A DNA stretch of 64,000 nucleotides, from contig JBNJNM010000006.1 of NCBI GenBank assembly GCA_052426225.1, positions 1,612,001 to 1,676,000 of the forward strand. Reading direction: 5' to 3'. The stretch comes from Zancudomyces culisetae HAW-14-8 (lineage: Eukaryota; Fungi; Kickxellomycota). Below the pieces are notes generated by a model. The model saw only the letters and a program-made list of their open reading frames with translations, did not search any database and was not told the DNA's origin. Positions within the stretch are counted from its first letter, which is position 1. The number at the start of each line of letters is the position of its first letter. A program made the translations under genes and the position numbers. This document shows, piece after piece, positions 1-64,000 of this stretch.

Positions 1-2068
1 ACAGAATGAGTTTTCACATAACCAAACACAAGATGGTATTAAATATAATTGTGAAAGCATTGATGTAATTATCAGCAAAAAAAGTGGTTTAATCGCATTT
101 TTATCAATTTCTTGCCTAATTCAATTGTCTACTGATTTGTGTATTTGCTTCCTGGTTTGTAATATTGGTGGAATTTATATAAGCGTGATTTTATCTTGAT
201 GTCAGTTCTTGATAAGAAATTAAAGTCTGTTCACTGGTACAAATGCGGGTGGTGTGGTTTTGAACCTGTTCCTGTGATAGAGTTGCTATTTTGGAAAGTG
301 AAAATAAGTTTGGTAGAGGCGGAGTACAGAGGACCAGAATTTCTCTTGGGATATGTTCAAAAGCAAAGGACGTTTCATCATCAGGGAAATGTATCAGATG
401 ATTGTATTTTATTAGGGTTTGAGAAGTTGTTATGTAATTTTGGGCTGTAACTGTAGGTGGTGAATGATATACTGGCAAATGGACAAAAATGTCATTACAA
501 GACATATCTAATAGAAAGGCTGAACAATAGTTTCTAAAGTTGGGTACTCAAATAAATATGCCCTCCCACAGCCTCACGGATTTCTCCGAAAAGGCCATGA
601 CGAATAGACGAAATCGCCTGTAGAATAGGGTACAAGCATGGCCAACCCATCAAAGACACAACGCATAACTGAGTTTATTTGGTCCTATTTTGCAAGATAT
701 CCCACCTTTATTGTAAACATGTCAACCCTTATCATGGGTTGTACAGGTTTGCGCGTATTTACACGGGGGCGGAAGCTACATTTTTTTTTGTTTTCTTGTC
801 ATGCTTTATAATGATTCATATATATGTCATTATTTAAGGCTTTAGTAGAAAGTAGAGGAGCCTGCCACAAAGTGACAATGTGATTGAGCGCAAGGTACTT
901 GTGGCTCATTTATTTGCAATCGCTTGGTAGTTTTTGTTATTTTGTTCTGACAAAGCATTAGCTTAATTTGAAAATTGGGAGTTGCTAACACTAAAAGTGA
1001 GCCCACGCCAATAAAATCCAAATTCAACAATAAAAGCCCCATTGTTAATCGAATGATAAAGCAGATTTACGGGAAAAAACAATAAAGGAAAAAAAAAACA
1101 ATATAATGGGAAATGAGTAGTAAAAAAAAAATGTAATAAAAAGTCGGAGCACTACTAATGAGGTCCAGGTCTAGCAATTGGTGTCTGGTATCGATTTGAA
1201 AACTGGGCAAATTAAAAGCCAAAAAATGTCAAAAGTTCCTGAAACAGGACAATTTTGTACAGTAAAGGAGAGGAAAATAGATAAAAAAAGTTGTCAAGTT
1301 TTTTGGACTTGAGCATCAAGATAAACATAAACAATTGCTAATTTGACACAATTGCAACTGGTTTCCTGAGAATGACTAAGAAAAGGGGAATAAAATGGAA
1401 ATAAAAGGCTGCAAAGGTGTGTAGTAAATTCCGAATTACAACATCGATAAGTTTTTTTTTTCACCATAAAGTTGTGACGCAATATATAATTATTTGATTT
1501 TTTATTCAAGGACAAAACACAAACCCAAAAATTTGAGGAAATGAGGAGATGAGAGCAAATGTTGCAGAAAATCGACTTTTGATGTTTATGAGAAAAAAGT
1601 CATTAACAAACCTATGACATTTTTTGTTGGTATAGAGTTAATGTTCAGAGCCATCTTATTACTAATATGAGTAATAAAGGGGGTATTTACATAATATATA
1701 GGGGAGAGAAAAAAAAAGAAAACAAAATTGAAATTTTGGCTACCGTTTTATCCCTCAATACAATGTTATTATCATGGAGCTATGGATCCAAAATTATGAA
1801 TTGTGTATATATATACATATACTGTTACCATCAAAACGGTTTATATTTAAAAGATAAATCAGAAATATACTCTCTAAAGATTACAAAAAGTAAAAAAATC
1901 CCAGTATAACAACGTCGAAAGTGCTATAATATATTGGTGCTATACTGAAAGCAACATAGAAAAAAAAACCATTTCCAGAGCAGCAGCAGATTCGTTTTCT
2001 AGTATTCGTTATACACTTAATTTAAAATAAAACCGCGCAAAGAGGTAGTAATATAATAGAAAGGAAAG

Positions 2069-3058
2069 ATGGTGAATCTTTATACAAACAAATCAGCAAA
2101 AGGCACTACAGTTGATATAAAGATACTTCCAAGTAACAACAAGAATCTACTTCCAATCGATTTTAACAAGAAGGACAACTATACCCACTCTTTGACAAAT
2201 GTTACTATAGAAAGAGTTAGTATTAAAGGGATAATACTAAATGCAGAGGGGGGATATGAGGAAAAACACACGTCGTATGGTGAAGGAACTGATACGAGGA
2301 GGGGGAAGAGAAAGCATACCAGTCAGTTTTTAGGCTATGTAAACAAGGAATTGAAGGGGAGGCGAGGTGATGGTTGTTCCGATATCCAGGAAAGTGAAAA
2401 GGTTGATACTACATCTGAATCCTATAGTGAATACCTGAAGAGCTGCAGAAACAACCTGATCAAAGAGAGTGGAAGAGCCAACGTGGAGAAATACTATAAA
2501 ATAGTAAAAAACCGGGCAGAACTGGGGTTGGTTGATTGTGAAGCAGTCAAAATTTTTTGTGGTACGATTTCTACCGAAGATCAAGAAGAAAGTAATACCA
2601 AGATAAGTCGTGGTATTGGAGCTGAACGTGGTTACCTAGCAGAAAAGGGAGCGGTATGTTTGAAAAAGAACGAGGGAGTTTATATAAAAGGGGAAAATGT
2701 TGAATGTATGGTTAAGCCATCACCAAAGCTCCAAGGAGTGAAAGAAAAAAAGAAAAAACAAACCATGGATCATAGTCAAACTCATGCCGACGCCAATAGT
2801 CACGATTCTAATAAGGTGCAAGCTCAAGTTCAACTGGTTCCGGATACATACAAACTTTGCTGGTCGGTATCTGCCACTCAAGGTAAAGATGACTATGCAA
2901 AGAAAGCACAATCCCAAATCTTGCAAGTAGCTAGAAAGTACAAAATCGTAGAGCTTGAAGGAGGCTATAGAAAGCTTGCTATTGAAAAACTCATGATAAA
3001 GCGATCCAAAATTGGATATCCATTGAAAGAAAGGATCATTCAAATTAAGGCAAATTAA
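2069..3058 (+). CDS. Hypothetical protein, 329 aa, intronless, Lys/Glu-rich
   Basis: Long ATG-initiated ORF in a purine-rich context (GGAAAGATGG). No family firmly recognised; C-terminal segment YRKLAIEKLMIKRSKIGYPLKER looks motif-like. Confidence 0.65.
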   Translation: MVNLYTNKSAKGTTVDIKILPSNNKNLLPIDFNKKDNYTHSLTNVTIERVSIKGIILNAEGGYEEKHTSYGEGTDTRRGKRKHTSQFLGYVNKELKGRRGDGCSDIQESEKVDTTSESYSEYLKSCRNNLIKESGRANVEKYYKIVKNRAELGLVDCEAVKIFCGTISTEDQEESNTKISRGIGAERGYLAEKGAVCLKKNEGVYIKGENVECMVKPSPKLQGVKEKKKKQTMDHSQTHADANSHDSNKVQAQVQLVPDTYKLCWSVSATQGKDDYAKKAQSQILQVARKYKIVELEGGYRKLAIEKLMIKRSKIGYPLKERIIQIKAN

Positions 3059-3376
3059 AGCCCAGTAACCTTTTGTATTCTAAAAGTAATATTAGACATA
3101 GTTATTTTTATTGCTATTTTTTTCCTGCAGAAAAAAAAATGCAAACCTGTATTTTACTCGCAGATAATTCATCTTTTAGCTGGAGCTCCCCACTTCAAGA
3201 ACGAATATTCACAATATGCTTTGCTAGGCGAGATTTTTCTTAAAATCAAAGTGTAATAAAACATGATAAGAGCTAGAATAGATCTTGATTAATATCGAAA
3301 CATAAAACAAATAAATATATGAGCAAATGAGCACTATTGATACTACTAGAGGTTAATGAAAAGCGGTTCTTGTGGT

Positions 3377-4800
3377 TTACCGCCTTTTCCGTGGCTTAAC
3401 GTCGTCTTCTTTGACTGAGTGTAGGTATATGGTTCGCTTATCGTTTTGATTTGAGTGGGCATAGCCCTTTGACCAATCGTAGCCCACGGAGTAAGCAAAT
3501 ATTCTCCCATCACGGTTAAAGCAGGTAGAAGTTATTGGTGTGTTGACACAGGGGAAGCTCTTAAGCTTTTGGCGAGCTTCTTTGTCCCAAAACATAATGT
3601 TTCCATCCGAACCAGCTGTGGAAAAGGTACCAAACAATGGATGGTGGGAAATACAATTGACTGCAAATACATTATTGCTGGTGTCACGATGACATTTGAA
3701 GGAGAATTCGTTCGATTTGGCTGAATCTTGTATATACTGAATAGCAACTCGGCCCTCTATTGAGCCAATAGCAAATCCATCTTTTGATGGAAAGCATGAG
3801 ACTGTCCGTGTTTGGAACTTTAGTGGCGAGAGATACGATTTAAACGGAACAGTTGGATTGTTGAGGTCAATAACTACAAGGTGCCTATCAGCGGTTCCCA
3901 CCACCATCAATGGGTGATTGACGTCCATGGTGTAGCACCGTTCCGGTAGTTGTACGGTTCCTATCGGGTTCTGTGTTCTCAGATCCCAGTACTATTTATC
4001 AAGTGCATTAAACGGGTATCAGTACACATAAATATACGCATACCAGAAGCCACAGGTCAGAGGGCATATATGTCTTACCTTTATCATTTTATCCCAACCT
4101 CCTGTTGCAACAATGGGTGCTCCCGAGTTTGGCATTTCCACAAATTTCAGACACCGAATTGCAGCATCGTGTGCTGCTATTTGTGTTGTAGTTCCTGTCA
4201 TCACATCAAACATCCGTGCCGCCTTATCTGCTCCTCCAGATGCTATTTTTGCTCCATCCTATATTTTAACATTTTATTTTGGTCGGTCCCTTTTGATTTT
4301 TTCACTTTTTAAGCTACAAAGTATTGCATCTCGCACTCACCTTTGACCAATCACATGTTAAGGCTGGACCTTCGTGAGTATACATCGCCTTTCCTGCTGT
4401 CATTCCATTGGATTGTACCTCCCATATCCGTACCTAAATCAAAGTTTAAATATAATTGGAATAAAATTTAGATTCTGTAAAATTGAATAGTTCCGGTTAT
4501 AAAGCCTTGATCATAGTCGTAATCTTGGACTTAGTTTTAATCTTAACCTTACATTATTATCCCACGAGGATGCTGCTAAGAAATCCGCTTGAGGGCTGAA
4601 GCTAAGCTCCGAAACAGTATCGGTCGGTGGTTGCGAAATCTATTTATTGTGTTAAACTCATCTTTTAATCTATTGCTTTACATTTTCCGATTTTCTCGCC
4701 TCTCCTACTGTTAAACGCATTTGCATGGATCCCCAGAAAACAATGCTTAAGTTTCTGATCATACCTCAATATCCTTTTCTGTCAACAATGAGGTGTTCAT
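3377..4800 (-). CDS. RAE1: Poly(A)+ mRNA export factor Rae1/Gle2 (WD40), ~336 aa; exons 4800-4765, 4639-4553, 4433-4341, 4258-4079, 3991-3377
   Basis: Spliced translation gives ISQPPTDTVSELSFSP..LAASSWDNNVRIWEV, WDKMIKYWDLR, SPLKFQTR, GSIEGRVAI, FSFKCHR, GYDWSKG. All four introns are GT..AG and phase 0. Confidence 0.95.
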
Positions 4801-5936
4801 TTTTTAATCACAGGTATCCGTGTTTGTTTTTTCGACTCGAGTATTATTTATCAACAGTAGTAGTTATAGCGTTTTTTGATTTTTATTTCGTGTGTGTTTC
4901 TATGTTTGAACTGAAATAGGAGGATCTAATACCGATTGCAGTGTCTTCAGGATGTTCTTTAAATTTCTATACCGTTGATTTTCTTTGGCCTTTTAAAGTG
5001 CTATATAAACAAGCTCACTAGGTTTCGCCTTTACAGGATTGTGCAGAAAATAAAACAGTACTTGTCATTCACCAAACCCGCTAATGTAAATAAAATTGTG
5101 ATGTGGGTTATTTTTTTTGTTTTGGTTTTTCTCTCTCATTTGCGGCTTATGGCTCTCCATTTCCCAAAAATTTTTTTTTCGCAGCCCCTCAATTGGACGA
5201 AATCATAAACATAGCAAAAAAAATTTTTTGGCTGTTACCTGAAAAATTATCGAAACGAAATACAAAAGCTAATTTCTTTTGTTAACTGGCGGTCTGGTCG
5301 TTCGCACTGTCTGGTTCACCAACATACTTTAGGTTTGATGATCTATATTACGAGTATCCTTCTTGTTTTTATTACAGAACTTCTTTAATTGTGCGATGTT
5401 TTATATCTCAGGAACAAGATATAGAATACACTTACACCGGTAACATAGAAGCTCTTGTAAATTTTTTAATAGAATACTTGCTGCATGTTGTCTAGGGGAC
5501 TCGACATCGACTTGAAATGGTAGAGAAAAGGACATGTTGCTAAAATAAATAGAACAGAATGTATCAGGTTCTAGCACATTAGTGAATGGTGGACATATAT
5601 ATCAACAAAAAGACTTGCAACTATTATTCCAGTATCAAAAGGCTGAGTTATAGAACTGTATACCTTCCATTTACTATTATTTCGCCCACAAAAACTCAAA
5701 AATTAATCAATCCACTGATACAAAAAAAAGTTGGCGAAAAAAATGCTACAGTACTGCGCTTGGGGTATAAGACGTATCAGTCTTATGCAACCCTTGCTCA
5801 ACATACGTTAATGTTGTGGTAGTTTGGAAGTGCTATGAGTTCTTCCTCTAATATGGTTTATTTTGCTCTAATTCATGGATGGCCGGAAAAAAAAGTGGTT
5901 GTGAAACGAGTGCGTTTGGACAGAAAGCTGGTAATT

Positions 5937-5945
5937 TCACGTGAC
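5937..5945. promoter_or_regulatory. Cbf1/bHLH-type E-box (TCACGTGAC) in the divergent RAE1-DOT1 intergenic region
   Basis: Exact GTCACGTGA match on the minus strand. Function not shown; a short motif can occur by chance. Confidence 0.3.
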
Positions 5946-6477
5946 ATGTTCAGTAGTCTGTTTTTGGCCATTTTTTTACAAGCTATGAATGTACGGCCTT
6001 TTTAGTGGAAAGAAGGAAACAATTTGTAATCACTAATGTATTATTTGTTCCTGGATGACAAATCAAAATAACGAAAAGCCAAAACTGTTGCAAATTGCAA
6101 AAAAAAAAAAAGCTATCGTGGAAATATCAAGTTACCAGGTTTTGAGAAATGTTAGCACCAAGTTAATAACCGTTTTTTTTAAACTTGCAGGGAAGATTTG
6201 GAAAAAAGCAAATTTCATCCTATCAGAAATACATAAAATTTTCCCCAACTAAAGATTTGGTCACGTAGCGAACCGGGCTGATTTAACTAAATCGCGCAAC
6301 GTTGTTTTGTACAAAAATCAAATATAACGATAAATTATGGAAAAAATATAGAAAAAGTATAGAAAAAAATAAAAAAGGATACTGAGGAACATGCTTTCGA
6401 AATTTTTTTAAGAACACACTTTAAATCAATACTTTTACAAAGCATAGATCCTGAAAGTTAAAAATGAGATATACAAG

Positions 6478-8530
6478 ATGCAAAAAAACAACGCACCAAC
6501 TGTAAAGTACAAAGTCATTGAGCGTGTAATAATAAAAAAGAAGGGAGCCGCTGGTAAAGGTGAAAATGGTGAGAGAATAGTAATTACGAAAAACAATATC
6601 CTTGCAGAAAGCAAACCACCGAAGTTGGTTTCTCCTCCTCTATCCTTGTCACTATTAGAAAGAAGAGCTTTACCATCAAAGACAACAAACAGTCACGATA
6701 GTAAGAATGGCAGAAACAACAATGGTGTTACGAACAGCGTTTATAGAAACATTGAAAGTAGAGCTAATAGTGTGTATACTGAAAAAGAAAGGAGGCGCTA
6801 TATATCGGATGGCGGGATGGTGGAAAGGGCGCGGTCTGAAGGGAAAATAAGATCTGACCAATCAAGGATGAGAAAGGAGACAGGTAAGGTAATATATTCC
6901 AGTAGCGACGAAGGGGATGCGAATAGTCACGCACAAACAAAGCATACGGCTGTAACCAATGGAGGTAAGTATTTAGTACAGACCACAATTGGGTTATTTA
7001 TAATAAAAAGTTTAAAATTTTCTGAAATAGGAGCGAATGAAGGTGTGAAGGTGCGACGAGAATATAGAGAGACTTCGACAGAAAACACGGAGGATGAGTG
7101 GAAAACGAAAAACAATGTAGAAAACAGGGACAAGTTAGGTAATAATAGTAGGGATGATATTGGTAGGGACAGATCCAAGGATAATGGCGTAAAGCGCGGT
7201 GCTGGGCACCAAGAGAGGCGAAATATCGAGGAGAAAAAGATAAGGGTAGAGGAAAGAAATAAGGTGGGAGACAGGAAGAAGAAGAGGGTGAAGAGTGAAT
7301 GTATAAAAAAAATGGAGAAGGAATTTCAAAGCAAAGATGAATTGCACGAGCCGGTCAGCTCAGCAAGCTACGTACTGGATAGCAAAACCAAATACGCTAA
7401 ATGTAAGTCTCAAGCTCAAGAAAACATGCAGTTTTTTATAAGTAAGATACAAATTATTTATTGCTATTTTTGTTTGCATAGATTTCGATACCAAAGATTT
7501 GGAGGAAAACGAGGACTATTTTCCAGAAATGTCAGTAGTTAGGCTGGGATACGTTCAAAAGGATAGATACGAGAAATACTCATTGCTAGTCCCCAAAGAG
7601 TGTTTAGTTGGGCCCAAAATATCTCAAGAATACAATCCGATAAGCGATTTAATATATACTGTAAGGATAGTGGGGGAAATGATGGATGAGGAGAATGAAG
7701 AGTGTAAGGAGATATTTGAAAGCAACACTGGAGTTGTTAGAAGGTTAGAGAGGGCCAAGAACAAACGAAATGGAAGCGAGTATTTAAAAGCAGTCACTAG
7801 ATATAATAAAATGCACAAAGAGGTTAAGAGCTACAAGGGGATTGAACTGCCGTATAACATAGCATTGCACATATATAACCAAATATACAATAGGGTGGTA
7901 GCCGAACACGTGGATAAGCTCAAAAAGTACGCAGCGTTTTCGAATAACGTCTATGGTGAAATCAATCCCATTTTAGTGAATGAATTTATTAGAAGATTTA
8001 ACATAACGCACAACGATGTGTTTATAGACCTAGGATGTGGTATCGGTAACGTCGTTATCCAAGTGGCTTTACAGGCGGGATGCACCAGCTATGGGGTTGA
8101 GATTATGAACACCCCTGCAAGGCTTGCTATTTCTCTCTCTATGGAATACAGGCTGCGAACATTTCTGTATGGAATAAATCCAAGAGGCGCAGCAAAAATA
8201 ATTCATGGCGACTTTTTGGACTCGAGCAATCCCGAACTGCTAGATGTGCTGAAAAACTCGACCGTGATATTTGTAAATAATTATGCATTTGATTCCATTC
8301 TGAACTTGAAATTGCTAGATCTATTTCTAGAACTAAACGATGGAACCAAAATCATTTCTCTAAAGCCATTTATTCTTCCCAAACTCAACAACCGAACCTT
8401 TGGTTCACCAGCCAGCATCCTTTCTGTTGAAAAGTTCAGCTATTGGAGTGATTGTGTTAGCTGGACCAGCAACTCTGGGTTTTACTATTTGCATGTTGTG
8501 GATAGAAGTCGGCTTCAGAAGTTGTATTAG
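6478..8530 (+). CDS. DOT1: Histone H3K79 methyltransferase Dot1, ~635 aa; exons 6478-6964, 7031-7402, 7482-8530
   Basis: Motifs VYGEINP, FIDLGCGIGNVV, SYGVEI, IFVNNYAF, KIISLKPF, VSWT. Intron 7403-7481 (GTAAGT..TAG) joins the two ORF frames. Intron 6965-7030 is 66 nt and in frame. Confidence 0.93.
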
Positions 8531-8896
8531 TTTTTTTTTTGGCATTTGATTGGTTTTTTCATGAAGTTTTTGTTATTTGTACAGTTTTAATTGCAAGCTA
8601 GAGAATATTTTTGATTTTGTAGTTCCCCAAATGGTCGGAGATGGGGCGTTGGGGTGATGGGTGGTGGGTGGTGGGTGATGGGGGGAGAGAGGGAATTTAG
8701 AGGAATTTAATATAAATTTTGTGAGCAATTTTGCAAATGTTGGCTTTTTATGGAATTGAAGTTGGATTTGGCATTCGCATTAAAACAGTTTAAATTGCGA
8801 AAACCACACATTTTTCATATATGGAATAAGTGAATACATAAAAAAAAGAGTAAGCGGGTTCAAACATCATTAAACTAGGAAAAAAATAGTTGAGAA

Positions 8897-11270
8897 ATGG
8901 AGCAACTAACAACGTCAGAGTTATCATCCGTCCTCGAGGCTTGGAAAAGTAAGGATATGCCAACATATTGACATTGTGTATACATCCGCAATACTTTTAC
9001 TAACAGATTTGGATTGCATATCCTTTTCTTCATTTTGCGAATTAGATGTTAATTTTCCTAATGTCTTGGAAACTTATGGGAAGAAGGGCGAGGAAATCAT
9101 CGAGAATCAGAAGAGTAGCTTGCAAGGCAGAAAGGAGTTGGCTGAGAACACCAAAGGTTCGTATGAACGTCAAGTATACAATTTCAAGAATTTAACTAAC
9201 TTTTACCTTCTCAAAACTTTAAACAGCTTTCAGAAAAAACACTACGTTTCAGGACTCGACCGAATTGAAGGTTCTGCTTAAAGGTATTGTGTAATTCTTC
9301 CTAAACGCGACCATTATTCTTTTATGTTTGTACTTGTGCACCAGGAGGAAGTGAATAGCATTTATTTTATCTTGATATAGGATACCAAAATGAAATCGAC
9401 AAATTGACAAAGAAATTGAGATTTGCAGAAAACACCTATTTAAATCTTTACAAGATAATGAGCGAATTGCCAAATCCAGAGTTATATTTGGCACAGCAAC
9501 TAGAAGATCGAAGGAAGAAAACAAAAGAGAATAAGAAAGAGGAAACATTAAAACTGGACAACAAGAAGCTTCTCCAGGAAAATAAGGAGTTGAAGGAAAC
9601 TATAGCTCAAATCCGCCAAGAACAAGAAAATTTCCTCAAAGACAGCCAAAATACTCAACAGCAGCAGCAAGGAGAGTATGAAAACCAGATTTCGTACCTA
9701 AAAAACCGCGAGTTAAGCCTGCAGCAACAATTAACTGAGGCTGTTCATAACTTGGAACATCTGAGAAGTACACACGATCTGACCCAATCTGAGCTGCCGG
9801 ATATTACAACCAACAAAGACCAGGAAATGCTAGCTAAACTTGCCGAGTTTGACGTAAACCAAGCTGAGTTGGATAGGGCGAATCTAAGAATCAACGATCT
9901 ACAGCTTGTTGTGGTAAGAAAGCTGCAGAATATATTCGATATACAAACTATTCCATTTTGTTGAGGACAATGACAGTTTTGAAATAATACTGTTTAATAA
10001 CATTTAGGCAAAATTAAAATCGCAGATACAAAGCCTAGAGAAAGGAGTAGAGACCAATGAAATGTAATACTAGAGATTATTTTTTATTAGTAGAGGGATG
10101 TGGAGTTATATTTGCGAAAGCTACTAATCAAGGATAATGTGCATAAAAAAATGACTTAATTAATTATTTTTAGGATATTGGACTACCAAAACAAGGTCAA
10201 GACGTTGGAACTGCAGTTAAATAAGCTGAGTTTGGAATTGGAAGCCTCAAAAATCGCTCAGGGAAAAAATCTTCGAGAGGTTGAGGAACTCGAAAGTGTT
10301 TTGGAGCTAAAAGTAAATTAGACATATTTCTAAAATTTAATGACAGAAAAATACAAACGAGAAAAAAACTTTTCAAATAATAATTGTAATAATAATGTAA
10401 TGGCCTTGCAAGGTATCAAGTGGTAAATATAACCTGACAACCAAATAGGCGAACGAGATCAAAAAGCTGTTGAATAAACTAGAAGAACAAAATGATTATG
10501 CAGAGATAAAACGAGAGTTAGAGATATTAAAGAGTGTTGAGCTTGGTGGAGATTGGGACGAAGAAAAACCAAAACAAAAGGACGTCAAGCTAACCTTCGA
10601 ACAACAGCTGATTAAACAGAACCAGAATCTTCAAACGCAACTTACATTAACCAAAAACAAGTCTACCCAGTTTGAAACAGAAACCCAATCCTTAAAGTCG
10701 CAGGTAAGTCAGCTGTCGACTCAGCTAAAAGCGAAGTCCGATTTGGTCTTAAAACTGGAGCACGATTTATCTTCTTCCACGGTGGATGTTAACAAGAATG
10801 ACAACAATTCCACCAACAATTCGATCCTTCCTATTGTCACCTCCCAACGAGACCGCTTTAAGCAGCGCACCACCGACCTGGAGGATCAGTTGAGAAAAGC
10901 ACATTCGCTTAACGAACAGCTGCTGCTGAAAGCAGATAAACTGCAAGCCGAAAACTCTAATTTAATCGGCCAACTAAAATCTCTAAAATCAATAAATTCC
11001 TTTTCGACTCCCTCGGCAATCAATATTCCCACCCCAACTACCTCTACCCGAATATATGGCTTTGACGGCTTTTCTGATGACTACGCATATCGATACTCTT
11101 CCCGCCATAGGCTACTTTCTCCGTTTTTGTCCAAATCGAAAACAAATCGTTACTTTGGCGCCATCAAAAGGTTTACAAGGAACCTAATGCGCTATAAATA
11201 TACGCGCCATTTGGTTTACCTTTACATCTCCTTTCTTCACTTGTTTGTTTTTTACTTAATGTTATTGTAG
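8897..11270 (+). CDS. COY1: CASP/Coy1 golgin (CUX1 N-terminal-like coiled coil plus C-terminal TM), ~589 aa; exons 8897-8948, 9046-9156, 9227-9283, 9381-9913, 10008-10063, 10174-10312, 10449-11270
   Basis: Spliced frame gives EIIENQKSSLQGRKELAENTK, LLKGYQNEIDKLTKK..FAENTYLNLYK..ELPNP, DYAEIKRELEILKSVE, SILPIVTSQRDRFKQR, and a C-terminal TM with Y..LHL. Intron phases are consistent. Confidence 0.9.
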
Positions 11271-11279
11271 GTCACATTG

Positions 11280-12380
11280 CTATAGAGGTTTTGAAAAATC
11301 CATTGATTGGAATTTATAAAACTCTTTAAAAACGTCTTCCATCCCTTTAGACTTGTTTCCACTCTCCTGATATATACTGCAGCTGTGTATGCCGCTTACT
11401 TCTCTTTTCGACCCAAGATAATCACTACTGCCATTGTTTTCCATTAACCATTCGGCAGTACTACTCAGTATCCATTCAAACAATCCGCCTTTCTTGTTAT
11501 TCTCTGCTAATTTTTTAGTAGCACCCCCTTCATGCTCCATTCCCCTCTCTATTCTGGACGTTTCTCCAGAATTTTCTGCCTCGAATTCGCCACTACTGTT
11601 CCTAGTATTATCTGTACTTTTGCTATCGCAACTTGTCCTTTTGCTTTTATTACTTTCGCTATGGCTGTCGCAGATTGTCCCGCTTTCTAACCATCCACTG
11701 ACCATATCCTTTTTACTTAAATACGAAATTTTGTCTTTTTGATCGAAAATCATGTTTTTGTATTCAGAACGCCTGTTTTCTTGTCTTATTATATCTCTGA
11801 TGCTTTTTTTAATAGGTATACCAAGTTGTGTTACCCCTCCTCGTTCCTTACTATTATTTTGTATTTCACCAGTATCTTTTTTTGCCGAAATTTCACATCC
11901 ACCCGTCGTCGTTTCAACTAATGCAAATTGACTCTCGCCTCTTCTCAATAGGTGTTTCGACTCGGTTCTACCAATGCTATTCATCTTTTTCCTTTGTTTT
12001 GCATCTTTTTTTTCCTTCGAATTTTCGTTTTTACGCCTAGCGACAGCTCCTTTTGTTATTGATATTCCTCTGTCGCTTACACAACCTGTCTCTTCAAGCT
12101 TTTGGCCCGAGTATAATTCTAATTCAACTTGATCCTCCGCCTGCAAATCCACTACCTTTTGCTTTTTTCCAAATCCAAAATCAATATAACTACCCTCAGT
12201 CACTAGGTTTATATTTCCCTCCTCCTCTTTGCTTTCCTCTTCACTCATCGCCCCACCCTCATGTTCTATATTCAAATTTGTCCAACCCCATGAAGCTGAC
12301 TCAGTGTCAGGTGACTCTGATATTACTATGCTCGTCCAACTGCTTATTGTTGATATATCCTTGTCTCCTCCTGTGGTCAT
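11280..12380 (-). CDS. Hypothetical low-complexity (Ser/Glu/Lys-rich) protein, 366 aa
   Basis: 1.1-kb open frame with the purine-rich coding-strand composition of other genes here. No family recognised. Confidence 0.65.
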   Translation of the reverse strand: MTTGGDKDISTISSWTSIVISESPDTESASWGWTNLNIEHEGGAMSEEESKEEEGNINLVTEGSYIDFGFGKKQKVVDLQAEDQVELELYSGQKLEETGCVSDRGISITKGAVARRKNENSKEKKDAKQRKKMNSIGRTESKHLLRRGESQFALVETTTGGCEISAKKDTGEIQNNSKERGGVTQLGIPIKKSIRDIIRQENRRSEYKNMIFDQKDKISYLSKKDMVSGWLESGTICDSHSESNKSKRTSCDSKSTDNTRNSSGEFEAENSGETSRIERGMEHEGGATKKLAENNKKGGLFEWILSSTAEWLMENNGSSDYLGSKREVSGIHSCSIYQESGNKSKGMEDVFKEFYKFQSMDFSKPL

Positions 12381-15300
12381 GTGTGTTTATTGCAACCTAT
12401 AACACTGGTTTTGCGTGCACTGGTTCTATTTCCCTATAAGTCTGTACTATATTCTTGAAGTACACTTGCATTGAGCATACTTGGTTACGCAAATTAGTTT
12501 TCGAGTATACGTATTCCACTTTTTTACATTATGCTCTGAATATACAACTATATATAAGCATATATCCGTTGTATTTTTTTCTCGTCGTAGCATCCAACAC
12601 TGGTACTAAATAAAATCCTTTTTTGCGTTCACATTAAATTATGCTTACTCTTCTCCTCCAGCTATATATGTTTAAATCGTACCCTTTTTCCTTTTTATGA
12701 CAAAAAGGGTAATATTAAATGGAATAAATATACGTAAAAACACAAGTCAGCTCGGTGTCTCTACCAGATTTTCTACAGAATTAACAAAGTCATATGTTTC
12801 TTTTACCACTAAATTATTTGCAAATTAGTACAAATAAATAAATTTGGCATCAAGCATGTTCATTACGGCAAATGAAAGCTAAATGATGCAATGTGTTATG
12901 TGTGCAAACTGTGAAAATTGTGCAGATTGGGTGATTTTGCCAAGGAGAAACCCCTTTCCTTCTCATCTCACCGCATCCCCAGTTCCCTATAACAACTATC
13001 AGTTTTCCTTAGAAACTAATTAGAGCTTGTGACCCTTTCAAAATTCCCACAACAATAATAGTGAAAGCCATTTGTGTTTTTTAGATTTGTAATGGCAGAA
13101 GCAAAGGGTCAAATTGGATTTTTTTCTAATTTTTTGTCTAATTGGCCTCTATAGAACCCTATACTGATGAAAGATAAAGATAATGGTGGTGTTGGTGGGG
13201 AGGAGTTTTCAATTCAAATAAAAGACAATGCAGGATTGGAAAAGAAAAATGGGGCCTCGTTTAGGCAGTAACGGGAATGAATGGTTAACATTATCCATAT
13301 TTGGAATTCAGACACCCACTTATTATACCCCCCTTTGCCACTCGCTACTCGCTAATCTTTGGTCTTTTGTTTTCTCTTTTAGCATGATTGTAGGGAATAA
13401 TGCATCAAATAACAGGAAAATTGTAAAGATGTCGTCATTTTCAACTACCTTTCTCTCCACCAACAATTGATAAGTTTGGTCTTCCATAATCAACCGAAAT
13501 ATCATATTTTATTTTGCGCTCTTGAAATGTAAACAATCTCTAGGCAAATAGAATCGTAATCACTAGATAAAAAAGCAGAAAATTGTAAAACGGAACTGAC
13601 ACTAGTACACACTAATGCTCTGGCACTTTGTCAATACGATTCCACTCATCCAACCTCCCCCCCCCCCCTCCTCCCCTACTCCGCTCAGTGTACTAAGGAA
13701 AAAAAGTAACATGTGCTATACTGTTCTGCTAAACTGAATAGGTTGTCTATTCGTGGATACTATTTTTGTATTGACATATTCCCATAAGCTCGCTAGGAAC
13801 AAAATACTAATAGTAAGCTAAATTCGGATTTAATCAGCTCATTCCTAGTTGATGTTTATAATATTCAAAAATACGTTAAATCCCCAATACGAATGTCTGC
13901 CAAAACACATTGCGAGTGTTGCAAGAATATGCTTTGTTTTCAGATTAATGTGACTTATCTGCGAAATAATACTTGATTATTGTAATTCATAAGTTGCGTG
14001 TAGTAGATTGACTCTTTCCATCATTCACAAACCTGTTGCGTGCTAATTATTTCCGAGAAAAATGTCCCATGTTGGGAAGTAAAGCAGCTGACCTTCAACG
14101 CCATGTATGTGATGTACGCATGAATAAAACTCTTGTTAGCGGGGAGAAATATGCATAGCGATAGAGAATAAAGTCACGCACGTGACAAAGCACCCCCGCC
14201 AACTAAGCTTCTTGGGGATTTGGAGATAGTTCCGGCAAATTAATCCATTTTATTTTAATCCACTCGGTTTAATAGGCGAATAACGTGTGGTAGTTCTAGA
14301 GTTTTTGTTATCGATAAGACTCCTCTTGTAGCTTGCTATCGATAGTATTTACACGTTTCTTTTCCAGAAATCACATTTTTTTTCGTTAAATTAATTCCTT
14401 TTCAGAGTTGAACTAATAAAACCAATTTGATTGTATTAGGATGTTCATAAAGAAAAGAATGTTTCTTTTGCAAGGGTCAGACCCGGCCATCAGCTTTAGA
14501 TATAGAATTCGTATTTAGATGCGTTTATCATGATAATATTGTCAGTCTGTACTCTCAGGCGGGATGGTGATGGCAGCGTAGTAATTTACCTTGCAGCTAA
14601 ACGTTGGTCCTTTAAACAACTATACCCATGCACATTGAAGAGTGAAAAGGTATAAACACAACGACTATTCTGTACACGAAGGGATCTTCTTCTTGGTATT
14701 AAGATGTAGCCCCTATCCTTTGCTGTTTGTGCGCCTCACAGAGTGAGTAAAAAAAAATGATGATGCTTCACTGTTTTGGATTTTAGAGTATTTTTAGAAA
14801 TTTTGTTTTTCAGAGTTCTAATGAGATGATTTTATTTTTTGTTCTCATCAAAGCGGGAAAAACTAAGCTAAGTGAGTTGAGTTTGACCAAAGCCGCATCT
14901 TTGTCGATTCCGCGGTAAAAATCGACCATCAACGCACCATAGGAAAAGCTCGGAAGTAAATAAAGGTGCAGTTATGTTCTCCATGTGTAAATCATTATTG
15001 CTAAAAAATATATTTCTGGTTCAAGCAAGAGCAAATTGGATGAATGAAACAAGCTAAAAGGAATCTTACCACTTTGGGTAACGATAATAACTCTCATTGA
15101 AAAAGCTAATCAAAATAACTGGGATCACTCTAATCATTGTGGGCAAAAACTTTTATAAAATATAGCGTTGCTGACGGAGCAAAATCCCATATGATTTCAA
15201 TAGAAGGGGATGGTGCGACTGACTTTTTCGCACACAGATACATCCAAATCAACAACATGAATAAATAGGATCCAATAGTCTTTTGTAAATTTGAGATATT

Positions 15301-15394
15301 GCAGAAATATTTATAGGGTGCAGTATATACTAAAGAACATTGGCTAGGGCATTTGGAATTGCCGAGTTTCAATCCATTACCAAGAGCAGCAAAC

Positions 15395-15710
15395 CAAATA
15401 TAATGGATAATCCCTCTCATGTCTCCTCAGATGGTTAAAGGCATTGTTTGTAGCAGTAAATCTTACAGACCCACTGATAATGCGTGTTTAGCAGCAAGAC
15501 CCTTCACAAAAAAAAAACAAACAGACCAACCAGCAACAGTGTTATTGATAAAAGGAGAAGCAAAGTTATTTGATTTATTGGACAATTCTCAATTTTCAGT
15601 AATGAGAGCAAAAGAAAAACAAAAATTGTTAATGCAAAGATGCATTCGCCAGTCACGAGTCATGTGCCCATTTATTATTTTTTTTGAAGACACAGGATGC
15701 CTTATCTCTA
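15395..15710 (+). pseudogene. Possible decayed AAA+ ATPase fragment
   Basis: QI*WIIPLMSPQMVKG..YRPTDNACLAAR..LLIKGEA..RQSRVMCPFIIFFEDTGCL follows the motif order of an AAA module, with degenerate Walker A/B and an in-frame stop. Confidence 0.3.
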
Positions 15711-16094
15711 CGCTTAATGTCATCTTCCACTCAATTCTCTGGTACTCTGTACTCGGCTATTTCAGCTTTGTTTTTGCGGTTTGCGAATAGGAGGTTCGAA
15801 ATATAAAAATCTTCCAGAATGGTGGCTTGGATTTTGCAAACACTACAGATACGTGAGCAGTGTAATTAATAGTAGTCGTTAGTATTGATGCTTCAGAACA
15901 CACGCCTACCCACACCAATTCTCATCCTCTTCTCCATATGTGTGAACCAACAAAAAAAATTTAAAAAGCCTTACCAAGACATGATGATATTTAAGCTCAT
16001 GGGTTTGAGTTTTATCTTTCATTAAATTAAAACTTCACTTTTTAACACAAAAGAAATACCAAAAACAAAGTTTACAACCCTCTAAAAAAAAAGA

Positions 16095-18068
16095 ATGGTT
16101 AACGAAACACCATGGCAAAACCAAGATGTGAATGTAGAGCGTACTCAGGCACCTCCATATTCACAAGAACAGTACCAGGATGCTGGAGCTACAAGGGCTC
16201 CTGCTTCAGGTAGAAGCCAGGCGTATATGGATGCTTTGAAACAAAGAAACATGGGAACGGGTGATAGAGGACCAAACATAGGTAAAGATGAGCCTGCTGA
16301 TGGAATGAATGGTTCAACGAGAAGAGCAAGTCAATACCAAACTGGAGAAACAACCGGACAAGCAAATGGTGATCTTAACCCAGATGATATACTGCGTATC
16401 TCAAACTATCCAAAATCAGCCAAAGATCTTTTGGTTGCACCTCAGCTCCGCATCGACACCATAAAGGGGCTTATTGATTATTATTTGACGTTTTTCAAAA
16501 AGTATGTGAAAGTTGAGAACAGTTATGTGAATAAAATTAAAAGAATGAACAAATCTACAAATCCAGTTGATGTAACCAGAAAGAAGTTCAGAAGGAAAGG
16601 AAGTGGAAACAGAGATGCAGAAGATGCTATTATTCAAGGAGAGGGAACAGGAGTCCCATACATCACAGAAAAGTTTAGAACATTCCAAACTAGAATGCTC
16701 AATGTTCATGAAGAGAAGATAGACGACATCAAGAAGAATATTATTCCCGACCTTAAAAGATTGAGAAGACAGGTCTCAAAGTACGAAACCAAATTTATCA
16801 AAGTTATTAGCAAGGAGTATGGAGCCATGTCAAGTCAGGGAAAGCAAATAGATAAGGGCATAAACAAGCTTCGTAACCAAGTGGTTGATAAAAGTGTGAA
16901 CACTAAGAAGCAGGATGATCCTATTTTGCACAGGAACGAGTTGGAGAAAAATCTCAAAAAGCAGGAAGAAACTGAAGAAAAATTCCAGAAGACTTTGAAT
17001 GTGGAGTTGGAGAAAATTCACGAATGGGAGTCTAAAGTTGTTCGCAAAATAAGCGATCTCATTGACTCTTATTTCACGATCAAAACCAACGAGTGTAAGA
17101 ACCTTGAAGTTGTTATTGCTGAAAATCGTGAAGAGTTGAAAAACTTTAATTACCAAGATGAGTGGGCAAAATTCCAAAACCACATCCACAATGGAGTGAC
17201 TGACTATTCTGACACCACAAGAAGACATAGTACTGAAATAAGAAGGCTCTCAGACAAGAACATCGATGTGCTTTCGGTTGTTGCCGAGGGGCCAATCAAA
17301 ATGAAAAGCGGTCTCTTAAAATCAATGCACGATTTTTATGGTGTAATGACTGTTTCCAAGTACTTGCATCTGTACAAAAACCAAAAAGAATATGAGGACA
17401 AGAGTGATCCTGTTCATTCATTCTATCTCCCAACCACCGAAATATATGTGAATCAAACCGATGGTAAGTTCGTGCTGTCCCATAAAAGAGCCTTGTTGCC
17501 AAAGAAAAAGCATTCATTTACCGAATCTGCTTTTCACCCTAAAATGCACGATGGTGTTTTACAAGCAGGAGAAAGGGGATCGGGCAGTGGAACTGGTAAT
17601 AAGCCGTGGTATGATATACTAGAATCAACCATAAACAGCGACTATAATAAACCTAGCCCTGTCGATGAGTTTATTAGAAGAAACTCGACTGTAGCCAGCC
17701 AGAGCTCCCAATTCCAGGCCCCACCTCAAGAGCAAGCTCAATACCAAGATCAATATCAAGCTCGATATCAAGCTCAACCAGAACCAGAGAAAAGATTTGT
17801 AGAAGAAAAAAGACCTATGCAAGAGACCAGTGAGTCAGCTATAAAAGAAGAAGAACCCGAAAATAGATTTGCACAAGAGACCAGTGAGTCAAATATAAAA
17901 GAAGACGAACCCGAAAATAGATTTGCACATGATATCAGAGAGTCGAATGTAGAAGACGAACCCGAAAAAAGCGAAACAGCCGAGAGTTCTGAGTATGAAC
18001 AAGCCCCTACCTTCTCTTCTCATCATTTTCATATGGAACTGGAGGACCCTTTTAGAGAGGCTCATTAA
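16095..18068 (+). CDS. Slm1/Slm2-like BAR-PH domain protein, 657 aa
   Basis: Long helical coiled-coil region followed by a PH domain (EGPIKMKSGLLKSMHDFYGVMTVSKYLHLYK..PVHSFYL..WYDIL) resembling the Slm1-type LKSY..YYVLT..LHEFK. Acidic repeat tail. Confidence 0.7.
   Translation: MVNETPWQNQDVNVERTQAPPYSQEQYQDAGATRAPASGRSQAYMDALKQRNMGTGDRGPNIGKDEPADGMNGSTRRASQYQTGETTGQANGDLNPDDILRISNYPKSAKDLLVAPQLRIDTIKGLIDYYLTFFKKYVKVENSYVNKIKRMNKSTNPVDVTRKKFRRKGSGNRDAEDAIIQGEGTGVPYITEKFRTFQTRMLNVHEEKIDDIKKNIIPDLKRLRRQVSKYETKFIKVISKEYGAMSSQGKQIDKGINKLRNQVVDKSVNTKKQDDPILHRNELEKNLKKQEETEEKFQKTLNVELEKIHEWESKVVRKISDLIDSYFTIKTNECKNLEVVIAENREELKNFNYQDEWAKFQNHIHNGVTDYSDTTRRHSTEIRRLSDKNIDVLSVVAEGPIKMKSGLLKSMHDFYGVMTVSKYLHLYKNQKEYEDKSDPVHSFYLPTTEIYVNQTDGKFVLSHKRALLPKKKHSFTESAFHPKMHDGVLQAGERGSGSGTGNKPWYDILESTINSDYNKPSPVDEFIRRNSTVASQSSQFQAPPQEQAQYQDQYQARYQAQPEPEKRFVEEKRPMQETSESAIKEEEPENRFAQETSESNIKEDEPENRFAHDIRESNVEDEPEKSETAESSEYEQAPTFSSHHFHMELEDPFREAH
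17820..17970 (+). repeat. Intragenic 54-bp tandem repeat (~3 copies) encoding QETSES-IKE-EPENRFA
   Basis: Units start at 17820, 17874 and 17928. The first two are nearly identical; the third is diverged. Confidence 0.9.
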
Positions 18069-18361
18069 GATGTATCTAGCTATAGCTATAGCAACAGCTA
18101 CAGCTACTTTTCAAAGTATTTTTCAGAAAATATTTATTTTTCCTATTTCTTGTTTTTCTTTAGTAAGTATACTGTATTAAATAAACCCACAAATTAAATG
18201 AATGCAGTCCGTTTACTCGGAAAACCGGATGAGTTGTTTTTCGTTATCCCCATTAAAGAAAAGAAGGGCGGGTAATTGAGGTTGGTGGTTTGCAGAAAAG
18301 TGTACTCTGTGACAAAGAGGGGAAAAGATGGTATTCAAAATTGAAGTATAATGCTAAGTCG

Positions 18362-18450
18362 CTGTGGCTGTGGCTGTAATTGTATTTGTGGTTGTGGTTG
18401 TAGTTCTGGAAGTGAAAGTGGAAGTAGAGGTAGAGGTAGAGGTAGAGGTG
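18362..18450. repeat. Hexamer microsatellite run (GTGGCT/GTGGTT/GTAGAG)n
   Basis: Directly visible compound simple repeats. Confidence 0.75.
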
Positions 18451-19910
18451 GATTGCCTACTATCCAAAGAAAGTAATCAATAACTTGTATATTAGCCGAG
18501 TAAAAACCAACTAATATCCCAGGCTGCTAAATATTCACAATTTCAGCTATTCTGAGCTGAACCCCCCCCCCCCACCACCACCACAAGGCTGCCACACAAT
18601 GTGTGCAAGTGTACTACAAAGGTGAGGTATTACAATTATGTGCACGTATTTGTATCTAATCTGGGAATGGAACTACTACATGAGAAACATATACACATCC
18701 CTTTGACAAAACTCTGGAAATTTCTAGATGCAGCAACATTGAGTTGTTTTAACTAATTGCCAAAGAATTCCGAAATTATCCGCAATATTAGTCACAATTC
18801 ATCATCATGAACTGGAAAGTGAGAGAGTTGTGGGAACAAACAATAAAAATCTTTAGGTGGGCTTTTTTATTCTGCTAGGATGTCCCTGGCGTTGTTGAGC
18901 TGGACATATCGTGTAGTTACATGTTGTCAAGCGATCCACACCAACGTCTGTGGTTCGGAAGCTAATGCAAAACGTCAACCAAAGTGGGTCCAGAAACTCG
19001 CTTTTTTAACGGCTTTTGTTTTCGTACATAAACATCAGCCACTGAGAATACAAACCAATCCAAAAAATAGTTCACAAGTAAAGCGATTTTCAGTTCAATT
19101 CTTCAACTGATTCAACCAGCATAGAAACAAAAAAAAAGGGGATGTTAAAAAAAAATTTTATCAGCACAATCTGACCAATTGGTTGTTTGGCTAAATCCTT
19201 AATTAAGATTTTGATAGCTATCCAATCCCAGCTTTCAGAATTGGTATAGAAAAAGCTTATTTTATAATTGTTTTTGTAAATATGTTTGCGCAAATGATAA
19301 TTCGTTAATTGTAAGCCTAAATGCTTAGTAATCAATGAGGAAGTGCAAATCGGAAAGCCAAAGTTAAATGCAAAAGATTAAAGAGATAGCAAATGACATT
19401 GCTAAATGGTAGGAATATCGGAGCATAGAGCTGATTCTAACTGGGTGGTTTTTGCCCTTTTTTGTCATATACCGCTTTTTCACTAAAGGGAGAGAAAAAG
19501 AATAAAAACAAAAAGGTAGATATCAGGGGGTTATTGCATCATAATTTACAGGGATTGTTTGTTATTTTTTTTTAGACCTGAAAGCGAGGCAAATATAAAA
19601 GATAAATAAATTCTTTTTTTTGTACATTTGAGATCTGAGGTTACGCTTTATAAACTAAATAATAAAGAATATTCTTGATACCTCGAAGAGGAAAAGAAAC
19701 CGGTTTAACAACAGGCTAGAGATTTAGTGAATAGACGTATAGAATAGATTTCAATAAGACTCAGAAAGCGGTTAAAAAGAAACCCATACAGAGAAGAGGA
19801 AACATACAGGGTATATATATAAAAAACAAAAACAAAAAAGAAAACATATAATCACTACGCACATTCGTTTTGCTTGTGCCTACTATAATTTCAAAAAGTC
19901 GTTGAGCAGA

Positions 19911-22900
19911 ATGGATAAATATTTTGGTGGTGTAGACGTAACCAAGTGCCACTACAAGGAAGGGTGGGGCCCATTTGGTGGGTATGAAAACCTCGACTTT
20001 ACACTGTGCTTTGAATACTTGGCTATCTTATTACCACTACAGCTGATATTTATTTTCATCGGGTATCTAAGTATAAGGGAGCTGAGAAGACAATCGACGC
20101 AAATACAACTACAGAGAAATTCGAAAGCATTTCTCACAAAAAAAATCCTTGCATCATTTTTGCTGATTCTTAGTATAATAAAGGGAGGGTATATGCTAAA
20201 GTCTAATAAAAAGGTGATAGGTGCCGTGGAACTTATTCAGCTTGTGGAAATAGTGACACTTGTTGTTATTGTAAGACTTCAGCACTTGAGCGATACAAGA
20301 AGTCTGTACTCATCAAAAGTTTTACAATTCTACTGGTTGTTAACCATGCTAGCAAAATTGGTCATGGGACATACAGCGCTTAGACTAGATGGATACAACT
20401 CTGGATATATAAAACTAGCTGCATTGATTTTGGAGGTATTGGTGCCAGGAATATTGTTAAGAAAAGAGATTGTGAAAGGCAGAAACGTGCAGCATTTTTA
20501 TCTGGGAGAATCGGATGATGAAAGTGAGGTTACTGAGGAAAAAGCAGAAATAAGTCCAGAAGACAGTTCAAATATCTTCACAATGCTATCTTTTTCGTGG
20601 ATGTGGCCCCTGATAAATCTAGGGAGCAAGAGAGATCTAAAAAAAGATGACATGTATGCATTACCACAGGAATACCAGACAAAAAACACATCAGATGCCT
20701 TTTGGGGAAATTGGAGTAAAGAAAGAGGAACCGGAAGAAACAATCTGATTATTGCACTGCTAAAAACATACGGGTTTGGATATGGAATTGCAGGTATTTT
20801 GAAGCTAGCATTTGATGTTCTGCAATTTGTTCAGCCAGTTTTGTTGAGAAAATTGATTAATTTTGTAAACTCACAAAATGGTCAAGATGGAATTAGTACT
20901 CAGCCATTTGCATATGGAATATATATATGTGTGGCGATCCTTGTTTCATCAGTAGTTCAAACATTTATACTGCATCAATATTTCAGTATGGCGATGATGA
21001 CAGGAGTGGGTGTGCGAACAGGGCTAAGTACGGCTATATATAAAAAGACAATGAAAATGTCATTGAGTGCGAGTTCCAAGTATACTACAGGGTATATAGT
21101 GAATAGAATGTCGATTGATGCACAAAAGATATCTGACTGCAGCAATTATGGACATATAGTGTGGTCAGCACCAGCACAGATCACAATGGCGATGTACCTG
21201 CTGTTTGATGTACTTGGATGGACCACATGGGTTGGTGTGCTTGTGATGATATTTTCAATTCCAGCAAACACATGGATGACCAAGAAACTGCGAAAGGTGC
21301 AAATGATGAAGATGAAGAATAGAGACAATCGAATGAACCTTATCGAGGAGTCATTGAGTGGAGTTAAGATTCTGAAGCTGTATGCGTGGGAGAATGAGTT
21401 TTTGAACAGGATCAGACATGTGAGAAATACGCTGGAGATTACAACACTCAAGCTGTTTGGGTTGTACCTTAGTTACTCTAATGTTGTGGTGGTGATTGGG
21501 CCATTTTTGGTGGCATTGCTAACGTTTGCGGCATATGCACTGTTTGATGGCGAGTCAAGAGGCCCACTGAACGCCGAACTTATATTTGTATCGCTTGCGC
21601 TGTTTAATTTGTTGAGGTTCCCATTGAGTATGTTGCCATCTGTGATTACTAGTTTGGCCGAGGCGACAGTGGGAGTTGAGCGGATTAAGGAGTATTTGAT
21701 ATGTGAGGAAATTGCGACTGATGGAATCGCCAGGTTTGGATATGACAGAAAAACAGAAAATGGAAAATCCAAGACAAAGACAAAGACGAACTTGGTAGAG
21801 ATTGAAAAAGCAGATTTCTACTGGGATATCAATAGCAACAACGCGATACTGTCGAATGTTAGCATGAAGCTGGAAAATGATGAGTTGATGGCGGTGGTTG
21901 GACGAGTAGGTAGTGGAAAGTCATCGTTGATTTCAGCAATCTTGGGAGAGATGCAGGTTAAGAATGGGAGTGTTACGACTAGGGGAACACTTGCATATGC
22001 AGCACAACAGCCTTGGATTATGAACGCAACAGTGAGAGAAAACATTTTATTTGGGTACAAATACGACAAGAAGTTTTATGAACAAACAATCAAGGCGTGT
22101 GCTTTAGAACCAGATCTGGAGATGATGGCAAACGGAGATCTTACAGAGATAGGAGAGCGAGGAATCAATTTATCAGGAGGACAAAAGGCGAGAATTTCAC
22201 TGGCAAGAGCAGTATACTCACGTGCAGACATATATTTGTTTGACGACCCACTTGCAGCTGTAGATGCACATGTAGGAGAGCATATATTTGAAAATGTTTT
22301 GGGACCAAATGGAATGTTGAAAACAAGATGTAGAGTGCTAGTAACCAACGCAATCCCATATTTGCACCAATGCCATTCTGTAGCGCTTTTGAAGGATGGA
22401 GTATTGGCGGAAGTAGGAAAGTTTGAAGAGCTAAATAAAAGAGAGAATGGATTGTTAAGGGCTTTGGTGAAAGAATTTGGAAAGCACAACGCTGGAGAAT
22501 CAGCACTTTCCAGACAAGCAAGCCAGGTTAATATAGTAGAAAATGGTAATGGTAGTGGAGTTGATTTTTCGGATACTACAACAGTAGTTGGAGCAGATTT
22601 GAGACGATCATCGACATCATCGCTGCCCAGAGCAAGTATTGAAGCACATCTTTCAAGAAAAAACATTATATCATCAGCTGGAAAGTCGAATGAGGACGGA
22701 ACCGGAGGATTGGGGCAGCTAATGACAGTTGAGACATCAGAGACAGGAAAAGTCAAGTTCAGAATATACAAGGAATACATCAAGTCCTGTGGAGTTGTAT
22801 CGGTGTTGATATTTTTGGTATCAATGGTTTTGAACATTGTAGGCACGGTTGGAGGAAATTATTGGCTTAAGCTGTGGACAGACGATAGCGGGGCAGGAGG

Positions 22901-24542
22901 AAACAACAATGTGTATTATCTAACGGGATATGCACTATTTGGAGTCTTTACAGTGGTGTTTGTAAGTGTTAGAACATACGTACTATGGGCAGGATGTGCA
23001 GTTAACAGTGCAAAAATAAGTCATGAAAAAATGCTAGTTAGCGTATTTAACAGTCCAATGTCATTCTTTGATACCACGCCTATTGGAAGACTAATCAACA
23101 GATTCAGTAAAGACCAAAACACTATTGACGAAGAGTTGCCTAGCTCAATTATGTCATGGTTGCAGGTGTTGTTCCAAATGGTTTTCAGTATGGCTGTAAT
23201 AGCCCTCTCTTTACCTCTGTTCCTTATCATTGTTATTCCGCTCTCTTTTGTTTATATATTCCTGCAAAACATATACCTGCAGGTAAGCCGTGATTTGAAG
23301 CGGTTGGATTCAGTCTCAAGGTCGCCAATATATCAACAATTCCAGGAAACCATTGATGGAATCTCAACAATCCGTGCATTCAGACAAAACGGATGGTTCG
23401 TGTATGACAATTTGGATAGAATCGATACCAACCAGAAGGCTGTCTATGCCTATCTAGGCCTTAACAGATGGATAGCTGTGCGACTGGAATTGATGTCTGC
23501 TCTAATGATTTTTGCCATTGCAATCTCAGGTGTCTTTGTCCTCAGCAAAAGCACAAATTCAGCCAAAGCTGCCTCAACCATTGGTTTGTGTATGACGTAC
23601 GCTTTGAATGTCACCCAGTCATTGAATTGGTGTATCAGAATGTACTGCAAAGTCGAAACTGACATTGTATCTCTGGAACGCATTGATGAATATTCTCATC
23701 TTCCTTCAGAAGCACCTTATGTGATAGATGATGCTCGACCTGATCCAGAATGGCCAACCCAAGGAAAAATCGAATTCGTTGATTACAGTCTCAAATATAG
23801 AGCCGAATTACCTGATCGTGTATTAAAAAACATCAATGTAGGTATCAGCCCCAGCGAAAAAGTCGGAGTTGTGGGTCGAACAGGTGCTGGAAAAACCAGT
23901 TTAACCCTAGGCCTTTTCAGAATCATCGAACCATTCGAAGGTCGGATTCTGATTGATGACCTGGATATCACCAAGATTGGACTGTACGATTTGAGATCCA
24001 GAATCTCCATCATTCCCCAAGATCCTGTTCTCTTTTCTGGATCTGTGCGCTTTAATTTGGATCCTACATCCTGCGAAACTCCAAGTAGCCTCGACTCTGC
24101 CAGACGTACCAATACAAGATCCGACGACGATTTATGGCGTGCATTGGAATTGACTGGGCTTAAATCGTATGTTCAGTCATTAGATGGCCAGCTAGATGCA
24201 ACTGTACAGCAAGGCGGTACAAACTTTAGTGTCGGACAGCGCCAGTTGATGTGTCTAGCTAGAGCCTTGGTCAAGAACTCCCGCGTCATTGTCATGGACG
24301 AAGCTACTGCCGCCATCGACCCTGAGACTGATAACTTGATCCAGAATTTGATTCGCTCCCAGTTTAAAGAAAACACAATTATCACTATTGCCCATCGTCT
24401 AAACACAGTCATGGATTCCGATCGGATTTTGGTATTATCAAAGGGCCAAGTTGTCGAATTTGACAAACCTGCCACTCTTTTGGAAGACCCCAATGGTGCT
24501 TTCTATGGGTTTGTAAACTCTCAACAACACAGTTCTGAATAA
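19911..24542 (+). CDS. YCF1: ABCC/MRP-family ABC transporter (Ycf1-like), ~1543 aa, intronless
   Basis: TMD0 (WGPFG..DFTLCFE), NBD1 (GRVGSGKSS, LSGGQKARISLARAVY, LFDDPLAAVDAH), NBD2 (GRTGAGKTS, FSVGQRQL, MDEATA, TIAHRLNT). First ATG at 19911. Confidence 0.9.
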   Translation: MDKYFGGVDVTKCHYKEGWGPFGGYENLDFTLCFEYLAILLPLQLIFIFIGYLSIRELRRQSTQIQLQRNSKAFLTKKILASFLLILSIIKGGYMLKSNKKVIGAVELIQLVEIVTLVVIVRLQHLSDTRSLYSSKVLQFYWLLTMLAKLVMGHTALRLDGYNSGYIKLAALILEVLVPGILLRKEIVKGRNVQHFYLGESDDESEVTEEKAEISPEDSSNIFTMLSFSWMWPLINLGSKRDLKKDDMYALPQEYQTKNTSDAFWGNWSKERGTGRNNLIIALLKTYGFGYGIAGILKLAFDVLQFVQPVLLRKLINFVNSQNGQDGISTQPFAYGIYICVAILVSSVVQTFILHQYFSMAMMTGVGVRTGLSTAIYKKTMKMSLSASSKYTTGYIVNRMSIDAQKISDCSNYGHIVWSAPAQITMAMYLLFDVLGWTTWVGVLVMIFSIPANTWMTKKLRKVQMMKMKNRDNRMNLIEESLSGVKILKLYAWENEFLNRIRHVRNTLEITTLKLFGLYLSYSNVVVVIGPFLVALLTFAAYALFDGESRGPLNAELIFVSLALFNLLRFPLSMLPSVITSLAEATVGVERIKEYLICEEIATDGIARFGYDRKTENGKSKTKTKTNLVEIEKADFYWDINSNNAILSNVSMKLENDELMAVVGRVGSGKSSLISAILGEMQVKNGSVTTRGTLAYAAQQPWIMNATVRENILFGYKYDKKFYEQTIKACALEPDLEMMANGDLTEIGERGINLSGGQKARISLARAVYSRADIYLFDDPLAAVDAHVGEHIFENVLGPNGMLKTRCRVLVTNAIPYLHQCHSVALLKDGVLAEVGKFEELNKRENGLLRALVKEFGKHNAGESALSRQASQVNIVENGNGSGVDFSDTTTVVGADLRRSSTSSLPRASIEAHLSRKNIISSAGKSNEDGTGGLGQLMTVETSETGKVKFRIYKEYIKSCGVVSVLIFLVSMVLNIVGTVGGNYWLKLWTDDSGAGGNNNVYYLTGYALFGVFTVVFVSVRTYVLWAGCAVNSAKISHEKMLVSVFNSPMSFFDTTPIGRLINRFSKDQNTIDEELPSSIMSWLQVLFQMVFSMAVIALSLPLFLIIVIPLSFVYIFLQNIYLQVSRDLKRLDSVSRSPIYQQFQETIDGISTIRAFRQNGWFVYDNLDRIDTNQKAVYAYLGLNRWIAVRLELMSALMIFAIAISGVFVLSKSTNSAKAASTIGLCMTYALNVTQSLNWCIRMYCKVETDIVSLERIDEYSHLPSEAPYVIDDARPDPEWPTQGKIEFVDYSLKYRAELPDRVLKNINVGISPSEKVGVVGRTGAGKTSLTLGLFRIIEPFEGRILIDDLDITKIGLYDLRSRISIIPQDPVLFSGSVRFNLDPTSCETPSSLDSARRTNTRSDDDLWRALELTGLKSYVQSLDGQLDATVQQGGTNFSVGQRQLMCLARALVKNSRVIVMDEATAAIDPETDNLIQNLIRSQFKENTIITIAHRLNTVMDSDRILVLSKGQVVEFDKPATLLEDPNGAFYGFVNSQQHSSE

Positions 24543-24743
24543 ACCAATACATCTGTATGTTTATTTACGTAAATATATTTTATCTTTTTCCTTTCGTTTC
24601 CTTTCTTTTGCTTTCCTTTCTTTATTTATTTTTTTTAAGCAAACGACTAGTTAAATGAATAAACTCTAATTAAATTGAAATGAAATACATCTATATAACC
24701 AACAACAAAAATATATATATAAGTTAAAAAATAAAAATGATAA

Positions 24744-25766
24744 TTAGATGAAATAGTGCTTTCCAGGCCCCGCCATCATACCATTTGTCCCTGGGTCACC
24801 TCTCAATCCGTCGCTACCAGCAGCACCGCCAGCAGCTCCTCCCAACATCCTACCATCATTAGGGAATATCTGTTCTTTATCTGGCACAGCTTGGAAAATT
24901 TGAAAGTTATCATCATTGACACAATCGGCGCCTCCCGATTCGACCCGCATAATGCTGGCCACATTTCCACACCGGTAACAATAGTTTGGTGCTGACCATA
25001 CAGTCACAAGGTTTCTTGCTCTAAACATAAACCGATACCCTTCCTGCACCAGCTGATGGGCTCTAGCTATCAACGAAAGGTTGTTGACATAGTTGAATTC
25101 TTCAGTTACTTTTGAACCAAACAGCCACCCTGCTCCTCTTGGCGATACTGCCCATCCATCAATATCCTCAGGATCTGACCACATCAAATCGCAAAACGGC
25201 CCTTCGTGCGGCACCTCTATACACCGCTGGATAGTTCGGATCTGGTCAAGCGTTCGCAAGTCTGGTGATAATCCACCATGTACACACAGTATTTTCCCAT
25301 CAATTACTGCTGCTATGGTTAGATAGTCAAATACCGAACAACAATATCGCCATACATTTGCGTTTCCATATTTGACCTGTACCTCATCATAAAAGCCATA
25401 CACCTGTGTAATCTGCCGACTTTCGTGGTTCCCTCTTAGCAATGTTATTCTGTCTGGATACATTAGCTTGAGACACATTAGCAGCGTAAACGTTTCCAAA
25501 CTATAATACCCACGATCTACAAAATCTCCCATAAATATATAGCTAGTTTGTTCGATCTGCCCTCCAACTCTGAACAATTTCAATAGATCGTAGAACTGTC
25601 CGTGAATATCTCCACATACCGTTACTGGTGAAGATACTGGTTGTACATTGGATTCCTCCATCAACAATTCCTTCACCATATCGCATAGTTTCTTCATTTG
25701 CTTTTCGGTCAAACATTTACAATTCTGTACTGTTTCTAACCACTCCTTTGGCGTTCCTAGCGACAT
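24744..25766 (-). CDS. SIT4: Ser/Thr protein phosphatase PP6/Sit4 catalytic subunit, 340 aa
   Basis: [57 protein letters not shown]. The GAGWLFG and LVQEG variants are PP6/Sit4-type. Confidence 0.92.
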
Positions 25767-28700
25767 TTTTGTTATTATTACTATTTATTTATTTTTTTGT
25801 TCGCTTTAACTTTTACACGGAAATATTTTCGTGTTCAGAATTCTAAATCCAAATTATCTTTTGCCTATTCGAATCTATGTCGTTCCTTTTTTTTTCTCTC
25901 TCTCTCTTTTGATCTCTGTCTTTTATTCAGATCACTTTGTATTATACAAATATTTGCAGGTCTTTGTTTTCGTTTTTGTTTATCGTTTCGTAGTACTTTT
26001 TCCAAAATTTTGTTTGATCTAAAACTTTCATGTAGAAAAATAAAAAGAAAAACTTGTAATTAATCAAATGAATTCGTTTCTTTCTATTATATTTTTTGTA
26101 TTAGTATAGTACAATAAGGAATCTTTTTATCTAGACAACCCGTTGTTTTTTATTTTGCTTTTGAAACTATATTCCAGCACATGTTTAGTACATTTAGCTG
26201 CCATTTAAAAAAAAATATAAAAAGTAAAAAATAAAAATCTAGCTGAATAATTCATTTTTTCATCATTATTCAATTCCCTCCCCCTTTTTTTTTCCTCCCT
26301 CATTTATTTTTATTTTTATTTTTATTTTTACTTTTATTATTTTATTTTTTGTCAATTTCGCCTGTTATTCAATTAGTTTTTAATGTGATAAAAAAATTCA
26401 AAATCCACTAATTATTCTAGGCACTTTTTTTTTTTTGCGTACTATTTAGACTATCCAATTAATCAACGCATTGATAGTAAAAAAATTATTCCTTGCATTT
26501 TTAGTTTTTCATCAATTATCCTTCAAGTAGTATAATTTTATGTCATCTACTTTTATCATTCAAATATATCCATGCCGTTCTTATGCTCTTGCAATCCTTT
26601 CTTTTTTTTTTTTTCCAATTTTGTCATTGCTGAAGGGTTTTAGGTAAACTTCAACTTTTACAATTAGCGTTTTTACTTTATTAAAATTACCTCCAAATTA
26701 AAATAAAAAAACCTTGCACTTTAAATTCGCAGTTAATGACATAGTAAAAGTAACAGACTTGAATATTACTAAAAAATAAAATTTCCTCCCTCCCTCCCCC
26801 CCTACTAACCATCAACCACCAACCTGCCAACGACCCATCCCAAGTTAAATATACAAAAGTATATACGTTTATTTATTTTTGGTATGTGTACAATATTTGA
26901 CAGCCTTTACTTTTACAAACCTGCTAATAATACTGAAGTTTGATCCCAATCACCATATCCTTATAAAATTATTAGATTGTGGAAAAAAAGTGCTTGAAAT
27001 CTAGCTGTGGCAAGAAAATAAGGAAGAAGGGGGGGGAGGACGGGAGGACGGGAGGGGTACGTCTAACAGACTTAGCAACCCCATTCACGTAGATAAACTC
27101 ATCAATTACCAATACCTCCCCCCCCTCCCCCCCTCCTCCCCGCCATCGCTTTCTTCAATGTATACTTGGGACAAAATATTTTTAAATGCTTTTTCTCTTC
27201 ATTTACGTTACTCTGACTCTTTCCAAGACCTTTTTTTTCAGCAAAAAAAAAAAAAAAAAGAACGGAGAAATATAGTGAATATCTTTTTATAAGGCCATTA
27301 AAACAAGTTTTGTATGCCCTTTTTTTCTTTTCTCTTGTAGTCTGGTTTTGTATATTCTCAACTGTTTTAAATAGCTGAAGTTTATGCTTATCAACTGATG
27401 AGTATTCGTCTTTCCTAATTATCAACCCAAACTTTACCTCTCTCACCTCTCATTCATTGTCCACCAAGATAACAGCATTATACAAGTGTTTATCCATTCA
27501 CTCCAAATCTGAACTATATAAAAATAAAACGGGAGGGGAGGGGGTGGGGGTGTGTTTAACAAAATGTCGACTTGTGTTGTAAATTATAGATCCAAGTATA
27601 TTGCGTCAAGACATCAAATCATACTTGTAAGTACATGTATTAAATTATTATTACTATTTTTTATTTACTGATTCCATAATGAATCGTAATACTACTAGCA
27701 CCGCAAAGCGATATCTATTTGTTTTTACTTTTTACTCATTCATTCATTCATTTATTCATTTATTCATTTATTCATCGACATACTTAATCTAGAAACTAGA
27801 AATCATTGACTATTTAATGTTAGCAAACAAGGGAGAAAAAGAAGGTCAACTGGAGAAATAATCACTTTTCTATTATTTTCAATTTCTACTCAGACCGAAA
27901 TGCTGGGGGGATCAGATAAAAGTATGCAGGCCCAATGTAATGGAGGAAAACCGTTTCTCGTTCTGTGTTTACAAAAAAAAGGGGGAGTAAGAGAGTAAAA
28001 AGATACCATTGATAAAATCCAAATGTAAAAACCATGCTGTTCTTAAACTATGAATGTAACTTACAATAAAAAAAGGGGGAGATGGAGCAGGGGTAGGCAG
28101 TGGGTGATAGGAAGTGGAGAAGAAAATCAATATGTAAATCACAAGTATGTCAATTTCCCATTCATATGGATAGGAAGGAAGAGGATATAAATTGGCTATA
28201 GTGTTGTTAATATCATATTCATATTCATATTCATATTCATTTCTTTTTTTTTATTACTAACTTTTGGAGCAAAACAAAAAAGAATAATCACACTAAACAA
28301 CATGTACAAATATGGTGGAATAAATTAAGGCCAAATTGGGATATATTGGTAAGACTTTTATTTTTTATATATTTTTTCTGTGAGTGTTTTTATTTTGTAA
28401 AATCTGGTAAAGGACAACATTGAAGATTGACAATAAGTGTATTATTGTTTTTATGTCCAGTATATCTCTACAAACTGGTCATAAAAAGTCAAAATTTATA
28501 AATCCATAAATTTATAAATTGGTGATACTATTATTTTTTTGGAGAACAAGGAAAAATTATGAAACCAAAAAATAAAATAAAATACACTAACGTTACTAAT
28601 TCGTGTTGCGGCTTTTACTGTATCTATTTTTTTAATTTCTTTTCAATTTCTTTTCTTAACTAACTATATACCTACATAATCTTTAACTTATTAACTACTA

Positions 28701-29623
28701 ACTGTACAATATCTGACTATATTAACTCACTTTTTATAAAATGTGGAGGGGGGGAGGGTGGGGGGTTTTTTCCTTATCTTTATTATTTCTTAACTTTGTT
28801 TCCTCGCGGCTTATCCAATTCGCGTTGATTATAATTATTGTGAATTGCTATTGTCGGCTATGGCACCAAGCTTTTTTTTTCTTGTTTTCTAATTTTGACT
28901 TTGAAGTCTTTGCAGAAATTGGAAAAAGGAAGGTGGGATGGGAGAGAGAAAGAGAGAAAGAGGGAGAAGGAGGAGGGATCGTGAGGAGCCGAACATTGTT
29001 CAATAGATTTACAATTTAGCAGCCAAATGTCACCACATAAACATATTACTAATTCGGCAGGAAATAAATAGTTTGCAAGTTACTCAGAACCCTATTAGAT
29101 TTGAATCACTACTAAAAATACCCACGCAAAATATCCTAGTCATCACCTTAATTTTTGCGGATAAAATTGTCTAGTGCTTGTATACAAAAAACATATAATT
29201 AGAGTGAAATAAAATGAAATGAAATAAACGTGAAATTAAGTAAAAAAATAAAATAAAAATGAATGGTAAAGTATGGATTTAAAACATAGCATTCTACCAA
29301 CCCAAGTTTAGACTAACTAGCTTTTACAGCAAATAAAATATAAACAGCAAAAGCAAGAGACTTCTTAGAGGCAGGCGAGAGGCATTTCAATGAGTAAATA
29401 TAAATAACTAGTACAGAACCAAACTAAATTAGAATAAACTAAAACAAGTGTCTTTAAAACCAAAAAACTACGTAAAATACACCAAGGTGGGGCGGGAGAG
29501 CTGTTAAATAAACCAAATTTGTAATCCTTTCATAAAAAAAAATCCAACAGCAACAACACCAACAGCAGATATAAGCCGTTTGGGTAGGATTATATCACAG
29601 TGACTAAACAAATACAAATATAA

Positions 29624-29735
29624 AGACAAGGACAAGGACAAGGAAAAGGAAAAGGAAAAGAACAAAAGGTAAATACGCATTTAAAGCGGTACGAAACAAA
29701 ACGAAGCGAAACAAAACGAAACAAAACGAAACAAG
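29624..29735. repeat. Simple repeats upstream of CLA4: (GACAAG)n, (GAAAAG)n, (AAACGAAACA)n
   Basis: Directly visible. Confidence 0.75.
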
Positions 29736-29885
29736 GCTAAGTGAAAACCCTTTGGACTTGAATATTCCGACTAAACAAGAGTAAACGAGAGAAAGAGCGA
29801 CAAAGAGAAAAATAAAACATACAGAGAGGATAATAAACAACTAGATAATACCACATGTGTAGAGTACAGCAAACATAAATATAAA

Positions 29886-31119
29886 ATGTCAACAATAATA
29901 AAATCAGGCGAAATACACCTCAAGGAAACGTGGTCTTGGGCAAAACGGTGGGGTACGCTACGAACGCACACGCTTTCCTTTTACAAAAGTGAGTTCTCGG
30001 CACAAATTGCGCTTTTGATATATCTGAAGGATATTTTAGGCGTAAAACGATCCGAATTAAAGACGTATTGTATTGAAATCGAGTCGAAGGATAGAATATA
30101 CTATTTGCAATGCAAAAACGACAATGATTTATATTCGTGGTTGGATGCAATATATGAGGTAGGTATTTGTAATATTCTATGTTTATTACTTTTTTCTTCT
30201 ATTTATTTTCAAGGACAGGCAGCACCAAGTGGTACGAGTAGGACTTTTGAACAGAAACAAATAATTCAGTAGTAAAAAAAAAGATAATAAAAAAGTAATG
30301 TGTTGTAAAATTCTTGTGGTTCTTAGAACAGCCCAGCCTTGACAAATGTGTCTACACCGTCAAACTTTTACCACAAGGTACATGTAGACTTTGACCCCGA
30401 AAGTGGAGCGTTTACTGTAAGTACTTCAGAACTTTTTTTAATATATTTTGTATACAAACAGACAATAAAACACAAAACATTTATAATTATAAATATACTG
30501 TTTCAAAACATAATAGGGATTGCCTAATCAATGGAAGCAACTACTACAAACATCGAACATTACTAAGCAGGATTATGAGCATGACCCACAAGCAGTGCTG
30601 GACGTTCTTGAATTTTATACTAAAAACAACGAAGTTATAAAGGAAGGGAGATACGAGGATATTTTCCAACCAGAAGCCGAGAAACAAAATGTAACTACCA
30701 GCGGGAAAACAAATGGAAGTGCAGCCATAGACACAACGAGTAAAAACGATAACGGTGCAAACGAGCTAGAGATGAGGAAGGCGAAACAACAGCTTGAACA
30801 ACTGCGAAAATTCCAACAATTCCAAAAACAACAAAGCCTGCAGTCATCATCACCGATTCCTGGCGATATAAAAAGCGAAGTTGACAAGAGAATAGAAAAA
30901 GTAAAACAAGATATAGTTAAGGGCGAGGGAGCCAGATCTCCGCCGCAGATGGGAAATGAACTTCCAAGAAAACCCAGCGTTCCCAAGAAGCCAGAAAACA
31001 ATACTTTTGTCACCAAGAAAAAGGAGGCATTTGATTTACTTGTAGATAAGATAGAAAAGGCAAAAATCAGTGCAAAAAAGACTGAGCAGAAACAACAGCA
31101 AAAGCCACAACAACAACAA

Positions 31120-31151
<32 letters not shown>

Positions 31152-32046
31152 AACTAGACTGTCCTTGCTTGGAGAGGCACAGATTATGGAAAAATTGGCA
31201 GAACTAGTATCCAAAGAAGATCCTAAAAGTCTATATTCCAAAGTAAAGAAAATAGGTCAGGGTGCATCAGGAAGTGTATATTTGGCCAAATCATTGCGAA
31301 ATAAACGACAGGTGGCTATCAAACAGATGGATTTGAAAAAACAACCCCGGAAGGAGCTGCTAGTTAACGAAATCCAGGTTATGCGCGGTTCGCAGCACCA
31401 AAACATTGTCAACTATATTGAATCATTTTTGATTACTAGGACAGAACTCTGGGTTGTGATGGAATACATGAATGGCGGTGCGCTTACTGATGTCATTGAG
31501 AACAATCGACTCAGCGAAATGCAAATGGCCACAATCTCGGCTGAGGTCTGCAAAGGGCTGGATCATCTACACAGCCAGAGCATCATCCATCGTGACATCA
31601 AGTCCGACAACATTCTGCTGGGCGAAGATGGTCAAGTTAAAATCACCGACTTTGGATTTTGTGCAAGGCTTTCTGAGCAGCGAAACAAGCGCGCCACAAT
31701 GGTGGGCACGCCTTACTGGATGGCGCCTGAAGTAGTAAAACAGAAACCATACGGATTCAAAGTCGATGTATGGTCATTAGGAATTATGGTTATCGAGATG
31801 ATTGAGTCTGAACCTCCATACCTTGACGAAGAGCCTCTCAAGGCGCTATACCTAATAGCTAGCAACGGCACGCCAACTCTAAAGAATCCAGGGGCTTTAA
31901 GTCTGGAAATCAAATCGTTTTTGGCCGAATGTTTGACCGTCGACGTTGACAGCCGCGCCACAATCTCTGAGCTTTTGCATCACAGCTTTATTTCAAAGCT
32001 TTCTAGACCTTCTTCTATTTTAATTCCTTTATTACTCTCAAAATAA
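29886..32046 (+). CDS. CLA4: Cla4/Skm1-like PAK kinase (PH, CRIB, kinase), ~630 aa; exons 29886-30158, 30327-30416, 30517-32046
   Basis: PH domain (WAKRWGTLR..LYSWLDAIY), CRIB (VSTPSNFYHKVHVDFD..FTGLPNQW), kinase (GQGASGSV, HRDIKSDN, DFGFCA, KRATMVGTPYWMAPE). Both introns phase 0. Confidence 0.93.
31108..31152 (+). repeat. (CAA)n(CAG)n polyglutamine tract in CLA4
   Basis: Directly visible; encodes 15 consecutive Gln. Confidence 0.95.
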
Positions 32047-32101
32047 TTACAATCCTCTTTATACTATCGTTGCTATAAAATTTATTTAAACAAATGTAAA
32101 A

Positions 32102-33509
32102 TTATTGGTGGCTAGAGTTGGTTAAAAACAATCCGTTTTTATACATGTGTTGGTGATGTGCAACGTTGTTTCCAAATGCGCTAAAGCTGCTAACCGGAAA
32201 ACTGCTTGTCCCGAATTCCCCTGTACACGTAACCCACCCAAACTTCTCCTTAAATGCCGATATCGCTGGAACAAATGCATGGTAGCACCCACTGTCTGAT
32301 GCAAGACTAAGCATACTATTATTAATTTCATTTTTCATTATTATTTTCCACCGTCTTTGTTTGTATTATCTCTTTACTCAACAAAAATAAAAATAAAATT
32401 TTTAAAATACTTACCTTTTTTCCCATTCTGCAACTACCGACTGTCCCAAAAAGTGCCCGCTTTCTATCCATGCTGCCGATGCAACAATCGCCTTTAACCA
32501 CCCATCTGCCATATGCCTTATTGAATCTGTTCTTATCCAGTTCATCCCCTCTTCCCCACTGCCTTGGTGGCCCTCCTTCTGCTCCCACCTTGGCATCCTA
32601 CACACTATTGTTGTGGCTTGTATTAACAGCATAAACCACTCTGATGGATGTGATAACGTTGGAAGAGGTTGGTATGGTCGTGCTGTGACACTTCCTGCCC
32701 CCCTAGCCCCTTCCCTTTCTTCTTCCCTTCGTGTTTCTCTTGAAGTTAATCCCGTTTGGCTATAATAATCCATATATCGCACTATTGTATTGTGCAGTTC
32801 CATGAGCGCTGGTCGAACTCTATTAAATGTATATTCATCAAACACTGGCCCATTTTTGTTGTATGGAAGTAGATTCTGTACTTTATTCTCTAATTTCTCT
32901 AATTGCTCTATTGCCCGCTCCACCGAAGGTGCTGGTAACAGTTCCCTAACCGTACTCTTTAGTCCCTCGTTTTTTTCTACCATTTTTATTATCATTTGCA
33001 CCAACTCTCCTTTGTCTAGACTCTCTATGCTTCGTTTCAAAATATAATCCTCCTCCTCTTTCTCATTTCTCTCAACATTTATTATAACGCCCTTGTGTCT
33101 TTTCCTAATACTCCTAGTATCTACTGCTTGGTATTCGTGGTTTTCTTTCCTGTTTCCTACATCTAGTACCTCCTCATCCATGCTTACATCTTCTGAACTT
33201 AATCTCCTTTTATTCTCTATGTTTTATTAATTCATTTTTTAAAATCAATGTCTGCTTTTGTTTGTTACATTTTTAACTACATTTCTTCACAATCACCATC
33301 TCACTGACGGGATGCTGGTAAATCATCTATCTATCTATCCGTGTATCTATATATATATACGTACTCTTACTATGTTTTTTTTCTGCTTCATGGTATTCCA
33401 TGGGTTTTTCTCCAGAAAAGGCACTCGCAGTTTGTAGAAAGCCGCTCCCCTCAATTGGTGCCAATATCCCCGCTCCCCATTTTGCCTCCTGTCTCTTTCC
33501 GTACCCCAT
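32102..33509 (-). CDS. STS1: Sts1/Cut8 nuclear proteasome tethering factor, ~384 aa; exons 33509-33371, 33216-32415, 32315-32102
   Basis: LKRSIESLDKGELVQMI..LPAPSV..LPY..DEYTFNRVRPALMEL, HPSEWF, and C-terminal FGW. Basic KNKRR NLS-like patch. Intron phases (1 and 2) are consistent. Confidence 0.85.
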
Positions 33510-34481
33510 GTTCTTCTTGGGGGTTTTTTTTTCTTCTGGGTTATGTAGTATTAATCTTTTAAATTGACGAGTTACCAAAATTTAACAATATAATACCATT
33601 TGCGTTTTTTGATATTTTTATTTATATAGCCTTTTGATAATTTTATATTTATGACGTATTGTAAAAAAAAAAAACACGACCTTGAACTAGTTTTTTTTTC
33701 TTCATTTTGCACATACTTTACTTTTTACACTTACTTGAGAAATGGGCTATACAAAACTAATAAAAAAAATTTTTATAACTACATCTTTCGCACACCCGGA
33801 TCCCCCCCCCTCATTTTTCCTCAACGGCCTCACTCTCCCACTCTGCTGCTCCCATAATCTCACAATCTCACAATCTCATAATTCCCCTCCCCCTCTTCTC
33901 TCCACCACTTGTTCGTTTCGTTACCAACTGTGAAAAATTGGGATGCATGTTTATTGGCGTCTTAAAATCCGTGTTCATAGTTTGCTTGTTTTTCCAAAGA
34001 TTTTTGAATGAATTGTGGTGTTCGTGGCCACTGAACATAAATATAATTTTCTGAGGGGGGTTTTTTTTCCTTTTGATAGTGCCCATTTTTACCAAAAGGT
34101 AAAATCAAAAATAATGATATAAAAGTGATATTCCGTTTTTACTGGCTTCAATGGACGTTATAAATATAGTAGAAATTCGTCATCATATCCCAATTGGCCG
34201 AGGTCGATATGCGGAAAAAGCTTTTCCTTTCGCTAGCAATTCTGCTTTTACGTGAAACCTACCAAAAAAAAAACAGTTAGACTTGTTCTTATTTTTTGCA
34301 TTTACTCGTTTTGTAGAGAATCCGGAAAGTATGGCTGTCATAGCAAGTAACATTGTGCATATTGCGTACATTTTTCCGCTTTTCCAGTTTGGCCAGAGTG
34401 CAACTAGCCTTACTGTTATTTTCATACAAGTATTCCATTTACCATTGGCGATACATGTCATAGCAAATGTGTACACGCCCT

Positions 34482-34517
<36 letters not shown>
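34482..34517. repeat. (CT)n microsatellite
   Basis: Directly visible. Confidence 0.9.
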
Positions 34518-35655
34518 CCACTCCCACTCCTCCCTCCTCATCCAAGACTATTTTCTTGAAGTTATAAATCTTCTTGTATTTTGTTTTTCTCTTTGTTCAA
34601 TTTGCTTGTTGATGTATTCCCAACGCACAAATAAATACCAAGAAAATCTACATTATTCCAACCCCTCATCCCTCTTCCAGAAGCTTGATGATTCATGATG
34701 ATTCCTGATGCCATTGGAAGTTGTACTACAACCCCACTCATTGTTTATTCCTGAATTCATCTACAAGAACTGCAAAAATGCCATTGTTATTACCACTGGC
34801 TTTTACCTTGACCTAAACCTGTCTTCCCACTCCCTGTCATTTTATTTTTCCCTTCCGTTTTTTGGTTCAACCTGACCGTCGTCTATTTGTCCTTAAATCT
34901 AAAATAATCTTTGGGGTTGTTATATTTGTTTGTTCACCCAACTCCCTCGCAGAACGGGGTGGGCGGGATTACTCCACCAGAAGCAACTTTTTATCACCTT
35001 CCCCTTGAATATATAGTCCCATATCAACTTGTACTCTACAGGGGAGTGGTGCGAGAGATGTGAGGAGAGCATGAGTGAAAAAGGAGACAGAATCATTTGT
35101 ATAAATTAAAAATTTCATGCTCCTATTGCTCTCTGGCTCAGTTTCCTACTTGTTAGAAACACGGCTTTCACAGAACGCCCTTTTCCATGCATTGTAAAAT
35201 CAAGGCTCTGAATATCACCCCCCCCCTTTTTTTTTTCAAGCGTGATGACTCTTAGGGAAAATATTTTCTTGTAGGATAAAGACTCAAAGGAAAACATGTA
35301 CCCATTCTTTTGCAAAATAATGTTTCTTTCGGGGTTTTCAAGACATCGAGGGTGAATGGTGGCAAAGATTTTCCGGCTCAAAGTTCCTCGAACCGATTTC
35401 CTCTCCGAAATATCTCACTAATATACACCAAAAAATACATTAACAACCAAGTAGTGGCATTCAGCCGTAGTATCGAGTGCAACAAAGAAAAAACATGGGC
35501 TACCAAACCAAAACACACCACCATTCATTGAATATGCTTGAGCATTTATTTGCCATCTATATATTACATATTTATCAAGCTATATCGGCCACATGACCTC
35601 TAGGGATTGGCACTAAAGTTTCTATATATAAAAATCTATCAATACTATTGCCGTG

Positions 35656-38533
35656 TTATCTTTGTTTCTGTACAATAAAGGGTGTGTGAAACCTATCTTT
35701 ATAGCTCTTGAAAAAAACCCTTTGGACCTTGGCGCATTCATCATACTTTTTACTAATGGAACTATTATTAGGTCTATTGTCGAAAATCATACATGTTCTC
35801 TCATCCTCTGCACTTTGGTATCTCTGTCTACCAACACTAGGAATAAAATCACTTTTCCTTGCATCATATTTCGAAATTCGCCTGGGTATCTTTGCAATAG
35901 TTCCGCTTGGCAGAATATTTCCAGACATAAGATTGCGCTGGCTACCGCTAATACCTATTCTACCGACTGTAAACCGAGTGGGTATCAACCCAGTTTTGCT
36001 ATCTCGTGGAAAAACACCTGCACCTTGAGCTGTGCATATACCACTCTTATTATAACTGTAGTTGTGTGTAACGTTCTTGTTTTCTACCACGTCATATAAC
36101 CCACCTTTTATTCTAAAACACTTGATTGCATCTCTGTTTGCCTTTCTGATTGGCGAGTATCTAATCCTCGTGCTCATATTCCTGTCTTGCTCTGAGAGAT
36201 TAAGCATGTCTATATTTTTCTGGTATATCCCTAACCCCCTTGCATACAGCGAGTATCCCTCATCAGAGAAAACGTGGTGTTGTCTACTGTTATCCTGCTG
36301 CCTGATAAATAACGCTGTATTTCCTCTTTGTACTTTAGGTACCAGTTCGACGGTGCTGTGCGTTTTTCTGGAATCAGAGATAGCTGCAACCACCTCACCA
36401 TCACAATGTACATTGCAAGTATTGTGACAATAGTTCCAGTATCCAGACATATGTTTGGTCAAGCAGCCTTTTGTGTTTATCATCCCACTACACATGTTAC
36501 CGTTATCAAAAAAACTTTGTTTTTCTACGCTAGCGCTTTGTTGGTATGATTCACTTTCTTCAAGTGGTTTATATGCCACTGAGTTTTCCTTATCACTATG
36601 TTCGCTCAATAGCGCATTTGGTGTCTTTATATCCTTCTTACCTCTCTCTACCCATTCATCTGCAATATCCACTACTTTTTTTTCATGAGGATCGTCACCA
36701 CAAAGATCAGTACTAGATGACTCTAAATAATCTTTTTTTGTTGCTTGCTCTAAAGGGTTTATGCTTGTTCTTTTGAATGAATCAAAACCACCAGATATCT
36801 TTTTATTAACATAATTTTCTAAAAACTCAGAAAACCATGATTTCTGAGAGGATGGGTTCTTAGGGGTCATATCAACTGAGCCTTCTGCGTCGAGTTTCCT
36901 GGTGCTTTCACAATCCGATCTATCCAACATAATCTTTGCTGAAGTCTTTTTTACCAACTTTTTTGGCTTTTTCCTAGATTTGCTTTTGTCTACTATACAA
37001 TTATTTTCATTACCAAAAGCTCGATTCATTTTTTTTGAGCACCCGTCAGTGTGTTTGGAATCTTTTGACTCGAAAGGCAAAGAAATAGATTTGTGCATGT
37101 CTAGCACATCCTGAGAAATAAAATCTGGAATCAGCATATCGTGAGTTGCCGCGACAGCTACGTTCGCCTCATCTGCAGCATTTGCAGTGTAACTCTTAGT
37201 ACTATCTTCACCCAAATCACATTTAAAGTCATAATATTCAAGTAGTGTTCCACCACTACCTCCTTTGTCGTTTTCAAAACTAAATGTTAAAACCTGCTGA
37301 CCAAGAAATACTGCTGTTGGTAGCATACTATTGCTGTTCTTAAGACCATCTAACGCGCAGCTCTTTTTACCATCGCAATGTTTTTCAACAGAGCCAAAAA
37401 TATCTAGTTACGTATATAGTGTTAGCTAGCATGTAGCAAGTGCAGATATATCTATATTAATACCCATTTCATCTCCCTCTTTCAAATTTTACTTTGGTAC
37501 GGATATTGGGCTTACCTAGAGATAAACGTGCTGTGTAAAAATGTTCAATGGGGCTGTAGTTTATACAACCACCTACCTCCTCGACTGAACTACCCAATGT
37601 ACTCACACCATCTCTCCCAAAAACAGTTGCTTTCAGTACACATGCCTCTGCAGTGTGTACTTTTGTCGCTCCTTTATTCACAGCAACATGTTTTACACTG
37701 ATTATTGGACTATGAATAGGCTTTTTATAGGTCTTTTTGGCCTTCATGTCCGACTCAATAATATTTTTAAGGACGTTGCCATATCTTTCTCTGACAGTTG
37801 TCGATGAAAACGAAAGCATACAAGAATAGTCGATAATACTTGATTCTGCTTCAAAATCTTGACATCTGAGTGCTTGTGTTGATTTACCACCTAAAAAACT
37901 ATTATTGTGCAAGGAAGAGCTTGTATTCGGTTTTTTTGTTGAGAATAACAGACGCAAAAGGTTGGTTTTCAGCAAGCCATATGTATCATCTTTTTTTTGT
38001 ACTACCAACTCACTAGTAGGAATGGAGTCAGTATCTATGGACGCAGACGGTATACATTCCGCTTTTACACCCAGACCAAAAAACTCACTCCAGGCTGACA
38101 AATTTTCCGGAAAGCCCCTGTTTGTAAACACCAGTTGTAAGTATGAAAACCAGATAACTAGCTTCTTTTGCTGATCTACGCAAAGTGTAATGGTTTTGCC
38201 ATCATACTTGATTCTTATATACAAGTTTTTCCTGATTGAAACATCCACCCTATCCTTCTCATTAATGCTGTACTTCTTGAAAAAGTAGCCTTGTTTTGTG
38301 TAGGAGCTAGGTGGTGGTTCAAGCTGAAAATATTTGCTTAGGTCATTTGACTGTCTAGGTTTACATCTATTAAGTGGTGCTCGAAATTTTTTAAAGTATC
38401 CAAAGTATCCATCGAACCCTAGCACAAAATACCTTTTGCAACATACTAGACCATTGGTTTTTTTAAACAAAAACCCAGATATACCACTCTTCCCATTCAT
38501 ACTTTCCTGTGAACTTGACGGTTTCTCAGTCAT
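35656..38533 (-). CDS. Hypothetical protein with N-terminal PH-like domain, ~921 aa; exons 38533-37516, 37403-35656
   Basis: ISGFLFKK..KRYFVL..GYFK and the closing helix LCVDQQKKLVIWFSYLQ fit a PH fold. Intron GTAAGC..GCTAAC..TAG (phase 1) joins the two listed ORFs in frame. Confidence 0.75.
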
Positions 38534-39324
38534 TTCTTTCTTCTTGCTATTAGGATAGTATATTACAGAATGTTTTGAAAATTATAATAAGAGCTAAAAC
38601 TTCAGTGTCGAATTTGGGAAAAAGATGAAGTATTAACCGGTGCATTGGCTTATTATTTGATTAAACTCACAGTATATTGTTCCCCGTTAATTTCACTACG
38701 TTTCATTATTTAACCTCTAGTGCTGCTATAAAAGTATCACATATTTTGGTTCAAAGTAAAACACCACGTTTCAAGGCATCAAGTAGACACATTCAAGTTG
38801 TCGTCTATAGTCGCTGTGCGCAGATTAAAAGGTTTCTCAAGGTTGCTTGTATCCAAAAGGAAACAGTAATGGGCTAGATTTGATTTATGTACAAAAAATA
38901 ACCACAATATATAGTTTCGTGGTTTTGGTTTCCAACTTGGTTGCAATATTAAAACAGCCGTGGTTTAATATAAATTCCGCTCCTTTTTCCTGTACCGCAT
39001 AGTAAAACTGAGTATCTGCTGAGAAAAAAGAACGTGGCTCAATATCCAAGGATACATTATTGAAAGTTTAACCTCACCTGAGCGTTGTTCACACAAATAT
39101 AGCTGTGATAGTAAAAATAGTGCGTGCAGTCATGTACACTTTATTTAGAATATCTACAAATTCCAGACTGTATACATCAAGTCACTACTACAGTCCGAAC
39201 AAACTATCAATTTGATAAAAATTCATAATAAATCTACTAATAGAAACATCTACAGGGGAAAAAAGGGGGAGTGGAGGAAAACCGCAGAAATATAGAGTTG
39301 TGAATAGCTAATAGGGAATTTTGA

Positions 39325-41099
39325 TCAAGAGGAAATGGTGCTTTTCCTAGAAAATAATGAAAAGATAAGAAAGCATGTAAAGGAGGCGACTGATAACAGA
39401 GCAAGAAATGAGGTATAGTGGTATATTGGCGCAGTGCAAGCGAGTGTACACTCAACCTTCTCAGCATCAATTAGCTGTGGCTCCGAAGGTCGAGACAAAT
39501 TAGAAGACAATCCCAAGTCCCAGACGTGGCCAAAGATTAAATTGCAGACGTGAGCGCCGATGGCTGGGCCAATCGAAAATATCCCCCACATGACACCAAA
39601 ATTCGCAGGTCCCCAAACCTCGGAGGTATATGTTGGAGCAAGGGAAAAAAGAGAGCCTAGTGATACGCCAATCAGCATTGACAAATAATTTAAGTCTTGA
39701 GGTGTCTGCAAATCCCGCAACAGGGTCTGGTTATGATACATAAGCGCTGCGCTCAGTATCAGAAAGGCTACACGGGGTATTCTGAAGTAAAGAGCAAAAA
39801 AATCAGAGATAAATCCCACCATCATTCTTCCAGAAAATGAATAGAACGATTGGTTACTCAGAGCGTTGTCTTTGTAGGATTCTAAAACTTCCCTGGGTAT
39901 CACTGAAGCGTCGCCGTTTTCAGGACTGCCGCCTTGCCCTAAGCCCATTGCCAGAACGCCACAGTTGTTTATAAACATCAACCCAGGGCCAGCACAGGAC
40001 AGAACACCCAGGAAAAATACCCAAGCCAGCGGGCTTTTAAGAAACAAAAGTGCTGTGGATGGCAGTAATTCGAGTACTTTCGGGATGTTTGCTAAAAACA
40101 CGCGCGGTCTTGTGAAAAGAAACTTAAAAAGGTACACCGGGCTTGACAATTGACCTTCGTCTACATTGAGACTGAGCTTGCGAGTATCATAATCAAAGTT
40201 TTCCTGCTTCAATTTGCTATACCCACCATCCTTAGACATATCCTGTAGCTCCATTGGGGCTTTTTGACGGCCTTCTTTAACGCTTTCTATTCTCTTCGTC
40301 CTTTTACTCAGCGAGCTATCCAACCCACGGTCGAGATATGTGGCAGAAGCTACGAATTGCGAAAGTGCAGAGATAATCCCCGTAAATAGCAAAAAACCAA
40401 CAGGATCTGTAGCTTGTCTAAAGAATGTTCCTTTGATTTTCAAAAACACAAACGAAGACAAGCCGTATAAAGAAAGCGGTATACTCAGTGCCACGCCCTT
40501 GTGTCGTGATTTGGAAAAAATCACAGTTGCTGCAGAAATTGCACTCATATAGGAAGCTTTAGACGCTATTCCCACCAGAGAAAACAATACAGATTCGAAA
40601 GCCACGTGGTGTATTGATTTTTGTGTGTGATGCGTAATATATTGAAAACTCAATGAAAGACCACAGTATCCCAAAAGCATCAGAACCGAGGCAATTTGTG
40701 CGCAGCTATTATATAAAAGATCAACCATAACTATAATACCCAGAAAGCACAATTTTCCGAAAATTAAAATAGCCCTTTGATTTCAACACAAAGTATTTCA
40801 GAGTTTACCAAGTTAATCACAACAAATAAAACTTACATTTTGGGTCCCTTTTTCATACTTAGATATCCAAAAAACGGCGCGGCTAAATAGTGTGCATAAT
40901 CGCCCAGCGAGGCGATAACATTTGTTTGGTATCGCGTAAAGCCCAACAAATCGGAAAAAGAGGTTCCGTATGTACCGAATAAGGAAGTGGTACCCCCCGT
41001 TATCAGGGCTAAACACAGGCCAAAATAAACCTTCCGGATCTCGGTTTGTGGGAGATCTTCCCAGCTCATATTCTCGTCTGTTTTTCGATTTTCGTCCAT
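39325..41099 (-). CDS. MCH1: MFS transporter, Mch1/nodulin-like, ~570 aa; exons 41099-40837, 40774-39325
   Basis: Multiple TM helices; GVALSIPLSLYGLSSF, GPGLMFINNCG, GRMMVGFISD, SEVWGPANFGVMWG. Intron GTAAGT..AAG, phase 2. Confidence 0.75.
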
Positions 41100-42771
41100 C
41101 ACTGTTGTATCTATTTCCTTCCTTCTTTATATTTTTTACCTTTTTGGTTGTTGTGTTGTTTCTTGTCTAAAAAATATTTTTCTAAGTTCCTGATTAGGGT
41201 ACAGTTTAGTAAATTCTGAGTATAATATTTATGCTAATAATATTGCATCGTTTTTGCACCAAGTATATAGTACCGAAACTGAACGAATCGAGTTTTATAG
41301 CTGTATTCTTTGAAATTCGAACCGAACAAACTCGATGAAATAGTATATATCCCTAAATCTATGCTATGCGCTTTCAGGGGTATTCCAGACAACCATAACC
41401 CTTATTAGACTTTTAGTGTGTGTAATTACAAATTAAATTTACGGATCGTGATGTGCTAGTCCACTTTGACGAAGTATAGGTATTTCACCAGTTATATATT
41501 TCTCTTTTTTTTTGCGGCTTTGATTTTAAAAAAAATGGTCAAGCGAATAAACAAAGCTAAAGCTACGTTTGGGAACATTAATTGTAGGTTTATTTTCACT
41601 CAAAACAAGCAAATTAAATCCTGGAGGTTTTGATTCCTAGCCAACAGTCTACATTCGACTGCAACAAAACCAATTATATGCCGCAATTAACATCATGTAT
41701 TACTTTTCACATAGAGTTGTCACCAAATGAGACGTGGAATCATTAAACAGCGGTGTTCTATTTTTACTTTTGTTTCTGTTTTTTCTAAATGAAATTGCGT
41801 CGGCTGCCAATCAGCAAGCCCAAAATCATAGGGAAAAAGGAATCTATAATTGCACAGCTTTATTACCTGATAATTACTCGGGTCCCATCAGCATCCAGTT
41901 GCCCCCTTGAACCTTTTAATTGAACCTTTTACCATTTGCAATCATCCCATAGCTTATAAACGTTGTCTCTTTGTGCGGTGTGTTAGCAAGTAGAGTAGTC
42001 CTGAATGTTCTGTCTTTGGTTTTAGCCTACTGACTCCTTTATCATTCAAAATTTTCGTTTTACGGCATAATTTGGGGGGTGACACTAAGCTTTTGTCTGA
42101 AAAACACCATACCAATGTCCTTTAACCACATGCTATACGCCCAGATCTGAATCTACTATGACTGGTACTCTGGGGCTTGATGCTGAATGTGGACCAGCTT
42201 CTACGGCTATACTTATCTCCTATGAACTATACATTAACCATATCCAGATACACACGCAATAGCATGCATGTTACCTTGTACCTTGTTTGATACAGGGCAT
42301 TTTCTCTGCTTTAGCTCCCGAGCTACGTCTTTAATTTCATTTACATTTTTTACTTTGCGTTTACCATAGGGAGAATTCGCAATTCTAAAAGTTGTATTCG
42401 ATTTTTATATCAAAATCCAACTGGCAAGATCAAGTGCAGTTTGATGCTTGTTAAATGTACTTAGATAGAAATTGCAACTAGTATCCTCAGAACAAAAGGT
42501 TTATAGGCCAATATGGCGCTGGAACCCTGTGTAGATCTAGTAAAGGCGTAACCACACCGCACCACAGCGAAAATAATGAACCTGTCAGCTAGCTTTGTAT
42601 GTAAATATTATCTATATATTGCAAAGATTTCACCATAGAGCTATAACTTTTGTTTCATATCGGTAACCAGGCATACTCTTTTTTAAAAATATGATTTCAC
42701 TCCGTTTGGTCTGTACATATGGGTATTTATTTGGAACATCAGCATTTTATTCTATAAAAAAAAAGAGTAAA

Positions 42772-45134
42772 TCAACTGAAAACATAGCCTCTGCAGTTAG
42801 GAGCACCACAATAACACTTATATCCCACATGATTAAACTTAGAACCAGGGTCTTTTTCCTGCGAATCAGAAGAATCGGCAGAATACGAAGGATTGTAGTC
42901 AAAACAAAGCTCGGTACCGGCCGGAATGCGCTGGTTGGTAAAAAATACTAAATGATGGTGGCCCTTGTCCCAGTAGTTAATATAAGCTGCCCTGATTTCC
43001 AAGTTCGGGGAACAAGAGTGGTTTAGAAAGCGAGTGATATTGCCATAGTTTTCTGCATCTATAGAGAACTCTGGTTCTTTGTTTTCAGGAGTTCCGTAAT
43101 CCAAGTCAAACAAATACGTTGAGCCAAGCTTGTCATTTAGCTTTCCTCTTCGAGTTGCTTCTTTATTTGTTATAACTTCACCGACGTATTCTGCTACGAA
43201 CTGGCCACTTTTCAATGTCTGCAATGTTTTTACGCCCCAACCCTTATTTTTGGTCCGAAATATCTGAAATTTAACATTAGACCCTCGTTGGATAACGCGG
43301 TTGTGACAATATGGTCCACAGGCACAAACATAGTTACACTCGTATATAGCGAATCCTTTATCCAGAACCAATTGGCTGTGCTTGTTGTAAGGGTTTCCGT
43401 GGCTTTCGTTGTGAGAGCATCCCCCGTAGAAAAGCTGATCCCTTGATAAGCTGTGATCACACGTTTTATAAAACTTTTCGATAATATCCTTGGGGGCCAC
43501 ACCTTCCAGAAACGCTTCTCTATACCTTTTAATAGTAAAAACCTTTTCTAGTTCGGCCTTAATCTCATCAAAAGACTTTTGAGTGTTTCCTTTGCCTTTA
43601 TTTACATCGATAATACTGCAATAGCACGATTTAACACCTGCATTTGTGGGTCTTCGTACGTCATCTGCATATATAATCTTGCTGGAAAACGTAAAATTCG
43701 CCGGCAGTCGAGCATCATCCACAGTGTTAAGCACGCTTATAGGTGGTCCAACGTCCATTTCAATTGTTGCCTCATATCGACGCTTGTTGCTTAACCCTCC
43801 TGCACGATGGGCTGCACGCTGCATACCCACACCGTCCTTCTGTCCATTCTTCTCTCTTTCTATCACTCGCTGTGCGCGCCTTTTCCTAACCCGCTCTTCT
43901 GCTACCTTTAAATGATTCTTGAACTTTGCTTTAATCATGTGCTCATCCATCAATAGCTGCTCAAGGTATCGCGTTCCAGAGTTTTTATTGGTTTTCAGAT
44001 ACTCGTCTAATGCAATGTTTATACCTAAAAGCAATGGAAAATCGTTCAGAATGTCGAGTCTTTTCCCGACAACTGCATCCTTCTTCATTTTGAGCTTGTT
44101 TATATGGTTTTGAATCTCAATAAGATTTTTACCAAGCGTTCCGTTTTCAAAGCCAACCTCTTTCCTGAATGTAAGATCATCGCTTTTTTGTCCTTTTTTT
44201 CCAATAAAGGACGGTGCAATTTCGCCAGGCTTGTTATTCTCCTTGTGTTTTAATTTATCAAGTCTTTTTATTAGAACATCACAGATGTCACTTTCAAAGT
44301 TTTCCTTGGGAGGCTGACTTTTGTTAGCCTCGTAGCTACTTTTAACGTTTTCATTGATGTTCAAATGTTGTTCAATAGGCACACCCACGACGTTTACTGG
44401 AGGTGGCAATTCCTCCTCAACCTCTTGCCTATTCCCGGCATCTTTCTCTTGATTCTCCGCAAAATTGTTTTGAGGACTCAGGTGAGTTTCAACGGAATTG
44501 TAATTTGCCTCTACGTGCTGACTCAACTTTTTCTATTATTTAGTTACTTTTTTATGTTATTGTATACTTTATGTTATTGTTTTAGAGTTACTTATTATTA
44601 AAAAGTTAATAAACTATTTAGTTTTTCGAAAACAAACGTTGGAAATACCTTGATGTCATTTCTATCAATATTTTTCAAATACCAATGCTCATCCGCCGAA
44701 AATTCACTTTCACTAATGAACATGTCCTCATCTGTACTGGGTTCCATTTCCATATCTACATCAGCACCAACCTTTTTCTCCTCCACAGCTTTTAGTACAG
44801 TGTCAGCAGACGGTTCAGGCCTTTTCCCCTTGTTACTTGTAACTCTAAATATTTTGTCAACTATCTCCGTACTCATACCAATATTCATGTAATTTTCTAC
44901 AATATTCTGAATGTCTGTCTTCCCTAAGAAAAAATCCTGGATCTCAGAATCGGCAGGATTGGTGCTGATCGGCGAAAGTGATCCGTTGAGGACAGTATCA
45001 AAAGCATTGCTTTCAGTGTCGCTACTATCGCTTATCACGACTACATCGCTTTTCATATTTTTCGTTGTGTTTGTCTGTCTGTTTTTATTCATTCCAACTG
45101 GATTAGATTCCGTTGGAGTATATGCACTATTCAT
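42772..45134 (-). CDS. CLR4: SUV39/Clr4/DIM-5-family histone H3K9 methyltransferase, ~748 aa; exons 45134-44649, 44532-42772; probable 5'UTR intron 45247-45177
   Basis: Pre-SET (IYECNYVCACGPYCHNRVIQRG), SET (KGWGV, EYVGEVIT, YLFDLD, GNITRFLNHSCSPN, ELCFDY), post-SET (CYCGAPNCRG). Confidence 0.88.
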
Positions 45135-46166
45135 GCTTTCATTTACAGGTTTTCGATACTTTTTGTTTATTTGGCTCTGCAGTAAAAAAAAAAAGTTAAA
45201 GGGTATGAATTTAGTGTAAGCCTCGATATCAACAATTCCGTCCTTACTGTCTATTCGATATTAAGTTCCCAAGTAGATTTATTAAAAAAAAATGAAAAGT
45301 TGATATATTGTGATTTGATTATACAAGAACAAAAAGAGCCTTTCAATTTTTTTATATTTCAAATCAGGTATAAAAAAATTGTCACAAAGATCTTTTTACG
45401 ACCAAACTTGGTCGAGAAAAAAAATAGCTATAAAAGCAAATTATAGCAAAAAAGTATATCTCATTGAAAATAAAAACATGAAATGGCTTAAAAAGTGATA
45501 TACTGCATTTTTTGGGCATACATCTCATACACGTGTTTCAAAAATATGTAATATTACAAGTATTGCCGAAACAAGCACATTTAACCCAGCAGAGGGGGGG
45601 GGAGGAGGAGCTCAACACTAAAAGAGCTCATCTGACCCTTATCTGGATTTTTGCACTTTCCATCTCTGTTGGCATCAAGTGGGTACTGGTCAGAAAGGTA
45701 TGATTGCAGCGTGAAATCACATATCAGATCAATCGCTGAAAGGTACCACAGAAAACTAAGAATAAGGGGAACGGAGTGACGGCTGGTTAAATGAATGTTG
45801 CAAGTTTTCTTACAGGACAATTGATGGGGGTGTTGGTTTTTTGATAATTAAAAGTAGCAGAAAAAGTTTAAAAAAGACAAATATCTTCAATATTAAAAAA
45901 GCAGGCTTTGGTTTATGTTATGTGTCAACAAATAAAAACACACTGCATCTAAATAACGCTTTTGTGTTTGGGAATGTTTATTTTTGATTCACTGTATATA
46001 ATTATCATTATTCTTGCACAGTTACAATGCCATACTATAAAGTCTGTTACTTTGCCAACAATTTAGTCGTTACATGCCAGTGTAACCCTATTACTCAATC
46101 TTTTTTTTTGTAGTTCAGAAAAGACACCAAAGTGATATTGTTCAAAAAGCAAGAAAGCATCGTAGT

Positions 46167-46760
46167 ATGGAACTGAAAGTATATATAAACATTATATTTA
46201 CCATTTTTATTTTTTGGTTAAAAAAAGTGCGTTGCATTGACGAAATCAGAGAATTTGCACTAAAAACGCAACTAAACTCAGAAGTCGAGTCTTATACAAG
46301 CTTTTATCTCGGTTTGGAAGCCATAAAAAAGCTAAAACCGTATGAACTAGATGAAACGATTGTTGGATATGAAAAGATTCCCTTTCGCAACGACCATTGG
46401 CGTTCTAGCTACTTTGCAGTATTGATACTAAAAGAAGTGTGTGTCTTGGGTGCAGTAAGTACTACCAACAGCGTTCTTTGGGAGGATAAGACTATAAAGC
46501 TAAACAATACACAAAGAGACTATGTCTGCGAATATCCATTCTATGACATGTTTGACTACGGATATTTTGGATCATGTGTACGTCCTGGAGATACGTATTT
46601 AATTTTAGCGGGTTTGTGTGTTGAAGATGGAAAGTATATAGCCGATTATTTGTTTGGCACAAGATATGTACATCAAGCACCAGATAAGCCTACCATCAGC
46701 AACTGCGTATATGTGCTGTTTCAACCTATTCGTGAAAACAAGGATTGCAAAGAAGTATGA
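46167..46760 (+). CDS. Hypothetical small putatively secreted protein, 197 aa
   Basis: Hydrophobic N-terminus (YINIIFTIFIFWL..VRC) resembling a signal peptide, six further Cys, globular-looking composition. Confidence 0.65.
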   Translation: MELKVYINIIFTIFIFWLKKVRCIDEIREFALKTQLNSEVESYTSFYLGLEAIKKLKPYELDETIVGYEKIPFRNDHWRSSYFAVLILKEVCVLGAVSTTNSVLWEDKTIKLNNTQRDYVCEYPFYDMFDYGYFGSCVRPGDTYLILAGLCVEDGKYIADYLFGTRYVHQAPDKPTISNCVYVLFQPIRENKDCKEV

Positions 46761-47351
46761 AATAGATACGCAGTTGTAATTCATTTTTAAATTAAGAGTT
46801 TTTTTGTGAGAATAAAGTTGGTTTTTTTATTTAAATCATCTTGACCTGAGAGCATGTTGTATACATAAATGTCCAGCTAAAGAACAAATATGATTCATGT
46901 TATTTTTTATAAACAAAATAGCTTTGTAGTCAATTACTCAAAATCTGCTTTAGCTGCCCCCAGCTGGTGACATTTTGAAAATACTCATTGAGTAGTGTTG
47001 AACAACGCATAATCAATCATACTTCGCCTATAATGCGTTGGGATAGATCACATTTGGCCTACTGCAAGTTGAAGTTTGAATAAAAAAAAGTCATAGGCAG
47101 ATGCTTACCACCAGTAACACTAAAAGAAAAGAAGTATCCCATTTTTTGGATCCGGCTATTTGAATATTATTTGCTGACTCTTGCTTTTCTGAAAATTTTT
47201 TATCATCCAATTTATATGAATGATTGCGACAAGAACCCTAAGCCATTGGGACTATTGGATAAGAAATTGGACCTATAGTGAAGCGTAAATTGATCATATA
47301 TCAAAGTGGCAAGTGAGAAAGATATGTAAATTTCAACTTTAAACAACAACA

Positions 47352-49479
47352 ATGACGAATCCTCAACTCCTTTTGATAGCTAAAGCCATTATAGATTCTT
47401 CAAAAGTAACCGGAAGGCTTATGAAAGCCGACTCGATAAACTTTTTGAGAACAAGCTCGCTTACTCACAATATAGTAAATTCGCGGTTTCCCCAAAATCA
47501 TTTCCAAAATGACAACTATGTGCCGAGTAAGGAGAACAAAAGTACAGGTACTGATAAAATCAATAAGAGTGACTTGGCCGATAAAACCGAGACAAATGTA
47601 GCTACAAGTACTGCAAATTTGAAACCTGAGGATTCTCCATCAAACGAGCACCCGAAAACAACGCAAGCACCAAGAGAAGATCTATCAAAAATTGACACGC
47701 TCAACAATTTTTCGCCACCAGTGACTAAAGCTAAACATAATGTTAACAAAGGAAATGATGCCTTAGAAGATAATCATACTTTGAATACAATTGATGAAAA
47801 GGTGACCACAAATGACCAGAATCCAGATGCTAGTGAAGAAAATACGCGTTCCTCTATTCCAAAAGATAATGTAGTAAATGAGCCACATAAAAAAGCTGAC
47901 CTCAAAGAGTCCTACATTCCCTCAACTAGGGCAAGTAGAATATATCATTACGGCTGTAAGTAAAACATGTTTATTCACAATGTTTATATTCATGCTTTAG
48001 AAACAAAAATATGTCATATTACTATTTTTGACTTTTAATGTTAAATATATTTAAACAGCACTTGCAGCGGGCTTGGGTGTTGGGGCAATGAGCGAATCAT
48101 TCAAAAGGCTCATAAAGAAAAGCGACGGAAAATCCAAATCGCCTTTTTTGAGTGAAGCCAACATCGAAAGGCTTGTCGAAAAGCTTTCAAAAATGCGGGG
48201 AGCAGCGCTTAAGTTAGGACAAATGATAAGCATACAAGGTTAGTTACTCAGCCATTACGATTTTTTTTACTATAAAAAAGTATGAAGATCTTAAAGCGAA
48301 TACCGTTGAAGCAGCGTGGGATACAGAAGGTATTTTTAAATCAATTTGCTTTGGATACTACTAGATTCATCTGAATTCACGGAAAAAATCGAGTACATTT
48401 TATCTCGAGTTCAAAACGCAGCAAATTATATGCCCCAGAAGCAGCTATACAAGGTGATGGAAGAGCAAATGGGCGTAGAGTGGGAATCGAATTTTGGCTC
48501 GTTTGATACTATTCCGTTTGCCGCAGCCTCAATTGGTCAGGTACATAAAGCAACTCTATCTAAAGACCTAGCAGAGAAATATGGGTTTTCGGATGTGGCG
48601 GTTAAAGTTCAATACCCAGGAGTCTCAAAATCAATAGATTCGGATCTTTCCAATCTCCAATCATTACTCCATTTATCTAAATTGTTGCCTAAAGGGATGT
48701 ATCTAGAAAACTCGATACGCGTAGCTCGCAAGGAACTAGCATGGGAGTGTGACTACCTGCGCGAGGCAGAATGTAACAGGAAATTTGTGGATATATTTAC
48801 TGGTAGCACTGTTTTCAAAATCCCAAGAGTTGTAAACGAGCTGTCAAACTCTATGGTTATCACAACAGAGTTTGTGAATGGCGATCCCATTTCGGCTGTT
48901 GTTAACTATGATCAGGAAACAAGAGACTGGGTAGGGACAATGATAATGGAGCTATGTCTACAGGAGCTCTTTGTTCATAAGTTTATGCAAACGGATCCAA
49001 ACTGGACTAACTTTTTATACGATCATTCCAGCCGAAAGATTGGCCTGTTGGATTTTGGAGCCTCTCGAGGGTATGATGTAGATTTTTTAGACCCATATAT
49101 GCAAGTTCTGAGGGCATCGGCCAGCAGCGACCGTAAGTCTATTGCTAAGTGGTCAGAAGTGCTGGGCTTTTTGACTGGATATGAATCTCAAGCCATGTTG
49201 GATGCACACACAGACTCTGTATTAGAGCTGGGAAAACCTTTCAGAGATCATGGGCTATTTGACTTTGGACGTCAACAAGTTACCTCTAATGTAAAATCAA
49301 ACATTCCTACTATGTTAAACGAAAGATTGACTCCTCCTCCAGATGAGACATACTCTCTACATAGGAAACTTTCTGGTGCATATTTATTGTGTGCCAGGAT
49401 AAAAGCACGAGTGCCTTGTAGAGACCTATTTTTCAAGTATTCCGATGCCTATACAGTTTCTCAAAAATACGCTGCCTGA
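47352..49479 (+). CDS. COQ8: Atypical kinase Coq8/Abc1 (UbiB family), ~632 aa; exons 47352-47955, 48059-48238, 48365-49479
   Basis: [30 protein letters not shown] (KxGQ), [44 protein letters not shown]. Confidence 0.95.
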
Positions 49480-51000
49480 AGAGCAATTTTGTTTTTTTTA
49501 CATAGTTGGCCGCTTTTTTTATTTTATTTTAATGTTATTCCATAAATCAGTTTAGAGAATATGATGTATGACTGATTACGGGATGAATAAATGTTGGTTG
49601 TCATTCCAGAGCGATAGTGCTAAAATTAGCCATGATAAACCAAAATCAGCATTGACTGTGCTGAATAATGCATGTATATGGCCAATTTTCTACGCTTCTA
49701 CCCAAGAATGGTGTCTCGCATTTTTTTTTCTAACACTCCACTTTTTAATCACAGAATCCCCCGCCCTCCCCATTCTCGTGGTAGGATAAAAAGTTCATTT
49801 GAGCAAGTTGTGTAGAGTATGTACTAATTTGTTTTGTTTTTTTTTTATTTTTTAGAAGTTTGGAGAATCTAAAAGAACAAAAAAAAATATACCCCAAATT
49901 GCTAGCAAAAGAAAAAAGAATTAAAATCAAACTTAAATTTTTTTTATTTGCTGTTTTTTTATATAAAAAATAGTGGAATGTACGGTGTGACGTGAGGCTT
50001 GATTTACTTTATGTATGCTCCCTTTTCGGTAATGGCAATGATATATGAATTGTTGTGATCCAGAATAACGTAGCCAGAACCAACTGGACAACATAGTCTC
50101 GTGTTTCTTTATGCGGTCATTTATAAGGTAAGCGACAACCACATAGCGAAGAGAAGCAAAGCTCTTATCGATTTGATGTGTTTTGATACCGATGTTGTTA
50201 CTCTTCTGATTGAACCGCTTTGCATTTGGCGATTCCATTTGCTTAAAATAAAAAAAAATTATATAAACAAAAACGCATATTCTCACTTTGTTGGTGAACA
50301 AACCAAGTATTAGTAATTTTGCTTACAAATTGAGTCCAACTTTTCAGCATTTAAAGTCAGACCACATAAAATAAGTGCACTTTTCCAGTTCACAATGTCT
50401 TATTTGTAGCGTTTGACGAGGATGTCTCTTGATATACCTAAATTTATAGCATCCCATATTTGTTGTAGGGTGCGATTGTTGGAATAAAAATATCACCATT
50501 CTTTTTCTAATCAGTCTGGATTTTGTTCACCAAAAGCCTTGGGCGAATTAACAGTAATCTGGAGAGCAAGCGTGATTTTTTCCACATTCCAGGAATCTTA
50601 TCAAATTGGATAGCACCACCTAAACTGATAAACGAAAAAAAACCACCTTGAAAACCAGAAATGCGAACATCACCACCCAATTTGTTATCTTCTTTCCGCT
50701 CAAAAAAAAGTGCATGATCAATCTATTGGCTATGTGCATATTGCAAACAATTTACACGTTTTCTGTTTGGCCCAACTCCGCCTGTCATTCCCAAAAGCTG
50801 AACTGCATTAATAAGTGGAAAAGCAAAAAAAAATATAGGCATGAAAAAATGTTGATGAAACGGAAAAAGAAAATAAACAACTGCTCACTACAACTATTTA
50901 AACCGTTAAAAATCCCCATGCCTTTTTTTTCTGGAGGTTAAACTCATCATCACTTCGGTAATCAAAGTAAAGAGAAAAAAAACCAAAATAATAGCAAAAG

Positions 51001-52208
<1,208 letters not shown>

Positions 52209-52519
52209 ATGGTATTTTAGTTTGTTTTTATTTTTTAGCCTCACCTGCCTTTGGTTTGGTTAAATCTTTGATTTTGAGGTTATGATAAATAAAATGTATT
52301 AAGAAACTTAAACCGGCTTTCCCACAGTCTGCGGAATCTCCTTCATTTGTTTATTCCAATGGTGTTGTTGGAACATGGAAGATTGCAATTTGGACATGAC
52401 TTTTAGTTGCGACTTCACTAAAAAAGCCAAACTCAACTGGATAAGTAATGTCGCACGAAGGTGGTGGGTACAATACGATGTTTTTAACCACATTTCAGGG
52501 TGTGGATAGATAAATAAAT

Positions 52520-52565
52520 AGATAGATGGATGGATGGATGGATGGATGGATAGATGGATAGATGA
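52520..52565. repeat. (GATG)n/(GATA)n microsatellite
   Basis: Directly visible. Confidence 0.9.
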
Positions 52566-54285
52566 AGGAATGAATGGTACTGGTGTGTTTGTAGATGGAA
52601 ATAGTTTTTGTATATGTGAACAATTTTCTGGATCAGATTGAATTGTGGCCAGCCTGTTTGTACCTACTATTGGTATGTATTAAACACACGGCAAAAAGGT
52701 AGTTATTTGCTGTGATTAACATTTTACCCAGACCAACATTGTTGTCTCAGCAAACAAATCGATGAGTGAATAGAGTATAGTCAACAAGAATATGATATTA
52801 TGAGATTTGGGTCTTTCACTTGGTGCCTTTCTAGTATATGCCCTACAAATTCATTGCAAGCCGAGAAGAGGTTGATTTCTCTGGTTCTTGCTAGTAATTA
52901 TTTATTGAAGCACCTTTTTGGCATCCCAAAATGCTACTTTTTACGACATCACGTCGTCTTCTAATACCTTCCCCCTTCTACACATCTTTTTGTGTAAGTG
53001 GGTCGTTACAAATCACAGTATAATTATAATCATAATTATTTTTAGTAGAAAAAGCACATTTAGTGACATTACTTTAATCATCATTTACTCTTAAACCACA
53101 ATTATAAGAAAATTCAAATGGAGCCATGTTCTAGTCTTAAGAAATTATGTCTTTGATCCCAACTTGGCCATTTCATGTTGAGTCAGGAGAGCGGAGGCCG
53201 TCTGTTTGTAACATCCCATTTTTAAAGCCTTCGTTGAAGCTATTTTATAAAAAGCATTGGGCCATCTCATTAAGCAAATAATATAGTAAGCGGTTATGTA
53301 ATGGTGAAATTTTATCTTCACTTTAACCATCAACTATCAGTCAGCAGAAAACTCACCTCGTTTTTTTTATCTGTCCAAACCAATGGATCTTGCTAAGGAG
53401 AAAATTGAGCTTGTATTAAATCATCCAATTTCAGGGCATATTTAACTGAGAAGTGGTGAATGAGCTTCTACCGAACATATGAATCATACAAACCACTGGA
53501 TGTGAATCCACCAAAATGGTGAGTGTTACCTTTTACGTATTTTTTTGGTAAACTTGGTTTCTTATTACTAAATCAAATACACAACAAATATCAGCAAAAA
53601 AAAACGTTTTCATTATATTGACACTCATAATGGAGATAAGAAAGAAGGCATTAGCTTCAAAAATTGTTGTATCTGTTCACTAGGTTGTGTTATCAACTCA
53701 GTATGTGTGCAACGAAGCGGAAAGTTGACAAATCTGTGGTTATAGGTTGTTGGAATATAGCTTGGACTGAATGTGAATACATTGATATCTTTTTCTGAAT
53801 TTATGCTATTGGATTCCATTGTAACATTATTAGCAAAGCTGGGTTTAGTATTGGTGGGAGCACAACCGAAAAAAAAAAAGGAAACTCTCAAAAAACCCGT
53901 TGATTTTTTTTGATGTGGTTGTACTCCGAGAATCACTCCAGGACCACCCACAAAAGAGGGAAATAGAAAAACCTGAGTGAATAATTCTGAAAAAGCTCAG
54001 ATGCATTTAAGCACATTCATGGCACGAACACTTCAATATTCTGGCTTTGCAAATGCAAATGCAAATGAAACACAGGGATGTTGCCAAAAAAAATAGTAGC
54101 ATTAATTGGTTTGGTCAACTTTATTACAATGCCAATAATTGGGTTTAGAAGAAATCATATATAAAGCACCGTTTTCTTCTCTTGAAATCCAAGACCTGTT
54201 GTATCCCGAATAATAATCACACATATTGCAAAAAGAAAAAAGTACTAACACAAACCAAATACTAAGCTTTAAAACACAATTAACG

Positions 54286-56206
54286 ATGGTATCAAGTAAG
54301 CACTTTGTCAATGACCCTAACGAGGTAACCATTAATGATAGTAATGCTAGTCCTATTTTTTGCGCGTGTTTTTCTTTACCAAGTCCCAGAAAATATCAAA
54401 AATACTCTTTTGCAGAAGACATCATCACACTTATATGTTGTTTTTAACCAATAGCTAGTCCGCGATTCGCTAAAGGGCCTTGTAAAATCGAACGACCACT
54501 TGAAACTTGATGAGGAGGAGAAGGTTGTGTACGTCAAGAACGTTGACCAAGTCAAAAAAGAGCAAGTTACCCTCTTATGCGGTGGAGGAGCTGGGCACGA
54601 ACCCTCTCATGCTGGTTTTGTGGGCCCAGCAATGCTCACAGCAGCGGTTTCTGGACACGTATTTGCATCACCATCTTCGTCACAAGTGCTATCATGTATA
54701 CAGCGAGTATATTCTCCAGAACACGGAACGCTTGTAGTCGTGAAGAACTATACAGGAGATGTACTTAACTTTGGAAGAGCAATTGAAAGGTTCAAGGCTA
54801 GCCAGATGCATACTGGTAACAGCAATTGCAAAATATCTATGGTTGTTGTTGGCGATGATGTGGGAGTTGTCGACCAGGAAGAGGAAGTGGATGTCGGTAG
54901 ACGTGGATTGGCTGGAACTATATTGGTGTACAAGATAGCCGGATCAGCAGCAGCTATGGGCGAATCGTTTGAAAAGGTCGAAGCGTTGGCAAAGCACGCA
55001 GCTGAGAACTCTTTTACTGTTGGATGTGCATTAGATCCAGCTTCTGTTCCAGGGCGGGGCCTGCCACGTACCTTGGAAGAAAACCAAATTGAGTTTGGAA
55101 TGGGTATTCATAACGAACCAGGGTTCAAACTAACAAATCTCTCAAGCGCTCATGACATGGTTTCATCAATCGTAAGCCACATAACGAGCTCCAAACTTTT
55201 TACTGAGGCCAGCAAAAAAGCAGGCGGAAAAAAAGTTGTAATGTTGGTAAACAACCTTGGCGCACTTTCAAACCTAGAGCTGGGGTTGGTAACAAAAGAA
55301 GCGTTGGACTGCGCCAGTCAGTGTGGGTTAAATGTTGTTAGGACCTTCCAGGGCGCTTGTATGACTGGGTTGGCAATGAATGGAATCAGCATTACATTTT
55401 TATTGGTTCCATCATGTGAGGAGGAGGGTAAGGAAGTGTTGAAGTATCTCGATTATCCAGCATATACGCCCGGATGGAAGAATATGATTACAGTTCCAGA
55501 TGCTAGTGAGAAAACTGAGGCCGAAATGCAACAAATAAAGGCAACAGCATCAAAGGTTCAGGAAAAGTCAGCATCTACCGCTGGTGAGGATAGTGTGCTA
55601 TGGTCAGAAATAATAACATCAGTGTATAACAACGTTCAAAAAGAAGAACCAGAAATTACACGTTTGGACACTGTCATGGGAGACGGCGACTGTGGAGAGG
55701 TTTTGCTTTCAGGAGCCAAGTCTGTATTCGATGCACTCAAAGCTGGTGAATTACCAACGGATAGCCCAGCGACTACAATGATGAAGATCTCCAACCTTGT
55801 AGAGGCTTCTATGGGTGGAACCTCTGGTGTGATATACTGTCTGTTTTTTGATGGTGTGGCCCAGTCACTAACTAAGGTTCTCGCATCTGGACCTCAACAT
55901 GTCACAAAGGACCAGTGGGCTGATGCCTTGATAAATGGACTTGAAACAATTCAAAGATACTCAACAGCTAGAGTAGGAGATAGAACAATCATTGATGCGC
56001 TTTCACCACTTGTATTCGAGTATAAAAAGAGTGGTGATCTCAACAAAGCGCTGGAAGCCGCCAAGATTGGTGCAGAAGAAACAAAAGAAATGAAACCCAA
56101 GAGAGGGCGTGCCGTTTATGTTGGAAACAGTGGTAAAGGCGTTCCAGATGCGGGTGCTGTAGGAGTATGTGCTGTTGTCTCTGGTATTGCCAATGTATTG
56201 AATTAA
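54286..56206 (+). CDS. DAK1: Dihydroxyacetone kinase (DhaK-DhaL fusion, triokinase-like), ~596 aa; exons 54286-54324, 54455-56206
   Basis: GGGAGHEP, VFASPS, KNYTGDVLNFG, GRRGLAG, GMGIHNEPG, DTVMGDGDCG, MGGTSG, GDRTIIDAL, GRAVYVG, PDAGA. Confidence 0.95.
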
Positions 56207-56512
56207 ATTGACCCACACTGAGTGGGCGGACAATGGAGCTGTGTGTTTTTTTTTTTCATTGTAGCCAAAGGTGTCTTTGCTCAAGGAAAAGTTTTACTTT
56301 TATGTTTCTGGATAGATGTTTAGTTTAGCCTCTCATCCTCATTTTTATGCCACAGATACATGTGATTTATATAATAAAATTGTTGATCTGTTTGGACTTG
56401 TTTAGGTAATAATTTTGAGATTAAGCCAATCAAAAACTCAATCATTTGTCAAAAAATAAGTATAAATAATAAACTAGTTATATATTTATGTAAACTTTTT
56501 TTTAAAAAGTAT

Positions 56513-56595
56513 GGTTAGATGGCCGAGTTGGTCTAAGGCGCCGCGTTAAGGCCGCGGTCTCTCCGGAGGCGTGGGTTCGAATCCCACTCTAATCA
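56513..56595 (+). tRNA. tRNA-Leu(AAG), intronless, long variable arm
   Basis: Acceptor stem GGTTAGA/TCTAATC, D-arm GCCGAGTTGGTCTAAGGC, anticodon stem CCGCG/CGCGG with loop TTAAGGC (AAG at 56548-56550), T-arm GTGGG-TTCGAAT-CCCAC, downstream T-runs. Confidence 0.97.
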
Positions 56596-57769
56596 CAATC
56601 TTTTGGCATTTTTTGCACTTTTGTGATGTTATCGAAACTTTTTGTGGTATATCTATTTAATTTTAGTTGATAGTTTATTAGAGGGGATTTGCAAATGAAT
56701 TTGTACAGTATTTTGAGTGTAGTAGTGAATAAAATATGTCATGGTTGGCATCTGGAATGTGTACATGGAGTGGAATACGGACACTACATGAAAACAGTCC
56801 TAAAATAAATACTAAAGAAGTATCCTTGGCATAATATAGAGAATACTGTGAAATGGTCTTGATTTGAACTTTCAGAGATAAAGCTTGTATGAGTTAACTG
56901 GGTATAAACTAGTGTTTTAAATACTGGATGGTGAAGGGGTGTGAAAAAGGATAATTAAACTATCTTACTAATGTTCAGCACAAATAATATCTTGTGAGCA
57001 TGCACACAAATAAAACATAAAGTATTGCACTGGGTATGGGTTTATTATATCAGTTGCCAAGTGGTTTTGAATAGTTTAAAGCATACTCTTTTTGTTTACG
57101 GCTATATCTACAGATCCATAAATAACCTTTTTTTACTTCAAAGAGAGTTGAATTTTTTATGATAATTGCTTTGGCGAGTTTAAAACACGAAATCAATACA
57201 TTTAACACAAAATAAACAAAGATTGTAAAAAAAAAAATAGCCAGATTCGCATTGATATTTTTTTTTATTCCCAGTTTAAGTATAGCGTAAATTTTTTTAA
57301 TTGTAAATTTTTTTTTAGCAGTTAATTTGTTACATCCAAAATAGTTACGGATAAACATTAAAGAAAAAAAAGAAAAAGAAAAAGAGGGGTATAATTTATC
57401 TGGATGTAATTGAATAAAGATTTTTTGGAGGCAAGATTGATAGAACCAAGGGTCAAGAATTAAGAGAGTACACGATACTTTGTGGCATACATAAATTAGA
57501 ATCAATAATCAAATGGGTCGAACTTTTTTGTTTTGATTAAGATCTAAAATACTAGTCAAAACTAAAAAAAAAGGACTGTTATAATTCCACGTAAAAAGAC
57601 TCGATAGACACAGATAGTTTCTAGGGGTTTGTAGACGAACCAACGCAAATAAGAAACAATAAGAAGAGTGGTATCTATTTTATCTGGTAAAAGTCGAGGG
57701 TTGAGCTGTACAAAAGTACAAAAGGATTTCAAAAAGTAAAGTAGGGAAGAACAACAAAAAAAGTTTAAA

Positions 57770-60700
57770 ATGGCAAGGGATGGAAGAAGACATGAGGAGG
57801 ACGAAGAGGACGAAGATGTCATACGGTACAATAATGACGAGGAAGAGGAAGAAGAAGGGGATTATTCTGATACCGAGAGAATAGATGAGGAAGAAGAGGA
57901 GGATCTTGAGGATGAGGAGGCAGGGGAAGAGGAGCTCCGAAAAAGCGGGTTTATAGTGGATGATGAGGAAAATGAAAGTGAGGAGGATAGAGAGGATAGA
58001 GAGCGTAGAAGAGAGGAGAGAAAGCGCAGGCGAGAGGAGAGGAGGAGATTACGAAGAGAAAATCAAGGTAAGTAAAGAGAGCATGTCTGTTGCTACTAGT
58101 GTTTGAAAATATTTGAAGAATGGGTAAATCTAGAAATGAAATCATATTCAAAGATTTGAAATGTAAAATAATAGAGAGAGAAAGGGAAGATGAGGAACTG
58201 GATGAAGATGATCTAGAACTAGTTCAAGAAAACACAGGGATTCGCGTGATGCACGGAGATAAAGGAGGGAGAAGATTGCTGAGAAGAGGCAAGAAGAAAG
58301 TAGAGAGTGACAATAGTGAAGGAGAAGAGGAGAATGAAAGAAAACTGAAGCGAAAAAGGGTGAGAGAGGAAGACGAAGAGGAAGTTGAGGAGGATGAAGA
58401 GGATGGAGGAGGGAGGATGCGCAGGGGCGCTCGTGAAAGGAGGGGAAGTGACGACGAAGAGTACGGAAGGGGACGGGGTAGAGGTAGGCGAGAGGATTTG
58501 GGCTTATTTGATGACGAAGAGGAAGAGGAAGATGATAGGGAAGATGAGCGCAGAAGAAGGGGCAGAGAGGACGCGAGAAGGCAAAGAGGAAGAAGGGAGC
58601 GACGGGAGGAAGGGTTGGAAGATTTTATTGAAGATGAGAGTGAGGGAGAAGAAGGGGGAAGGGAGAGAGAAAGAGAGAGACCAAAGAGGGGGAGAGCAGA
58701 CTGGGGAGGATTTGGAGATGAGATAATGGAGGGGCTTGATGAAGATACAATGTATGATCTGTTGGAAATATTTGGCGATGGCACAGAGTATGATTTTGCA
58801 ATGGAGGAGCGAAGACCAGAGGATGAGGTAGTAGAAAAAGAAGGGATATTGGATAGAGTATTTGAGCCAGCAGAAATTGAGGCCAAGATGTTGACAACTA
58901 AAGATGAAGAAATTAGGGTTACAGATTGTCCCGAGCGGCTGCAAGAACGAGGATCAGGAGCCCAGATATATAGAAGAGAGCTGAGTGATGAAGAGATCGA
59001 GGAAGAGACAACATGGATACTGAGACAGCTGAATAGAAAGAGTGAAGGAGAGCATTATCAAGGACCCAGCCGAGCGATTATGGGGCACGAACGATTCTTG
59101 GCAGCAGTGTTATCAGTGCTGAAGCTGATGAGTCAAGAGTTTATGGAGGTGCCATTTATATATACACATCGAAAGGATTTGTTTGAAACGTCAGAATCAG
59201 GGGATGGAGAACAAGTAAGGGAGTGGCTTACACAGAGGGATTTGTGGATGCTTTATGACATGGATACGCAGTTTAGAGGGATTTTAGCCAAGCGATTGGA
59301 GTTGATGGCACAGGTGGCACGGGTGGTGAATGCTGGAGAGTGGAGCGGAGAGGATAAGGAGTATTTAGTACAGATGTTGGATGTGGCGATTGACACGGAG
59401 GAGTTGGTGGATCTGGAGGATTGGGTACAAAGTACGTTCCGACATGTTCTAGAGGGTAACGGAGGAGCAAGACAGGCATCGATGTACAAAAAACCAACGC
59501 AAAGTCAGCGGGCAAAGGGAGTGGAAAACAGTAAAATCCGAGGATTTGTAAAAGATGAGATGGGTATTACAGCACGCGAGTTTGGATATAATCTGCAAGG
59601 ATTAGGTCGACATTTTGTAGACGACAGTGAGGTGCAACTAGTGCCAGAGGAGCGGATTGCACAATTTGTAGAACAAAACCCAGAGCTGGGTAGCGACAAG
59701 ATAGTGATGCAGCAGATAGAGGAAAGCTTTGCACGGACGTTGGCGATGGAACCAAACGTCAGAAAGTATGTACGAACAAAGCTGAGCAGAGAAGGACATA
59801 TAAGAGTGAGGCCTACAGCAAAAGGAGAGGTGGAGATTAGAGGAAGAGACCATAGTTATTATGCGTTCAAGTATTTGAAACCCAAACCAGTACGGGAATT
59901 TGCAAAGACAGTGCAATTCCTGCAGATCTTGAAGGCGGAAAATGAAGGGCTGCTGAGCTATGGACTGACATTGGATCCTCATAGACGATTCAAGGCAGAG
60001 AAAGGTGGAGAGGGGCAAACAGAGGAAGGGGAGGAGGAGGAGAAGAGTTGGGCGGCAGAGCGAAGCAATGTAGTGGAGACATTGGTGCGAGGGATGCAGG
60101 TGCATTTGTGCTCAGACTCGGTACATGAGGCAGCAGAAGGGTGGAATGCGCTGCGAGTTAGGAGTCTGCGGCATGCAGTTTTGCGGTATTTAATACCAAT
60201 GTCACAAAAGTGGTTGATAGACAAGTTGCGGGTAGAGGCAGAAACATACGTGAGCGAGCAGTGCGGTCGAGAGTTGGCAGCACATATAGATGTACAGCCA
60301 CTACGAACCAGCCGGATGAGTGTTAACGACACTCCAAGAGTTGTGGTGGTTGTGGGAGGAGGGTTTGGTATAGGAAGAGGAGCGATTAGAATAGTGTTTA
60401 TAGATGACCATGGGAGATATGTAGAGCATCGAGTTGCAGATACGCTGCGAGGAATGGCAAATGATATGTCAGGCAACAACATGCGGTATGATGGATCTGA
60501 GGACCTGCGGCTGATTCTGGAGAGAAGACAGCCAGACGTAGTTGCGGTTGCTGGAATGGAACCATCGACTTTTCGACTCCTGGAAGATGTAAAGCGGATT
60601 ACTGAAAACCACACCGCGCTTACCAGTGATGAGATTCATGTAACACTAGCACCAGACAGACTGGCCAGGCTATATTACAACAGCGAAAGAGCAATGCAAG

Positions 60701-62766
60701 AGTTTCCTCACTTGTCAGCAGCCGAACGATATGCAATGAGTGTTGGTAGATGCTTGCAGGATGTATTGGCAGAGTATGTAGCAGCAGACAGAGAGTTGTT
60801 GGGGCTTTTGCTGCATCGGTCCCAACGATTGGTTCCGGTGGATCGACGGTGGGCGTTTCTGGAGCGCGAGTTGATTATTGCTGTAAATGCAGCAGGAGTC
60901 AACATCAATGATATTGCTCAGAGCCCACACAAGCAAAAGACGTTGTCGTATGTGTGTGGATTGGGGCCACGCAAGGCCCAGCTGATATTAAATGCACTAT
61001 CTGGACCAGCTGGAACGTCGCTGATCGAGTCACGAAGCGATCTTATCTACCGAGAACTGGTAACCAAAAATATATTTGTCAATTGCGCATCGTTTCTGCG
61101 AGTTTGGCCAGCCCAAAGCGATATTTTAGATAGCACCCGAATCCACCCCGAAGATTATGATTTGGCTCGCAAAATGGCGGCTGATGCATTAGATGTTGAA
61201 GATGACGATGACGATGATCACAACTACTCGCGCAACCGGAGAAAGTATGACGATGGGCCATCTAGGTATGTCGCTGAGGTTATGAAACGAGCACCCGAAA
61301 AGCTAGATGATCTGATTCTGAGTGAATACGCCATGGAATTGGAAAAACGACTGTCTGTATCAAAGCTGTTTTGTCTGCGGTTTATCAAGCGCGAGTTACA
61401 ACATCCCTATGCCGATTCCCGCCATATTTACCGCGATCCTGACCCCAAGGACGTCTTTGAGATGCTGAGTGGCGAGTCGATTGGCGATACTTTGCGTGAG
61501 GATGGTTCGACAATAGTCGTGGCCCAGGTAGCACGCATTCGCGACAAATTTGCCATTGCTCGACTGGATTCGGGCATCGACGGGTTCCTTAATGTTGCCA
61601 ACATTGATGATCGTCGCGTTGATGTTGTTTCAGATGAGTTGAGTGTTGGCGAGACCATTACTGCCGTTGTAAAGAAAATTGATTTCGATAAGCTTACTGT
61701 TGATCTGTCCACCAAGCCATCTGATCTCCAGGCCGCCAAGGCTGTTCTCGATCAACCACCACAGGACTTTTTTGATCGCTACTTTGACTTTGAGGCTGAC
61801 AGTATCTGTCGCTCCAAAAACAATTTGGAAAAGCAGATTTCGCAGATGATGCAGCGGTCCATTCCACATCCATTGTTTAAACAGTTCAACAGTCGCCAGG
61901 CCGAGAAGTTCCTTCAGCGTCGTAAAGTTGGCGAATGTGTTATCAGGCCATCGTCCTTGGGTCACAGCTACCTTACCATTACTTGGAAAATTGCGCCCGG
62001 ACTGTACCATCACATTAGTGTGCAGGAATCCGACAAGCCCAACAATAACGAGCTGGCTCTAGGCCGGCTTCTGATGGTACGCAATCAAAAGTTTTCGGAT
62101 CTTGATGAATTGCTAGGTGTATATCTGGACCCATTGATTCGGAAGTTTGAGGAGGCGAGACGTTATCCCAAGTTTTACAATCCCGATACAGATCCTTCAT
62201 ACCGCCATCAATCGTTTTCACACCCAGAGCAACCGGCTGATCCTGATCCTTCCGATCCAAACGAGTCTGCACAAGCAATGCAGGACCGTTTGGCTCGCCA
62301 CGCTAAGCGGTATGTGTCACGAATTGAGCGGCATCTAGACAATGCAAGTCGGGCAACTGGAACTGGCAGTTATTTGCTAGCCTTGGATTATGAAAACCCT
62401 GGGTGTTTGGCCATCCATTTCAAACCCAATCCCAAAGCTGCGCTTGTCAAAAAATGGGTTATAAAAGTTCGTCCTAATGAGTTTTGCCTGGGTGATCGTG
62501 GTAGATATCCAAATGTTGGTACTCTAATCAATGGATTCAAAACTATTGCTGCTAATATTTCTTCTGCAAACCAAAACTCTGCTCCTACTAGACCTTTCCA
62601 ACAACTTTCTTCTCATTATAATCATCCACCACCACCTCCTCCTCCACCTTCTCAACATCAACAGCAACATCAACAGCACCATCATAATTACCATCATCAA
62701 CCACCGCCACCGCCACCTCCTCATACTGCACCTTATCCTTCTTATTACCACCACCACCAACAATAA
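57770..62766 (+). CDS. SPT6: Transcription elongation factor / histone chaperone Spt6, ~1629 aa; exons 57770-58067, 58175-62766
   Basis: Acidic N-terminus (GFIVDD, LDEDDLELV, IFGDGTEY), VFEPAEI..DEEIRVTDCPERLQ, EVPFIYTHRKD, YVCGLGPRKA, LDSTRIHPEDYDLARKMAADAL, S1 domain, tandem SH2 (IRPSSLG..LTITWK). Confidence 0.96.
62610..62763 (+). repeat. Low-complexity Pro/His/Gln trinucleotide repeats at the SPT6 C-terminus
   Basis: CCA/CCT/CAT/CAC/CAA runs. Confidence 0.85.
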
Positions 62767-62854
62767 AATCTATTTCTCACCCCCCTCCCTTTCCCATTCC
62801 ATTTCATTCCTTCCTTTCTTTTTTTCTATCTTTATTTATTTACACAATTATTCT

Positions 62855-64000
62855 TTATTTATAAAATAAATATATAGGTCTATCATATCCTTTATTACTA
62901 CTAGTTTGGTTTAACACCTTGAATTTCTTGAAACCAATCTCACTACTAACTAAAATCTTTGGAAAATCTTCGGGTCTGATTTTTAGTTGATGGTAATTTT
63001 GGCGCAACTCTGAATTGGTTTTGCTAGCTTTATAATACCCTTTCCAATCTTGTGGTTCAAAAATAAAGTATCCACTACTACCACCAATATCGGTGCTTTC
63101 CTTTAGACTATTATACACTTTTTTAAAAAACTTTATTATCCCTTCATCCAGATTGTTCAGGTGAATCCACTTGCTAACATTGAGTGCCATTATAACATCA
63201 TACTTGTCTTTGCTACCTTGTTCATCACCTTCCCCTCCATTTCCAGAAACATCTGCTTCTTGATTATTGGTGTTGTCTAGCCATGTAGTGTCGTCATTAA
63301 CCCAATCGGCTGCATATAGAAACACGCGATCCGCCAACGAATTGTTTGTTGAATTTTGGCCGTGTTGGTGCGGAATGGTGCCAAACAATATTGGCATAGA
63401 AATTGGATAGTGCTCATCTTCATAGCACCTCTTTTCATCACGTTCCCACTCCCTATCCTGTTCTTGTTCATTTTTACTAACAGCACTTTTTTTTTGGTTT
63501 ATTAGCGGCCGAGTTAATGAATTCTCAAAATACAGATTTTGTCTAGCAGTACGAATCAGGCTATTATCGATATCCACACCAATAATCCGTTGTATATTGG
63601 TACGTTTGGCCAGTTCGATCGCTACTGCGGCGGTATTACAACCGATATCCAAGACCTTTGCTATTTTATTCGCAAACAATTTGTTGTTGGAGCATCCGGT
63701 ATTGCTAGACTGCGGAGTTGTTGTGACTCGAATGTTTAGCAGTGTTTCTATCCTGGGATCACTGCTAGTTGTACAGTTTTCTAATATATTCTGGTCTAAT
63801 TCTTTATTTAAATCCAAATTTAAATCTAAATCCGAATCCAAATCCATCCTGGTCTGCAATGAAGGTTGAGCTTGTTCTTGATTGTCCCGTGTCTTGTTTT
63901 CACCTATACCGCCTGTACTCGGACCTCGCTTTCCAGGATTCAGCGTTTTGAATGCAGCCTTTCTCTTGCTGTAGTAATTTGGATAGTTTCCATACCGATA
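62855..64000 (-). CDS. BMC1: Bin3/MEPCE/Bmc1-family RNA methylphosphate capping enzyme (5' end beyond the window)
   Basis: Frame stays open to the window edge with YRYGNYPNYYSKR. Motifs DPRI, VLDIGCN, IGVDIDNSLI..A, YDVIMALNVSKWIHLN..DEGI..FF, FEPQDWKGY, GYDRPIY. Confidence 0.9.
   Translation of the reverse strand, partial: YRYGNYPNYYSKRKAAFKTLNPGKRGPSTGGIGENKTRDNQEQAQPSLQTRMDLDSDLDLNLDLNKELDQNILENCTTSSDPRIETLLNIRVTTTPQSSNTGCSNNKLFANKIAKVLDIGCNTAAVAIELAKRTNIQRIIGVDIDNSLIRTARQNLYFENSLTRPLINQKKSAVSKNEQEQDREWERDEKRCYEDEHYPISMPILFGTIPHQHGQNSTNNSLADRVFLYAADWVNDDTTWLDNTNNQEADVSGNGGEGDEQGSKDKYDVIMALNVSKWIHLNNLDEGIIKFFKKVYNSLKESTDIGGSSGYFIFEPQDWKGYYKASKTNSELRQNYHQLKIRPEDFPKILVSSEIGFKKFKVLNQTSSNKGYDRPIYLFYK

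What the first reader, a model, noticed from the sequence alone, without database searches (positions are those of the whole stretch)
19911..25766. Purine-to-pyrimidine skew flips inside genes and rewrites synonymous codon usage (clearest in YCF1)
Seen: the + strand is A/G-rich through the first ~3 kb of YCF1 and turns C/T-rich from about 23.2 kb, well before the stop, staying so through the convergent SIT4. As an internal control I counted homologous motifs by hand. Four-fold codons around the NBD1 signature/Walker B (~22167-22268) end in a purine 15/18 times; the equivalent NBD2 stretch (~24222-24323) ends in a pyrimidine 14/16 times. The flip lies near the midpoint between the YCF1 and SIT4 promoters, not at the gene boundary. 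Inference: a strong strand-asymmetric mutational process radiating from promoter/intergenic DNA, such as fixed, closely spaced replication origins with forks meeting mid-gene, or promoter-distance-dependent damage or repair. Ordinary codon selection or uniform transcription-coupled skew would not reverse sign within one ORF.
Basis: partly seen in the sequence, partly recalled or inferred. Interest (0 to 1): 0.8.

Follow-up and report, generated by a model that had tools for sequence, protein, structure and literature searches.

The report
Purine skew flipping inside fungal genes
In this insect-gut fungus, one DNA strand switches abruptly from purine-rich to pyrimidine-rich near the middle of long pairs of genes that face each other, which points to an unusually strong, position-fixed bias in mutation or repair that rewrites codon use and may mark where recombination or replication tracts end.

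Summary
Real and recurrent. In YCF1, four-fold sites are 75% purine before about 23.1 kb and 35% after 23.7 kb (p about 1e-16 after controlling for amino acid). In 264 kb of this contig about 11 such flips occur, one per ~17 kb of non-transposon DNA. Each is sharp (mostly under 0.9 kb), lies inside an ORF, has no motif, and 9 of 11 fall in convergent blocks. The promoter midpoint predicts the flip far better than the gene boundary. The bias is mainly in transversions, is context-free, shows in non-coding DNA, and is absent in genes away from flips. YCF1 and SPT6 orthologs in related fungi lack it. The genome is probably Zancudomyces culisetae. Best guess (0.35): repair or recombination tracts start at promoters, move with transcription and stop at a fixed cohesin/axis-like site. 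No experimental data test this. Intragenic skew reversal is known in yeasts, but with opposite sign and GC only. The scan noted the same pattern on other DNA of this genome (11 unchecked notes).

The parts
19911..24542 (+). YCF1/ABCC-type transporter, one ORF of 1543 codons; carries the flip
   Evidence: Pfam TMD0_ABC, ABC_membrane x2, ABC_tran x2; best hits are Harpellales YCF1 at 48-52% identity
19200..23086 (+). Purine-rich domain on the + strand (four-fold purine fraction about 0.75), fading within about 1 kb upstream of the ATG without changing sign
23086..23661 (.). Flip zone (best point 23361); no shared sequence motif
   Evidence: change-point fit; k-mer test
23661..26800 (-). Mirror domain: purine-rich on the - strand, covering the last 0.9 kb of YCF1, SIT4 and about 1 kb upstream of SIT4
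24744..25766 (-).
   Evidence: Pfam Metallophos; four-fold purine fraction 0.81/0.83/0.68 on its coding strand
58120..62766 (+). SPT6: second strong flip in the window at 61045 (CI 60820-61270), convergent with a BIN3 methyltransferase
30517..33542 (.). PAK kinase / Cut8 convergent pair with a weaker flip near 31942

Best explanation
Shown: a neutral strand bias, mostly in transversions, makes the strand that runs 5'-3' toward a fixed site purine-rich on both sides of that site. It forms a plateau of about 73% purine at four-fold positions for 2.5-4 kb, fades about 1 kb beyond the flanking promoters and does not reverse there. The sites lie inside ORFs near the middle of long (over 3 kb) convergent blocks, about one per 17 kb. 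Inferred (class of mechanism, about 0.7): strand-specific DNA tracts begin in promoter or intergenic DNA, extend mainly in the direction of transcription and stop at a positionally stable meeting site. Inferred (specific identity, 0.35): these are recombination or break-repair tracts. Breaks form at promoters; repair synthesis or heteroduplex is carried 1-4 kb with transcription to a cohesin/axis-like site. The purine gain would arise because purine:purine mismatches are corrected to the donor while pyrimidine:pyrimidine mismatches are poorly corrected, or because polymerases insert purines opposite unrepaired lesions.
For: Shape: plateau 0.71-0.75 from 0.2 to 2.5 kb on each side; plateau-to-promoter predicts non-coding DNA best (221-223 vs 179 units). 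Sharp flips. Four-fold sites far from flips have no skew (GC -0.01, AT +0.05) against +0.46/+0.39 toward and -0.35/-0.25 past a flip; two-fold sites barely move, so mainly transversions; no 5' or 3' context preference. Absent from orthologs in four Smittium species, Furculomyces and Coemansia. Transposon ORFs keep their own flat composition, and the pyrimidine-rich tail resumes beyond the insert downstream of one flip. Analogy in S. cerevisiae: 774 axis sites, motif-independent, at convergent genes (PMC4530585); recombination intermediates migrate 1-4 kb with transcription and pile up in the 3' end of the weaker gene (bioRxiv 10.64898/2026.03.13.711646). Spo11-like and six MutS-family genes are present. 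GC at four-fold sites is slightly higher near flips (0.40 vs 0.35). Poor repair of C:C mismatches and the A-rule are from my own knowledge, not checked here.
Against: No break, cohesin, polymorphism or RNA data (no sequencing runs were listed). In yeast 94.6% of axis peaks lie within 250 bp of a stop codon, whereas most of these flips are 0.6-2.7 kb from the nearest stop. Biased conversion needs frequent heterozygosity, unknown in this fungus. With one shared amplitude, a point source at the flip fits four-fold sites better (307) than promoter tracts with a barrier (271). Several long convergent pairs show nothing and two flips lie in genes without a convergent partner. Gene models and promoters are ORF-based proxies on 264 kb of one contig.
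Confidence: 0.35

Rival explanations
1. Replication forks enter from origins in flanking intergenic DNA and terminate at a fixed site or barrier in mid-block; the leading strand becomes purine-rich.
For: Plateau within genes, midpoint rule and co-orientation of genes with the inferred forks. Barrier models gain 235-271 units. Some yeast termination sites carry skew jumps (PMC3459929).
Against: No mirror domain upstream of promoters. Without a fixed barrier, the model needs initiation every 1-2 kb or less. Yeast origin jumps are about 9% and decay over about 20 kb, against about 80% and 3-5 kb here. An N-shaped inter-flip profile fits worse (230 vs 289).
Confidence: 0.22
2. The flip itself is the source: an intragenic replication origin or recurrent break site with local error-prone synthesis or lagging-template damage on both flanks.
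For: Sharpest feature of the profile. Best single-amplitude fit (307) and best free fit (351-363). GC polarity matches yeast, where the leading strand is C-rich. Human origins leave local kb-scale mutational footprints (PMC9645720).
Against: Plateau rather than decay inside blocks, and a drop tied to promoters. No motif. Position is predicted by promoter geometry. AT polarity is opposite to yeast. Efficient origins inside ORFs, head-on to both genes, are unusual (own knowledge).
Confidence: 0.2
3. Transcription-coupled asymmetry with long antisense read-through: the neighbour's polymerase dominates the 3' part of the long gene.
For: Domains begin near promoters and follow transcription direction. 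All genes show a mild pyrimidine shift in their last 300 bp (0.43).
Against: Genes away from flips have no skew, and the strand term falls to about 0 once midpoints are modelled. BIN3 itself is neutral while the SPT6 3' end is strongly flipped.
Confidence: 0.15
4. Selection on codons, RNA structure or purine loading.
For: Amino-acid composition co-varies with the domains (E/G/R-rich vs P/S-rich).
Against: Same sign in non-coding DNA, mirror symmetry across strands, all codon families move together, and orthologs of the same proteins lack it.
Confidence: 0.05

Closest known systems
Opposite GC skews at gene 5' and 3' ends in unicellular fungi (McLean and Tirosh 2011, PMC3315797)
   Same: Skew changes sign within genes, affects four-fold sites, UTRs and amino-acid use.
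   Different: There: C-rich 5', G-rich 3', AT skew flat, a per-gene gradient. Here: opposite sign, AT flips with GC, a sharp step, set by neighbour geometry, and strong only at some loci. Several Smittium/Furculomyces orthologs are C-rich at the 5' end as in that paper.
Candida albicans centromeric skew jumps (discussed in PMC3459929)
   Same: Very large jump (74% GC skew) returning to baseline in about 3 kb; judged there not to be replication-linked.
   Different: One per chromosome at centromeres; here about one per 17 kb inside ORFs. Polarity not compared.
Replication-origin skews (yeast ARS; human N-domains; CpG-island bidirectional asymmetry, PMC2817419)
   Same: Strand-mirrored skew around fixed points, independent of gene strand.
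   Different: About 9% amplitude and about 20 kb decay in yeast, sharp step at intergenic origins; here about 80%, 3-5 kb, sharp step inside genes.
Meiotic cohesin/axis sites and transcription-driven migration of recombination intermediates in S. cerevisiae (PMC4530585; bioRxiv 10.64898/2026.03.13.711646)
   Same: Convergent genes, no motif, about 15 kb spacing, 1-4 kb travel from promoters, displacement into one gene's 3' end.
   Different: I found no compositional footprint in the passages read; yeast peaks sit close to stop codons; nothing is mapped in this fungus.
Purine/pyrimidine skew at mammalian recombination hotspots (from memory, Smagulova 2011; paper not held)
   Same: Purine/pyrimidine rather than keto skew tied to recombination.
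   Different: Recalled as weak and centred on the break; unverified lead only.

Membership tests
McLean-Tirosh intragenic GC-skew gradient | Sign change of GC skew within genes, including four-fold sites | tested here: met
McLean-Tirosh intragenic GC-skew gradient | C-rich 5' end, G-rich 3' end | tested here: not met
   Opposite: +0.46 then -0.35
McLean-Tirosh intragenic GC-skew gradient | AT skew uniform along genes | tested here: not met
   AT skew +0.39 to -0.25
Replication-origin skew (N-domain type) | Near-linear decline between successive jumps over tens of kb | tested here: not met
   Decay 3-5 kb; N-shape 230 vs 289 units
Replication-origin skew (N-domain type) | Signal in non-coding DNA and independent of gene strand | tested here: met
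Replication-origin skew (N-domain type) | Jump coincides with mapped origins or termini | not testable with these tools
   No replication maps available
   Same sign for 2 kb upstream; reversal lowers the fit
Uniform transcription-coupled skew | Coding-strand skew in most genes, constant sign | tested here: not met
   GC -0.01, AT +0.05 far from flips
Cohesin/axis-bounded recombination tracts | Sites at convergent genes, without a motif, about 15 kb apart | tested here: met
   9 of 11 in convergent intervals, 11 per 191.5 kb, no motif
Cohesin/axis-bounded recombination tracts | Peak within about 250 bp of stop codons | tested here: not met
   Ten of 11 flips lie 0.6-2.7 kb from the host gene's stop
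Cohesin/axis-bounded recombination tracts | Promoter breaks and cohesin binding at the site | not testable with these tools
   Needs ChIP and break maps; a Spo11-like gene is present

The most novel reading that the evidence does not exclude
This lineage has a strand-asymmetric, transversion-specific conversion or repair bias strong enough to write its recombination tracts and cohesin/axis sites into the genome at sub-kilobase resolution, resetting codon use and shifting amino-acid composition inside single ORFs: a purine-biased counterpart of GC-biased gene conversion.
Probability: 0.2. Interest if true: 0.85.

Novelty: new variant of a known kind. Interest (0 to 1): 0.62.

Why it matters
The four-fold GC-skew step (about 0.8 pooled over flips) is roughly nine times the yeast origin signal and is placed to within a few hundred bases. 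The positions of a chromosomal process (tract ends, origins or termini) can therefore be read from sequence alone in a culturable fungus and tested directly. It also breaks the uniform-mutation assumption behind codon-selection, dN/dS and phylogenetic models for this genome, since two halves of one ORF have mirror-image neutral compositions.

Tried and rejected
Amino-acid composition as cause: rejected (CMH; orthologs). Fixed distance from a gene's own stop: rejected for strong flips (short partners stay purine-rich to their ends; flips 0.1-2.7 kb from stops), though a mild general 3' shift exists. Cytosine deamination alone: rejected, since C and T fall together and two-fold sites barely move. 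POLE-like context signature: not seen. Motif at flips: none beyond chance with about 10,000 k-mers tested per length. Loss of repair genes: MutS x6, one MutL hit, Pol alpha/delta/epsilon, a partial Pol zeta-like hit, UDG, three HhH-GPD and ORC2 are present. Y-family polymerases gave one weak hit and no REV1_C or IMS_C match: inconclusive, as introns and divergence can hide them. Non-synonymous drift against relatives: right direction but small numbers (33:17 left, 20:25 right). Sequencing runs: none was listed, so no RNA or polymorphism test. Literature search for Harpellales skew returned no relevant title.

Full report
Setting. The window is contig C6:1,612,001-1,676,000 of a 27.09 Mb, 25-contig assembly. 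The closest YCF1 and SPT6 relatives are Harpellales (Smittium, Furculomyces) at about 50% identity. Size and contig number agree with the PacBio HiFi assembly of Zancudomyces culisetae (27,184,066 bp, 26 contigs; PMC12611240). The species name is an inference. I analysed the window plus 100 kb on each side (264 kb). Genes were called from open frames with an amino-acid score, so promoters are proxies.

Observation. In YCF1, four-fold sites are 337 purine to 115 pyrimidine left of 23086 and 46 to 87 right of 23661. All eight codon families move the same way (CMH p 1e-16). The flip fits at 23361 (CI 23086-23661). SPT6 shows the same at 61045. Over the 264 kb, about 11 purine-to-pyrimidine steps occur in 191.5 kb of non-transposon DNA. 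The strong ones go from 0.71-0.81 to 0.09-0.41 purine with logistic widths of 100-200 bp; one is broad.

Anatomy. (1) Mirror symmetry: purine domains read A .45, G .31, T .16, C .08 and pyrimidine domains T .40, C .28, A .23, G .10. (2) Four-fold sites on the strand pointing toward a flip have GC skew +0.46 and AT skew +0.39; past the flip, -0.35 and -0.25; more than 6 kb away, -0.01 and +0.05. There is thus almost no ordinary transcription skew in this sample. (3) Two-fold sites shift little and no neighbouring base stands out, so the bias is mainly transversional and context-free. (4) Non-coding DNA carries the same sign at about half the amplitude. (5) Inside a block the signal is a plateau of 0.71-0.75 from 0.2 to 2.5 kb. 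It fades about 1 kb beyond the flanking ATGs and does not reverse. (6) Nine of 11 flips lie in convergent intervals. A step at the ATG midpoint gains 120 log-likelihood units against 44 for the gene boundary; convergent blocks under 3 kb show nothing. Geometry-only models reach about 130-140 units, against about 300-350 once flip positions are fitted, so strength is locus-specific. (7) No motif marks the flips. (8) Retrotransposon ORFs have flat compositions of their own. (9) YCF1 orthologs from four Smittium species, Furculomyces and Coemansia, and SPT6 orthologs from three Smittium species and Furculomyces, lack the pattern; several are C-rich at the 5' end, the usual fungal direction. This comparison covers two genes only.

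Mechanism. Points 1-4 and 9 show a neutral strand asymmetry rather than protein- or codon-level selection. Which process is not shown. Yeast origin jumps are about 9% and decay over about 20 kb (PMC3459929). A point source at the flip gives the best simple fit to four-fold sites but does not explain the plateau or its tie to promoters. Antisense read-through does not explain neutral genes elsewhere, or neutral BIN3 next to a flipped SPT6 end. The geometry resembles what is described in S. cerevisiae meiosis: motif-independent cohesin/axis sites at convergent genes, 774 per genome, toward which recombination intermediates travel 1-4 kb with transcription and collect in the 3' end of the weaker gene. 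If purine:purine mismatches in such tracts are corrected to the donor while pyrimidine:pyrimidine mismatches are not (own knowledge of poor C:C repair), the strand running away from a promoter break gains purines by transversion only, which is the observed polarity. Purine insertion opposite lesions during repair synthesis would do the same. I put this at 0.35, terminating forks at 0.22, a source at the flip at 0.20, antisense transcription at 0.15 and selection at 0.05. The yeast axis criterion of lying within 250 bp of a stop is not met, so this is a 'works like', not a membership claim.

Comparison and novelty. Sign reversal within fungal genes is known (PMC3315797), but with opposite polarity, flat AT skew and a gradual per-gene form. 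The nearest match in size and range is the C. albicans centromere jump (74%, 3 kb), which occurs once per chromosome. I found no paper describing this pattern in Harpellales or as purine skew at convergent genes; the library lacks most subscription journals. Other first readers of this scan noted the same pattern elsewhere in this genome. These notes are unchecked and suggest only that it is genome-wide; I tested one contig. Verdict: a real, strong, apparently lineage-specific new variant of strand-asymmetric composition, mechanism open and directly testable. Interest 0.62.

Noticed in passing
G000:C10:1370943-1375550 (-): Second copy of YCF1 at 100% amino-acid identity: segmental duplication or uncollapsed haplotype.
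   Followed up: no
G000:C24:1922-115494: Five identical-scoring family-B DNA polymerase genes (701-aa frame) about 26-35 kb apart, two on + then three on -: a repeated element, linear plasmid or virus-like unit, or an assembly concatemer. Observed only.
   Followed up: no
G000:C6:429372-429854 (-): Only one weak Y-family polymerase hit; no REV1_C or IMS_C match genome-wide. Possible loss or strong divergence of translesion polymerases; inconclusive.
   Followed up: partly
G000:C21:596466-596705 (+): Only one partial MutL-domain (PF01119) hit against six MutS-family loci.
   Followed up: no
L003, L015-L018 (C6 about 1.536-1.541 Mb and 1.718-1.752 Mb): Two groups of retrotransposon-like ORFs with uniform but opposite four-fold purine content (about 0.60 and about 0.38) and near-identical repeats (99-100%), so young insertions.
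   Followed up: partly
window 51237-52208 (+): GAPDH-like gene is pyrimidine-ending throughout with a strong C preference at two-fold sites (0.84): ordinary translational selection, distinct from the flips.
   Followed up: partly
L027, L029: A PAK/STE20 kinase lies near SPT6 in Furculomyces and Smittium simulii, and YCF1 and SPT6 share a contig in S. simulii, as in this window: loose conserved synteny.
   Followed up: no
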